A DNA stretch of 64,000 nt from a virus. The stretch is taken from UHGV virus genome UHGV-1682877; one strand, given 5' to 3'. The notes below the pieces were generated by a model. That model was not told where the DNA came from and made no database searches. It saw nothing but the letters and a program-made list of their open reading frames with translations. The translations under genes and the position numbers were made by a program. Within the stretch, counting starts at the first letter, position 1. Each line of letters starts with the position of its first letter. Positions 1 through 64,000 of the stretch are shown one piece after another.

Positions 1-8147: not shown

Positions 8148-9821
8148 ATGGAAGATTTTATGAACAAATTAAATCTTACTAAAGATGAAGATTTATTAGA
8201 TTTTTATTTTCAAACTTACGGCGATGATGAAGCTATGCCAGCAAGAAATTATCTTAAATTTTGGCATGAAGCTAAAAGTGAATACTTGCTTCCTCTTTTC
8301 AAGAATCAGCTTATTTACAAGAAAGAAATCAGTTTTGATGTAGATACTGAAATTCTTATTTCAAGAATTCACAGACTTTTTATTAAAGATAATAAAAATT
8401 CTAATATCTATTACAAACTTAAAAATAGATTATTTGAAATTGTTGATAATTTATTTCCTAATGTAAGTAAAGATATTCGTATAAACAAAGATGTTTCTTG
8501 TGATTCATACCTCTGGGTAAGTTCTTGTTTAAATTTTCGCACTCTAGCTTTGAATAGAACTGCAACTACTTTTCAATATAATAATTTTAAAATCCCGCAA
8601 GGTACAAAAGTTTTTAAAGCTTTTAAATCTTTTGTTAATTTTGCATTGAAAAATAAACTTATTGAACAAATTGAGTATGATGAAATAAATGATTTTATTG
8701 AATATTTGCGGATTCAACATTCTCAAGTATTTAACCAAAAAAAGATTTCCGGCAATTTATGTATCTCAATTCATCCTATGGATTATATTACCATGAGTGA
8801 TAATGGTAATAATTGGGAATCTTGTATGCGCTGGGGCGATGGCGGAGGAGATTATAAAGTAGGTACTTTGGAAATGCTTAATTCTCCTTCTGTTGTAGTT
8901 TGTTATCTTGAAAGCAAAAAACCTTGGAATATCAATGATGATTATTCCTGGAATAATAAGAAATGGCGGGAATTATTTATTGTTGATAAAAATTTTATTT
9001 GTGGTATCAAAGGTTATCCATATCCTAGTGTTTATTTGGAGACTATGTGCGCTAATTGGTTAGCAGATTTAGTTGAAGAATATTATCACAATAAGTTTGA
9101 TAGAACTAATTTCCGCTATGATAAAAAAATTACATTTGAAACTATTCTAATGTATAATGATATTAATGCAAATGGAGAATGTTTTTTATACTACTCAGAG
9201 GATGCTATTGAAGCAGATGAAGAAATTGAATTTAATTACAGTGGATATGCAAGATGTTTGAGATGCGGTGAAATTATTTCTGAAGATTGGACAGATTCAG
9301 ATACTTTATCTAGTATGTTTCTTTGTCCTAATTGCGCAGGTTTGATATTTTGTGCAGATTGTGGCGATTTAATTAATCCAGAAGATTATGGCGTTGAACA
9401 CAATGGAAACTGGTATTGTGAAGAATGTATGTTAGATCATGGCTTCTTCTGTAGTGAGTGTGATGAATTTCATTGGAATGATGAAGATGAAAACACCGCA
9501 ATTTATGTTGCGTACAAAGATAAAAATTCTGAACAAGTAGAATTAAGAATACTTAATTATTTATGCTCTGATTGTATTAATGAAAATCTTGAATATGGAA
9601 ATATTGTTGAAGTAGAATATGAAGGCAAAAAATATTATGTTGCCACTGTTGATTTTATTACTTCAGAATATATTAGTCAAGTTTCTCGCTATGGCGATAA
9701 AGATGGACATAAAATGATTTCTACCTTTGCTTTTTACCATGATTTAACTCTTAATAAAACAATCTTGTACAATCCTGAATACTTTATCAATAAGGAGTAT
9801 TTAAATGAAGAAAATGACTAA
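8148..9821 (+). CDS. large hypothetical protein with C-terminal CxxC zinc-ribbon clusters (paralog of 11928..13232)
   Basis: 557-aa ORF; AAAGGAG SD; at least four CxxC pairs in the C-terminal third; shared blocks with 11928 ORF. Confidence 0.7.
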   Translation: MEDFMNKLNLTKDEDLLDFYFQTYGDDEAMPARNYLKFWHEAKSEYLLPLFKNQLIYKKEISFDVDTEILISRIHRLFIKDNKNSNIYYKLKNRLFEIVDNLFPNVSKDIRINKDVSCDSYLWVSSCLNFRTLALNRTATTFQYNNFKIPQGTKVFKAFKSFVNFALKNKLIEQIEYDEINDFIEYLRIQHSQVFNQKKISGNLCISIHPMDYITMSDNGNNWESCMRWGDGGGDYKVGTLEMLNSPSVVVCYLESKKPWNINDDYSWNNKKWRELFIVDKNFICGIKGYPYPSVYLETMCANWLADLVEEYYHNKFDRTNFRYDKKITFETILMYNDINANGECFLYYSEDAIEADEEIEFNYSGYARCLRCGEIISEDWTDSDTLSSMFLCPNCAGLIFCADCGDLINPEDYGVEHNGNWYCEECMLDHGFFCSECDEFHWNDEDENTAIYVAYKDKNSEQVELRILNYLCSDCINENLEYGNIVEVEYEGKKYYVATVDFITSEYISQVSRYGDKDGHKMISTFAFYHDLTLNKTILYNPEYFINKEYLNEEND

Positions 9822-10182
9822 AAAAGATTATTATAAAAAAATTCTCCAACATTTTGGAGATAATTGCCCAGAATCAGAAATGATTAGAAATTTCCTTGAA
9901 AATGAAATTATGTTGCTTGATAGAAAAACAGAGTCTGCAAAGTTAAAAGCTATTGAAGCAAAAGAAAAAGGTGATGAATTGCGCGAACAGATTTATGACA
10001 TTTTGCCCAGCTGCGAGGAAAATCCCATCCCTGTTTCTAAAATAAAAGAAATTTTAAATAATGATTTAATTACTTCTCAAAAAATTTCTGCACGTTTAAC
10101 TCAGTTATTTAAATTAAACAAAATTGAGAAACAAGAAATTTCTTTTGAAGGTCAGAAAAAGACTGGATATAGAAAAATTTAA
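9805..10182 (+). CDS. hypothetical protein
   Basis: 125-aa ORF; TAAGGAG SD. Confidence 0.55.
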   Translation: MKKMTKKDYYKKILQHFGDNCPESEMIRNFLENEIMLLDRKTESAKLKAIEAKEKGDELREQIYDILPSCEENPIPVSKIKEILNNDLITSQKISARLTQLFKLNKIEKQEISFEGQKKTGYRKI

Positions 10183-10190
10183 GAAGATAA

Positions 10191-10218
10191 AGAGGAGAAT
10201 TTTTTCTCCTCTTTTTTA
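10191..10218 (+). terminator. rho-independent terminator (agaggagaa / ctcctct + T-run)
   Basis: Read directly. Confidence 0.7.
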
Positions 10219-10280
10219 TTACCATAATTATAATAACATATTTTTTGCTAAAAATAAAGTTTGAAACTTTTAGCTTGGCT

Positions 10281-10328
10281 TAGGTCGGGGCGGAGACGTG
10301 CGAATAAAAATAGCTTTAACAAATTTTT
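10281..10328 (+). promoter_or_regulatory. conserved GC-rich 45-nt motif, copy A (ggtcggggcggagacgtgcgaataaaaatagctttaacaaatttttt)
   Basis: One of three near-identical copies (with 17754 and 52119) of a GC-rich block in an AT-rich genome. Confidence 0.6.
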
Positions 10329-10350
10329 TAAAGGATAAAGGAGAATAACA

Positions 10351-11127
10351 ATGTTATATAGTTTAAATACAAGACTAAAAAAATTAATGCCAGATGAAAT
10401 CAAATGTCAAATAAATAGATTAGGAGACATTTTTGATTTAATTAAAGAAAATCCAGACATTAGATGTAATATTCAATACACTAATATGGGCGAATTATCT
10501 GAAAAAAAACTGGATGAACAAATTGATTTCATTAAAGAAGTGGCAAAAGATTATACAATAGCTGTAATTAATTTCCAAGATTTGCGGAAATTAAAAGCAA
10601 AAGGCTATAATGTATATTTAGATTTGCCGGTTTCAGATTGGGAAACTTTTAATAATTTAAAAAATATTGGCGTTTCAGATATTTACATTGACGGAGCTTT
10701 AGGATTCCAAATGGAGAAAATTGGAAAAGCAAAAGGAAAAATAAAGATTAGGGTTACTCCGCATATGTCGCCAAATGCGCAATGGTCATCTTCAGATAAT
10801 GAAAATTCTTTTTATATTCGACCAGAAGATATAGATAATTATTCTAAATATGTAGATATTTTAGACTTTAGAGATAACAGCAAAGATGCAGAAGAAACTT
10901 TATTCAATATTTATAAAAGGAAGATTTTTCCTTTTGATTTAAATAATTTAATTAGACAACTGAATTTACCAACTAATAATATTTATATTGCAAATAGTTT
11001 TTGTTCAAACAGATTGAATTGCGGGCAAAGATGTCAGGAGCCTGATATTTCTTGTCATTTATGTAGAAATGCAATTTTAATTTCTAATAAAATGAATGAA
11101 TATATTAGTTTAACGGAAAAAAATTGA
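10351..11127 (+). CDS. hypothetical protein
   Basis: 258-aa ORF; AAAGGAGAA SD; Cys cluster near C-terminus. Confidence 0.6.
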   Translation: MLYSLNTRLKKLMPDEIKCQINRLGDIFDLIKENPDIRCNIQYTNMGELSEKKLDEQIDFIKEVAKDYTIAVINFQDLRKLKAKGYNVYLDLPVSDWETFNNLKNIGVSDIYIDGALGFQMEKIGKAKGKIKIRVTPHMSPNAQWSSSDNENSFYIRPEDIDNYSKYVDILDFRDNSKDAEETLFNIYKRKIFPFDLNNLIRQLNLPTNNIYIANSFCSNRLNCGQRCQEPDISCHLCRNAILISNKMNEYISLTEKN

Positions 11128-11177
11128 TTTTCTTTAAAAAATATAATATAATATTTATATAATAAAAGAAATAATAA

Positions 11178-11214
11178 GTTTTATAAAACTCACCAAAGGT
11201 GAGTTTTATAAAAC
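11178..11214. promoter_or_regulatory. long perfect palindrome (agttttataaaactcacc aaa ggtgagttttataaaac); bidirectional terminator or operator
   Basis: Core is repeated at 37386-37420. Confidence 0.5.
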
Positions 11215-11236
11215 AAATAAGAAAGATGGGGATGAT

Positions 11237-11962
11237 ATGAAACTAAATAATTATGATTATAGATTTTTAAAAAAGTTGTTACAGTCTACACAGCATGAAC
11301 TATTAGAATTTTTACCCAAAGCGCTTAATGCCATTTACCATAAAGAAGATATTATTATTACCAATAATTATATTTGCGCTAAAGGTGATATCCCAGTAGC
11401 TTTAGTTGCTCATTTAGATACCGTATATCCAGAACCACCTAAACAGATTTTTCATGATCCAGAATATAATATTATTTGGGGAACAAATGGTTTGGGTGCA
11501 GATGATAGAGCAGGCGTTTTTGCTATTTTAAATATTTTAGAATGTGGCTATAAGCCTACTGTAATTTTTTGTTGCGATGAAGAAAATGGCGGTTTAGGTG
11601 CTTATCAACTGACTAAAGATTTTTCAAAACCTTTCACCAATTTTGAAATGCTTATTGAGCTAGACCGCCAAGGAACAAAAGATGCAGTATATTATTCATT
11701 AAATAACACTGATTTTGAAAATTATATCAATAATTATGGATTTGAAACTGCGGTAGGTGTATTCACAGATATTTGTATTCTAGGCCCAATTTGGGATGTT
11801 CCCGCAGTTAATCTTTCTGTTGGTTATTTTAATGAACATAGTTATGCGGAAATGCTTTATTACCCAGCTTTATTTGATACTATTGATAAGGTTTGTTTAA
11901 TTTTAGAAGAAAAGAGGACAAAAGACTTTGAATTTACAGAAATCACTGGAAGCAGCAATTAA
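11237..11962 (+). CDS. Zn-dependent peptidase-like protein (M20/M28/M42-type motifs)
   Basis: AHLDTV and GADDRAGV resemble the metal-ligand motifs of co-catalytic zinc aminopeptidases; only 241 aa, so possibly a truncated or non-catalytic homolog. Confidence 0.45.
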   Translation: MKLNNYDYRFLKKLLQSTQHELLEFLPKALNAIYHKEDIIITNNYICAKGDIPVALVAHLDTVYPEPPKQIFHDPEYNIIWGTNGLGADDRAGVFAILNILECGYKPTVIFCCDEENGGLGAYQLTKDFSKPFTNFEMLIELDRQGTKDAVYYSLNNTDFENYINNYGFETAVGVFTDICILGPIWDVPAVNLSVGYFNEHSYAEMLYYPALFDTIDKVCLILEEKRTKDFEFTEITGSSN

Positions 11963-13232
11963 ATATTCTCAAAATTATTCTTTTCCTCTTGATTGTGAAG
12001 AAATAATTACTTCTTGGGAAATTAATAAAGCTAAATTGAACAAAGAATATTTGAACGAAAAAATTACTTTACAATTAACTGATGAACCAGTATCTATTAC
12101 TCTTGATGAAACTTTTAGAAGAGATAGTTTTTTTGAATTTATTGATAAAGTTATGAATTTGTTGGAACCATCTGAAGATGCTCCAGATAGTGAAATAGAA
12201 CTATATTACCATTTTTATGATTTTCTTAGTGATAATGTAAATAATTTTTATTCTAATATTGTTACTTCAGATTTTTTAAATATTGTAAAACGTGGAAGTA
12301 AAATTATTAAATCTTTTAAATATTTTGTTAAAGATAAACAAAAGCTCAGAAAAATCCAGGATATGGCAAGTGAATTAATTCAAACACAAAAAATTTCTGG
12401 ATATTTATTTGCTTCTATTGATCCATTTGAATTTTTAACTTCTAGTGAGAATAATTGCAATTGGCGTTCTTGTCATTCATTAGATGGAGATTATCGTGCG
12501 GGAAATATTAGCTATATGAATGATCAATCTACTATTATTGTATTTTTAGCAAATGAAGAAAAAATCAATGTAGACTGTTTACCAAAATCTATCAAAGTCT
12601 ATAATAAAAAATGGAGAATGTTAATTCATATAAATCAAAATGATAATATAATTTATTATGGAAGGCAATATCCTTCTTATAATAAAAATTTATTAGATTT
12701 AGTTTATAGTAAATTATTTTGTGATAAAGGTTTTATGCCTCCTAAAAAGGTTACTTTTGACCAAATTAATTTAAATCAGGATAATTGTATTGATTTAGAC
12801 CACAATTATATGGCATTAAATAACAAAGTTTTTGATACTTTAGAGTTAATTGATATTCCAGAAAATTCGTTAAATTATAATGATATTGTATATTCTTCAT
12901 TCTACCAAACGCAAGTCAGTATTAATAGAGAATATAAATATTATTATAGTAAAGATAAGCAAAAGACAATAGATTTATTTTTAACTAAAGTTGGTTATCC
13001 TGTTGCTTGCGCTTGCGGATGTGGCAGAAAAGTAAGTAATTCGGCAAGCTTTATTTGTGATACTTGTGCAGAAAAATATAATGCTGAAGGAAATTTATAT
13101 CCAATTTGCTCTTGTTGTGGACAAAGAATAAATTTAAAAGATAAACAGAGTTATAAACAAGAAGAAGAAGGTCTTTATTGTAGTCTTTGTTGGCGAGGAA
13201 TTAAGTCACTTGAACGTCAATTGAATTTTTAA
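11928..13232 (+). CDS. hypothetical protein with C-terminal CxxC clusters (paralog of 8148..9821)
   Basis: 434-aa ORF; TTG start in track; conserved NW(E/R)SC block and KKWR block shared with 8148 ORF. Confidence 0.6.
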   Translation: MNLQKSLEAAIKYSQNYSFPLDCEEIITSWEINKAKLNKEYLNEKITLQLTDEPVSITLDETFRRDSFFEFIDKVMNLLEPSEDAPDSEIELYYHFYDFLSDNVNNFYSNIVTSDFLNIVKRGSKIIKSFKYFVKDKQKLRKIQDMASELIQTQKISGYLFASIDPFEFLTSSENNCNWRSCHSLDGDYRAGNISYMNDQSTIIVFLANEEKINVDCLPKSIKVYNKKWRMLIHINQNDNIIYYGRQYPSYNKNLLDLVYSKLFCDKGFMPPKKVTFDQINLNQDNCIDLDHNYMALNNKVFDTLELIDIPENSLNYNDIVYSSFYQTQVSINREYKYYYSKDKQKTIDLFLTKVGYPVACACGCGRKVSNSASFICDTCAEKYNAEGNLYPICSCCGQRINLKDKQSYKQEEEGLYCSLCWRGIKSLERQLNF

Positions 13233-13262
13233 TAAAAATATATTATAATATATTTAGAAAAT
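13221..13262 (+). promoter_or_regulatory. sigma70-like promoter (-35 TTGAAT, -10 TATAAT 13244-13249) with leader
   Basis: 17-bp spacing. Confidence 0.6.
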
Positions 13263-13279
13263 TAAGAAAGGAATAAAAT

Positions 13280-13738
13280 ATGACTGTAAAAGAGCATGAA
13301 GTAAAAGTTTTTAAATGGCATTATACTTTGGTTAAAAGTTCAGCCATTTTTTATTTAAAAGATTTTATTAATCAAAATGTTTCAGATATTGATTATTATA
13401 TTGCTGATAATAATGAAAGTAATAAAATTATTTTGAATATTAACGGAGTAGAGTATCGTCTTTTAATTAATGATTATCTTCTTTATGACCCTTATTATAA
13501 TACTTTTGTCATATTAGAAAAATCTCCAGAATCTCTTTTTAAAGAATATGAAAAAGATTATGTTATTAAATTTTTAGATAATTATATTGGTAAAAATTTT
13601 CATGATATAAATACTATTTTTAGTTGTGCAAAACATTTTTCTTCTAAAGAAGAAGCTGAAAAAGTAGTAGATTTTTTAGTTGATAATTTTAATAGTAGCA
13701 GAGCTTGTTTTGAAATTATTGACTTAAATGAGGAATAA
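13280..13738 (+). CDS. hypothetical protein (intact paralog of 13741..14036)
   Basis: 152-aa ORF; SD AAGAAAGGA. Confidence 0.6.
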   Translation: MTVKEHEVKVFKWHYTLVKSSAIFYLKDFINQNVSDIDYYIADNNESNKIILNINGVEYRLLINDYLLYDPYYNTFVILEKSPESLFKEYEKDYVIKFLDNYIGKNFHDINTIFSCAKHFSSKEEAEKVVDFLVDNFNSSRACFEIIDLNEE

Positions 13739-13740
13739 TT

Positions 13741-14036
13741 ATGGATAATATTATTGAACGAAAAGTTAAAATATTTTGTTGGCATTTTATTATTGATAAA
13801 AAAATGGCTATTTCTTGTTTAGAAGATTTTTGAATAATATTAATGATATTTCTTTTTATATTTTTACAAGCACTCATAATGATGTTATTCATTTTAAAAT
13901 TAATGAAAAAGAATATGTTCTTTTAATGGGAGATTATTTGGTTTATGATTCTTATTATGAGAATTTTGCTATATTTCATAAACTTCCAAAATATATTCGT
14001 AAAATACAACAAATTGAAAATTTAAAAAATAAATGA
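13741..14036 (+). pseudogene. frameshifted paralog of 13280..13738 (ATG 13741 reads 30 codons to TGA 13831-13833; homology continues in -1 frame as ORF 13815..14036)
   Basis: Both reading frames align with consecutive segments of the upstream paralog; shift lies on a T5 run. Confidence 0.5.
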
Positions 14037-14055
14037 TATAATATATATACAAAGT
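14014..14055 (+). promoter_or_regulatory. sigma70-like promoter (-35 TTGAAA 14014-14019, extended -10 TGATATAAT) with leader
   Basis: 17-bp spacing. Confidence 0.6.
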
Positions 14056-14078
14056 TAAGAAAGGAATAAAAAAAAATA

Positions 14079-14387
14079 ATGGCTAGACGCGGTGACAAAG
14101 CAAGAGAACAGGTAATGCAGAAGATTGTTGATGTTTTTGGTGATGATTTCTGCTGTATTGATAATAAGAAGATTTATGTGAATGGTCACGAAGGTGGCGA
14201 AACTATTCAATTTGCTATTAGTTTGACAATGCCAAAGACACCTGTTACTGGTGGTTCTACTAATCGAAATATTACCACTGGTAATCCAAATGATTGGACT
14301 GAGAAGGAAGTTAAGACTGCGGAAATTAGTGATGAAGACGCTGAGACAATCAAAAGATTAAAGGAAACTCTGGGTATTGTTGATTAA
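14079..14387 (+). CDS. hypothetical protein
   Basis: 102-aa ORF; SD AAGAAAGGA; elevated GC codon choice. Confidence 0.6.
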   Translation: MARRGDKAREQVMQKIVDVFGDDFCCIDNKKIYVNGHEGGETIQFAISLTMPKTPVTGGSTNRNITTGNPNDWTEKEVKTAEISDEDAETIKRLKETLGIVD

Positions 14388-14430
14388 TTGATTTTATAAA
14401 AAAATTATGATATAATATTAATAGAAAATA
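14388..14430 (+). promoter_or_regulatory. promoter of tRNA array 1 (-35 TTGATT, extended -10 TGATATAAT 14408-14416)
   Basis: 17-bp spacing; no ORF follows, tRNAs do. Confidence 0.55.
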
Positions 14431-14648
14431 AGAAATACAATATTTTCTATACTAACCAATCAAAATTACTTGAGAGATATTACTACCTAAACTTCACTCT
14501 TAAAAAGAAGGTTCATAGGTGAGGTTCACGGATGGGTCACAAGGCTACGGCTTAACCAAGAAGATAAAACGCCTTTCGCTGAAGAGCGAAACATAAATAC
14601 TAAGGTTCAATGATTGGTGACTTCTAAAATCGAAAAAGAACCTTATAT

Positions 14649-14724
14649 AGTGTTGTAGCTCAGTAGGTTAGAGCCAGCGACTTATAATCGCTAGACGTGG
14701 GTTCAAATCCCAACAGCACTACCA
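14649..14724 (+). tRNA. tRNA with anticodon TAT (Ile-type, reads AUA); CCA encoded
   Basis: Hand-folded cloverleaf: acceptor agtgttg/cagcact, D-stem gctc/gagc, anticodon stem agcga/tcgct with loop cTTATAa, T-loop ttcaaat. Confidence 0.7.
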
Positions 14725-14955
14725 TTAATAATTTAAATGTAATAAAAGTTTGATGTATACAAATGTTGCGTCATTTGAATCCCTCCCTTTGCTACAATCA
14801 ACGTTTGATTTACATTTGGAAAAAGTGATAGAAAATCACATGGAATTACTTTTAGCCAACCGAGTATCAATGTTATTAACTAAAACTTTTTCACTTTTAT
14901 ATTAACTTTTAAATTATATCTTTTAGTTTGCGGTCTAAATTGTAAAACCGCATAT

Positions 14956-15033
14956 GGCACTGTAGCCCAATCGGAAGCAGGCAGTAGACTTAAAATCTAT
15001 TCAGTGTGGGTTCGAGTCCCATCAGTGCTACCA
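14956..15033 (+). tRNA. atypical tRNA: anticodon TAA (Leu-type) but short variable loop; CCA encoded
   Basis: Acceptor ggcactg/cagtgct, anticodon stem gtaga/tctat with loop cTTAAAa, T-arm gtgggttcgagtcccat identical to Leu(TAA) at 25100; identity uncertain. Confidence 0.55.
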
Positions 15034-15179
15034 TCACAGATTGTTGTGCGATTTAACTGTGTTAAATAAATTAAAATCGCGTTGCACAGTTCTTCCTTTA
15101 AGGAGTAGTTATGTTATATAATGAATGAACTAAAAAATTAATACTATGTTAGAATTGTATTAATTATTAAAAATTTTGG

Positions 15180-15215
15180 TTGACTTTAATTAATAAATAT
15201 GTTATAATATTTATA
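15180..15215 (+). promoter_or_regulatory. sigma70-like promoter (-35 TTGACT 15180-15185, -10 TATAAT 15203-15208)
   Basis: Consensus -35 with 17-bp spacing. Confidence 0.65.
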
Positions 15216-15234
15216 TAAGATTAACCAAAGAAAT

Positions 15235-15316
15235 GTTGGATTGATGGAATGGTAGACATAGTAGCCTTAGAAGCTACCGCGTAAGCGTAAGAGTTCAAGT
15301 CTCTTATCCAACACCA
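15235..15316 (+). tRNA. tRNA-Leu (anticodon TAG), type II with long variable arm; CCA encoded
   Basis: Acceptor gttggat/atccaac, D-loop gaatggtaga, anticodon loop cTTAGAa, variable arm cgcgtaagcgt, T-arm aagagttcaagtctctt. Confidence 0.8.
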
Positions 15317-15340
15317 TTAGACAGACACAGCAATCTTTAT

Positions 15341-15410
15341 ACAAGTAACGACATGCAGGTTCGATTCCTGTCTTTACGCATCTGTAAAGTAGCCTATTGG
15401 TAAGGTATTT
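15341..15410 (+). ncRNA. tRNA-like element without canonical cloverleaf (T-arm gcaggttcgattcctgt, then closed hairpin ctttac/gtaaag, then D-loop-like tattggtaa)
   Basis: T-arm consensus present but no acceptor or anticodon pairing could be found; same architecture as the element at 26395-26520. Confidence 0.3.
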
Positions 15411-15442
15411 ATTTTGTTTAAAGCTGTCTAGTAAATCTCAAT

Positions 15443-15485
15443 TTGAAAAATAAAAAAAATTATGATATAATATTTATAGAAAGTT
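15443..15485 (+). promoter_or_regulatory. sigma70-like promoter (-35 TTGAAA 15443-15448, extended -10 TGATATAAT) with leader
   Basis: 17-bp spacing. Confidence 0.6.
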
Positions 15486-15497
15486 GAGGTTGATTTA

Positions 15498-15623
15498 ATG
15501 TTTTATTGGGATTCCTTTGATTGTGAAATTCAGTCTGATGAAATTGGTAGTATTACTAATCAGGAGAATGAATATGAAGAAACAGAAGAACAAGAATTTA
15601 TGGGCGAAAAAGAGTGGCGATGA
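15498..15623 (+). CDS. hypothetical small acidic protein (41 aa; weak)
   Basis: ATG 8 nt after GAGGT SD that follows the promoter; competes with the Lys-rich track ORF 15517..15726. Confidence 0.35.
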   Translation: MFYWDSFDCEIQSDEIGSITNQENEYEETEEQEFMGEKEWR

Positions 15624-15711
15624 ACTTCAAGAGTATTTGCAATTTCGCCGCAGAGGTAGTAAAGTAAAACCTAAAAAGGGCAAAGGTTCCTTTAAAAGAA
15701 AAAAGAAATTT

Positions 15712-15788
15712 GGATCCATAGCGTAATTGGTTAGCGCAACGGACTGTTAATCCGTGGGTTGTTCGTTCAAGTCGAACTGGATCCGCCA
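15712..15788 (+). tRNA. tRNA-Asn (anticodon GTT); CCA encoded
   Basis: Acceptor ggatcca/tggatcc, anticodon stem acgga/tccgt with loop cTGTTAa, T-arm gttcgttcaagtcgaac. Confidence 0.85.
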
Positions 15789-15801
15789 TATATTTTAATT
15801 A

Positions 15802-15877
15802 GCTCCTATCGACAAGTTGGTTAAGTCGCTAGCCCTTCAAGCTAGAGTCGCGGGATCGTAGCCCGCTAGGAGTACCA
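15802..15877 (+). tRNA. tRNA-Glu-like (anticodon TTC), non-canonical T-loop; CCA encoded
   Basis: Acceptor gctccta/taggagt, anticodon stem ctagc/gctag with loop ccTTCaa, T-arm gcggg-atcgtag-cccgc. Confidence 0.55.
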
Positions 15878-15956
15878 TAATGAAAGACACATACAGCAAT
15901 TTATTTAATATTATAAAAAATGGCAGAAAATTTTTATACAAGTGTCTTGTTTATAT

Positions 15957-16013
15957 ATTGCAGGCAGGTTAAAGCCCTGTGCGTCGCTGGTTCAAATCCA
16001 GCCTGTGATACCA
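15957..16013 (+). ncRNA. tRNA-like mini-element (T-arm gctggttcaaatccagc plus short hairpin; no D-arm found)
   Basis: T-arm consensus and terminal CCA seen, but no full cloverleaf could be built. Confidence 0.25.
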
Positions 16014-16014
16014 T

Positions 16015-16087
16015 TGCGGAGTAGAGAAACGGTTATCTCGCAACCCTCATAAGGTTGAGAAAGGTGGTTCGACTCCATCCTCTCGCA
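16015..16087 (+). tRNA. tRNA with anticodon CAT (Met or lysidine-Ile2 type)
   Basis: D-stem gaga/tctc, anticodon stem caacc/ggttg with loop cTCATaa, T-arm ggtggttcgactccatc; acceptor pairing imperfect, so ends are approximate. Confidence 0.6.
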
Positions 16088-16209
16088 GAGACATAATCAA
16101 CCACCTCCACGCGGTATGTCTTGGGTAAAGCGAACGGTTGAATGATTTTGGGTACATTTGGATAATTTAGTAGCCAAAAAAACTCCATAATATAATGGAG
16201 GGATGTATA

Positions 16210-24792: not shown

Positions 24793-24987
24793 ATGAATAA
24801 GATTATTTTTAAAGCTAAGAATTGGACTATGACTTTTAGAACTAGACAGCAAGCCCTTAATTTTATCCGTAAAAATTCCATTAATCCTTATACTGCCAAT
24901 ATTTTGGTTCTTATTGGTACTCAGGATGTATTTCATTTGGGTTCTCCTCGTGCAGATCAGTATTTTGGACTGAAAAGAAAAAATTGA
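24793..24987 (+). CDS. hypothetical protein
   Basis: 64-aa ORF; AGAGGAGAA SD. Confidence 0.5.
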   Translation: MNKIIFKAKNWTMTFRTRQQALNFIRKNSINPYTANILVLIGTQDVFHLGSPRADQYFGLKRKN

Positions 24988-25025
24988 AAATTTAAAAAAA
25001 ATATGATATAATATTTAAGGAAAGA
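24984..25025 (+). promoter_or_regulatory. promoter of tRNA array 2 (-35 TTGAAA 24984-24989, extended -10 TGATATAAT)
   Basis: 17-bp spacing. Confidence 0.6.
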
Positions 25026-25099
25026 CTTGTACAGCAAATAAAGCTTAAAAGCACTTGACTGGTAATCAAGAAGAAAATGAGTCTTGCTTAAATATTCAT

Positions 25100-25185
25100 G
25101 TGGGCGTGATGAAATAGGAAAACATATCGCACTTAAAATGCGCTGCTAATCTAGCTTGTGGGTTCGAGTCCCATCGCCCACACCA
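25100..25185 (+). tRNA. tRNA-Leu (anticodon TAA), type II; CCA encoded
   Basis: Acceptor gtgggcg/cgcccac, anticodon loop cTTAAAa, variable-arm hairpin gcta-atc-tagc, T-arm gtgggttcgagtcccat. Confidence 0.7.
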
Positions 25186-25250
25186 TCTTTAAAACTGATA
25201 CTCTTTACTATTAGTTTTAAAGATAACAATGAACTTGAGTTTACTGATAT

Positions 25251-25327
25251 GCGTCTGTAACTCAACTGGATAGAGTAACTGCCTTCTAAGCAGTAAGCCA
25301 GGGGTTCGAGTCCCTTCAGGCGTACCA
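25251..25327 (+). tRNA. tRNA-Arg (anticodon TCT); CCA encoded
   Basis: Acceptor gcgtctg/caggcgt, D-stem actc/gagt, anticodon stem actgc/gcagt with loop cTTCTAa, T-arm aggggttcgagtccctt. Confidence 0.8.
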
Positions 25328-25329
25328 AG

Positions 25330-25512
25330 CAGAACTATAATAGGCAACAAAAGGAAATAGCTGATGTGAAAGGCATCTTGTCTTGCTGACATGACAATAA
25401 ACTTTGAACGGGCGTATAATGCGTATCGTGCCTGCGGGTGTAGAGTCAGAAAAGTAGGGGAATAATTGAGGAGCAGCTATAGGTGAGGCCCCACCTCCAC
25501 CTTCCTTAATAT
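25330..25512 (+). ncRNA. GC-enriched non-coding segment between tRNA-Arg and tRNA-Ser; candidate structured RNA of unknown class
   Basis: No + strand ORF with SD; several GC-rich hairpins such as aggtgagg-cccc-acctccacc. Confidence 0.3.
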
Positions 25513-25604
25513 GGGGCAATGGCAGAGTTTGGCTTATTGCACTTGTCTTGAAAACAAGCAAACTAGCAATAGTTTCACTGGTTCAAATCCAGTTTGCCCC
25601 GCCA
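25513..25604 (+). tRNA. tRNA-Ser (anticodon TGA), type II; CCA encoded
   Basis: Acceptor ggggcaa/ttgcccc, anticodon stem cttgt/acaag with loop cTTGAAa, long variable arm, T-arm actggttcaaatccagt. Confidence 0.8.
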
Positions 25605-25608
25605 ATAA

Positions 25609-25682
25609 GCAGGTATAGTTTAATGATAGAACTCTGGACTTCCACTCCAGCGATGCGGGTTTGATTCCCGTTACTTGCTCCA
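25609..25682 (+). tRNA. tRNA-Gly (anticodon TCC); CCA encoded
   Basis: Acceptor gcaggta/tacttgc, anticodon stem ctgga/tccag with loop cTTCCAc, T-arm gcgggtttgattcccgt. Confidence 0.8.
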
Positions 25683-25745
25683 TAAAGATACTCACAGCAA
25701 TTTATTTTTTATAATGGGTATAAAAAAATAAAGTATCTTGTATTT

Positions 25746-25821
25746 GCTAACGTGGCGCAACAGGTAGCGCAGCGGCCTTGTAAACCGCAGGTTAAGAGTT
25801 CAAGTCTCTTCGTTAGCTCCA
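25746..25821 (+). tRNA. tRNA-Thr (anticodon TGT); CCA encoded
   Basis: Acceptor gctaacg/cgttagc, anticodon stem gcggc/accgc with loop cTTGTAa, T-arm aagagttcaagtctctt. Confidence 0.85.
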
Positions 25822-25823
25822 AT

Positions 25824-25899
25824 GGTTCGCTAGTTCATTAGGTAGAACACTTGCCTTTTAAGCAAGATGTGCTGGGTTCAAATCCCAGGCGAGCCACCA
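25824..25899 (+). tRNA. tRNA-Lys (anticodon TTT); CCA encoded
   Basis: Acceptor ggttcgc/gcgagcc, D-stem gttc/gaac, anticodon stem cttgc/gcaag with loop cTTTTAa, T-arm ctgggttcaaatcccag. Confidence 0.85.
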
Positions 25900-26274
25900 T
25901 TAGTCTTATCATACAGACGTAAAATAAATGAGTACCCCAGATAATGCTGAACTGGGTATCCGGGTATCGGGAGAATTAGTCTGGCAACTGTTGAAGCGAC
26001 GATACTGCGTGACCAGGCATAAGGGCGACCTAAGTCGTTAGCTATGGGTAAACAGGTTGATAGCCGCATAGTAAAATGTTTCCTTGCGTCATTAAAATGC
26101 AAGGCGTTATAGGAGAGACGGCGGAGCATTACTCATCTCCACTCCTTCTGCTACGAGAAGTAGAAAATCAAGGCTTCTGAGAAATGCTAATGAGAATGGT
26201 CAACCTCTGATTAAAAAAGGACTAAAGCTAGCTTAGGTTTTAGGTTATCCTCCTTACGAGGGAAAACCTTATTT
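25900..26274 (+). ncRNA. approximately 375-nt GC-enriched non-coding segment between tRNA-Lys and tRNA-Leu(CAA); candidate structured RNA of unknown class
   Basis: No credible + strand ORF; GC content visibly above surroundings; not tmRNA-like and lacks RNase P P4 motifs by eye. Confidence 0.3.
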
Positions 26275-26358
26275 GCCAGAATGTTGGAATTGGTAGACAA
26301 AGAAGTCTCAAAAACTTTCGCTTTATGCGTGCGGGTTCGAATCCCGCTTCTGGTACCA
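26275..26358 (+). tRNA. tRNA-Leu (anticodon CAA), type II; CCA encoded
   Basis: Acceptor gccagaa/ttctggt, D-loop gaattggtaga, anticodon stem gaagt/acttt with loop cTCAAAa, variable arm cgctttatgcgtg, T-arm gcgggttcgaatcccgc. Confidence 0.8.
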
Positions 26359-26394
26359 TTATATTTTTAAATTATTTATAAAGACCTTAACAGC

Positions 26395-26520
26395 AAAGAC
26401 TTGGACAGTAAATCCGTAGCTTAAAGTTGCGCAGGTTCAAATCCTGCCCTCCACACCATATGTGGAGGTAGAGAAGTGGTTAAACTCCGCGGAACCAAAA
26501 ACAAATGGTCTAGGAATTAT
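26395..26520 (+). ncRNA. candidate Y-RNA-like ncRNA with permuted tRNA-like module, immediately upstream of Ro60-like gene
   Basis: T-arm gcaggttcaaatcctgc (26431-26447), closed acceptor-like hairpin cctccaca-cca-tatgtggagg (26448-26468), D-arm-like gaga-agtggttaaa-ctc (26471-26487); terminator-like hairpin at 26522-26541. Confidence 0.35.
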
Positions 26521-26570
26521 TTCTCTCTTGCCTAAGAGAGAAAACTAAAAAACAAAAGGAGAAAGTTATT

Positions 26571-28094
26571 ATGGAAAATAAGATGCTTAATATTTTGAAG
26601 GAAAAGAATACTCATTCTATCACTGAGAACGGCGGTTTGACTTATAATTCTACTATGAATGGAATTATGGATTTGTTTGCTCTTGGTGGTGCTTATCGAA
26701 ATCGCTCAGATGATGATTGTATTTTTCTTTTTAAGAAGGCTTTTGAGGAAGATATTTCTTATGCTTTGAAGTGTCTCTTTTATTTGCGAGACGTACGCGG
26801 TGGACAGGGAGAACGCAGATTTTTTAAGGTCGTAACTTCTTGGTTGGCAGTTAATCACACCGAGGAAATGCGTAGAAATCTGAAGTATGTTCCTGAGTAT
26901 GGTCGCTGGGATGATTTGTATGCTTTTGTTGATACTCCGCTTGAGGCAGATGCTTTTAAGACTATGTATCATCAGCTTGCTCTTGATGTTCAGTGTAAAA
27001 CTCCTTCTCTTTTGGCTAAGTGGTTGAAGTCTGAAAATACTTCTTCTGCAGAATCTCGTATGCTTGGAGCTAAAACCAGAATGGCTTTTAATATGTCTCC
27101 TAAGCAGTATCGCAAGATTCTCTCTATTCTTCGTGAAAGAATTAGAGTTTTGGAAAGACTGATGAGTGAAAACCGTTGGGATGAAATTGAATTTGATAAG
27201 ATTCCTTCTAAGGCAGGTCTAAAGTATCGCAATGCTTTTGCAAAGCACGATATTGAAAGAGAAAAGTCTAATAAGGTAACTTATGAAGAGTTTGTAAAGG
27301 ATTCTAATACTAAGGTCAATGCTGATACTTTGAATCCCGCAGATGTAGTTCATGCTGTTGTTTCTAAATTTCCCTATTATAGAGGAAATTTTAATGGAAC
27401 TGATGTGGAGAGAGCTGCACTCAATAAGTATTGGGATAATCTAAAGGATTATTTTAATAATGCTGTTTTTGACGGTGTTGCTGTCGTTGATACTTCTGGT
27501 TCTATGTGTGGTTTTTATGGTAGTGAGAAAACTATTGCACCTATTGATGTAGCTATTTCTCTTGGTATGTATTGTGCTGAGAAGTGTAATCCCAATTCTC
27601 CCTGGTATGGACATTATATTACTTTTTCCCGAACTGCAAGATTGGTACCTGTTGAAGGTATTGATTTTGTTGATAAGGTGCGTAGAATTTATCAAAAGAA
27701 TCTTTGTGAGAATACCAACATTAAAAGTATTTTTGATTTGCTATTGAGCAATGCTATTAAATATAATATTCCTAATGAAGAAATGCCTAAAAACATTGTA
27801 ATCATTAGTGATATGGAATTTGATTATTGCGCTGGTTACTATAATAGTGATGAATACAAGTCTGAAATGGAAAAGATTATGCAAGTTTGGAACTCTCATG
27901 GTTACACTACTCCACATTTGATTTTCTGGAATGTTGACGCTCGAAATGATAATATTCCCATGAAGATGAAGGATGGTATTACTTTTATTTCTGGTTATTC
28001 TGCGGTAACTTATGAAATGTTGATGACTGGTAAAACTGGTTTTGATTTGGTTTTGGAAAAGTTGAACAATAAGAGATATGAGGTAATCAAGTAA
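26571..28094 (+). CDS. vWA-domain protein with Ro60/Rsr-like (TROVE + vWA) architecture
   Basis: 507 aa; MIDAS-type VVDTSGSM about 300 aa from N-terminus; N-terminal ENGGLTY ... LGGAYR resembles TROVE start; AAAAGGAGAA SD. Confidence 0.5.
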   Translation: MENKMLNILKEKNTHSITENGGLTYNSTMNGIMDLFALGGAYRNRSDDDCIFLFKKAFEEDISYALKCLFYLRDVRGGQGERRFFKVVTSWLAVNHTEEMRRNLKYVPEYGRWDDLYAFVDTPLEADAFKTMYHQLALDVQCKTPSLLAKWLKSENTSSAESRMLGAKTRMAFNMSPKQYRKILSILRERIRVLERLMSENRWDEIEFDKIPSKAGLKYRNAFAKHDIEREKSNKVTYEEFVKDSNTKVNADTLNPADVVHAVVSKFPYYRGNFNGTDVERAALNKYWDNLKDYFNNAVFDGVAVVDTSGSMCGFYGSEKTIAPIDVAISLGMYCAEKCNPNSPWYGHYITFSRTARLVPVEGIDFVDKVRRIYQKNLCENTNIKSIFDLLLSNAIKYNIPNEEMPKNIVIISDMEFDYCAGYYNSDEYKSEMEKIMQVWNSHGYTTPHLIFWNVDARNDNIPMKMKDGITFISGYSAVTYEMLMTGKTGFDLVLEKLNNKRYEVIK

Positions 28095-28105
28095 ATAGTA
28101 TTTTA

Positions 28106-28134
28106 AGAGAGGTAAAATTACCTCTCTTTTTTTA
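28106..28134 (+). terminator. rho-independent terminator (agagaggta / tacctctct + T-run)
   Basis: Read directly. Confidence 0.7.
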
Positions 28135-28148
28135 TAAGGAGGATTAAA

Positions 28149-29210
28149 ATGATATTATTAAATGATGATAATAGACACAGAGATTTTACAGGTGTAACTC
28201 GTTTTCACAATGCAGGTTATTTTGGAGAAAGAGTAAATGCCGCAAGTGGAGAAACCTGGGATGTTAATAGATATAATCCAGATAATTTAGTAAGAAATTG
28301 CTTAAAGGATAAACAATTTTCAGATGAACATCCAATAAATACTGCGGCAACATTTTTTCAAGTAGCTCCAAAAGCTCATCTATTTATGCTTTATTCCATT
28401 GATGGCAGTTATGGTAGTGGAGATAATTATAACTCTAAATTTTTTAATGAATCAGTAGAAATTATTGAAAAATATAATATTACTAATATGTTTACCTCTT
28501 TAAATTGTAGTAGACATACTAAATTTTTTGAAGATTTAAAAAATTGGTATATTAAACATCCTAGTTTTAAACCCTTTTGGTGCGCAGGAAATGATTCTTC
28601 TAAAAAATATAATCCAATTATGGAAATTGAAGAAGTAATTGGTGTAGCCGCTTATACTTTAATGGTAAATGGTACAGTAAATCCTGCTTATTATTCTAGT
28701 ATTAGTAGTTATGTAGACTTTTCTGCACCTAGTATGATTTATTTAAATCCGCAAGCTACAAAACCAGACGCAGCAACTTATTCCAATTCTGGTACTTCTT
28801 TTTCTACACCTTGGTTATGTGGAATGAGCTGTTTAGTAGATGATTTCTTTATTGATAAAAAAGGATTACCTCTAACAAGAGAAGGAATGATTCAATTCTT
28901 TAAAGATAATTGTAAAGATATAGGCGATAAGGGTATTGATCCAAAAACAGGATTTGGCGCAGTAATTTTACCTGAACCAAATTCTATTGATATTGATAAA
29001 TATTATAATATTGGGAGGACAAATATGAGTACATTAGATAAATTTAAAGATAAAAATGATATTTCTAATTGGGCTAAAGCAAGTATTGAATGGGCTGTTA
29101 ATACAGGTATTCTTCAAGGTGACGATAAAGGCTATCTTTTACCCAAAGCTTACCTAACTAGAGAGCAAATGGCAGTTATGTTAGAGCGTTTTAAAAATAT
29201 TATAAAATAA
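28149..29210 (+). CDS. subtilisin-like serine protease (S8) with C-terminal SLH-like cell-wall-binding domain
   Basis: GTSFSTPW matches subtilase Ser motif; C-terminal W..A...G...GD..G...P...LTREQ..VMLERF is SLH-like and paralogous to the C-terminus of the 36251 ORF. Confidence 0.6.
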   Translation: MILLNDDNRHRDFTGVTRFHNAGYFGERVNAASGETWDVNRYNPDNLVRNCLKDKQFSDEHPINTAATFFQVAPKAHLFMLYSIDGSYGSGDNYNSKFFNESVEIIEKYNITNMFTSLNCSRHTKFFEDLKNWYIKHPSFKPFWCAGNDSSKKYNPIMEIEEVIGVAAYTLMVNGTVNPAYYSSISSYVDFSAPSMIYLNPQATKPDAATYSNSGTSFSTPWLCGMSCLVDDFFIDKKGLPLTREGMIQFFKDNCKDIGDKGIDPKTGFGAVILPEPNSIDIDKYYNIGRTNMSTLDKFKDKNDISNWAKASIEWAVNTGILQGDDKGYLLPKAYLTREQMAVMLERFKNIIK

Positions 29211-29214
29211 TTTT

Positions 29215-29247
29215 AAGGGAGTCAAAATGACTCCCTTTTTATTTTTT
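29215..29247 (+). terminator. rho-independent terminator (aagggagtc / gactccctt + T-run)
   Basis: Read directly. Confidence 0.7.
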
Positions 29248-29285
29248 TAAAAAAATATTATATAATATATATAGAAAGTTAAGGA
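29240..29285 (+). promoter_or_regulatory. sigma70-like promoter (-10 TATAAT 29261-29266) with leader
   Basis: Family consensus. Confidence 0.55.
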
Positions 29286-29315
29286 ATAAATAAATAAGAA
29301 AGAAGTTGAAATTTT

Positions 29316-29585
29316 ATGATTTATAGAAAAAGCAAATACAGTAAAGATCAGACTGCAATTTGGCAAGGTGAAACTGCGGTTATTCTTGCTCAATCAGCAG
29401 AAGCTATGACAATAGATGAAATTAAAAACAATAGTATTCAATTAACAGGTGTTTCTACTCAAAAAATGGCTAGGATTCTTGGGCATTTGATTGAAATGGG
29501 TATGGTAACAAAAGCAAAAAGCAAAAGTGGAAAAATGGTCTATAAATCTTTGGCAGTAATGGAAATGCAAGGTTATGAAATTTAA
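29316..29585 (+). CDS. hypothetical protein
   Basis: 89-aa ORF; SD AAGAAAGAAG. Confidence 0.5.
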   Translation: MIYRKSKYSKDQTAIWQGETAVILAQSAEAMTIDEIKNNSIQLTGVSTQKMARILGHLIEMGMVTKAKSKSGKMVYKSLAVMEMQGYEI

Positions 29586-29604
29586 ATAAAGGAGTTTGAT
29601 ATTT

Positions 29605-30873
29605 ATGGCATACTATGGTTTAGTAACTAAAATTGAAAATGTAAGAAAAGACCCTAATTCTGATAGACTCTATTTGGCTGATTGTTTTAGAGAAGGAGTT
29701 ATTGTAGGCCCTAATATGAAGGAAAGCGAGTTGGTTCTTTATCTTCCTACTGATGGAGCTATTGAGCGTTGGTTTGGTGATGAGTTTAAACTTTTCCGCA
29801 AGAATTTAGATGGTACCGCGCAAGGTGGTTATTTGGAAAATAATGCTCATATTAGAGCAATTAAGCTAAGAGGTAATGAATCTTCTGGTATTGTTATTTC
29901 TTATTCTACTATTGTTGAGCATTTTGGTGAGCAAAATTGGAAAGATGGCGATCAGGTCACTGAAATTAATAATAAGCTATTTTGTTATAAATATATTCCT
30001 AAACCTTCGGCTATTCCTCGCACTACTCCTAAAACTTCTTATAAAGGTCGTAAAGCAGCTGGAATTAAGTATCCTGATTTTGCCATGCATATTGATACTG
30101 CCCAATTAGCTTACAATCTTGGAATTTTTAGACCTGGAGATAAAATTAATCTAACCCTTAAAATGCATGGAACTAGCCAGCGTAGTGCATATACTTGGGC
30201 AGAATATCCTATGTCTTGGTTTAGAAAGCTATTTCACATGAAACCTAAGAGAAAGTTGCAGTATGTTTTAGGTACTCGTAGAACTGTTGTTACTACTGAT
30301 GGGGTAGGTTATTATGGTAATGACAAATTTAGATTTAGTCACCATGAAGCTTTAAAACCTTATCTCGATGAAGGTATGGAAGTTTTTTATGAAGTAGTTG
30401 GTTGGTATGGAGCAAAAGAAAATGAAACTATTATGCCAATTGTAGATAATAGTAAAATTAATGACAAGAAATTTATGAAAAAGTTTGGTAAGTATACTAC
30501 TTTTTCTTATGGTTGTACTCCTGGTCATTCTGCAATGTGGATTTATAGAATTACTTCTCATAATGGTGAATATGAATATTCTCCAGAGGAAATTACTACT
30601 TGGTGTAATGAATATGGTTTTAATCGTGTTCCTATTATTGAGGATTTTGAATTTACTACTGTTGATGACTTGCTCGCTAAAATTGACAAATATTTTGAAG
30701 ATATTGTTGACCCAGTTGGTTTAACTCATGTTAAAGAAGGTGTAGTAGTTAGAATTGCTAATAGACGTACTTTTACTGCATTAAAACAAAAAACCTGGGA
30801 GTTTAAAGTCCTTGAAGGTCTAGTTAAAGATACTGAAACCCAGCCCGATATGGAAGAAGCACAGGAGGTTTAA
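29605..30873 (+). CDS. ATP-dependent RNA ligase-like protein (Rnl2/Rnl5-type KxHGT motif) with N-terminal extra domain
   Basis: KMHGTS resembles nucleotidyltransferase motif I of T4 Rnl2 (KIHGTN); N-terminal region has OB/tRNA-binding-like motif IKLRGNESSGIV; ATG 29605 after AAAGGAG. Confidence 0.5.
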   Translation: MAYYGLVTKIENVRKDPNSDRLYLADCFREGVIVGPNMKESELVLYLPTDGAIERWFGDEFKLFRKNLDGTAQGGYLENNAHIRAIKLRGNESSGIVISYSTIVEHFGEQNWKDGDQVTEINNKLFCYKYIPKPSAIPRTTPKTSYKGRKAAGIKYPDFAMHIDTAQLAYNLGIFRPGDKINLTLKMHGTSQRSAYTWAEYPMSWFRKLFHMKPKRKLQYVLGTRRTVVTTDGVGYYGNDKFRFSHHEALKPYLDEGMEVFYEVVGWYGAKENETIMPIVDNSKINDKKFMKKFGKYTTFSYGCTPGHSAMWIYRITSHNGEYEYSPEEITTWCNEYGFNRVPIIEDFEFTTVDDLLAKIDKYFEDIVDPVGLTHVKEGVVVRIANRRTFTALKQKTWEFKVLEGLVKDTETQPDMEEAQEV

Positions 30874-30875
30874 AT

Positions 30876-31325
30876 ATGACTTTAGAAATTATGCACAATG
30901 ACATGATGCAGGCTTTGAAGAATGGTGATACTCAAAAGAAGAATGTACTTTCCAATATGATTGGTGAAGTACAAAAAGCAGCAATTACGCCAAAAGGCAG
31001 AATTGAAATTACCGAAGAGCTTGTTAATAATACTTTAATCAAGTATCAAAAGATGATTCAAGAAATGATTGATACTTGTCCAGAAAACCGCAAAGAGTTA
31101 TTTATTCAATATAATCTTGATATGGCTGTTGTAAAGCAGTATGCACCACAACTTCTCACTGACAAAAAAGCAATTAAAACTCAAATTGAAAAGATGCTTG
31201 CAGAAAATGAGCTTGATGCAATTAAGGCAAATAAAGGTAGAGCAATGAAACTTTTTGCTCCTGTTTTTAAGGGTAAGGCAGATATGAAAATTGTTAATCA
31301 AATTGTGTCGGAGGTAATGACCTAA
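30876..31325 (+). CDS. GatB/YqeY-domain protein
   Basis: N-terminus and length typical of YqeY-like proteins; CAGGAGG SD. Confidence 0.45.
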   Translation: MTLEIMHNDMMQALKNGDTQKKNVLSNMIGEVQKAAITPKGRIEITEELVNNTLIKYQKMIQEMIDTCPENRKELFIQYNLDMAVVKQYAPQLLTDKKAIKTQIEKMLAENELDAIKANKGRAMKLFAPVFKGKADMKIVNQIVSEVMT

Positions 31326-31326
31326 T

Positions 31327-31506
31327 ATGTTTCATTTAATAATGACGATTATTTGGGGTATCTTAATGTGTGTTAATGGAGTTTTGCTATGTGAAACAAT
31401 TTTACACAATAGATATAAAGAAAAGAAAATGCGTATTTTCTGGTTCCTTTTTTGCGTATTTTGGTTTATTTTTGAAATCTTGCGGCTCGGAGGCTTTATT
31501 CTTTGA
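31327..31506 (+). CDS. hypothetical small membrane protein (59 aa)
   Basis: ATG 1 nt after previous stop; two hydrophobic segments. Confidence 0.4.
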   Translation: MFHLIMTIIWGILMCVNGVLLCETILHNRYKEKKMRIFWFLFCVFWFIFEILRLGGFIL

Positions 31507-31721
31507 AAATTGTAATTGATAAAAAAGATTTTATGGAATATATTCGTGCTATGGTAGATAAGGATTTTGACAATTTTATGTTTGCAAATCCTTATGCGAC
31601 GAAAGAAGATTATATTAATTTATATTATTCTTTTGATACAATTCATAATTTAGATGATATTTGTGAAGAAGAATATTGTAAAAGAATTATTAATGGTGAA
31701 ATAGAAGAAATTGAAGATTGA
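31503..31721 (+). CDS. hypothetical protein (TTG start)
   Basis: 72-aa ORF; acidic. Confidence 0.4.
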   Translation: MKIVIDKKDFMEYIRAMVDKDFDNFMFANPYATKEDYINLYYSFDTIHNLDDICEEEYCKRIINGEIEEIED

Positions 31722-31725
31722 AAGA

Positions 31726-31770
31726 ATTAAGGGCAAAGATTAAGATCTTTTGCCCTTAATTTATTTTTTT
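31726..31770 (+). terminator. rho-independent terminator (ttaagggcaaaagat / atcttttgcccttaa + T-run)
   Basis: Read directly. Confidence 0.7.
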
Positions 31771-31805
31771 AAAAATTTATATTATAATATATATAGAAAG
31801 TTAAG
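31762..31805 (+). promoter_or_regulatory. sigma70-like promoter (-10 TATAAT 31783-31788) with leader
   Basis: Family consensus. Confidence 0.55.
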
Positions 31806-31821
31806 AAAGGAATTGATATTT

Positions 31822-32535
31822 ATGAATAAGAGTAAAGTTTATTGTTTTACTGACCTTCATGGCAATTCAAATTTGTTTAAGCAGATTAAAAATTTCATTC
31901 AAGCAGAAGATAAAGTGTTCGTGCTGGGTGATGTAATTGACAGAGGGACAGAAGGTTGGAAAATACTTAAAGAAATTTTAAAAGATGAAAGATTTACTCT
32001 TCTTAAAGGAAATCATGAACAAATGTTAGTAGATTCTGGAAGAGAATTTTTAAAAAATGAAAGATGTCTATATGGAGATGATATTTATCGTCACATGAAT
32101 AATGGAGGTTTATCTACTTTACTAGACTGGTCTAAAGAAAAAAATGCTATTGAGTATTTAAATTTAATTAATAAACTTCCAGTTTATGAACAATACACTA
32201 ATAAAAATGGAATTAAAATTCATTTAAGTCATGCAGGTTTTTCTCCTAATAATATTTCTGGTGATGAATTTGATTTTCTTTGGAATAGATTACATTATAA
32301 ATTTAGATGTTTAATTAATCCAAATGAATTAATTATTCATGGCCATACCCCAATTCCTCTAATGATAGAAGATATAGGAGAATTTCGCAATCCTCCCAAA
32401 TATGAAGGTGGAGCTTGTTGGTATAATAATAATCAAAAGGTTAATCTTGATTTAGGTACTCATTGGAGTAAGCAAATTATCCTTTTTGATTTAGATACTT
32501 TTGATGAACATATCTTTTCTGCTCAAGGAGAATAA
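31822..32535 (+). CDS. calcineurin-like metallophosphoesterase
   Basis: TDLHGN, GDVIDRG and GNHE motifs; internal ATG of track ORF 31750..32535 follows AAGAAAGGA SD. Confidence 0.7.
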   Translation: MNKSKVYCFTDLHGNSNLFKQIKNFIQAEDKVFVLGDVIDRGTEGWKILKEILKDERFTLLKGNHEQMLVDSGREFLKNERCLYGDDIYRHMNNGGLSTLLDWSKEKNAIEYLNLINKLPVYEQYTNKNGIKIHLSHAGFSPNNISGDEFDFLWNRLHYKFRCLINPNELIIHGHTPIPLMIEDIGEFRNPPKYEGGACWYNNNQKVNLDLGTHWSKQIILFDLDTFDEHIFSAQGE

Positions 32536-32537
32536 TT

Positions 32538-32942
32538 ATGATACTATTAATACTAGGATTAACATTACCTTTTACTGGAGCAATAATTTTAGGTTGTTTT
32601 ATATATGATTATGATGAATATAAACTAGATTGTAAAATTGTAAGGAAACATAAATATGTAGTTTTAAAATTAAAAGAATTTATTTCTTTCTATAATTTAA
32701 GTCCAGAAAATTATGAACTACAAAAATATTCGGTTGTTTTTTTAAAGCCTTTCTCTACACGAAAATATTTAACAGACAATAATATACGTATTATTTTTAC
32801 AAATTATGTAGAAATGTTAAAATATAAAATTTGGAAAAAGACAGAAATTAAAAAAATAAATACAGAAAAAGAAAGAAAAGAACTTAAAGAATATTTTGAA
32901 ATTGTAAAAAAACAAATTGAGGAGTTTGATAAAAATGTCTAA
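32538..32942 (+). CDS. hypothetical protein
   Basis: 134-aa ORF; AAGGAGAA SD. Confidence 0.55.
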   Translation: MILLILGLTLPFTGAIILGCFIYDYDEYKLDCKIVRKHKYVVLKLKEFISFYNLSPENYELQKYSVVFLKPFSTRKYLTDNNIRIIFTNYVEMLKYKIWKKTEIKKINTEKERKELKEYFEIVKKQIEEFDKNV

Positions 32943-33210
32943 AGACCCTAGAAAATATGAAATGCATGATTTTTATTGTATGAATTGCGGAAAGAAGTCA
33001 ATGTCAATTCCTCGATTAAGAGGACGTTTTAGAGAAGTTGGGCATAAGAAAGTTATGTATTGCCCTCATTGTAAAGAAACTGTTAATATGGTAGAATGTA
33101 GAAATGATGAAGAAGCGTATAATTTTAAACTAGATTTTGAAGAAGGACTTTTTAAAGAAGAAGCACAAAATAGTATTTCTTATGTAAAGGAGTTTGGTAT
33201 TTATGATTAA
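32917..33210 (+). CDS. hypothetical zinc-ribbon protein
   Basis: CMNCG ... CPHC. Confidence 0.5.
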   Translation: MRSLIKMSKDPRKYEMHDFYCMNCGKKSMSIPRLRGRFREVGHKKVMYCPHCKETVNMVECRNDEEAYNFKLDFEEGLFKEEAQNSISYVKEFGIYD

Positions 33211-43438: not shown

Positions 43439-43648
43439 ATGACAAAAAAACAAATTAAAAAAATTGCATCTGAAATGACTGCATTAGAAAAAATCCATAA
43501 TGATGGAAACAGTAGTCAAGATCAAATTGCTAAAGCTGAAAAGCGTATTATGCAATTAACAGAAATGATTATGCGATTGCCGCACGGTCAAGGCTTTGAA
43601 GTTATGGCAGAAATTGATGAAATTATTCAAAAGAATTTGAAAAATTAA
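43439..43648 (+). CDS. hypothetical protein
   Basis: 69-aa ORF after promoter/leader. Confidence 0.5.
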   Translation: MTKKQIKKIASEMTALEKIHNDGNSSQDQIAKAEKRIMQLTEMIMRLPHGQGFEVMAEIDEIIQKNLKN

Positions 43649-43761
43649 AATTTTTTTGATATAATATATACATAAATTAAGTTAATAACTATGAAAGAAA
43701 TAATACTCATAGATTATTATATAAATTAAAAAAATATTTAAATAAAAGGAGATAATTAATT

Positions 43762-44028
43762 ATGGCAATGTCCGACAATTCTAAGAAGGTTTTTGAGTAT
43801 TTGAAGAATAACGCTGGTACTGATATGACGAGTGCTGATGTGGCTGGCGCACTGGGTTTGGAGAAGCGTCAGGTCGATGGTATTTTTACTTCCGCTATTC
43901 AGCGTAAGGGTTATGGTATTCGTGTTCCCGCTGAGGTTGAGCTACCTGATGGTACTCATAAGGCTATTAAACTGCTTCAGTTGACCGAGGAAGGTATGAA
44001 CTTTACCCCTGACGATATTGATGATTGA
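43762..44028 (+). CDS. hypothetical protein
   Basis: 88-aa ORF; AAAGGAGA SD; GC-enriched codons. Confidence 0.55.
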   Translation: MAMSDNSKKVFEYLKNNAGTDMTSADVAGALGLEKRQVDGIFTSAIQRKGYGIRVPAEVELPDGTHKAIKLLQLTEEGMNFTPDDIDD

Positions 44029-44038
44029 TAATTAATGT

Positions 44039-44064
44039 AAAAGGAGGACTTTTGTCCTCCTTTT
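44039..44064 (+). terminator. rho-independent terminator (ggaggac / gtcctcc + T-run)
   Basis: Read directly. Confidence 0.65.
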
Positions 44065-44090
44065 ATTTCTCTTAAAGAGGTGTAATAAAA

Positions 44091-44750
44091 TTGGGCAAAG
44101 TTATTATCCAATCCGCAACTACTAAGAATCCTCTTCATCTTATCGGCGTTGAAGCGGGAGTATGTTGGAACGCAAAAATCACAAATAAATATAATAATAT
44201 TAAAAGAGCTAAAGAATGTATTGAATCTGGGCATGGAAGAGTTATGGAATTTCCACAAGTTTATATGATCCTTGAAGGATATAGCGCAAAAACTTTGAGA
44301 GAATTTTATACTCATATTTCAGGTGGCCCCACACGACTACAAGCGTCAACTCGCTATATCAACTATGATTCTTTTTCTTTTGTTTCTCCTTCTTTTACTT
44401 CTAAAGAAATGAAACAAAAATATGAAGAAAGTATGCAATCAATTGCTCAGAATTATAAAGTATTAGTTGATATGGGGATGCCGATTGAAGATGCTAGTCT
44501 TTTGCTTCCTCTCGGTATGGAAACAAAAGTAGTAGTAAGAACTAATTTGCGGAATTTAGTTGATATGTCCCATCAAAGAATGTGTAAACGTGCCTATTGG
44601 GAATATCAAAATGTTATGCAGGATATAAAAAAAGCACTTGCTATTTACTCAGAAGAATGGAAATATTTGGTAGATCACTTATTTGTTCCCAAATGTCAAT
44701 ATTTCGGCAAATGTACCGAGAAGCATTCTTGCGGTAAATTGAAAAATTAA
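44091..44750 (+). CDS. ThyX-like flavin-dependent thymidylate synthase family protein, divergent motif
   Basis: C-terminal NLRNLVDMSHQRMCKRAYWEYQ resembles conserved ThyX C-terminal block; region aligning to RHR...S.RY reads THISGGPTRLQASTRY; TTG start. Confidence 0.45.
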   Translation: MGKVIIQSATTKNPLHLIGVEAGVCWNAKITNKYNNIKRAKECIESGHGRVMEFPQVYMILEGYSAKTLREFYTHISGGPTRLQASTRYINYDSFSFVSPSFTSKEMKQKYEESMQSIAQNYKVLVDMGMPIEDASLLLPLGMETKVVVRTNLRNLVDMSHQRMCKRAYWEYQNVMQDIKKALAIYSEEWKYLVDHLFVPKCQYFGKCTEKHSCGKLKN

Positions 44751-44844
44751 AAAAAATATTATACAATATTTATAGAAAATAAAAAGAAAAGCCTCTTTTC
44801 AGAAGTGGCAATAAAAAAAATAATTAAATCAAAAGGAGAAAATA

Positions 44845-45801
44845 ATGAGTAAGAAGTTTATTAATGCAGTACATTTGAATGGTTTTGTTCATAGTCACAA
44901 GCTTGAAAAGAAGGTTTCTGGCAGTGCTTCTAAGAATCCTGGTACTGAGTATATTCGTGGTGATGTTAATATTGCAACAGATAATAAGTGTCTGAATGTT
45001 GTTACTGTTCATTTTAGATATGTAACCGCGGTTACTGCTCGTGGTACTAATGATACTTATAATATTCTTGAGCGAATTTTGAATAATGATCTGGGTAATG
45101 TCATGGATAATGGCAAGGATAATGCGGCATATGTAAGAATTGATACTGCTATTGCTTTGAATGAATTTTATGATAAGAATGATATGGAAAAGCTGGTAAG
45201 TAATCGACGTCTTGAAGGTGGTTTTATTCATCTTGAGGTTTGCCCCGAAGAGGGAATTGATGAATCTAAGAGTGCAACTTTCAATGAAGATATTGTGATT
45301 AATAATTGTGTGCGTTATGAGGCAGATGATGAGAGAGGTAAGCCTGAGCGTGTTGTTATTAAGGGTGCAGTTTTTGATTTTCGTAAGGCATTGCTTCCTG
45401 TTGAATTTACTGCTGTAAATCCTGCGGCGATGGATTATTTTGAAGGGCTGGAAGCAAGTCCTAAGAATCCAGTTTTTACTCGTATTCAGGGTAAAATTAT
45501 TTCTCAGACTGTGGTAAAGAAGATCGAGGAAGAGTCTGCTTTTGGCGAAGCAATTGTGAAAGAAACTCCTCAGTCTTATAAGGATTATGTAGTTAATTGG
45601 GCGCAGCAGACTCCTTATGAGTGGGATAGTGAAGATACTATTCTTGCTTCTGAGCTTCAGGATTATGTTGCAGCACGAGAGATTGCTCTTGCAACCATTA
45701 AGAAGAATCAGCTCGATTATCAGAATAAAGCAAATAATAACGCTATTGGTGGCGGAACTGGGGTTACAGTTAATTCTAGTAAGAATGATTATGATTTTTA
45801 A
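44845..45801 (+). CDS. hypothetical protein (acidic aromatic C-terminal tail; possible ssDNA-binding protein)
   Basis: 318-aa ORF; AAAGGAGAA SD; C-terminal GGGTG...NDYDF; function is a guess from context. Confidence 0.6.
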   Translation: MSKKFINAVHLNGFVHSHKLEKKVSGSASKNPGTEYIRGDVNIATDNKCLNVVTVHFRYVTAVTARGTNDTYNILERILNNDLGNVMDNGKDNAAYVRIDTAIALNEFYDKNDMEKLVSNRRLEGGFIHLEVCPEEGIDESKSATFNEDIVINNCVRYEADDERGKPERVVIKGAVFDFRKALLPVEFTAVNPAAMDYFEGLEASPKNPVFTRIQGKIISQTVVKKIEEESAFGEAIVKETPQSYKDYVVNWAQQTPYEWDSEDTILASELQDYVAAREIALATIKKNQLDYQNKANNNAIGGGTGVTVNSSKNDYDF

Positions 45802-45811
45802 TTAAAATTTT

Positions 45812-45849
45812 ATATGAATGAGCTTTTTTAAAGCTCATTCATATTTTTC
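45812..45849 (+). terminator. rho-independent terminator (atgaatgagctt / aagctcattcat + T-run)
   Basis: Read directly. Confidence 0.7.
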
Positions 45850-45884
45850 TTTAAAATTATTTTATTTAAAAAGGAGATTATTTT

Positions 45885-46856
45885 ATGGGTTTGCTTGATA
45901 TTAAGCCGCATGAAGTTTCAAGAGATTTGCGGGGATACTCAGTTCTTTTCTATGGAGCACCTAAGAGTGGTAAGACGACAGTTGCTTCTAGATTTCCAGG
46001 CTCACTTTTGTTAGCTTTCGAGAAAGGTTATAATGCATTGCCTGGTGTTTACGCCCAGCCAATTAATTCTTGGGGTGAGTTTAAGAAAACTTTGCAGGAA
46101 TTGAAAAATCCTGAAGTACAAGAAAAGTTTTCAACTATTGTAATTGATACAGCAGATATTGCTTATAGTTATTGTGAGCGTTATATCTGTAGTCGTGAAG
46201 GTGTAGATACAATTGCTGATCTTGCATATGGTAAGGGTTATGCAATGGTTGGTAATGAATTTGATGAATCTATTAGAAAGATTTTACAGCTAAATTATGG
46301 TCTTGTCCTTATTTCTCATGCCACAGATAAAGTTTTTAAGGATGAATCGGGAGCAGAATTTAATCAGATTGTTCCTACTCTTGATAAAAGAGGCCGCTTG
46401 ATTTGTGAAAGAACTTGTGATATTATTGGTTATTCTACTGCTGTGAATACAGAAGATGGAGTTAAAACTCGTTTGTATATGAGAGGTACTCCTAGATTTG
46501 TTGCAGGTAGCCGATTTGCTTATATTCCTGATTACATTAATTTCAGTTATGATAATCTGGTAAATGCTATTGCTGAAGCTATTGATAAGCAGTCTCAGCA
46601 AACAAATGGTCAGTATATTACAGATAAACCTACACAGGTTGTTTCTAAGGATACTGAATATGATTTTGATGGTTTGATGAATGAGTTTCAGGATTTGGTT
46701 GGACAGTTGATGTCTAGTAATCAAACAAATGCAGTTAAGATTACCGCAATTACTGATAAGTATTTGGGTAAGGGTAAGAAAGTTGGCGAATGTACTCCTG
46801 ATCAGTCTGAGCAGTTGGATTTGATTGTACATGACTTGAAAGATTTAATGAATTAA
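45885..46856 (+). CDS. RecA-like ATPase (Sak4-like) recombination/replication protein
   Basis: Walker A YGAPKSGKTT near N-terminus; Walker B-like IVIDTAD. Confidence 0.65.
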   Translation: MGLLDIKPHEVSRDLRGYSVLFYGAPKSGKTTVASRFPGSLLLAFEKGYNALPGVYAQPINSWGEFKKTLQELKNPEVQEKFSTIVIDTADIAYSYCERYICSREGVDTIADLAYGKGYAMVGNEFDESIRKILQLNYGLVLISHATDKVFKDESGAEFNQIVPTLDKRGRLICERTCDIIGYSTAVNTEDGVKTRLYMRGTPRFVAGSRFAYIPDYINFSYDNLVNAIAEAIDKQSQQTNGQYITDKPTQVVSKDTEYDFDGLMNEFQDLVGQLMSSNQTNAVKITAITDKYLGKGKKVGECTPDQSEQLDLIVHDLKDLMN

Positions 46857-46873
46857 TTATAGCAATAATAACA

Positions 46874-46906
46874 AAAGTCAAGAGGATTATCCTCTTGACT
46901 TTTGTT
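46874..46906 (+). terminator. rho-independent terminator (aagtcaagagg / cctcttgactt + T-run)
   Basis: Read directly. Confidence 0.7.
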
Positions 46907-46936
46907 TAAATATATGTTATAATATTAAAAAAGGAA

Positions 46937-47476
46937 GTGATAAAAATTGCACATAAAGTAAAATGTTTTGTGTGCGGAAGTACATTTGACCGAGATAAAG
47001 AAGAATGTATACCAATTCCTAATAAAAGAAGATATGCACATAAGTTATGTTATGAAAGATATAGTCAAAATATTGCAGAAGAAGAAAAAAACCGGATTGC
47101 TTTAGAAGAATATATTAAACAACTTTTTAATTATGATATAATTCCTAAAGTAGTTTATAAACAAATTAAAGACTATGTAAATGAAAATCATTATACTTAT
47201 TCTGGTATTTTAAAAACTTTAAAATATCATTTTGAAGTAAAAGGTGGAGATTTAGGAAAGGCTCAAGGCAGAATTGGAATTGTCCCTTATCAGTATGAAA
47301 ATGCTAGAAATTATTATTATACAATTTGGGAAAATCAACAAAGAAATGAAAATAAAGAAATAGAAAATTTTATTCTGCCTACAGAAGAAATTCATATCAC
47401 TCCCCCTAAAACAAGAGAGCCAATGAGAAAAAGGAAAAGATTTTTTACTTTTTTGGAGGAAGATATGAATGAGTAA
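46937..47476 (+). CDS. hypothetical zinc-finger protein (start codon uncertain)
   Basis: 179-aa ORF; CFVCGS ... HKLC; GTG in track sits directly on the SD. Confidence 0.5.
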   Translation: MIKIAHKVKCFVCGSTFDRDKEECIPIPNKRRYAHKLCYERYSQNIAEEEKNRIALEEYIKQLFNYDIIPKVVYKQIKDYVNENHYTYSGILKTLKYHFEVKGGDLGKAQGRIGIVPYQYENARNYYYTIWENQQRNENKEIENFILPTEEIHITPPKTREPMRKRKRFFTFLEEDMNE

Positions 47477-48998
47477 ATATATAGATTTAACGGCAGTAGC
47501 CCAAGTTATTGGTTGTGTTTTTAATGATAATTCAATTTTAGATGCACCTGATGAATTTCCTATTTTTGAAGAAGATTTTACAGAAGAAGTTCACAAAATT
47601 ATTTTTGGGTCTATGTACAATATACATGAAGCAAAATCAGCAATTACTTTAGATACTATTGTTGATTATTTGGCAGTTAGACCCAAATATGAAGCTGTGT
47701 TCAAAGCAAATGGTGGTTTAGAGTATGTAACTAAAGCCGCAGAATTAGCCACTAGAGATACTTTCAAATATTATTATAGTCGATTAAAAAAATTTACTTT
47801 ATTAAGAGCTTATGATAAATTTGGAGTAGATGTTTCTTTTCTATATGATACTAATAATATTTTAGATTTAAAAAAGAAGCAAAAGCAAGAAGACTGGTTA
47901 GATTCTACTTCTCTTGTTGAAATAGCTGATATTATTGATAAACGAATTGATGATATTAAAGTTAAGTATATTGACAATAATGTAATTGGAGGATACCAAG
48001 CAGGAGAAGGAATTTTAGAATTAATTGAAAATTTTAAAAAGAATCCTGAAGTTGGTGCTCCACTTTATGGAAGACTGGTAAATACTGTTACTAGAGGCGC
48101 AAGACTTAGAAAATTGTATCTTAGATCTGCTGCTACGGGTGCAGGTAAAACTAGAGCTTTAATTGCAGATGCTTGTAATTTTGCTTGTAATAAAATTTAT
48201 GATACTAATTTTGGTATGTGGATTAAAAATGGAGCTTCTTTGCCAACTTTATTTATTGGTACTGAGCAAGATAAAGAAGAAATTCAAACTATGATGTTAG
48301 CTTTTCTTTCTGCGGTAAATGAAGACCATATTCTTAGAGGTGAATACAAAGCAGGAGAAGAAGAACGAGTTATTGAAGCAGGAAAAATTTTATCTGAATC
48401 ACCTATTTGGGTAGAATTATTGCCTGATTATTCTTTAATGGATGTAGAAAATACTGTTAAAAGAAATATTAGGGAACATGATATAGCTTATGTCTGTTTT
48501 GATTACATTCAAAGTACAATGAAAATTCTTGAAGAAGTCACAAGACGAAGTGGTGGAGTAAGATTAAGAGAAGATAATATTCTTTTTATGTTAAGTGTTA
48601 GACTTAAAGATATTTGTAATGAGTATGGCATTTTTCTTATTACTGCAACACAACTTTCAGGTGATTTCCGCAATACTGATACTCCTGACCAAAGTTTGTT
48701 AAGAGGTGCAAAAAGCTTAGCAGATAAGGTGGATATAGGTGAAATTATTTTGGATGTAACAGAAGAGGATTTAGAAACATTAAAACCAATCTTGTCTACA
48801 AATAATTTTCAAATTCCTGATAAAAAGATTTCAGTTTATAAAAACAGAAGAGGTTCTTATAAAGGAGTTTATTTATGGTGTGCTTCTGATTTAGGTATTT
48901 GTAGAATTCAGCCACAATTTGTTACAAAATGGAACTACGATTTAGTTCCTATTGAAGATATAAAAATTATTATGGAAGATGAACCTTCCGCATTTTAA
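47469..48998 (+). CDS. replicative DNA helicase (DnaB-like)
   Basis: Walker A SAATGAGKTRAL in C-terminal RecA-like domain; 509 aa. Confidence 0.75.
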   Translation: MSKYIDLTAVAQVIGCVFNDNSILDAPDEFPIFEEDFTEEVHKIIFGSMYNIHEAKSAITLDTIVDYLAVRPKYEAVFKANGGLEYVTKAAELATRDTFKYYYSRLKKFTLLRAYDKFGVDVSFLYDTNNILDLKKKQKQEDWLDSTSLVEIADIIDKRIDDIKVKYIDNNVIGGYQAGEGILELIENFKKNPEVGAPLYGRLVNTVTRGARLRKLYLRSAATGAGKTRALIADACNFACNKIYDTNFGMWIKNGASLPTLFIGTEQDKEEIQTMMLAFLSAVNEDHILRGEYKAGEEERVIEAGKILSESPIWVELLPDYSLMDVENTVKRNIREHDIAYVCFDYIQSTMKILEEVTRRSGGVRLREDNILFMLSVRLKDICNEYGIFLITATQLSGDFRNTDTPDQSLLRGAKSLADKVDIGEIILDVTEEDLETLKPILSTNNFQIPDKKISVYKNRRGSYKGVYLWCASDLGICRIQPQFVTKWNYDLVPIEDIKIIMEDEPSAF

Positions 48999-49012
48999 AA
49001 AGGAGAATATTA

Positions 49013-49219
49013 ATGACTATTTATTATGCTAACTCTCATATGCCCGCAGTGAAGAATGAAAAGAAAATTGATTATAAGATGCCTATATCTATGTTTGAGG
49101 GTTTATTGAAGACTCGCAATAAGGAAGAGAAGCGAATGAATCCTTATGAATATGTTACCAAAATTGTTAATAATGAATTTGGTCTGAGAGGTAAAGTTGT
49201 TAATGTAATTACATATTAA
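49013..49219 (+). CDS. hypothetical protein
   Basis: 68-aa ORF; AAAGGAGAA SD. Confidence 0.5.
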   Translation: MTIYYANSHMPAVKNEKKIDYKMPISMFEGLLKTRNKEEKRMNPYEYVTKIVNNEFGLRGKVVNVITY

Positions 49220-49221
49220 TT

Positions 49222-50319
49222 ATGGCCGGTTATTACAATAAAGATTCTCTAAAAGAACAGTTAGATTTAGAAAATATTTATGATTTAGTCGCAGAATTAG
49301 GAGGAGAGCCAGAATATGTAGAAACTGGACTTATTTCGCAGACTATTTGTCATAATTATCCAGGTGAAGGTTCCAGAAAATTATACTATTATCAAAATTC
49401 TCATTTGTTTAAATGTTTCACAGATTGTGATTCTACTTTTGACGTTTTTGAATTAGTAATTAAAGCTATGAAAATTCAAAAAGGTTATGAATGGGAATTA
49501 TATGATGCAATGGTTTATATTGCTAGTTATTTTGGTTTGGGAGAAGCGGAACGCCCAAACCAAAATAACAATTCTGAACAATGGGTAGTTTTTAAGAGAC
49601 ATGATTTTTCATTGCCTTCTTTAAAACAAAATCCAATTTTAAAAGAATATAATCCAAAAATTTTAAAGAATTTTTCTTATCCAAGAATTTTTGATTGGGA
49701 GCAAGAAGGAATTTCACATCAAATTAATTTAAAAAATTTAATTGGTTATTTTCCAGCAGGAGAACAAATAACAATTCCACATTTTGATATAAACAATAGA
49801 TTAATTGGAATTAGAGGTAGAGCTTTAATTCAAGAAAATGCAGAGAGATTTGGTAAATATAGACCTCTGCAAATTAATAATATTATATATAGTCATCCTT
49901 TAAGTATGAATTTATATAATTTAAACAATAGTAAAGAAAATATTAAAGCTAGTAAGACCGCAATTATTTTTGAATCTGAAAAAAGCACTCTTCAATTACA
50001 AACTTTTTATGGCTTTGAAAATAATATTTCAGTAGCATGTTGTGGTAGTAATATTTCAAGCTACCAAATATATTTATTAGAAAAATTAGGGGTAAAGGAA
50101 ATTATCATTGCTTTTGATAGACAGTTTAAAGAAATAGGTGATAGTGAATTTCAAAGATTAAAGAATAAATTAATTAATTTAAATAGAAAATATGGAAATT
50201 TAATTCAGATAACAGCAATTTTTGATAAAAATATGATTACTCCTTATAAATCTAGTCCAAGTGATATGGGGAGGGACATATTTGAAAAATTATTATCTGA
50301 AAGAATTATTCCAAAATAA
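49222..50319 (+). CDS. DNA primase (DnaG-like, zinc-binding + TOPRIM)
   Basis: CHNYPGEG...HLFKCFTDC zinc-binding module; downstream acidic TOPRIM-like residues. Confidence 0.65.
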   Translation: MAGYYNKDSLKEQLDLENIYDLVAELGGEPEYVETGLISQTICHNYPGEGSRKLYYYQNSHLFKCFTDCDSTFDVFELVIKAMKIQKGYEWELYDAMVYIASYFGLGEAERPNQNNNSEQWVVFKRHDFSLPSLKQNPILKEYNPKILKNFSYPRIFDWEQEGISHQINLKNLIGYFPAGEQITIPHFDINNRLIGIRGRALIQENAERFGKYRPLQINNIIYSHPLSMNLYNLNNSKENIKASKTAIIFESEKSTLQLQTFYGFENNISVACCGSNISSYQIYLLEKLGVKEIIIAFDRQFKEIGDSEFQRLKNKLINLNRKYGNLIQITAIFDKNMITPYKSSPSDMGRDIFEKLLSERIIPK

Positions 50320-50356
50320 AGTAGTGGTGATCTCCGCATGAAAGGAGATTAATACT

Positions 50357-52093
50357 ATGAACTATAAATTAATTAATCCTATTGATTCAAATAAATCAAT
50401 AGTGGAACAAATTTTAAATAACAGGGGGATTCAAGATATACAAACTTATTTGAATCCAAATGATTCTGTTATTTATAATCCAAATTTAATAAATAATATG
50501 CAGCAAGGAGTAGAAATGCTTTTTCGTCACTTAGGAAAAGATTTAATTTATTTAATTGTAGATGATGATGATGATGGATTTACTTCTGCTGCTATTTTTT
50601 TAAATTATTTATATAAAATTGTTCCATCAATAGTAGAAGCAAATATTATTTATGATTTTCACCCGCATAAAGCTCATGGAATTTGGTTAGACCAAATTCC
50701 GCAAGAAACTAAATTGGTTATAGCTTTAGATTCTAGCAGTAATGAGTATGATATACATGAGCAATTATTCAATGAAGGAATTGATGTTTTAGTAATCGAC
50801 CACCATAAAGCAGATAAAGTTAGTCCTTTTGCTTGTGTAATAAATAATCAACTTTGCGATTATCCAACTAAATCATTATCCGGCGCAGGTATGGTATATA
50901 AATTTTGTAAGTATATTGATAATTTACTTAACTTAGATTACGCAGATAATTTTCTTGATTTAGTGTCTCTTGGTTTGACAGGAGACGTTATGAGTTTAAG
51001 AGATTTAGAAACATCTTATTTAACTAGAAAAGGATTAGAAAATATTCAAAATCCTTTTATGCGAGAGATGGTAGAAAAAAATAGTTATCAATTAGGTACT
51101 GATATTACATCCATAGGAGTTGCTTTTTATATTGTACCTTATATTAATGCAGTTGCTAGATTGGGGACAAAAGAAGAAAAGAAAATATTATTTGAAGCAA
51201 TGCTTAATTGGAAAGCTTTAAATCAAATTCCTTCTACTAAACGAGGATGCAAAGGACAAATGGAAGCAATTGTTACTCAAGCAGTTAGAATGAGTAATAA
51301 TATTAAAAATCATCAAAATAAAATTAGAGATGAAAACATTGAGATTATTAGTAATCAAATTGAAGAAAAAGATTTATTAAAAAATAAAATTTTAATAATT
51401 CAATCAACTCCAGAAGAGCCAATTAATAGATCTATTTCTGGATTAATTGCAAATCGACTGGTTTCAGAATACCAGCGTCCTGTTATTATTTTAAATGAAT
51501 ATAATATAGACAATAAAATAACTTGGGAAGGTTCAGCAAGAGGGTATGAAAAATCTCAATTAAAAGATTTACAAACCTTTGAACAAAAATCTAATTTAAT
51601 TAATTGGGCGCAAGGACATGCTAATGCTCATGGTTTATCTATTTCAGATGAAAATTTATCGAAATTTATAGATTATTGCAATCAAGAATTAAAAAATGTG
51701 GAATTTACTCCTGATTATAGAGTAGATTTTATATGGCAATATTCTGATATTTTGGCTAAAAATATTTTAGACATTGGTAATTTAAAACATCTTTGGGGAA
51801 AAGATGTAGAAGAAGCTTTAATAGTTATAAAAGGAATTCGAGTAACTGCTAACAATCTTCATCTTATGGCAAAAGATAGAAATCCTACATTAAAAATTGA
51901 TTTAAAAGATAATATAAAAGCAATTAAGTTTAAATCAGGAGAAGAAGAATATAATAACTTATATACTGAACAAGGTTGCGTAGTTATTGATATTCTTTGT
52001 AAGTGTGAGATAAATGAATATTGCGGAAACATTAATCCGCAATTAATTATTCAAGATTATGAAATTGTATCTCGCCAGGATTATTTCTTTTGA
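50357..52093 (+). CDS. DHH-family phosphoesterase (RecJ-like exonuclease candidate)
   Basis: DHH motifs in order: LIVDDDDDG, VLVIDHHK, SLSGAGMVYK. Confidence 0.65.
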   Translation: MNYKLINPIDSNKSIVEQILNNRGIQDIQTYLNPNDSVIYNPNLINNMQQGVEMLFRHLGKDLIYLIVDDDDDGFTSAAIFLNYLYKIVPSIVEANIIYDFHPHKAHGIWLDQIPQETKLVIALDSSSNEYDIHEQLFNEGIDVLVIDHHKADKVSPFACVINNQLCDYPTKSLSGAGMVYKFCKYIDNLLNLDYADNFLDLVSLGLTGDVMSLRDLETSYLTRKGLENIQNPFMREMVEKNSYQLGTDITSIGVAFYIVPYINAVARLGTKEEKKILFEAMLNWKALNQIPSTKRGCKGQMEAIVTQAVRMSNNIKNHQNKIRDENIEIISNQIEEKDLLKNKILIIQSTPEEPINRSISGLIANRLVSEYQRPVIILNEYNIDNKITWEGSARGYEKSQLKDLQTFEQKSNLINWAQGHANAHGLSISDENLSKFIDYCNQELKNVEFTPDYRVDFIWQYSDILAKNILDIGNLKHLWGKDVEEALIVIKGIRVTANNLHLMAKDRNPTLKIDLKDNIKAIKFKSGEEEYNNLYTEQGCVVIDILCKCEINEYCGNINPQLIIQDYEIVSRQDYFF

Positions 52094-52118
52094 TTTTTGA
52101 AAGTTTTAGCTGGAAGCT

Positions 52119-52163
52119 CATCGGCGCGGAGACGATGAATTAAAATGGAGTTTAGTAATTTTT
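52119..52163 (+). promoter_or_regulatory. conserved GC-rich 45-nt motif, copy C (catcggcgcggagacgatgaattaaaatggagtttagtaattttt)
   Basis: Near-identical to copies at 10281 and 17754. Confidence 0.6.
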
Positions 52164-52187
52164 AGAATAAATAGGAGAAAAATTAAA

Positions 52188-52424
52188 ATGGATGATATTT
52201 ATAAGTTGCAGGAAGTTTTTGAAGAAAAAGATATGAAAATTAAAGAATATGTTTTTGACAGTTTGTGTTTAAGATACAAATACGCAAGAATGATGTTAGC
52301 TATTTATGAAGTTAAAAATGGCCAGGAATTTGAAACACGAATGAATTTAGCGAGAAGAGATTGTTTACGTTTCTTTGATATTCTTAGAGAAAACCTTTTG
52401 GAGGATAAAAATGACTCTAACTGA
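52188..52424 (+). CDS. hypothetical protein
   Basis: 78-aa ORF; AATAGGAGAAAA SD. Confidence 0.5.
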   Translation: MDDIYKLQEVFEEKDMKIKEYVFDSLCLRYKYARMMLAIYEVKNGQEFETRMNLARRDCLRFFDILRENLLEDKNDSN

Positions 52425-53580
52425 TAAACAATACCAAGGATTGCAGATTGCAGTACAAAGATATAGATCTAAAGAACCATATACTGTAGTTTCGGGATAC
52501 GCTGGAACTGGCAAAAGCACGTTAGTAGGTTTTATTATTGATGCTCTAAATTTAGACAAAGAAAATGATGTAGCTTTTATTGCTTATACAGGTAAAGCTG
52601 CTAAAGTTTTAAAATCAAAAGGTAATAAAAACGCAATGACTGCTCATAAATTACTTTATAAAGCTGTAAAAAATCCTAATGGAACATATAGATTTTATCC
52701 TAAAATGACTATTGATGATTATAAACTTATTGTGGTGGATGAAGTTTCCATGTTACCTAAAAAAATGTGGGAACTTCTTCTTTCCCATCATATTCCTGTT
52801 CTAGCAACTGGTGATCCCGGCCAGTTGCCTGCTTTAACAGAAGGAACAGATATTCTAAATAATCCACATGTTTTTCTTGATGAAATTATGCGGCAGGCGC
52901 AAGAAAGTGAAATTATTAGGTTAAGCATGGATATTAGAAATGGCAAACTTATTAAACCTTTTAAAGGAAAAGAGGTAAATGTAGTTTGTGCTTCTGATTT
53001 AAATCAAGGTATGCTAGCTTGGGCAGATCAGATTATTTGTGCTAAAAATGATACTAGATATTACTTAAATGATGTTTGCCGCAAATTATTCTGGGGTGTT
53101 GATTCAGGTGCTCTTCCTGTTGTTGGAGATAAAATTATTTGTCTGCATAATGATTGGAAAAAATTAAATTCTTTGGAAGACCCACTTATTAATGGTGCAA
53201 TTGGAACTATCAAAAATTATAAAGTTTTATATGATAAAAATTTAAAAGATAATATTCTTAAATTAGATTTTATGCCAGAAGAATACGATGATGAAAATCT
53301 TTTAGGATTATTTTCTATGAATAATGTAGATTATAATCAATTAGTAAATCATACGCCAAGTGTTACTCAAGATAATTATTATCTTTTACCTAAAAATTAC
53401 AAACTTCAAAGTTTTGATTATGGTTATGCAATTACTTGTTGGAAAGCGCAAGGCAACGAATATCAAAAGGTATTAGGTATTGAAGAAAACTTTCCTTTTA
53501 AACAAGAAGAACATAAAAGATATTTATATACTTTAGTGACTCGTGCATCTGAAAAACTTACTCTTGTTTTAAAAAATTAA
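52411..53580 (+). CDS. SF1 DNA helicase (Dda/RecD-like)
   Basis: Walker A SGYAGTGKST, Walker B LIVVDEVSM; internal ATG 52411 after GGAGGA SD. Confidence 0.7.
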   Translation: MTLTDKQYQGLQIAVQRYRSKEPYTVVSGYAGTGKSTLVGFIIDALNLDKENDVAFIAYTGKAAKVLKSKGNKNAMTAHKLLYKAVKNPNGTYRFYPKMTIDDYKLIVVDEVSMLPKKMWELLLSHHIPVLATGDPGQLPALTEGTDILNNPHVFLDEIMRQAQESEIIRLSMDIRNGKLIKPFKGKEVNVVCASDLNQGMLAWADQIICAKNDTRYYLNDVCRKLFWGVDSGALPVVGDKIICLHNDWKKLNSLEDPLINGAIGTIKNYKVLYDKNLKDNILKLDFMPEEYDDENLLGLFSMNNVDYNQLVNHTPSVTQDNYYLLPKNYKLQSFDYGYAITCWKAQGNEYQKVLGIEENFPFKQEEHKRYLYTLVTRASEKLTLVLKN

Positions 53581-53610
53581 AAAAATATGTTATAATATAA
53601 TAAGAAAGGT
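53570..53610 (+). promoter_or_regulatory. sigma70-like promoter (extended -10 TGTTATAAT 53588-53596)
   Basis: Family consensus. Confidence 0.5.
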
Positions 53611-53618
53611 GTGATAAT

Positions 53619-56600
53619 TTGTTGAAATTTCCAGGTAGTGTACATAATCACTCGGAGTTCAGTAATATTCGTTTACGCGATTGTATCATAAAAGTAGAAA
53701 ATTTAATTGATACAGCTGTTTCTTTGGGGCATAAAGTATTAGCTATTACTGACCATGATTGTTTATCAGGACATTTATCTGCCTTATCTTATTATGAAAA
53801 GATTAAAAAAGATAATCCTGATTTTAAACTAATTTTAGGTAATGAGATTTATCTTTGTCGAAATGGATTAAATCAAGATAATTTTATTTCAGGAGAAGAT
53901 AGTTATTATCATTTTATCTTATTAGCAAAAGATAAAGAAGGTCATAAACAACTTAGAGAAATTTCTACTCGCGCATGGTTAAGAAGTTATAAAACAGGTA
54001 AAATGCGAAGAGTCCCCACTTATTATCAAGATTTAATTGATATTATTGATAATAATAAGGGTCATCTTATTGCATCAAGTGCTTGTTTGGGCGGTTTTCT
54101 ATCTTCAGAATGTTTAAAGTTAGCTGAAAATCCAGATGAAGAAAGAAAAAATCATCTTGTTAAATGGTGTAAATCAATGGTAAAATTATTTGGAGAAGGT
54201 AATTTTTATATTGAATTGCAGCCACCTGAGAAAAAAGATAATGAACAATATTTAGCTAATCAACAGCTATTAAAAATTGCAAAAGAATTAAATATTCCTT
54301 GGATTGTAACCACAGATTCACATTATGCTCGGTTAGAAGATCGACCAATTCATAAGGCATATCTTAATTCTCAAGATGGCGAAAGAGAAGTTGATGCTTT
54401 TTATGCTACAACTTATATGATGACTACTGAAGAACTTGAATCTCATTTTGATTTTTCTCTTGATGAAGCATATAAAAATATTGATTATATTGCTTCGCAG
54501 TGTGAAGATTATGATTTGCGGAAATCTCTAAAAATTCCACAATTACCTTGGAAAATTTTTAATCCAAAAAGTAATTTATATAATTGGGTAAATGATATTC
54601 CTCTTTTGAAGGAATTTATTGAATCTGATTATATTGGTGATGTGGAATTGGCTAAAGCTATTGTTGAACGATTAGAAAAAGATGAAACTTTAAGAAATCA
54701 AAAAACTTATGAAGCAATTAATGATTGTTTGGATAAAACTTGGGAATCATCAATAGTAAATAAAACTCATTGGAGTGCTTATTATTTAAATCTTCAAAAA
54801 ATTATTGATTGCTGTTGGGAGGCTGGCAGTTTAGTTGGCCCAGGTCGTGGCTCAGGTGTTGGTTTTATTTTGTTATATCTTTTAGATATAACGCAAATTA
54901 ATCCTTTGCGAGAAACTGTTCAAACTTTTAGTTGGAGATTTCTTAATCCTAGTCGAGTTTCTGTTTTGGATGTAGATGTAGATATTGAAGGATCTAAAAG
55001 AGCACAAGTTCTTTCTCACCTAAGAGAAGTTTATGGTGAAGATAGAGTTGCAAATGTTATTACTTTTGGTAAAGAAACTTCTAAAAGTGCTATTTTAACA
55101 GCTTGTAGAGGTTTAGGTATTGATGTAGATGAAGCCCAGTACATTGCATCTCTTATTCCCGCAGATAGAGGATTAATTCGCACTTTATCTCAATGTTATT
55201 ATGGTGATAAGGAAAATGGTTATCCTGTCATTAGACCTTTTGTTGATAAAATGAAAGAATATCCTGAATTGTGGGATGTAGCTCATAAAATTGAAGGTTT
55301 GATTTGTCGTTCTGGTATTCATGCAGGCGGAGTTATCTTTGTGGATGAGCCTTTTACTGAGTCTGCTTCTTTAATGCGTGCTCCTGATGGAACAATAGTA
55401 ACAGGTTACGATCTACATCGAGCTGAAGATGTAAGTCTTATTAAATACGATTTGCTGTCTGTTGAAGCTATGGATAAAATGCATAATTGTCTTGATCTTT
55501 TGCTTGCAGCCAATAAAATTCAAGATAAAGGTTCTTTAAGAGAAACTTATGAAGAAATTTTAGGTGTATATAATATTGAACGCAATGATTCTGAAATGTG
55601 GAAAATGGTTAATAACCATGAAATTCAATCTTTATTTCAAATGGAAAAACAAAGCGGAATACAAGGTATTGCATTAACTCACCCTAAATCAGTTGAAGAT
55701 TTAGCCCACTTAAATTCAATTATTCGATTAATGGCTCAGGAAAAAGGTGGAGAGCAACCTTTAAATAAATATGCTCGCTTTAAAGCAAATATTAATCTAT
55801 GGTATCAAGAAATGGAAAACTATGGATTAACTGAGCAAGAGCAAGAATTACTTAAACCATATCTTTCTGGTAGTTATGGTATATGTGAGAGTCAGGAAGG
55901 ATTTATGCAGTTAGTCCAAATTCCAGAGTGCGGTGGTTTTGATTTGACTTTCGCTGATAGTTTGCGGAAAGCTATTGCAAAGAAAAATCCTGCTGCATAT
56001 GATGAACTTACCAAAAAGTATTTTACAGAAGTAAAAGAAAAAAGTTTAAGTCAAAATCTTTGTAATTATGTTTGGAATGTGTTAGTTGCAACCAGTCGAG
56101 GATATGGATTTAATCTATCTCATACGCTTGCCTATTCTATCATTGCTGTTCAAGAAATGAATTTAGCTTTTAAATTTCCTATTGTTTATTGGAATTGCGC
56201 TTGTCTTATTAATGATGCAGGTGGAGAAGATGGAAGCACTGATTATAACAAAATTGCCACTGCTTTAGGAAAAATGCAAAAAGCAAATATTAAAATTTCT
56301 CTTGTAGATATTAATAATTCACAATATAATTTTGTTCCTGATGAGAAACAGAATTTAATTTGGATGGGTTTAAAAAGTTTGCTTAATGTCGGAGATGATT
56401 TAATTAAAGATATTATTGCTAAACGTCCTTATGATTCTATGATAGATTTTTACAATCGAGTTAGACCTAATAAACAAGCAATGATTACTTTGATTAAAGG
56501 CGGTGCTTTTGATAATTTGTCTCCTAGATATGACACAATGATTACTTATTTGTGGCTTACTTGTGATAAAAAATCAAGATTAACTTTACAGAATCTTCCA

Positions 56601-57458
56601 GGATTAATTAGACATAAAATTTTGCCAGAAGAAACAGAAGAACAAATAACTGCAAGAAAAATTTATGAGTTTAACAGATATTTAAAAAATGAATGTAAAT
56701 ATGACAATGAATATTATAAACTTGATGAAAGAGCTTTAAATTTTATTTATGAAATGGATTATGGGCATTGGATTGAAAATAATTATTTCTTAAATAAGAA
56801 AATTTGGGATAAAAATATTTATCAGACTTGGATGGACGTTTTTAGAAATTGGATTAATCAAGATAAACAAAATATTTTAAATAAATTAAATACAAGCATT
56901 TTTATGAAAGATTGGGAAAAATATGCTTCTGGTAATTTATCTTCTTGGGAAATGGAAGCTTTATGTTTTTATTATCATCCGCATGAATTAATTAATGTTA
57001 ATAAAAATAAGTATGGTATTGTTGATTTTGAACAATTGCCTATTGAGCCAGAAGTAGAAAAGTTTTTCAAAAAAGGTGCTGTTCAAATTCCTATTTATAA
57101 ATTACATAAAATTTGTGGAACTTGTATTGCAAAAAACAAACCGAAAGGAATTGTTTATCTTTTAACTACTACTGGGGTAGTACCAGTAAAATTGAGAAAA
57201 GAACATTTTGCTATTTTTGATAAACAAATTTCCGAACGTCAATCAGATGGAACTAAGAAAGTGATTGAAAAGAGTTGGTTTAATAGAGGCAATATGATTT
57301 TAGTCCAGGGTATTCGTCGAGGAGATGAATTTGTTAGTAAAAAATATGCTTCTAGTATTTCTCATCAACTATATCATATTGATAATATTGATGAACATGG
57401 AGATTTGATTTTAAGACATACAAGACTTCAAGGAGATATTGAAGATGAAGAAGATTAA
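53619..57458 (+). CDS. dnaE: DNA polymerase III alpha subunit (DnaE-type replicase with N-terminal PHP domain)
   Basis: PHP motif VHNHSEFS; GPGRGSGVGF matches pol III alpha polymerase-core signature; 1279 aa; TTG start. Confidence 0.85.
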   Translation: MLKFPGSVHNHSEFSNIRLRDCIIKVENLIDTAVSLGHKVLAITDHDCLSGHLSALSYYEKIKKDNPDFKLILGNEIYLCRNGLNQDNFISGEDSYYHFILLAKDKEGHKQLREISTRAWLRSYKTGKMRRVPTYYQDLIDIIDNNKGHLIASSACLGGFLSSECLKLAENPDEERKNHLVKWCKSMVKLFGEGNFYIELQPPEKKDNEQYLANQQLLKIAKELNIPWIVTTDSHYARLEDRPIHKAYLNSQDGEREVDAFYATTYMMTTEELESHFDFSLDEAYKNIDYIASQCEDYDLRKSLKIPQLPWKIFNPKSNLYNWVNDIPLLKEFIESDYIGDVELAKAIVERLEKDETLRNQKTYEAINDCLDKTWESSIVNKTHWSAYYLNLQKIIDCCWEAGSLVGPGRGSGVGFILLYLLDITQINPLRETVQTFSWRFLNPSRVSVLDVDVDIEGSKRAQVLSHLREVYGEDRVANVITFGKETSKSAILTACRGLGIDVDEAQYIASLIPADRGLIRTLSQCYYGDKENGYPVIRPFVDKMKEYPELWDVAHKIEGLICRSGIHAGGVIFVDEPFTESASLMRAPDGTIVTGYDLHRAEDVSLIKYDLLSVEAMDKMHNCLDLLLAANKIQDKGSLRETYEEILGVYNIERNDSEMWKMVNNHEIQSLFQMEKQSGIQGIALTHPKSVEDLAHLNSIIRLMAQEKGGEQPLNKYARFKANINLWYQEMENYGLTEQEQELLKPYLSGSYGICESQEGFMQLVQIPECGGFDLTFADSLRKAIAKKNPAAYDELTKKYFTEVKEKSLSQNLCNYVWNVLVATSRGYGFNLSHTLAYSIIAVQEMNLAFKFPIVYWNCACLINDAGGEDGSTDYNKIATALGKMQKANIKISLVDINNSQYNFVPDEKQNLIWMGLKSLLNVGDDLIKDIIAKRPYDSMIDFYNRVRPNKQAMITLIKGGAFDNLSPRYDTMITYLWLTCDKKSRLTLQNLPGLIRHKILPEETEEQITARKIYEFNRYLKNECKYDNEYYKLDERALNFIYEMDYGHWIENNYFLNKKIWDKNIYQTWMDVFRNWINQDKQNILNKLNTSIFMKDWEKYASGNLSSWEMEALCFYYHPHELINVNKNKYGIVDFEQLPIEPEVEKFFKKGAVQIPIYKLHKICGTCIAKNKPKGIVYLLTTTGVVPVKLRKEHFAIFDKQISERQSDGTKKVIEKSWFNRGNMILVQGIRRGDEFVSKKYASSISHQLYHIDNIDEHGDLILRHTRLQGDIEDEED

Positions 57459-57999
57459 AATTATTGCAATTGCAGGAAAAAGTGGTGCGGGGAAAGATTC
57501 TATTCTTTCCTCCGCCATTAAGCTTAATCCGCAATTAAACCCAATTATTTCTTGTACTACTAGACCTAAAAGAGATAATGAAACAGAAGGAAAAGATTAT
57601 CATTATCTTACTAATGAAGAATTCGCGGTTAAACTTTTAAATGGAGATATGCTAGAAGCTACTTCATTTAATGGGTGGTGTTACGGAACCTCTTATTCTA
57701 CTCTTGATACAAATAAAATTAATATTGGAGTTTTTAATCCAGAAGGTTTAGAAATTTTAAAAGACAATCCAAATATTATTTTAAAGATTTTTTATATAGA
57801 TGTATCAAATAAAGAAAGATTGATAAGACAACTTAATAGAGAAAAAGAACCTAATATTGAAGAAATTATTCGCAGATATGAGACAGATGAAAAAGATTTT
57901 AGAAGTTTTGTTTCAGAATTTAATTGTGAAATTTTAAAAAATTTAACTAGAAAAGATTTTACAGCTAGTGTGCAACGTATTGCTGGGCAAATCTTTTAA
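57445..57999 (+). CDS. deoxynucleoside monophosphate kinase-like P-loop kinase (T4 gp1-like)
   Basis: Walker A IAGKSGAGKDS at N-terminus; ATG 57445 after AGGAG. Confidence 0.5.
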   Translation: MKKIKIIAIAGKSGAGKDSILSSAIKLNPQLNPIISCTTRPKRDNETEGKDYHYLTNEEFAVKLLNGDMLEATSFNGWCYGTSYSTLDTNKINIGVFNPEGLEILKDNPNIILKIFYIDVSNKERLIRQLNREKEPNIEEIIRRYETDEKDFRSFVSEFNCEILKNLTRKDFTASVQRIAGQIF

Positions 58000-58060
58000 A
58001 TATAAATACTACAATTTGTATATATAATATGTATCAATAAATATATATAGAGGTGTAATA

Positions 58061-60349
58061 ATGTTTGATTTAATTAAACGTGATGGTTCAATCGCGGTTT
58101 TTAATAAAAATAAAATTGTTAATGCAATTAATAAAGCTTTTATTGAAGTAGACGGACAGTTGTATGAAGATGATACTGCAAAAGATATAGCAAATGAAAT
58201 TGAAAAAAAAATGCAGCATTATCCTGAAGGAAGTATTGGTGTTGAAGATATTCAAGATTGGGTTGAAGATTTTTTAATGCAGTCTTATCGAAGAGATGTG
58301 GCTAGAGCTTATATTCGTTTTAGATATAAGAAAGAAGTAGCAAGAGAAAAGAAAAATGATTTTATTAATGCTATTAGAGAAAAACTTGATGCTTCTAATA
58401 TTCAAAATCAAAACGCAAATGTTGATGAGTCTTCTTTTGGCGGGAGAACTGGTGAAGCAAGTGATATAGTCACAAAACAATTGGCTTTGGATTATATTGT
58501 TTCACCCATGGCCAGAAAAAATCATTTAAATAATGAAATTTATATTCATGATTTAGGTAGTTATTATGTAGGTAGTCATAATTGTTTATCTATTCCCTTT
58601 GATGATTTGCTTGCTAATGGTTTTAATACACGCCAGACAGATGTAAGACCGGCTCAAAGTGTTAATACTGCTTTTCAGCTTGTCGCAGTTATTTTTCAGC
58701 TACAATCTTTACAACAATTTGGTGGTGTGAGCGCAACTCATCTTGATTGGACAATGGTACCTTATGTAAGAAAGAGTTTTTATAAACATTATTGTGATGG
58801 ATTAAAATATTTTTGCGATTGGTCTGATAGTAGTTGCGCAGGAATGAAAATAAATCTTTTAGAAGAAAATTGTTCTATAAATAATATTAAATTTTTAACA
58901 CAGATAGGGATTGGAAACAAACCATATAAATATGCTATGGATATGACAATAAAAGAAACATATCAAGCTGTTGAAGGAATGTATCATAATCTTAATACAT
59001 TGCAATCACGCTCTGGAAATCAATTACCTTTTACATCAATTAATTATGGTACTTGCACACTACCAGAAGGACGTTTGGTAACTAAAGCTCTTCTCGATGT
59101 TTCAATAAAAGGAATTGGAAAATTACATAAAACAAGTATTTTCCCTTGCGGAATTTTTCAAATGATGAAAAATGTAAATCGTAAACCTGGAGATCCAAAT
59201 TATGATTTATATCAATTAGCGTTAAAATCAACCGCTCAAAGACTATATCCTAATTATGCAAATGTTGATTGGAGTGGAAACGAAGGTTATGATCCAGACG
59301 ATCCGTGTACATATTTCTCGACAATGGGGTGTAGAACGGCTAACGGATGGGATATTAATGGCCTAGGACAACGTAAAGATGGACGTGGAAATATTTGTCC
59401 TGTAACTATTATTATGCCTACTTTAGCTATGGAAGCTAAAGAAATTACTAATAATACAAAATTTAAATTTACACAGTTCTGCAATAAAGATGAATATGAA
59501 CAAAGTAAAAAAAATGGAACTTCTTATCACGTTCATATATTTATGGAGCTTCTGGATAAAAAAATTAATGAAGCAAAAGATATGTTAATTGAACGCTTTG
59601 AATGGATTTGTTCTCAATCTCCTGATTCAGCTAAATTCATGTATGAAAATAATGTTATGGCAGGATATATTCCAGAAGAAGGTATCCGTAGTGCTCTAAA
59701 ACATGGAACTTTAGCTTTGGGTCAAATTGGTCTTGCTGAGACTCTACAAATTTTGATTGGTAAAGACCACACCACTCCAGAAGGAATGGAATTAGCAAAA
59801 AAAATTGAATCTTTATTTAAAAAGCGTTGTGCAGAATTTAAAGAATATTATAAGTTAAATTTTGGTGTTTATTATACTCCCGCAGAAAATTTAGCTTATA
59901 CAGCAATGGAAAAATTTAAAGAAAAATATGGTATTATTCCTAACGTTTCAGATAAAGATTTCTTTACAAATAGTATACATGTTCCCGTTTGGAAGGAAAT
60001 GTCTCCTTTTGAAAAAATTGATATAGAATCTCAATTAACAGGATATTCAAGCGCTGGTTGTATTACATATATTGAATTAGATTCAACAGTAAAAAATAAT
60101 TTAGAAGCATTAGAAATTATAGTAAATTATGCTATGGATAAAGATATCCCTTATTTTGCAATTAATGTACCTAATGATACTTGTTTAGAGTGCGGATACT
60201 GTGATGAATTTAATGATAGTTGTCCTGAATGTGGTAGTAGTCATATTCAACAATTAAGAAGAGTAACCGGTTATTTAACAGGAGATTATAAAACTGCATT
60301 TAATCTAGGTAAACAGCAAGAAGTCTCTATGAGAGTAAAACATTTATAA
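58061..60349 (+). CDS. nrdD: anaerobic ribonucleoside-triphosphate reductase (class III, NrdD)
   Basis: N-terminal ATP-cone-like segment; C-terminal Zn-ribbon CLECGY...CPECG followed by glycyl-radical motif RRVTGYL; 762 aa. Confidence 0.85.
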   Translation: MFDLIKRDGSIAVFNKNKIVNAINKAFIEVDGQLYEDDTAKDIANEIEKKMQHYPEGSIGVEDIQDWVEDFLMQSYRRDVARAYIRFRYKKEVAREKKNDFINAIREKLDASNIQNQNANVDESSFGGRTGEASDIVTKQLALDYIVSPMARKNHLNNEIYIHDLGSYYVGSHNCLSIPFDDLLANGFNTRQTDVRPAQSVNTAFQLVAVIFQLQSLQQFGGVSATHLDWTMVPYVRKSFYKHYCDGLKYFCDWSDSSCAGMKINLLEENCSINNIKFLTQIGIGNKPYKYAMDMTIKETYQAVEGMYHNLNTLQSRSGNQLPFTSINYGTCTLPEGRLVTKALLDVSIKGIGKLHKTSIFPCGIFQMMKNVNRKPGDPNYDLYQLALKSTAQRLYPNYANVDWSGNEGYDPDDPCTYFSTMGCRTANGWDINGLGQRKDGRGNICPVTIIMPTLAMEAKEITNNTKFKFTQFCNKDEYEQSKKNGTSYHVHIFMELLDKKINEAKDMLIERFEWICSQSPDSAKFMYENNVMAGYIPEEGIRSALKHGTLALGQIGLAETLQILIGKDHTTPEGMELAKKIESLFKKRCAEFKEYYKLNFGVYYTPAENLAYTAMEKFKEKYGIIPNVSDKDFFTNSIHVPVWKEMSPFEKIDIESQLTGYSSAGCITYIELDSTVKNNLEALEIIVNYAMDKDIPYFAINVPNDTCLECGYCDEFNDSCPECGSSHIQQLRRVTGYLTGDYKTAFNLGKQQEVSMRVKHL

Positions 60350-60545
60350 ACTATATAAGGCAAACATTTATGTGGAAAATGTGTGGTATGTTTTTTTTGA
60401 TTAAAAGATTTAAGCAAATTTTAGTTAATACGAGCATAAAGCGCTTAACTGCTGAGGCAAAAGTTTGTACTGGAGAAGAATAAATTTCTGAAATGGCAAA
60501 ATAAGACAAAAATATTTGGTAATCAGTAGCAAAAGGAGAAAATAT

Positions 60546-60947
60546 ATGTCTAAGTTTTATTATGGAGACAGAGTTCGCGTTTCAAATACATATGTTGTAG
60601 ATAGGGCATGCGGTACTGTTGTTGGTAAAGTAAGAGCAAGGGGTGGCTACGCTCTTACTAAAGAAGGCAGTGATTCTAATAAAGAAAGTAGTGATGCTTT
60701 CAATTACTTAGTTAAATTAGATAATATTAGTTCTGCTTACTATACTATACATGGAAAAAATTGCAACTATATTTGGGGACATGCATCTGATAATGCTGAT
60801 TGTATCATTGTGAAAGAAAATGAGATGGAACATTTACAAGACTATTTTTCTAAAAATATTATACTTGAGTTCAATGAGCATACAATCACAGTAGAAAGGT
60901 TAGAAGAGTATGAACAATTTATTAAAAAAATATGCTTGTTATTTTAA
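60546..60947 (+). CDS. hypothetical protein
   Basis: Internal ATG of track ORF 60516..60947 after AAAGGAGAA SD. Confidence 0.5.
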   Translation: MSKFYYGDRVRVSNTYVVDRACGTVVGKVRARGGYALTKEGSDSNKESSDAFNYLVKLDNISSAYYTIHGKNCNYIWGHASDNADCIIVKENEMEHLQDYFSKNIILEFNEHTITVERLEEYEQFIKKICLLF

Positions 60948-61257
60948 TAAACAAGAAGGCCGAAGATATCCAGTTAGTAACCAAATTGTTACATGTGTAT
61001 ATATTACAGAAGATAAGCAAGAAGTAATTAATTATTTAAATAAAAATAATCTTTCTATTGCTAAAATGCGAAAAAATTTTATAGAATGGCAAGAAAATAA
61101 TGAACATTGGATATGGCATCCAATGTCAGAAGGTTTTAGAGGTTATAGATTTTATAAAGTTAAAATATCTAAAAACTATAACAATTATGAAGTTTTAAAA
61201 ACAATAATACTTCCTTGCTGTGCTAATTATTGTTGTTCTTGGGAGATAATGAAATGA
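60910..61257 (+). CDS. hypothetical protein
   Basis: 115-aa ORF overlapping neighbours; Cys-rich C-terminus. Confidence 0.4.
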   Translation: MNNLLKKYACYFNKQEGRRYPVSNQIVTCVYITEDKQEVINYLNKNNLSIAKMRKNFIEWQENNEHWIWHPMSEGFRGYRFYKVKISKNYNNYEVLKTIILPCCANYCCSWEIMK

Positions 61258-61727
61258 GATATGCAGCTATAAAAGAAAATGATATTGCAAATGGCCCAGG
61301 AGTAAATGTTTCTTTTTGGGTACAAGGTTGTAAAAATCATTGTACAGATTGCCAAAATCCTGAAACTTGGTCATTTACTGGCGGTAAAGAATTTACAAAA
61401 GATACATTAAATAATCTTTTTAAAGCATTAAAAGCAAATGGAATAAATAGAGATTTAAGTATTCTGGGCGGAGAACCGCTCTGCCCAGAAAATATTCCTA
61501 TTACTAAATATATAATTCAACAAGTAAAAGAAAAATATCCAGAAACTAAAATTTATTTATGGTCTGGTTATTATTATGATGAATTAGTCAAAAATAAGGA
61601 AATAAAAGAAGAAATTTTTCCTTATTTAGATATATTGGTGGATGGGCCTTACATTAATTCGCAAAGAGATATTACTTTAAAATGGCGAGGTTCCCGCAAT
61701 CAAAATATTATTTACTTGAAAAAATAA
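61254..61727 (+). CDS. nrdG: anaerobic ribonucleotide reductase activating enzyme (NrdG, radical SAM)
   Basis: GCKNHCTDC gives Cx3Cx2C; ILGGEPL; small size; adjacent to nrdD. Confidence 0.8.
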   Translation: MRYAAIKENDIANGPGVNVSFWVQGCKNHCTDCQNPETWSFTGGKEFTKDTLNNLFKALKANGINRDLSILGGEPLCPENIPITKYIIQQVKEKYPETKIYLWSGYYYDELVKNKEIKEEIFPYLDILVDGPYINSQRDITLKWRGSRNQNIIYLKK

Positions 61728-61775
61728 ATAATATATGTTATAATTATTTAAAGAAATAAATTAAGGAGTTCTTAA

Positions 61776-62126
61776 ATGATTGATAGATATGATTTTGAAA
61801 AAATGGGATATAATTCTCTCCCTAATATGACAGATGAAGAGCTTGAAAACTCTAAAAAGTTTATTTGTAATTTTTTAAAGACTCATCCTTCTTCTTATTA
61901 TATGATGTTAAATAATGAATCTCGATATTATACTTTGTATACTTTTACAGATAGTTATTTGTTTAAGACAATGACAGATGAAATTATTGATATTGTAAAG
62001 GCTTTAGGCCCAGTTAAATCTATTGAAACAGCAGAAGATGGAAATGCACTAGAATTTTGGATTGATTATAATGGTATTAAAGTTTTTTATTTCTTTGATT
62101 ATGCGAAAGGAGTAGTTGAAATTTGA
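61776..62126 (+). CDS. hypothetical protein
   Basis: 116-aa ORF; TAAGGAG SD. Confidence 0.55.
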   Translation: MIDRYDFEKMGYNSLPNMTDEELENSKKFICNFLKTHPSSYYMMLNNESRYYTLYTFTDSYLFKTMTDEIIDIVKALGPVKSIETAEDGNALEFWIDYNGIKVFYFFDYAKGVVEI

Positions 62127-62383
62127 GTATTAAAAAAGATATTTTTGTTGTTTATGACCCTGGTGTAATTAATTCTGAAGTTTTTATTACTAATACTAAC
62201 AAAAAATTTAGAGTTAGCTCTAATCCTAAAGATATGGCAGATCAAATTATGAGTATTGCTGAAGCAGAACAGATTTATAATGTTAAAATTCATGCTCCTT
62301 ATGCTATTGCTTCAGAAGTAAAAAATTATATTAATTCAAATAATGAATATATGAATAAAAATATTGTGATTGAGGATGTTTAA
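62123..62383 (+). CDS. hypothetical protein
   Basis: 86-aa ORF; AAAGGAG SD. Confidence 0.5.
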   Translation: MSIKKDIFVVYDPGVINSEVFITNTNKKFRVSSNPKDMADQIMSIAEAEQIYNVKIHAPYAIASEVKNYINSNNEYMNKNIVIEDV

Positions 62384-62386
62384 AAA

Positions 62387-62644
62387 ATGATTAATAAAAA
62401 TTTAATTAAAGTCACTAATGTTTATAGAGTTCCTACTGTTTATGATGCTCTTGCTTTGCGGGAGGAGCTTTCTAAAAATAATTATGGTGAATTAATTAGC
62501 TTTAGTTATACTACTAAATACGTTAAAGCAACAGATGAAGAATATCAAGTTGTTAAAGCTACAATAAGTTTTAATGATGAAAAGAATCCTGAAAGTAATG
62601 TTGATGCTTTTTATGGTTATAAGGAGGATGCAGATATTGATTAA
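62387..62644 (+). CDS. hypothetical protein
   Basis: 85-aa ORF. Confidence 0.5.
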   Translation: MINKNLIKVTNVYRVPTVYDALALREELSKNNYGELISFSYTTKYVKATDEEYQVVKATISFNDEKNPESNVDAFYGYKEDADID

Positions 62645-63179
62645 GTTTGAAAAAGTAAAGCGTTTTGAAAACGCAGATATTCAAATGCCGAAGAGAGGTA
62701 CCAAGTATTCCGCAGGTTATGATATGTATGTTGCGGAAAATATTATAATTCCGCCACTTGAGACTCATACAATGAATCTTTTGAAAAATTCCGTTCAAGT
62801 TTCTGATGATAATATTATTACTTTAGAACAAATGGAAAAGATTACAAAGGCTACTAAGGCTAAACCTACTCTTGTTTCTACTGGTGTAAAGTGTTATATG
62901 GAACCTAATCAGTATTTGCAGTTGGCGGTTCGTAGTTCAACTCCTCTTAAATACTGGCTGATTCAAGGTAATGCACCAGGCATTGTAGATGCTGATTATG
63001 CAGGCAATCCTGAGAATGATGGAGAAATTTTCTTTCAAATGATTAATTTAAGTCCTTTTGCTATTGAGTTAAAGAAAGGTGATCGTATTGGCCAAGGTGT
63101 AATTCATAATTATTCTGTAACAGATGATGATAAAAGTGAAAATGAACGCATTGGTGGATACGGTTCAACTGGTAGATAA
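62637..63179 (+). CDS. dut: dUTP diphosphatase (trimeric dUTPase)
   Basis: All five dUTPase motifs in order: SAGYDMY, VRSSTPL, GIVDADYAG, DRIGQG, RIGGYGSTG; TTG 62637 chosen for SD spacing (ATG 62628 is an alternative). Confidence 0.9.
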   Translation: MIKFEKVKRFENADIQMPKRGTKYSAGYDMYVAENIIIPPLETHTMNLLKNSVQVSDDNIITLEQMEKITKATKAKPTLVSTGVKCYMEPNQYLQLAVRSSTPLKYWLIQGNAPGIVDADYAGNPENDGEIFFQMINLSPFAIELKKGDRIGQGVIHNYSVTDDDKSENERIGGYGSTGR

Positions 63180-63688
63180 TGTCTAAATTTCTCTTGGCCT
63201 TAGATCAAAGTACAGCTATTACTGGATATGCTGTGTTTAAAGGCCAAGAGTTAATTACTTATGGTCATATTCATCCAGAAGGAGAATATATGTTAAGAAT
63301 TTCTAAATTAAGAGATTGGTTAGAAAATATAATTGATACTCTGAATGGAGATGTAGAAGTTATTATTGAAGATATACAACTACAAAAATATGAACCAAAT
63401 GGCAAAAAGATAAAAGCGAAAGATTTTGGAGTAGTTACTTATAAAAAACTTGCCCATGTACAAGGCGCGTTATTAAGTTTGTTAGAAAAAGAAAATATTA
63501 AATATGATGTTATTTCTTCTTCTGCTTGGAAAAAAACTTGCGGTGTAACTGGGAAAATTAGAAATGAGCAGAAAAAAAACGCGCAGGCTTTTGTAATTAA
63601 TAAATACAAAATAAAACCTACGCAAGATGAAGCTGATGCAATTTGTATTGGTTATCATGCTTTAAATAGAGGATTTGATTGGTCTTAA
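63179..63688 (+). CDS. RuvC-like Holliday junction resolvase
   Basis: N-terminal LALDQSTAITGYAVF resembles RuvC motif; acidic residues (IEDIQ, DEAD) downstream. Confidence 0.65.
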   Translation: MSKFLLALDQSTAITGYAVFKGQELITYGHIHPEGEYMLRISKLRDWLENIIDTLNGDVEVIIEDIQLQKYEPNGKKIKAKDFGVVTYKKLAHVQGALLSLLEKENIKYDVISSSAWKKTCGVTGKIRNEQKKNAQAFVINKYKIKPTQDEADAICIGYHALNRGFDWS

Positions 63689-63761
63689 AGGACAAAATAT
63701 ATTAATTAATTTCAAACTATTTTTAAATGTAATGAAGAATTTAAGGAGGTTGAAAAATCTT

Positions 63762-64000
63762 ATGATAACAGGCGCCTTCTTTGTCGAACATTGGTTTGAA
63801 ATTATTTTTGGTTTGATTTCTGCTGGTTTATTAGCTTATTTTAGAAATTTAGATAAAAAATTTCAGCAATATAAAGAAGCATTTGAAAAATTAAATGAAA
63901 ATAAACTAGATGAAACAATAGAAGAAAAATTAAATCCTCTTCAAGAACAAATTGATATAGAGAATAAGAAATTTGAAGCGTTAAAAGAAGATTATGGTGA
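63762..64000 (+). CDS. hypothetical protein, 3'-truncated by window end
   Basis: ATG after AAGGAGG SD; open to window edge; N-terminal hydrophobic segment then charged coiled-coil-like region. Confidence 0.5.
   Translation, partial: MITGAFFVEHWFEIIFGLISAGLLAYFRNLDKKFQQYKEAFEKLNENKLDETIEEKLNPLQEQIDIENKKFEALKEDYG

Follow-up and report, generated by a model that had tools for sequence, protein, structure and literature searches.

Ro60 and its Y RNAs form a classic RNA-protein particle, whose roles in bacteria and viruses are still unclear. Ro60 forms a closed ring whose central cavity takes up RNA 3′ ends, and the Y RNA is located on its outer surface. The tRNA-like Y RNA YrlA of bacteria and mycobacteriophages has a defined module order and occurs in tandem with YrlB upstream of rsr (Chen et al. 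2014, PMC4201824). Marks of a YrlA-type RNA are binding by Ro60, tRNA-type modifications and a gene on the same strand as that of Ro60, not more than ~4 kb away. Where the acceptor stem of YrlA has 7 bp, as in M. smegmatis, RNase P cuts the RNA into two base-paired halves and CCA is added (PMC4201824). Among phages, gp130 of the E. coli phage Bas63 (JohannRWettstein) is reported to have a Ro60-like structure, to neighbour tRNA genes and to counter the Ppl defence. The authors guessed that Y RNAs might be hidden among these tRNA genes; no RNA was identified there (PhageMaP preprint, PMC11482910). The phiLo Ro60 paper mentions neither YrlA nor tRNA-like RNAs, vWA or DUF2828.

The locus compared here with these systems lies in a 64,000-nt stretch of the virus genome UHGV-1682877 (the window), and all features described below are on the plus strand. 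A sequence-only reading had described it as a gene for a Ro60/Rsr-like vWA protein preceded by a permuted tRNA-like RNA. The gene (26571..28094) encodes a protein of 507 aa, in which an N-terminal helical DUF2828 domain is followed by a vWA domain, DUF7788. The MIDAS-type motif reads AVVDTSGSM (residues 304-312), and the motifs that had suggested a TROVE domain, TENGGLTY and ALGGAYR, are both in the same ORF. The MIDAS residues are D307, S309, S311, T382 and D414, which, together with T308, are invariant in 25 homologs.

By sequence, Pfam assigns the protein to DUF2828 and DUF7788 only and finds no match to TROVE (PF05731 and PF25045), in a test for which the positive control, Bxz1 gp220, gave TROVE at 9e-50 and vWA_Ro60 at 4e-54. 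PDB sequence searches with the protein and with its profile returned nothing relevant, bar a chance Nup93 segment. In a profile-profile comparison (hhalign), only 34 columns around the MIDAS align with TROVE, not the rest of its profile (probability 9.7%, E = 0.003; the profiles are shallow, with an Neff of about 2). Foldseek, run with the predicted structure, places Ro60/TROVE structures in all ten best positions, aligned over the full length, with every plain vWA protein ranked below the Ro60 structures; the model is of moderate quality (pLDDT 74) and the TM-scores are modest (0.34-0.47). The overall architecture of Ro60 is present, with helical repeats in the first domain and a vWA domain after it. 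Of the earlier assignment, the Ro60-like fold and the MIDAS stand and the TROVE domain by sequence does not. Judged by the structural model, the gene product, a member of the DUF2828/DUF7788 family, is distantly related to Ro60 at the level of the fold.

This family is found in at least 704 sequenced phages. PHROG 850, which matches the protein, is annotated 'RNA-binding protein', mycobacteriophage homologs carry the annotation 'Ro-like', and some phage records read 'Ro-like RNA-binding protein'. The homologs in Bacillus phage PBC2, Listeria phage P100, Bas63, mycobacteriophage Lolly9 and Campylobacter phage Los1 share only 28-40% identity with the window protein. Bas63 gp130 belongs to the same DUF2828 and DUF7788 family; the reported counter-Ppl phenotype is that of Bas63.

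The gene has a ribosome-binding site, AAAGGAG (26555..26561), as read from the sequence. Immediately 5′ of it lies a hairpin, UCUCUCUU-GCCU-AAGAGAGA (26522..26541). Of 77 DUF2828 loci, 70 have a hairpin with a CUUG...AAG core no more than 80 nt from the start codon; its stem varies. An intrinsic-terminator-like hairpin with a T run (28105..28128) marks the end of the operon. Downstream, the RNA-repair genes that had been noted near the locus were identified as an RNA ligase (PF09414; 29596..30873), a P-loop kinase that is a candidate polynucleotide kinase (AAA_33; 33194..33706), a calcineurin-like metallophosphoesterase (31750..32535) and a second metallophosphoesterase adjoining the kinase (33709..34251). 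A YqeY/GatB-like protein (30876..31325) follows the ligase, a pairing also seen in Listeria phage P100, and a PIN-PhoH protein is encoded at 34915..36186. P100 carries gene sets similar to this ligase/kinase/phosphatase/YqeY/PIN-PhoH neighbourhood.

The RNA upstream of the gene spans 26381..26513 (133 nt), and thus begins 14 nt further upstream than the start at 26395 given in the sequence-only reading. Its 3′ end lies 58 nt ahead of the start codon, on the same strand. The closing stem is formed by AAGACCU (26381..26387) and UGGUCUA (26506..26512), with five of seven pairs forming in this copy, and is followed by an invariant G (26506..26513 for the 3′ strand with this G). The conserved, unpaired motif UAACAGCAA (26388..26396) is a candidate protein-binding site. 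Enclosed by the stem is a circularly permuted tRNA-Tyr-like module. It consists of an anticodon-arm-like hairpin, CUUGGA-CAGUAAA-UCCGUAG (26400..26419), with GUA as Tyr anticodon; a long variable-arm-like region, read from the sequence (26420..26430); a T arm, GCAGG-UUCAAAU-CCUGC (26431..26447); a self-closed acceptor stem, CCUCCAC + A + CCA + UAU + GUGGAGG (26448..26468); and a D arm, GAG-AAGUGGUUAAA-CUC (26471..26487), with a UA 5′ of it that is equivalent to U8/A9. The acceptor hairpin holds equivalents of G1:C72 and A73 as well as an encoded CCA. The perfect T arm and the D-arm-like hairpin with its GG loop are thus as previously described, and the acceptor-like helix (cctccaca/tgtggagg, 26448-26455 and 26461-26468) is better drawn with 7 bp, CCTCCAC/GTGGAGG, and the loop A-CCA-UAU. 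The claim that the order of the arms precludes a normal cloverleaf also proved sound: ARAGORN and the Rfam tRNA model recognise 17 normal tRNAs elsewhere in the window, tRNA-Tyr not among them, and skip the element, even with RF00005 at E ≤ 10. The element scores 74.1 bits with our covariance model, R1, and its folding energy has a z-score of -3.7, with none of 200 shuffles folding as well.

The anticodon stem can pair in two alternative ways, which we compared by reading the sequences of the copies. UCCGU (26413-26417) has an alternative partner in GCGGA (26489..26493, likewise read from the sequence), and with this pairing the tRNA-like module is closed by an 'anticodon stem' of the YrlA type. 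In all Tyr-type copies, pairing of this type is 5/5, with compensatory changes in L064 (UCCAC/GUGGA) and L152 (UCCGG/CUGGA), and in these copies the local anticodon hairpin is mismatched. Position 33 of the anticodon-like loop is A in the window copy (CAGUAAA) and U in relatives. Homologs of the unit occur in five of the other loci and elsewhere, and phages with a protein identity of only 52-58% have retained the permuted unit, with compensatory changes. It is missing from a nearly identical phage, L001, whose protein is 98% identical, by a clean indel of 157 nt (26362-26518); this copy is therefore dispensable. The 5′-UTR hairpin is retained in L001. Compared with cultured phages, the DNA of the locus gave only tRNA-sized matches.

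The 133-nt element is one of at least eight units in the window that share a common scaffold. This scaffold recurs in hundreds of units: a closing stem of 7 bp with UAACAGCAA, unpaired, at the 5′ side, a spacer rich in A at the 3′ side and a G as the last nucleotide. Its cargo varies between tRNA-like modules, anticodon-loop mimics alone and other inserts. CAGCAA is invariant in alignment A3, and the UAACAGCAA motif is kept in phages of Firmicutes, Proteobacteria and Actinobacteria. Many long units carry no CCA or any recognisable anticodon arm, and a clear anticodon-loop mimic is seen in only about one third of the short units. The commonest mimics are CUUUUAA (Lys) and CUGUUAA (Asn), with GUA (Tyr) in long units.

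In 35 diverse long units, 95.1% of the paired cells are canonical, compared with 62.6% in shuffles and 36-41% when partners are slid. The covariation score is 0.873 versus 0.234, none of 500 shuffles scoring as high, and covariation is strong in all four helices. The closing helix is 96% paired and 7/7 of its pairs covary, the T helix is 100% paired with 4/5 pairs covarying, the acceptor helix is 93% paired with 7/7 covarying, and the D helix is 91% paired. A3 was pre-filtered for the closing and T stems, which makes these two supports partly circular; those for the acceptor helix, which played no part in sequence selection, and for the D helix are not. Relatives outside the training set of the covariance model score 68-79 bits (E 1e-11 to 1e-14). 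Early stem scans were too lenient (840 matches versus 820 in shuffled sequence, then 490 versus about 210) and were replaced by a strict definition of stem plus motif, for which the null is 4-9.

Rfam holds no model for the scaffold, and no family was found for the element or for 15 related loci. A RAGATH-33 match in one locus proved to be a different, neighbouring RNA. Literature searches on DUF2828, RAGATH-33, Ro-like proteins of phages and small tRNA-like RNAs of phages turned up no account of the scaffold RNAs. They form an RNA family absent from Rfam, which accounts for odd 'tRNA-like' calls in phage tRNA arrays.

Within the window, the array that ends in the Ro60-like gene is headed by a promoter-like site (TTGAAA, 17-nt spacer, TG-TATAAT; 24984..25012), which is a consensus match only, 11/12 with an extended -10. 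The first unit follows about 10 nt downstream. It is a short unit, AAGACUU / GU-ACAGCAA / hairpin CUUGA-CUGGUAA-UCAAG / GAGUCUU-G (25022..25086; R1 31.4 bits, E 2e-4), whose hairpin mimics an anticodon loop with GGU. A second short unit, AAGAUAC...GUAUCUU-G, lies between tRNA-Gly and tRNA-Thr (25685..25740; 33.5 bits, E 7.5e-5). A GC-richer spacer of 375 nt (25900-26274) gives no folding signal (z -0.6). It is followed by tRNA-Leu(CAA) (26275..26358; ARAGORN, Rfam), the last ordinary tRNA ahead of the 133-nt element, which is best explained as a small RNA transcribed within this array. A second tRNA array contains another long unit with T arm, closed acceptor stem and D arm (15318..15431; 78.7 bits). 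The strict scan also found a short unit (15884..15949; 35.3 bits), a candidate with a long AT-rich insert and a weak R1 match (17241..17402) and a candidate with the motif variant UCCAGCAA (17437..17579). One further unit (16848..16962; 33.3 bits) encloses an ARAGORN 'tRNA-???' with a 4-base anticodon (16876-16948). The sequence-only reading had treated the element singly; the window holds these other units, and the family beyond it is very large.

The resemblance to Ro60 and YrlA has several parts. The protein combines helical repeats with a vWA/MIDAS domain in what is predicted to be a Ro60-like fold, the small RNA lies on the same strand within a few hundred nt of the gene, and RNA-repair genes are nearby. 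The window RNA presents a variable arm, T arm, closed acceptor stem and D arm, enclosed by an end-to-end stem, and this module order equals that of Rfam's YrlA consensus structure line. The acceptor stem has 7 bp, as in M. smegmatis YrlA, and the combination of tRNA-like and simpler units in tandem recalls YrlA/YrlB. There are also clear differences. The protein domains are DUF2828/DUF7788 rather than TROVE/vWA_Ro60, with only the MIDAS segment aligning between the profiles; the partner gene of the units is DUF2828 and not TROVE. The scaffold stem carries UAACAGCAA in the position of YrlA's GNCGAAN0-1G. The range of cargo is much wider, bare anticodon-loop mimics included, many units occur per genome within tRNA arrays, and in the window RNA the CCA is encoded in the acceptor loop.

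The Rfam YrlA model has no match in the window, even at E ≤ 10; of the proposed Rfam comparison, the tRNA model found ordinary tRNAs only, all elsewhere, and the YrlA model nothing. With the Lolly9 unit, RF02553 matches over the tRNA-like core (model positions 23-89; 37.7 bits, E 7.5e-7), as well as it matches the genuine YrlA upstream of the true TROVE protein gp220 in Bxz1, our positive control (32.5 bits). By the latter score, RF02553 is narrow even for true phage YrlAs. All RF02553 matches are below the gathering score of 69, and the outer, Ro60-binding stem of the model is never matched. Conversely, model R1 scores Bxz1 YrlA at 29 bits. The suggestion of a candidate Y RNA thus gains from the YrlA module order, the covarying helices and the same-strand gene linkage, if read cautiously. 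Taken as a whole, the locus probably encodes a fold-level Ro60 relative together with a scaffold RNA that carries tRNA-like cargo, which we regard as the best explanation.

The units are closely linked to DUF2828 genes. In 80 loci picked by the protein only, 123 strict units share the strand of the gene and 9 do not (null 4-9); of the 123, 118 lie upstream of the gene and 5 downstream, and 56 of the 80 loci contain at least one unit. All 90 covariance-model matches at E ≤ 0.01 are on the gene strand, with none opposite. Conversely, of 120 loci picked by the RNA pattern only, 51 have a DUF2828 gene, and a TROVE HMM run over the 120 found no match. In these loci, 142 units share the strand of the gene and 9 are opposite, with a median position 360 nt upstream. 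Units flank the DUF2828 gene in gut phages, Bacillus PBC2, Listeria P100, E. coli Bas63, mycobacteriophage Lolly9 and Campylobacter Los1, and four scaffold units were located in the tRNA array of Bas63.

All examined DUF2828 phages have tRNA arrays, so the units could be tied to the arrays and not to the protein. They might then be punctuation or processing elements of phage tRNA operons, such as RNase entry sites, stabilisers or sites for other factors, and their proximity to DUF2828 would merely reflect the gene's habit of adjoining tRNA arrays. In line with this, units are interspersed among tRNAs and abut them, some enclose a whole tRNA of normal order (for example tRNA-Ile in PBC2), and others share a contig with the gene but are tens of kb away from it (L100 versus L025). 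However, the 7-nt unpaired motif is invariant across hosts of three phyla despite large differences in GC content, and the modular cargo resembles the design of Y RNAs. In P100, Los1 and Lolly9, the units are immediate neighbours of the gene, and either separate it from the tRNA array or have no such array in their vicinity. The tRNA region of phage T5 (AY543070), our only DUF2828-free control, also has small stable RNAs among its tRNA genes, some tRNA-like and annotated as of unknown function. Its 24 tRNAs are accompanied by neither a DUF2828 gene nor any ACAGCAA scaffold unit or R1 match. On this evidence, we consider a punctuation role unlikely.

The anatomy of the element poses the question whether a working tRNA-Tyr, in two pieces and circularly permuted, is encoded here. 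The permuted tRNA genes of Cyanidioschyzon merolae and the two-piece permuted tmRNA yield functional products via dedicated processing. As in these, the 3′ part of the tRNA is located upstream of the 5′ part and the two are joined through their acceptor ends. Cleavage by RNase P and trimming of the 3′ end would open the acceptor hairpin, and the scaffold stem would hold together a tRNA that can be charged. The 7-bp acceptor with its G1:C72 and A73 equivalents and encoded CCA, the GUA anticodon, the long variable arm and the normal T and D loops would suit this role, as would the absence of tRNA-Tyr from the window's 17 tRNAs and the RNase P cut and CCA gain of M. smegmatis YrlA (PMC4201824). 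Unlike the known permuted genes, the module lies within a conserved foreign scaffold, of which similar copies bear non-tRNA cargo. An extra scaffold helix at the 26/27 or 31/32 junction, the A at position 33, the lack of CCA or anticodon arm in many long units and the absence of the unit from L001 further make a working tRNA very unlikely.

Alternatively, the units could be small, non-autonomous, MITE-like mobile elements, with the closing stem as terminal inverted repeat and the L001 indel as an insertion polymorphism. There are many copies per genome with such repeats, and the presence/absence between 98%-related phages is clean. However, stems differ among the copies of one genome and change by compensatory substitutions, the cargo changes from copy to copy, the strand bias (123 to 9) is extreme and follows transcription, and the indel (26362-26518) does not coincide with the ends of the unit and shows no target-site duplication, which renders this origin highly improbable. 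Scarcely credible is a functionless, decaying remnant of a tandem tRNA-Tyr duplication next to an unrelated vWA protein: the duplicated 5′ strand of the anticodon stem (UUGGA 26401-26405 and GCGGA 26489-26493) would be expected after a head-to-tail duplication and subsequent truncation, and tandem tRNAs can mimic the order of T arm before D arm (PMC4201824), but the permuted unit persists with compensatory changes at 52-58% protein identity, all helices of the framing family scaffold covary, and Ro60 structures outrank every plain vWA protein.

Returning to a Ro60 relative with scaffold RNAs, and taking Ro60 with its Y RNAs as the model, YrlA above all, we envisage that the constant scaffold serves as docking site for the protein. 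The active part would be the cargo, which would imitate a tRNA or an anticodon loop; in the window, it is an almost complete tRNA-Tyr with permuted parts. Such cargo may bring tRNA-recognising enzymes to the particle or divert them. Host anticodon nucleases and the phage's own ligase/kinase/phosphatase repair set are candidates. As in M. smegmatis YrlA, the element has a 7-bp acceptor helix and, here encoded, ACCA, and cleavage by RNase P into two base-paired halves is therefore likely by analogy. Binding by the protein, RNA processing and a decoy or repair function are what we infer from these comparisons.

A more far-reaching proposal, which we advance only tentatively and hold to be rather less probable than not, is that DUF2828 proteins and ACAGCAA-scaffold RNAs constitute a second, phage-borne particle system of the Ro60/Y RNA kind. 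Here, the scaffold would dock, and the interchangeable cargo would display specific anticodon loops or whole tRNA bodies, as decoys or adaptors against host defences that target tRNA or for the phage's tRNA repair enzymes. If true, this would explain why Bas63 gp130 counters a bacterial defence system.

Taken together, a large family of phage RNAs, not catalogued so far, accompanies the DUF2828 gene in phages of very different bacteria. The Ro60-like family of at least 704 phages is thereby assigned candidate RNA partners with an exact conserved motif. The guess of hidden Y RNAs in the Bas63 preprint becomes a set of specific candidate units, in a family of which one member has a counter-defence phenotype. 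The family also includes workable model phages, namely the Felix O1-like Bas63, Listeria P100, Bacillus PBC2 and the mycobacteriophages of cluster L.

The 507-aa protein encoded by the ORF at 26571-28094 carries both the MIDAS-type vWA motif (AVVDTSGSM, residues 304-312) and the N-terminal motifs (TENGGLTY and ALGGAYR) picked out in the sequence-only reading. Pfam assigns DUF2828 to residues 149-290 and DUF7788 to residues 302-492, with no TROVE match, and there is a hit at 1.6e-112 to PHROG 850, which carries the annotation 'RNA-binding protein'. The MIDAS residues D307, S309, S311, T382 and D414 are invariant in homologs. PDB sequences searched with the protein and with a profile gave no relevant match. 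In a profile-profile comparison with a TROVE alignment centred on Bxz1 gp220, a genuine TROVE and vWA_Ro60 protein, the MIDAS segment alone aligned. An AlphaFold2 model built from 25 homologs (pLDDT 74, pTM 0.62) shows a predicted Ro60-like fold. Its top ten Foldseek matches, with E from 4e-8 to 2e-4, are Ro60/TROVE entries whose alignments span the full length, and the predicted structure resembles Ro60 more than anything else. Taken with the negative sequence-level TROVE tests, these matches argue that the Ro60/Rsr-like assignment holds for fold and architecture, but not for membership of the TROVE sequence family.

By tblastn, the protein is matched in 704 cultured phages. Overexpression of LeBron gp53, which is annotated 'Ro-like', is toxic (PMC13148394). 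In plants, work on potato, poplar and wheat also reports DUF2828 proteins, and the Ro60-like family therefore reaches eukaryotes, in which it is not known to have an RNA partner.

The candidate Y-RNA-like element lies upstream of the gene, as had been proposed; the sole correction is its 5' boundary, which moves from 26395 to 26381 and gives a 133-nt unit (26381-26513, + strand). It opens with the 5' strand of a closing stem (AAGACCU), the conserved motif UAACAGCAA, a spacer (AGA) and an anticodon-arm-like hairpin (CUUGGA-CAGUAAA-UCCGUAG). A long variable region (26420-26430) leads into the perfect T arm (26431-26447, GCAGG-UUCAAAU-CCUGC), the self-closed acceptor hairpin (26448-26468, CCUCCAC-A-CCA-UAU-GUGGAGG), a UA equivalent to U8/A9 and the D arm with its GG loop (26471-26487, GAG-AAGUGGUUAAA-CUC), the three arms that the sequence-only reading had described. 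The unit ends with an alternative stem strand and spacer (C-GCGGA-ACCAAAAACAAA) and the 3' strand of the closing stem plus G (UGGUCUA-G). That this order does not form a cloverleaf is borne out by ARAGORN, whose 17 ordinary tRNAs in the window do not include the element, and by the Rfam tRNA model, which makes no call on it even at E<=10. Folded alone, the unit recovers the closing stem, T arm and acceptor hairpin (z -3.7).

Judged by sequence, the cargo reads as a nearly complete bacterial-type tRNA-Tyr with its two ends joined and the chain broken close to the anticodon stem. Its anticodon is GUA and its variable arm long; G1:C72 and A73 have equivalents, and the sequence encodes CCA. For UCCGU (26413-26417) there are two candidate partners, the local UUGGA or the GCGGA 3' of the D arm. 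When the sequences of Tyr-type relatives are read directly, the distal pairing is always 5/5, with compensatory changes in L064 (UCCAC/GUGGA) and L152 (UCCGG/CUGGA), two viral copies in which the local pairing is mismatched. The distal pairing produces exactly the YrlA topology, and the duplicated anticodon-stem strand is the leftover expected if tRNAs had been duplicated head-to-tail and then truncated.

The element is one member of a large, structured and conserved RNA family. The search for it began in the upstream regions of 80 viral loci encoding relatives of the protein. L077, L078 and L080 carry the same permuted unit as the window; L046-48 and L053 have other tRNA-like forms, and L069 and L070 short ones. 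A pattern of TAACAGCAA, a gap and a T loop yielded 120 additional loci. The units share one design: a 7-bp closing stem and 2 nt are followed by (N)CAGCAA and a variable cargo, then by an A-rich spacer that leads to the 3' strand and a G. Some units carry a tRNA-like cargo, either a permuted module or a body in normal order; in those of 55-75 nt the cargo is a small hairpin. Hairpins in 68 of 181 short units have a 7-nt loop with U33 and R37 (23.5 in shuffled cargo), most commonly CUUUUAA (Lys), CUGUUAA (Asn) and CUGGUAA (Thr).

The window holds at least seven further units within its two tRNA arrays. One (16848-16962) contains an ARAGORN 'tRNA-???' with a four-base anticodon (16876-16948), which is probably scaffold cargo and not a frameshift-suppressor tRNA. 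In Bacillus phage PBC2 (4308-4431), a whole annotated normal-order tRNA-Ile gene sits inside one unit, which suggests that the cargo can be a complete tRNA. Another viral locus, L187, has a full-length RAGATH-33 RNA (2793-2904, - strand; 135 bits) amid its units, and the 5' end of this RNA, GCUAACGGCAG, is similar to the scaffold motif CUAACAGCAA.

Covariation was measured on 35 diverse long units aligned with four helices specified. Canonical pair cells reach 95.1%, against 62.6% in shuffles and 36-41% with slid partners, and both-side pair changes occur in 255 cells (67 in shuffles). The covariation score, 0.873 against 0.234, was reached by none of 500 shuffles. Since these units were pre-selected for the closing stem and T stem, the support for both is in part circular. 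Neither the acceptor helix nor the D helix played a part in selection; the former is 93% paired, with all 7 pairs covarying, and the latter 91% paired. R1, a covariance model, finds relatives outside its building set at 58-78 bits (L068, L071, L077, L078, L080 and L034), a second PBC2 unit at 92 bits and the Lolly9 unit at 78.8 bits.

The units are linked to the DUF2828 gene. With the 80 protein-selected loci oriented gene on +, a strict scan for stem and motif places 123 units on the strand of the gene and 9 opposite it (shuffle null 4-9); bare NCAGCAA sites are equally common on the two strands. At least one strict unit occurs in 56 of the 80 loci, and the gene-strand units lie upstream in 118 cases and downstream in 5. 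Every one of the 90 R1 matches at E<=0.01 shares the strand of the gene. The 120 RNA-selected loci are short, with a median length of roughly 9 kb; a DUF2828 gene is present in 51 and a TROVE gene in none, and several more sit on contigs with a DUF2828 gene known elsewhere. Their proteins are 32-58% identical to that of the window, two marginal matches excepted, and their units, a median of 360 nt upstream, fall 142 to 9 on the gene strand. Among the cultured phages inspected closely, units flank the gene in all of Bacillus PBC2, Listeria P100, E. coli Bas63, mycobacteriophage Lolly9 and Campylobacter Los1; Vibrio VH7D has a doubtful mini-unit and no more. CAGCAA is unchanged in these phages, although the hosts come from three bacterial phyla and vary widely in GC content. 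A 50-kb region of phage T5 with tRNA genes has neither a DUF2828 match nor scaffold units. In the T5 record, annotation places seven small stable RNAs at 10285-13950, some called tRNA-like, and an eighth, RNAX, at 20849-21567; these are unrelated to the units and the ACAGCAA scaffold is absent.

YrlA RNAs are defined by four features, among them a GNCGAAN0-1G motif, the module order variable arm/T arm/acceptor stem/D arm and a location near rsr on the same strand; those with a 7-bp acceptor stem are cut by RNase P and have CCA added (Chen et al., PMC4201824). The 133-nt RNA has every defining feature but the GNCGAAN0-1G motif, and here cutting by RNase P and the adding of CCA are predictions; by analogy with the M. 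smegmatis precedent, cleavage would fall at G26462. The YrlA model proposed as a check, Rfam RF02553, does not detect the window element. The Bxz1 YrlA, which neighbours a true TROVE gene, scores 32.5 bits with this model (29 bits with R1), and the tRNA-like core of the Lolly9 unit scores higher (37.7 bits, E 7.5e-7); the model's outer, Ro60-binding stem is never part of any match. Bas63 gp130 is reported to have a Ro60-like structure and to counter Ppl defence, and the same PhageMaP preprint guessed that some adjacent 'tRNA genes' might be Y RNAs but identified none (PMC11482910). Like the window protein, gp130 is a DUF2828/DUF7788 protein, and its tRNA array holds four scaffold units. Our literature search found no description of scaffold RNAs.

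In the window, a strong promoter-like site (24984-25012) heads the tRNA/unit array and is followed by a unit (25022-25086), a second unit with tRNAs on either side (25685-25740), tRNA-Leu (26275-26358) and the 133-nt unit. A 5'-UTR hairpin (26522-26541), the ribosome-binding site and the coding sequence come next, and a terminator-like hairpin (28105-28128) closes the series. The near-identical phage L001, whose protein is 98% identical, lacks exactly 26362-26518 and keeps the hairpin and ribosome-binding site. This marks the 133-nt unit as a separate module that the phage can do without, rather than a piece of the mRNA leader. The difference is a clean 157-nt presence/absence with no target-site duplication evident. 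Within 80 nt upstream of the start codon, a hairpin with a CUUG-YCC-AAG core and varying stems precedes the ribosome-binding site in 70 of 77 DUF2828 loci; its 5' half is similar to the 3' end of scaffold units (...GUCUUG), and the hairpin may serve in autoregulation or processing. Between tRNA-Lys and tRNA-Leu lies a 375-nt non-coding stretch (25900-26274; 43% GC against 30% for the window) without an Rfam match and with an unremarkable folding energy (z -0.6); in the portion aligned with L001, its 3' part (about 26134 onwards) is conserved. Immediately 5' of the array, a radical SAM / 4Fe-4S protein gene (22630-23889) may encode a nucleoside-modification enzyme.

The RNA ligase and kinase/phosphatase neighbours were also described correctly. 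Downstream lie the RNA ligase (29596-30873), YqeY (30876-31325), a metallophosphoesterase (31750-32535), a P-loop kinase (33194-33706) adjoining a second phosphoesterase (33709-34251), and PIN-PhoH (34915-36186). An RNA ligase beside a YqeY/GatB-like gene downstream of the Ro60-like gene is found both here (29596-31325) and in P100 (8777-12561), which also has an RtcB-type 'tRNA splicing ligase' in that interval.

Taken together, these results support the overall reading of a Ro60-like protein with a candidate Y RNA. By analogy with Ro60, the scaffold is probably the binding site of the protein, on which it would dock to form a Y-RNA-type particle. More tentatively, the cargo might imitate a tRNA or an anticodon loop and divert or recruit enzymes that recognise tRNA, a reading that fits the neighbouring genes for a ligase, a kinase and phosphatases as well as the gp130 counter-defence phenotype. 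Compared with Ro60 and Y RNA, the system differs in protein sequence family and in its putative RNA docking motif and carries far more varied cargo, and it is widespread in phages open to laboratory study.

Follow-up and report, generated by a model that had tools for sequence, protein, structure and literature searches.

A phage protease with a subtilisin fold, a predicted Glu-His-Ser triad and an SLH tail has relatives placed in lysis cassettes

One gene of the window (the whole 64 kb stretch of phage DNA that was analysed), here called ORF A, is predicted to encode a previously undescribed subtilisin-type protease with a Glu-His-Ser triad. Its relatives form a clade of phage proteases that are placed in lysis cassettes beside holins and conventional lysins. 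This setting is the main point of our analysis and was absent from an earlier description of the same DNA (the sequence-only reading). The gene and the parts of its catalytic domain are located as follows:

28136..28142, + strand: ribosome-binding site AAGGAGG, 6 nt 5′ of the ATG, read directly from the sequence
[quoted passage not shown]
28152..29018, + strand: subtilisin-fold catalytic domain, about residues 2-290
28251-28253, + strand: E35, aligned to D32 of subtilisin BPN′
28329-28331, + strand: H61, aligned to H64 of BPN′
28590-28592, + strand: N148, aligned to N155 of BPN′ (oxyanion hole)
28797-28799, + strand: S217, aligned to S221 of BPN′

Residue correspondences between ORF A and BPN′ were derived from a profile-to-PDB alignment, and E35 is in register with D32 without gaps from the HxxGYxG motif. 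The family profile of ORF A matched BPN′ with E = 5.6e-18. The AF2 model (pLDDT 93.8) was assigned by Foldseek to more than 50 subtilisins with a probability of 1.00 (TM 0.72-0.75 on target; for 1gnv, E = 2.5e-15 and TM 0.72 on target). Since the best matches were subtilisin mutants without the calcium loop, the loop of the high-affinity Ca site is probably missing from ORF A. The Pfam S8 match, at 26.6 bits (cut-off 21.8), covered the C-terminal half of the domain only.

Glu at the Asp32 position was invariant among the relatives covering it (46/46 and 93/93), and the complete H-E-H-N-S pattern was present in 88 of 96 clade members. The oxyanion Asn was found in all 47 sequences of one family alignment and was replaced by Asp in a single one of the 96 members of the wider set. 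Hydropathy analysis detected neither a signal peptide nor a transmembrane (TM) segment in ORF A, and there is no I9 propeptide, the domain starting at residue ~2. ORF A thus shows the fold and the oxyanion Asn of the subtilases, and it lacks the Asp-His-Ser triad as well as the signal peptide and I9 propeptide, which are typical of secreted subtilases but not strictly defining. Because Glu35 takes the place of Asp32, we file it as a subtilase-fold variant and not as a canonical S8 enzyme. The description as a subtilisin-like serine protease given in the sequence-only reading therefore holds for the fold, whereas the defining Asp is replaced by Glu. A literature search returned no characterised precedent for a subtilase triad with Glu in place of Asp.

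NCBIfam gave sub-threshold matches only, and PHROGs gave a weak 'protease' match and an SLH-bearing 'tail' profile, neither of them informative. With tblastn, ORF A retrieved no S8 domain, its sole match being to the SLH tail of a lysin from a lemur-gut virus; by megablast, the 9 kb region had no match among 50,697 GenBank phage records.

The clade around ORF A comprises 323 representatives, nearly all of them metagenomic. None of 92 members displayed a hydrophobic N-terminus resembling a signal peptide, and with the S8 domain beginning at a median of residue 3, an I9 propeptide could not be accommodated. A Pfam census of fusion partners in 96 members revealed wall-related modules and no other kind: SLH (46), NAGPA (13), Cu_amine_oxidN1 (11), SH3_3 (7), Amidase_2 (6), CHAP (2) and NlpC/P60 (2), besides Amidase_3, Glucosaminidase, LysM, SPOR, three M15-type peptidase families (one member each) and a single C39_2 fusion (P0292). 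Within this set, wall-binding domains are exchanged in a modular fashion, and fusions to wall-lytic domains occur. A subgroup (P0037/P0041) carries a different C-terminal domain in place of SLH. The LysM and Cu_amine_oxidN1 variants lie on contigs of 2-4 kb.

Gene neighbourhoods of the relatives place these proteases in lysis cassettes. In 14 of 19 IMG/VR viral loci, genes for small TM proteins follow the S8-SLH gene within tens of bases. Those tested matched Phage_holin_1 (89-108 bits), Phage_holin_5_2 or XhlA-like families, with Pfam-confirmed holins in L095, L099, L102 and L103. A conventional peptidoglycan hydrolase was located 3′ of the holin in four of four cassettes examined; the gene after the holin encodes Amidase_2 in L095 and L099, and CHAP with or without SLH in L103 and L105. 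From these Amidase_2 and CHAP genes we conclude that the protease is encoded in company with a peptidoglycan hydrolase, just as in the window. The partner lysins of L095 and L099 have no detectable SLH, and protease and lysin therefore do not share an anchor in every phage.

In the window itself, ORF A occupies a different position. It lies among RNA-repair and replication genes, bracketed by two hairpins and ~7 kb upstream of the holin candidate, so that the adjacency to holins or small membrane proteins seen in relatives (L006 and the 14 IMG/VR loci) is lacking here. The hairpins are:

28105..28128, + strand: terminator-like hairpin with a 10-bp stem and a T-run, between a DUF2828/DUF7788 gene and ORF A
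29215..29237, + strand: terminator-like hairpin, 5 nt past the ORF A stop

Judged by these signals, the transcription unit of ORF A looks monocistronic. Terminator-like sites in the region numbered nine, compared with 2.9 ± 2.1 in shuffled sequences (by a consensus scan only), while promoter-like sites were not enriched (67 versus 57 ± 8 in shuffles). A sister genome has a 3.8 kb insertion just past the downstream hairpin.

The second protein of interest, ORF B, is encoded further downstream together with a small membrane protein:

36257..37051, + strand: ORF B, 264 aa, ATG start; C39-like cysteine peptidase, disordered linker and single C-terminal SLH domain; putative endolysin
36263..36790, + strand: papain-like (Peptidase_C39_2) domain, Pfam 49 bits versus a cut-off of 24
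36794..36844, + strand: low-complexity linker rich in Asn, Glu and Asp, residues 182-198 of ORF B, pLDDT <50
37035..37376, + strand: 113-aa ORF, holin candidate, with a 17-nt overlap with the end of ORF B
37386..37420, + strand: strong terminator-like hairpin (16-bp stem with 7 G-C pairs, T-run), closing the unit of ORF B and the 113-aa ORF

The sequence-only reading had given ORF B as 36251..37051. That frame is open, and an alternative GTG start at 36251 would yield 266 aa; as the ribosome-binding site AAAGGAGA abuts this GTG and the identical database protein P0084 has 264 aa, ATG 36257 is the most likely start. In an alignment of relatives, the invariant columns were C36 (36356-36358), H134 (36650-36652) and N149/D150 (266-aa numbering). 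Foldseek ranked the viral pseudomurein endoisopeptidase PeiR first and C39 peptidase domains next, with modest TM scores, and no PDB relative was found by sequence. Neither a signal peptide nor a TM segment was detected by hydropathy.

The 113-aa ORF has an N-terminus rich in Lys and Arg, and hydropathy showed a strong TM segment at residues 27-46 as well as another, weaker hydrophobic stretch. It matched no family in Pfam, PHROG or NCBIfam, holin families included, and its designation as a holin candidate is therefore positional. In a syntenic phage (L032), the membrane ORF is kept next to the lysin (60% identity), and one ORF B relative adjoins an annotated r1t holin. ORF B and the 113-aa ORF appear to form a bicistronic unit with a common terminator. 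C39-like domains are known endolysin modules, as in Lysin A (PMC3314691). Taken together, the C39_2 domain with its invariant Cys and His, the lack of a signal peptide, the adjacent membrane ORF and the relative beside an r1t holin make a C39-like cysteine-peptidase endolysin a credible assignment for ORF B, as had been proposed.

Both proteins end in a short domain that the sequence-only reading had called SLH-like, and a Pfam SLH (PF00395) search bears this out, with scores of 38.1 bits for ORF A and 23.9 bits for ORF B, both above the curated gathering cut-off of 20.8 bits:

29040..29174, + strand: SLH domain of ORF A, residues 298-342, a two-helix module with W308, GILQG and TREQ
36908..37009, + strand: SLH domain of ORF B, residues 220-253, with W, GLIKG and TRLE

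The SLH ligand motifs, defined as a Trp, a GIIxG-like turn and a TRAE-like motif (PMC12285257), are present in both (Trp; GILQG or GLIKG; TREQ or TRLE). Of 47 ORF A-family sequences, 46-47 retain W308, G324 and T337-R338, and the model of the ORF A tail shows helices at 307-318 and 338-352 (pLDDT 84-93). Its PDB sequence matches were SLH modules of Sap (6bt4, 3pyw) and SpaA (6cwc). ORF A, ORF B and all 62 SLH-bearing clade members carry one SLH copy each. The three-pronged SLH spindle is built of three units, either tandem copies in one chain or single copies in a homotrimer; for proteins with one copy, LysBT1 sets the precedent of a trimer (PMC12285257). A six-frame scan of the window did not reveal a third copy, leaving ORF A and ORF B as the sole two.

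The BLASTP alignment of ORF A with ORF B was confined to the tails (15/43 identical, 29/43 positives, E = 2e-9). An SLH HMM trained solely on tails of ORF A relatives, with ORF B left out, retrieved the ORF B tail with E = 9.3e-12 among 7,850 ORFs. The two tails are homologous, but they are not close paralogues, and the earlier wording 'clearly paralogous' was too strong. The nearest relatives of the ORF A tail are the tails of other S8 proteins (46-58% identity), and ORF B ranks 74th. Moreover, ORF A and ORF B score 42.7 bits against each other, about the same as the 41.6 bits of ORF B against SLH1 of Bacillus anthracis Sap, on which ground a recent within-genome duplication of the tail was rejected. 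The docking site of SLH domains is the wall polymer or peptidoglycan, not the S-layer itself (PMC12285257; bioRxiv 10.64898/2026.09.23.753664). The idea that the phage targets both enzymes to the S-layer has to be revised accordingly: their tails would dock where S-layer proteins are anchored.

With moderate confidence, we propose that ORF A is a holin-dependent accessory lysis protease and ORF B the conventional endolysin, both docked on the wall by their SLH domains. The two enzymes would be made in the cytoplasm without export signals, and breaching of the membrane by the holin, for which the 113-aa ORF is the candidate, would be their sole route to the wall. Each would then dock by its one C-terminal SLH domain on a host ligand, either a pyruvylated secondary wall polymer or peptidoglycan, probably as SLH-mediated homotrimers, in line with the proposal for LysBT1. 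ORF B, as a C39-like Cys-His peptidase, would cut peptidoglycan peptides. ORF A would act as a hydrolase through a Glu35-His61-Ser217 triad with Asn148 in the oxyanion hole; its catalytic competence is predicted from the conservation of these residues. The step that we infer at the greatest distance from the data is the substrate. Most likely, ORF A would cut S-layer or other SLH-anchored proteins, a layer attached to the wall in the same SLH-dependent way that peptidoglycan hydrolases are unable to remove. The logic would be analogous to that of mycobacteriophage LysB or the spanins. It counts against this proposal that ORF A itself is not beside the holin in the window, that its Glu triad has no characterised precedent among subtilases, that the 113-aa ORF matched no holin family and that some partner lysins (L095, L099) lack an SLH domain.

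The association with Amidase_2, CHAP and C39 is equally compatible with ORF A acting as a second peptidoglycan peptidase. It would then represent a new serine-type endolysin domain that cuts stem peptides or cross-bridges, giving the phage two endolysins on the same anchor, which we consider unlikely. ORF A does have the lysin-like architecture of a catalytic and a binding domain and no signal peptide; the clade shows fusions to Amidase_2, CHAP, NlpC/P60, M15 and C39_2 that recall dual-domain endolysins; and in L006 the protease (S8+Amidase_2+SLH) follows Phage_holin_1, at the endolysin position. However, a literature search found no peptidoglycan-cutting enzyme with a subtilisin fold, nor do we know of any. 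The examined cassettes also contain a conventional hydrolase, so that a non-redundant substrate is the simpler assumption for the protease, and the commonest enzymatic partner in the clade is NAGPA, a phosphodiester glycosidase and not a peptidoglycan hydrolase.

That ORF A is carried by the virion or otherwise acts at entry, stripping the S-layer from outside so that the tail reaches the wall, is improbable. In L003/L004 and L005 the protease gene does come downstream of large tail-like genes, some members have the size of tail-associated proteins (700-1,400 aa), and the P0037/P0041 subgroup has exchanged its SLH domain. Lysis cassettes, however, normally come after tail genes, and the neighbours in L003/L004 and L005 are a membrane protein, NAGPA-SLH and CHAP. 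The long members proved to be S8-NAGPA-SH3-SLH proteins in which no tail domains were detected. Most viral loci have the protease directly beside a holin, and in the window the neighbours of ORF A are replication and RNA-repair genes. In addition, Paenibacillus SLH probes applied from outside were kept from their ligand by an intact S-layer (bioRxiv 10.64898/2026.09.23.753664).

We give somewhat less weight still to a processing role of ORF A at the wall, in which it would activate or trim a host autolysin or another protein of the lysis system. A precedent exists in clostridial CspB, the subtilase responsible for activating the cortex lytic enzyme SleC; maturation is a typical task of subtilases, and the same SLH anchor would place ORF A next to ORF B. 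Yet ORF B and its relatives have no obvious pro-segment (the domain begins at about residue 5), and fusions to many unrelated catalytic domains are hard to fit to one specific target. Finally, a dead subtilase fold serving for binding or scaffolding, like the pseudo-proteases CspC and CspA of C. difficile, would agree with the missing canonical Asp and with Pfam detecting only the C-terminal half of the domain, but is very improbable, as known pseudo-subtilases lose Ser or His, and the (near-)invariance of Glu, His, oxyanion Asn and Ser in 96 members, down to ~25% identity, points to selection on catalysis.

Regarding the host, a GTDB scan located ORF B relatives in MAGs of Oscillospiraceae, 'Ruminiclostridium', Lachnospiraceae and Anaerotignum. 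Most of these relatives belong to prophages of 50-64% GC with a degenerate tail, and their MAGs were therefore rejected as hosts of a phage with 30% GC. The only low-GC match was L032, a contig of a related syntenic phage that binning had assigned to a Clostridia MAG; as host evidence this is weak. The host is probably a member of the low-GC gut Clostridia. Negativicutes or another diderm host was considered as an alternative, as OmpM of these bacteria uses SLH. The SLH tails, which had been put forward as a host clue, thus give a generic indication, with relatives in Clostridia MAGs and L032, and do not single out a specific host.

Phage lysis is understood to employ one dedicated factor per layer: holins open the membrane, endolysins deal with peptidoglycan, spanins with the outer membrane and LysB with the mycolate layer. 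To our knowledge, no comparable factor has been described for the crystalline protein S-layer of many Firmicutes. A phage-specific, wall-anchored protease clade without export signals and near holins and lysins is a testable candidate for it. Tentatively, and with more doubt than for the role of ORF A proposed above, the whole clade might be regarded as a 'third-barrier' lysis factor for bacteria whose outermost layer consists of protein that SLH domains fix to a secondary wall polymer. After the holin has fired, the enzyme would dock on this polymer via its own SLH domain and shave off S-layer or SLH-anchored proteins, and the S8-NAGPA-SLH forms would in addition cleave the sugar-1-phosphate bond between polymer and peptidoglycan. 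Literature searches found no S8 domains in endolysins and no phage S-layer proteases, and were uninformative on the function of bacterial NAGPA; proteases of any kind are absent from a 2018 review of barrier-breaching enzymes.

If the proposal is true, S-layered Firmicutes would have their counterpart to LysB of mycobacteriophages and the spanins of Gram-negative phages, together with a catalytic triad not described for subtilases. Even as a peptidoglycan peptidase, ORF A would be the first endolysin domain with a subtilisin fold. ORF A would bring a new class of catalytic domain and a natural Glu-His-Ser subtilase to enzybiotic and enzyme-engineering toolkits, and the SLH tails would serve as probes for uncultured gut Clostridia. 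The ORF B half is ordinary, since endolysins with a single C-terminal SLH have been known since 2025, and adds a further example of this recently described architecture.

Among known systems, the closest in architecture are (i) LysBT1, a prophage endolysin of Brevibacillus thermoruber whose single SLH domain serves wall binding and trimerisation (PMC12285257), and (ii) the Paenibacillus thiaminolyticus phage lysins LysPt1, LysPt7, LysPt9 and LysPt10, whose single C-terminal SLH domain binds the wall (bioRxiv 10.64898/2026.09.23.753664). [quoted passage not shown] The LysBT1 and LysPt genes lie within a holin-containing cassette, comparable to ORF B with its holin candidate. For catalysis they use amidases and other classic peptidoglycan hydrolases, in contrast to the C39-like peptidase of ORF B and the subtilase of ORF A. 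The hosts in those cases belong to the aerobic Bacillales; the present phage is an uncultured one of 138 kb from an anaerobic gut community, characterised from its sequence.

ORF A shares the fold of the BPN′/S8A subtilases, including intracellular subtilisins, with His, Ser, oxyanion Asn and HxxGYxG in register. It differs from them in the clade-wide Glu for Asp32, the lack of a signal peptide and I9 propeptide, the C-terminal SLH domain and an identity of only ~17-20%. ORF B, like domain N5 of Lysin A (PMC3314691) and PeiR (PDB 8z4h), is a papain-/C39-like viral wall-lytic peptidase, but its similarity to PeiR is limited (TM 0.37-0.42, 19% identity) and the binding module differs. The analogy to mycobacteriophage LysB and Gram-negative spanins is functional only, in that a second enzyme, encoded along with a holin and a peptidoglycan hydrolase, would deal with an envelope layer resistant to the endolysin; folds and chemistry are unrelated, esterase or membrane fusion standing against a protease presumed to act on the S-layer. 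The UniProt protein A0A8S5T9E9, 'S-layer homology domain [Siphoviridae sp. ct0Wl9]', is a clade member of 350 aa with the same S8 and SLH architecture (40% identity to ORF A, TM 0.83); it is an uncharacterised metagenomic entry named from its SLH tail only, the protease part being unnamed. The clostridial Csp proteins, which have a canonical Asp-His-Ser triad or are pseudo-proteases, possess a prodomain, belong to the spore and lack SLH, are likewise subtilases in a wall-lysis pathway in Clostridia.

Two genuine open reading frames were compared; the plus strand carries nearly all long ORFs of the window (GC ~30%).

28149..29210, plus strand: ORF A, 353 aa, a subtilase with a C-terminal S-layer homology (SLH) domain
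36251..37051, plus strand: ORF B, 266 aa counted from the first GTG, a C39-like peptidase with a C-terminal SLH domain

The sequence-only reading had described both tails as SLH-like and clearly paralogous. The SLH assignment was borne out by a Pfam search, in which a single domain (PF00395; curated cut-off 20.8 bits) was detected at residues 298-342 of ORF A (38.1 bits) and 220-253 of ORF B (23.9 bits); a six-frame scan of the 64-kb window revealed no third copy. When the two proteins were aligned by BLASTP, the tails alone matched (15/43 identities, E = 2e-9), and an independent SLH HMM, built against circularity from the tails of ORF A relatives only, recovered the ORF B tail among 7,850 ORFs (E = 9.3e-12). 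Both tails retain the Trp, a GIIxG-like turn (GILQG in ORF A, GLIKG in ORF B) and a TRAE-like motif (TREQ and TRLE, respectively), which serve wall-polymer binding in the SLH modules of Sap and SpaA and in LysBT1, a Brevibacillus thermoruber prophage endolysin (PMC12285257). The tails are therefore homologous, but close paralogy did not hold. Ranking of 247 collected SLH tails placed those of other S8 proteins nearest to ORF A (46-58% identity), with ORF B at rank 74, and those of other C39 proteins nearest to ORF B. Since each tail is closest to tails on the same type of catalytic domain, each has probably long been co-inherited with its own enzyme. A recent tail duplication was rejected, as each tail groups with its own enzyme type and the score between ORF A and ORF B (42.7 bits) is about that between ORF B and SLH1 of Bacillus anthracis Sap (41.6 bits). 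The common anchor appears to reflect a common target, not a recent duplication.

The N-terminal domain of ORF B matched Peptidase_C39_2 (Pfam, 49 bits), and Cys36, His134 and Asn149/Asp150 were invariant in 18 diverse relatives. In its model, a disordered linker rich in Asn, Asp and Glu (residues 182-198) connects a papain-like core to a helical tail. Structurally, the model came closest to PeiR, a viral pseudomurein endoisopeptidase, with C39 peptidase domains next, all at modest TM scores; no PDB relative was detectable by sequence. Neither a signal peptide nor a TM segment was found in ORF B. Because of RBS spacing and an identical 264-aa database protein (P0084), the genuine start is probably ATG 36257. 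Two features complete the cassette.

37035..37376: 113-aa ORF overlapping the ORF B stop codon, basic at the N-terminus and with one strong TM segment
37386-37420: 16-bp hairpin with a T-run, closing the pair of ORF B and the 113-aa ORF

The order PIN-PhoH, C39-SLH, membrane ORF, RNase H, GyrB is retained in a 28.7% GC contig (L032), and in Bajarodcaudo virus 5 a protein 47% identical to ORF B is annotated next to an r1t holin. The PIN-domain and PhoH-like ATPase fusion (34915-36186) lies directly upstream of the lysin cassette, a position kept in L032. C39-like domains are recognised endolysin modules (domain N5 of Lysin A; PMC3314691). The earlier prediction of an endolysin is thus supported by the Peptidase_C39_2 domain, the SLH anchor, the missing signal peptide and the overlapping membrane-protein ORF. 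The ORF B family is very large (>1,487 clusters); a subset has the canonical SLH tail and most members a shorter, degenerate look-alike. The consensus of the latter in the family alignment, EPEWSKKQGHWEKATLKGVVDGQEPERPVKRDELAAVLGRL, is not called by Pfam. Relatives with this tail occur in Oscillospiraceae-type prophages of 50-64% GC (L020, L023, L024, L026, L027, L028, L036), and several of these loci encode a ~480-590-aa protein with two SLH copies a few kb from the lysin gene.

For ORF A, the Pfam match to Peptidase_S8 (26.6 bits) was confined to the C-terminal half of the domain, while a family profile of 29 relatives covered the entire domain of subtilisin BPN' (E = 5.6e-18). The AF2 model was confident (pLDDT 93.8, pTM 0.84) and matched subtilisins in Foldseek with probability 1.00 (TM 0.72-0.75 on target). 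The best matches were engineered, calcium-independent mutants without the calcium loop, which suggests that the enzyme modelled from 28149-29018 may naturally lack the high-affinity calcium site. In the profile alignment, His64, Asn155 and Ser221 of BPN' correspond to His61, Asn148 and Ser217, and Asp32 to Glu35, which is joined without gaps to a conserved HxxGYxG motif 15 residues upstream. Glu occupied this position in 46/46 close and 93/93 extended relatives covering the site, and the pattern H20-E35-H61-N148-S217 was complete in 88 of 96. The subtilisin-like fold proposed earlier was hence upheld, though not with the canonical triad. ORF A begins at about residue 10 of mature subtilisin. 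In the S8 clade, i.e. the phage proteins related to its catalytic domain, the median start of the domain is residue 3, and a signal-peptide-like N-terminus was seen in 0 of 92 proteins, so that neither a secretion signal nor space for an I9 propeptide is present. ORF A is thus predicted to be a subtilase with an unusual Glu-His-Ser triad and without a pre-pro region. No report of such a triad in subtilases was found in the searchable literature, an absence there rather than proof.

A word-indexed search yielded 83 clusters of the S8 clade, none of them named, with S8-bearing clusters from metagenome sources only. When the S8 domain by itself was the query of an exhaustive HMMER search, 323 representatives at 50% identity were found (185 with E <= 1e-10). 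One catalogued viral protein belongs here (A0A8S5T9E9, named just 'S-layer homology domain'), and no S8 relative was detectable in GenBank phage records. A Pfam census of 96 of the 323 representatives showed wall-related fusion partners only. SLH was present in 46 (62 by custom HMM), always as a single C-terminal copy; other binding modules were Cu_amine_oxidN1 (11), SH3_3 (7), LysM and SPOR. Enzymatic partners comprised NAGPA phosphodiester glycosidase (13), Amidase_2 (6), CHAP (2), NlpC/P60 (2), Amidase_3, Glucosaminidase and three M15-type peptidase families, each of these families in one member; a single protein (P0292) joins S8 to Peptidase_C39_2, the domain of ORF B. Long forms (700-1,400 aa) read S8-NAGPA-(SH3)-SLH, some with S8 in tandem. 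Two tandem Glu-type domains precede NAGPA and SLH in P0250, P0252, P0269 and L104:9983-13864 (up to 1,409 aa). An S8-NAGPA-SLH gene of an 81 kb relative (L005:8175-11770) is apparently interrupted by an IS605 OrfB/TnpB (Cas12f-like) gene, with a 64-aa S8 N-terminal fragment upstream and the remainder downstream. From its partners, the S8 clade appears to act as a lysin module.

Genomic position points the same way. At 14 of 19 IMG/VR loci, one or two small membrane-protein genes lie within tens of bases of S8-SLH; those tested were Phage_holin_1 (89-108 bits; L095, L099, L102), Phage_holin_5_2 (L103) and XhlA-like proteins (cf. the PBSX cassette). Directly past the holin follow conventional peptidoglycan hydrolases, namely Amidase_2 (L095, L099), CHAP+SLH (L103) or CHAP (L105). 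A unit of S8-SLH / (XhlA) / holin / peptidoglycan hydrolase thus recurs, in which the protease accompanies the lysin instead of substituting for it. A Phage_holin_1 gene is directly followed by an S8+Amidase_2+SLH gene in the 47 kb phage L006; phages of ~60-100 kb (L003/L004) carry, in this order, large tail-like genes, a gene for a PF06541 membrane protein, S8 and NAGPA-SH3-SLH, with CHAP farther along. ORF A itself stands alone, with a strong RBS and flanking hairpins (28105-28128 and 29215-29237), ~7 kb upstream of ORF B amid RNA-repair-like and replication genes. The window thus holds the same protease/lysin pair as its relatives' cassettes, but spread out. L007 resembles it: 7 kb downstream of its S8-SLH gene, another SLH protein is encoded. 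On a 274 kb contig, the S8-SLH gene (L001:10001-11170) lies between minus-strand blocks in opposite orientation to both, a stand-alone arrangement like hairpin-bracketed ORF A. Small membrane proteins are also encoded between ORF A and ORF B, one of 59 aa with two TM-like segments (31327-31506) and the other of 134 aa, anchored by a TM segment at its N-terminus (32538-32942).

Two tRNA arrays (14649-17659 and 25100-26358) hold 17 tRNA genes altogether. One ARAGORN call (16876-16948) has a four-base anticodon (tgaa), which may mark a tRNA of the frameshift-suppressor type or an artefact of the prediction. Adjoining a tRNA array, an apparent RNA-repair module (26571-34251) encloses ORF A; it comprises a DUF2828/DUF7788 protein (phrog_850 'RNA-binding protein'), a small winged-helix protein, an RNA ligase, a YqeY-like protein, two metallophosphoesterases and an AAA_33 kinase, and may be a tRNA-repair counter-defence set. 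In a 97%-identical sister genome, a 3.8 kb six-gene island (L090:11132-14946), inserted at window position 29283/29301, directly follows the ORF A terminator and includes nucleotidyltransferase-like, metallophosphoesterase-like and DnaQ-like exonuclease ORFs and a small membrane protein; another segment replaces the radical-SAM region (22533-24646). Both sites are strain-variable hotspots.

The window represents that arm of a ~138 kb phage which serves replication and nucleotide metabolism: clusters identical to ORF B are found on 137-140 kb contigs, and a protein 97% identical to ORF A is encoded by IMGVR_UViG_3300045988_145614 (137,669 bp). The gene content includes a PolC-like polymerase, a gyrase pair, 17 tRNAs and NrdD, the last indicating an anaerobic habitat. 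Relatives stem from animal and human gut metagenomes (lemur and mouse faecal viruses, human faecal contigs, ruminant-gut MAGs), and those of ORF B occur in Clostridia MAGs. The alternative anchors of the S8 clade (Cu_amine_oxidN1, SH3_3 and LysM) are typical Firmicutes modules. A low-GC gut representative of the Clostridia whose surface is SLH-based is the probable host, although a diderm SLH user could also be concerned.

Both proteins are predicted to be cytoplasmic; each has a wall anchor and an intact set of catalytic residues, and the S8 clade is found in lysis cassettes. They would be released via the holin lesion and bind the SLH ligand, probably in the form of SLH-mediated trimers, a model put forward for LysBT1. 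Peptidoglycan peptides would be the natural substrate of ORF B. That ORF A is a wall-targeted, holin-dependent lysis enzyme we consider likely. We favour an SLH-anchored surface protein or S-layer protein as its substrate because subtilases are protein endopeptidases, because each cassette examined already has a peptidoglycan hydrolase, and because the commonest enzymatic partner is NAGPA; the S-layer itself is proposed tentatively. NAGPA cleaves GlcNAc-1-phosphodiesters (PMC13474241), chemistry that would fit the sugar-phosphate link between secondary polymers and peptidoglycan, so that both domains jointly would dismantle the SLH-anchored layer. With hydrolases already at hand, a second peptidoglycan peptidase is rather doubtful; an entry-side enzyme, given the holin-linked cassettes, is improbable, and a processing protease, given fusions to diverse catalytic domains, slightly more so. 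A pseudo-protease is the least credible reading, since all four catalytic positions stay conserved down to ~25% identity, which speaks for an active enzyme.

The earlier interpretation was thus supported in part, for the shared SLH anchor on a predicted endolysin and not for close paralogy of the tails. What is new is the Glu-His-Ser subtilase clade as a candidate lysis-cassette enzyme, undescribed as far as the literature was searched. An SLH anchor on an endolysin is already known: the first report of a lone C-terminal SLH domain in such an enzyme dates from 2025, with LysBT1 binding cells and trimerising via this domain (PMC12285257), and four further single-SLH lysins of Paenibacillus phages followed in 2026 (bioRxiv 10.64898/2026.09.23.753664). 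ORF B, a putative ordinary modular endolysin, would be a further member of this architecture.

Follow-up and report, generated by a model that had tools for sequence, protein, structure and literature searches.

A 219-aa protein encoded in the 64-kb window (the whole stretch of DNA analysed, 64,000 nucleotides of a phage genome) belongs to the Thy1/ThyX family of flavin-dependent thymidylate synthases by Pfam and by fold, and it lacks the RHRx7S signature and scores under the TIGR02170 cutoff, two customary ThyX-defining features. The THI motif found in place of RHR is a conserved subfamily trait, not a peculiarity of this phage. Comparison across the subfamily makes it probable that the protein is a functional flavin-dependent dTMP synthase with a rebuilt network of ligand-binding arginines, and the phage gene is most likely an ordinary dNTP-supply gene common to the host lineage rather than a sign of modified DNA.

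The window corresponds to bases 71032-135031, reversed, of contig IMGVR_UViG_3300045988_145614 (137,669 bp), and its features are collected in Table 1. The thyX-like frame is intact and opens with TTG, a start that is taken as correct because the resulting N-terminus, MGKVIIQ, matches the MGK(V/I)IIQ with which homologues begin. The protein contains YTHISGGPTRLQASTRY and TNLRNLVDMSHQRMCKRAYWEYQ, the two strings quoted in the original prediction. Upstream of the gene lies one of three terminator-like sites found, against 0.6 expected from shuffles.

Table 1. Coordinates of the thyX-like gene, of its elements and of related genes in the window.
Feature	Position	Strand	Basis or remark
Perfect 13-bp hairpin, then T-run; terminator-like on both strands	44037..44066	.	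Between upstream 88-aa ORF and thyX
Ribosome-binding site AAAGAGGTG	44074..44082	+	8 nt 5' of TTG start; direct sequence reading
thyX-like gene, THI subfamily of flavin-dependent thymidylate synthase	44091..44750	+	ORF, 219 aa; Pfam, AF2, Foldseek
Arg50 codon, position of T. maritima Thr55 / M. tuberculosis Ser71	44238..44240	+	
Variant motif T74-H75-I76-SGGPT-R82-LQA-S86-T-R88-Y89, replacing RHR-x7-S-x-R-Y	44310..44357	+	HMM alignment to T. maritima ThyX
Ser136 codon, position of T. maritima Arg147; Arg lost throughout THI clade	44496..44498	+	
C-terminal conserved block N152...Q173, with R154, R163, C165 and Y169	44544..44609	+	
C-terminal Cys motif C202-x5-C208-x-E210-x3-C214	44694..44732	+	Alignment, motif counts
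Conserved 318-aa neighbour gene	44845..45801		Homologues in 17 viral loci
dNTP-supply genes: guanylate kinase 57439-57999, NrdD 58061-60349, NrdG 61230-61727	57439..61727	+	
dUTPase, supplies dUMP	62574..63179	+	Pfam PF00692

The original prediction had placed the protein in the ThyX family on the strength of its C-terminal block, and this assignment is upheld. Pfam PF02511 (Thy1) matched residues 10-183 with 119.8 bits (E=1.6e-34, against a cutoff of 24.8), and PHROG matches fell in families annotated as thymidylate synthase. An AF2 model built with 47 homologues as input had a mean pLDDT of 95.2, and its top PDB matches in Foldseek were all ThyX of Thermotoga maritima (Tm), with TM scores of 0.73-0.79 and the best of about 0.78 over about 214 columns; the fold is that of ThyX, not of ThyA. 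Sequence identity to the Tm enzyme is 18-20%. Family and fold are thus secure on the Pfam and PHROG matches, the model confidence and the structural matches.

The narrower descriptors of ThyX give a different picture. Against TIGR02170, the NCBI thyX equivalog, the protein scores 68.9 bits, under the curated cutoff of 87.9; members of the THI subfamily score 60-69 bits (bacterial ones 60-62), intermediates 102-105 and canonical relatives 179-205. Where ThyX carries RHRx7S, the protein reads THI-x9-S, with nine residues between the motif and the conserved Ser versus the canonical seven. The motif region was aligned by means of a HMMER profile of the subfamily set against T. maritima ThyX, which was needed there since a search of the PDB with the single sequence aligned the C-terminal half only. 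A MAFFT register with T. maritima was ungapped and misleading at the motif, and the HMM alignment with its S-x-R-Y anchor was preferred. In this alignment T74-H75-I76 falls on R78-H79-R80 (Table 2), so the alignment behind the original prediction was correct: two conserved arginines of RHR are replaced, by Thr and Ile, and the spacer exceeds the 7-8 residues noted at the time. No intact RHR is present elsewhere in the 219 residues.

A further arginine loss, absent from the original prediction, lies at Ser136, the counterpart of Tm R147, a residue that contacts the dUMP phosphate in the T. maritima structure. Altogether, the arginines that bind the FAD and dUMP phosphates in canonical enzymes (Tm R78, R80 and R147; R87 of M. 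tuberculosis, Mtb) are absent, with T74, I76, S136 and A66 in their places.

Table 2. Residues of the 219-aa protein (query) aligned with T. maritima ThyX, and states that distinguish RHR-type from THI-type members of the wider group.
Query position	Tm counterpart	Query relative to Tm	RHR-type	THI-type
H48	H53	kept		
R50	T55	Arg gained	S	R
66-67			R-A	A-R/K (query K67)
71	Q75		Q	E
T74	R78	Arg lost	R	T
H75	H79	kept		
I76	R80	Arg lost	R	I
79-80			absent	2-residue insertion
R82	E86	Arg gained		
Q84-A85	no counterpart	2-residue insertion (HMM alignment)		
S86	S88	kept		
87	89 (G/Q)		Q	T
R88	R90	kept		
Y89	Y91	kept		
E133	E144	kept		
S136	R147	Arg lost	R	small residue
R154	R165 (= Mtb R190)	kept		
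R163	R174	kept		
Y169	Q180	changed	Q	Y

Replacements at a signature could be read as decay. On that account the gene would be an inactive remnant of ThyX, and the signature arginines that it has lost are reported from mutagenesis work to be needed in canonical enzymes. The conservation pattern speaks otherwise, and a pseudogene reading was rejected on it. Across 21 subfamily members that are 41-61% identical to the query, 44 positions are invariant, and the 219-aa protein retains every invariant residue of its subfamily; the residues of the chemical step (H48, S86, R88, Y89, R154 and R163) vary little or not at all among 47 diverse sequences. The frame is intact, the gene has its own ribosome-binding site and an operon-like context, and the variant has been maintained in hundreds of bacterial and phage lineages. 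We consider a remnant very improbable.

The THI motif is indeed widely distributed. Among the nearest homologues (the best 120 of 5,614 matches), THI occurs in 119 and THV in one, the spacer being nine residues long in every case, and the motif consensus in the same set is RE(F/L)YTHIxGxPTRLQxSTRY. In a census with one genome per GTDB species, the motif was present in the genomes of 344 bacterial species, overwhelmingly Lachnospiraceae, and cultured carriers include Acetatifactor muris DSM 23669, Lachnospira multipara ATCC 19207, L. pectinoschiza, [Clostridium] aminophilum and Stecheria intestinalis. It was also present in 476 IMG/VR viral contigs, of which the source contig of the window is one. 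The subfamily occurs in Lachnospiraceae of gut and rumen, in some other Clostridia and Erysipelotrichaceae and in the large phages of these bacteria, and its viral and bacterial sequences are interleaved in neighbour-joining leaf order. A megablast search of GenBank phages with the thyX region returned nothing, and the best tblastn match, 47% identical, came from a faecal phage that carries no annotation.

Published structures indicate what the replaced residues do in canonical enzymes. In Mtb ThyX, the RHR residues hydrogen-bond the AMP phosphate, the ribityl and the FMN phosphate of FAD, and are joined in FAD binding by Ser71 and Arg190 from the neighbouring subunit, while dUMP is held by Arg95, Arg199, Arg87, Ser105 and Arg107, with Tyr108 acting as a lid (PMC6514825). 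In T. maritima, R78, R80, S88 and R90 hydrogen-bond dUMP (PMC3498832), R78 faces N1/C2=O of FADH-, and the backbone of E86 binds C2=O/N3H of the flavin (PMC11940539). In the motif register, R50 occupies the position of Mtb Ser71 (His+2), K67 adjoins the position of Arg87 (RHR-8) and R82 stands at the position of E86. The gained arginines are placed at ligand-touching residues because this register matches positions that the published structures put there, and they may take over the FAD and dUMP contacts of the arginines that were lost.

The states of these positions, read from a comparison of THI-type with RHR-type members (Table 2), also change together. In an alignment of 222 sequences, an Arg or Lys at position 82 accompanies T74 in 177 of 177 cases and accompanies R74 in 2 of 41; all 35 sequences with R136 have S/T50, and of the 186 that lack R136, 180 have R/K50 and the other six a gap or Glu, although this covariation reflects few independent evolutionary events. 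Similarly, R66-A67 alternates with A66-R/K67. The change came about in steps, since in some sequences R50 is already present and R136 gone while R74 persists and position 82 carries no basic residue; these intermediates fit a compensated drift that proceeded stepwise.

A mechanism can be proposed on this basis, in which the arginines that grip FAD at its phosphates and flavin edge, and dUMP at its phosphate, would have changed place and not just vanished. Replacement of Tm R78 by Thr would be offset by the Arg gained at the E86 position (R82) in a loop two residues longer, replacement of Tm R80 by Ile and of Tm R147 by a small residue would be offset by the Arg gained at the T55/Mtb Ser71 position (R50), and the Arg of the "SR" pair (Mtb R87) would shift by one residue (A66, K/R67). 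The reaction would presumably be unchanged (dUMP + CH2-THF + reduced flavin -> dTMP + THF) and, together with dUTPase, NrdDG and a nucleotide kinase, would supply dTMP for the replication of a phage of about 138 kb that infects an anaerobic Firmicute. Weighing against a working dTMP synthase of this kind are the disappearance of four canonical ligand-binding arginines, the departure from RHRx7S and the position of the clade under the thyX equivalog cutoff.

The same replacements led the original prediction to suggest an altered substrate specificity, and phages that carry dUTPase, dNMP kinase and NrdDG were invoked as occasional users of ThyX-like enzymes in modified pyrimidine synthesis. In this account the protein would be a neofunctionalised ThyX paralogue acting on another substrate (UMP, dCMP, a nucleoside, or a nucleoside di- or triphosphate) or transferring a hydroxymethyl group, for a modified pyrimidine of the phage. 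Residues that hydrogen-bond dUMP are replaced, namely R78 and R80 (PMC3498832) and Mtb R87 and R95 (PMC6514825), as is Tm R147; Q75 to E, G/Q89 to T and Q180 to Y (Tm numbering) switch as well; the clade falls under the equivalog cutoff; and there is a precedent in the ThyX paralogue PolB, which methylates UMP (PMC5954106). Nevertheless, R88, R163, S86 and Y89, which recognise and activate the uracil, are kept, and the genomic surroundings of the gene point elsewhere.

In the window, the genes are ordered GyrB, GyrA, ligase, thyX, AAA_24 ATPase, DnaB, RecJ, SF1 helicase, DnaE, guanylate kinase, NrdD, NrdG and dUTPase, so that thyX follows the gene of the ATP-dependent DNA ligase and precedes a block for recombination and replication. 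The 64 kb contain no ThyA, no second ThyX and no dCMP deaminase, and in a related contig about 5 kb past the 3' end of the window hold unannotated minus-strand genes and a resolvase only. Among 80 viral loci, the commonest neighbours of the THI gene are a dNMP kinase (PF21448), an NT5C nucleotidase-glutaredoxin fusion, NrdD, NrdG, Pol III alpha and a Sak4-like ATPase. DNA-hypermodification genes (glycosyl-, amino- or kinase-type) were found beside THI thyX neither in the window nor in these 80 loci. The genetic context that had been predicted is real with respect to dUTPase, guanylate kinase, NrdD and NrdG, while its link to modified-pyrimidine synthesis is not sustained, hypermodification genes being absent nearby.

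The conserved 318-aa neighbour provides a further comparison. In the source contig the gene close upstream of it is the THI ThyX; in the related phage L187, the homologue has a canonical RHR ThyX (4173-4916; 201.6 bits with TIGR02170) a short way upstream; and in two other loci (L182/L183, 4047-4829) a divergent ThyA-family gene does so. A canonical ThyX in the same slot is what would be expected of functionally equivalent genes. Moreover, the bacterial THI gene is a chromosomal gene, single-copy in appearance, in hundreds of species, next to folA or a dCMP deaminase and outside biosynthetic or modification clusters. The suggestion of altered specificity is thus not borne out: the residues of the chemistry are kept, the lost arginines covary, one for one, with arginines gained at adjacent ligand positions, the variant occurs in the genomes of 344 bacterial species, and a canonical enzyme fills the same slot in a related phage. 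We hold a changed specificity to be decidedly unlikely.

In bacteria, the THI gene resides in ordinary chromosomal surroundings, with Mfd, RelA/SpoT, spoIIA-sigF, trigger factor-ClpXP-Lon, homoserine dehydrogenase and transketolase as neighbours. A prophage origin of the bacterial copies was considered and rejected on account of Mfd, trigger factor/ClpXP/Lon, homoserine dehydrogenase and transketolase among these neighbours. In 31 of 80 bacterial species loci the next gene downstream, in the same orientation, is folA (DHFR), and in three further loci folA is no more than 8 kb away; in Firmicutes, the position beside folA is the classic place of thyA. A dCMP deaminase is found two genes downstream in five of the 80 loci, a dCTP deaminase lies 3 kb upstream of the THI gene in another bacterial lineage, and ThyA occurs within 10 kb of the THI gene in none of the 80. 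The linked DHFR, used as a query for versions in thyA-folA operons, returned only relatives at least 79% identical. The genomic association, with folA and dCMP deaminase in bacteria and with dNMP kinase, NrdDG and dUTPase in phages, points to the thymidylate/folate pathway.

The proximity of DHFR also bears on another alternative, a thymidylate synthase of distinct mechanism, with a different flavin mode, cofactor (e.g., FMN) or electron donor, a metal or Fe-S site held by Cys, or a dependence on DHFR. The clade lacks both RHR, which holds the FAD phosphates, and R78, which faces flavin N1 and stabilises anionic FADH-; it possesses five invariant cysteines (C25, C165, C202, C208 and C214) that are absent from every solved ThyX; DHFR directly follows the gene in the loci counted above, though canonical ThyX yields no dihydrofolate; and the hosts are obligate anaerobes. 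When 1.8 billion representatives were searched in full with HMMER and alignments were made, the cysteines appeared in a broader frame. The THI clade is one part of a larger ThyX group in which the same five are invariant. Members of this group that are more distant, from Hippea, Deferribacterales, Coprothermobacteraceae, Synergistetes and several archaeal lineages, are canonical throughout and carry RHRx7SQRY, "EDARxxLP" and AQWE. The Cys set thus also occurs in RHR-type ThyX of many anaerobes and archaea and therefore does not explain the THI change. In addition, the Arg at the Ser71 equivalent and R154 (Mtb R190), which is retained, speak for continued binding of the FAD phosphates, and displacement of thyA from a former thyA-folA operon could equally well account for the adjacency to folA. 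A distinct mechanism is unlikely on this evidence. The broader proposition, that the THI clade is either a distinct kind of flavin-dependent thymidylate synthase (with flavin bound differently, another flavin or donor, or possibly a Cys-ligated metal) or one of shifted nucleotide specificity, has a modest chance of being right.

The analysis also suggests how such a group could have been overlooked. ThyX is customarily diagnosed by the signature RHRx7S (Myllykallio 2002, as used in PMC2826268), and a large evolutionary survey of ThyX excluded sequences deviating from it (PMC2826268). Because that survey dropped deviants from RHRx7S and TIGR02170 misses the clade, the THI subfamily lies in a blind spot, which takes in Lachnospiraceae species of gut and rumen and phage contigs, hundreds of each; the exclusion may be the reason why the clade stayed unnoticed. 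In the literature searched, THI-type ThyX is undescribed, although a 2004 paper on "distinctive ThyX motifs" of Trichodesmium might mention related variants, and the same search returned no description of a Cys or metal site in ThyX.

For ThyX enzymology, the subfamily stands out as a large clade, so far uncharacterised, whose active site has been remodelled. If the enzymes are active, the ThyX arginine network can be rebuilt from different positions, which would be of use in understanding flavin and dUMP activation. The clade would then also be relevant to ThyX-directed antibacterials and to the effects of antifolates on commensals, where the presence of ThyX is taken as a predictor of tolerance. 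Should a distinct mechanism or a shifted specificity turn out to be true, pyrimidine synthesis or modification in a large group of gut Firmicutes and in their phages would fall outside current ThyX enzymology and its inhibitors.

Comparison with known systems helps to locate the THI clade. Phage hypermodification enzymes, the ThyA-like dUMP/dCMP hydroxymethylases, have the fold of ThyA and lie beside genes for kinases or transferases that decorate the base, and the THI gene shares neither feature. PolB of polyoxin biosynthesis, a C5-methylase of UMP/dUMP, is a member of the ThyX family whose specificity has drifted (PMC5954106); it was compared with the query by description only. PolB is encoded in a Streptomyces antibiotic gene cluster with a second, ordinary thyX alongside, whereas the THI gene accompanies genes of replication and dNTP supply or, in bacteria, folA. 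The "ThyX" of Pbunavirus (PB1-like) phages also has a non-canonical motif and shares with the query the R-x-C block and C-terminal Cys, but it reads RTR-x8-(T)SRA, keeps the R147 equivalent, carries a C-terminal extension of about 90 aa and scores 87.4 bits with TIGR02170; it is a lineage separate from the THI clade.

Canonical ThyX is a homotetramer in which three subunits contribute to an active site. With canonical ThyX (T. maritima TM0449, M. tuberculosis Rv2754c, the H. pylori enzyme and PBCV-1 A674R; PF02511/TIGR02170), the query shares the fold and domain, a nucleotide-metabolism context and the residues H53 (which stacks on flavin and folate), S88, R90, the Tyr91 lid, R165 and R174. 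It differs from them in having THIx9S for RHRx7S, in lacking Tm R147 and an Arg of the Mtb R87 type, in having Tyr for Q180, and in gaining Arg at the positions of T55/S71, F70 and E86. The closest canonical relatives, at 27-31% identity, are the Cys-motif ThyX of Hippea maritima, Deferribacterales, Coprothermobacteraceae and Freyarchaeota (represented by P0316 and P0237). These have in common with the query the five Cys, the "RxC..A.WE" block and the CxxxGxCxExxxC tail; unlike it, they retain RHRx7SQRY, the R147 equivalent in "EDARxxLP" and AQWE, and score 179-205 bits with TIGR02170. In neighbour-joining leaf order, the THI clade is located beyond the Cys-motif canonical ThyX, with the intermediates between them.

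Five cysteines are invariant in a very broad ThyX clade, which includes the THI-type subfamily (RHR motif replaced by THI) to which the 219-aa ThyX of the window belongs, as well as canonical RHR-type members alike. RHR-type proteins with this cysteine set come from numerous anaerobes, both bacterial and archaeal; the same residues occur in the canonical relatives P0316 and P0237 and in the RHR-type ThyX of a related phage (L187, 4173-4916). Within the clade, the cysteines lie in the contexts A.(V/I)C, R.C..A.WE, and C-x5-C-x-E-x3-C. In sequence alignment, all five are missing from the T. maritima and M. tuberculosis ThyX proteins and from chain 6j61. They may constitute a structural Zn or Fe-S site of an as yet unsolved ThyX class; no literature on this set was found.

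THI-type genes are also found on a few contigs labelled Bacteroidota, including a Muribaculaceae MAG (L028, a 1.2-Mb scaffold), a Bacteroides fragilis MAG (L036), and a Bacteroidaceae contig (L043). These copies show 58-59% identity to the window protein, approximately equal to that of Lachnospiraceae copies, and could be explained by mis-binning, by the contig belonging to a phage, or by horizontal transfer.

ThyA-family genes were observed in other viral loci. On one viral contig (L122), a THI-type ThyX is followed at a distance of 2.3 kb by a divergent ThyA-family gene scoring below every NCBI thyA equivalog cutoff; this pairing could indicate hydroxymethylase-type pyrimidine modification in that phage. 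In two related phages (L182 and L183), a ThyA-family protein fills the slot held by ThyX in the window phage. Its top model is TIGR03283 (methanogen-type thymidylate synthase), at 128.8 bits versus a cutoff of 174.6, and GIY-YIG homing-endonuclease-like ORFs flank the gene. The window itself encodes a GIY-YIG ORF, possibly a homing endonuclease.

The 318-aa ORF adjoining ThyX, which precedes an AAA_24 (Sak4-like) ATPase, keeps this position across 28 viral loci. Its product probably binds or anneals single strands as part of the recombination module. Elsewhere in the window, the phage GyrA contains C-terminal beta-propeller repeats, and the radical-SAM gene overlaps the start of the ORF that accompanies it. 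Both peptidases carry an S-layer-homology domain, which suggests an S-layer-bearing host (Clostridia) and cell-wall-directed phage enzymes.

Coordinates of the features in the window and in the compared loci
Feature	Locus	Position	Remark
ThyX C25 codon	window	44163-44165	
ThyX C165 codon	window	44583-44585	
ThyX C202, C208, C214 codons	window	within 44694-44732	
318-aa ORF	window	44845-45801	no Pfam match
GyrB (626 aa) and GyrA (791 aa)	window	38021-42289	both full-length
ATP-dependent DNA ligase	window	42286-43383	after GyrB/GyrA
Radical-SAM protein (419 aa) and 249-aa ORF	window	22630-24631	
DUF2828/DUF7788 protein	window	26571-28094	507 aa
Subtilase-like (S8) peptidase	window	28149-29210	
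C39-like peptidase	window	36251-37051	
GIY-YIG nuclease-domain ORF	window	16195-16842	215 aa, PF01541
GIY-YIG-like ORFs	L182	3273-3737, 5291-5602	beside thymidylate-synthase slot
GIY-YIG-like ORF	L187	3200-4186	beside thymidylate-synthase slot
Divergent ThyA-family protein	L182 / L183	4047-4829	260 aa
THI-type ThyX	L122	10001-10657	IMGVR_UViG_3300045988_139151
Divergent ThyA-family gene	L122	12947-13846	PF00303, 88 bits
Annotated ThyX	L090	1162-2079	Pseudomonas phage S50, Pbunavirus
Annotated ThyX	L091	1258-2115	Burkholderia phage WTB

The canonical motif is also missing from the annotated ThyX of PB1-like phages (L090 and L091), where RTR-x8-TSRA is found instead, lacking both the His and S-x-R-Y. 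These proteins bear a C-terminal extension of ~90 aa and score 87.4 bits against the NCBI thyX equivalog model TIGR02170, slightly below its cutoff of 87.9.
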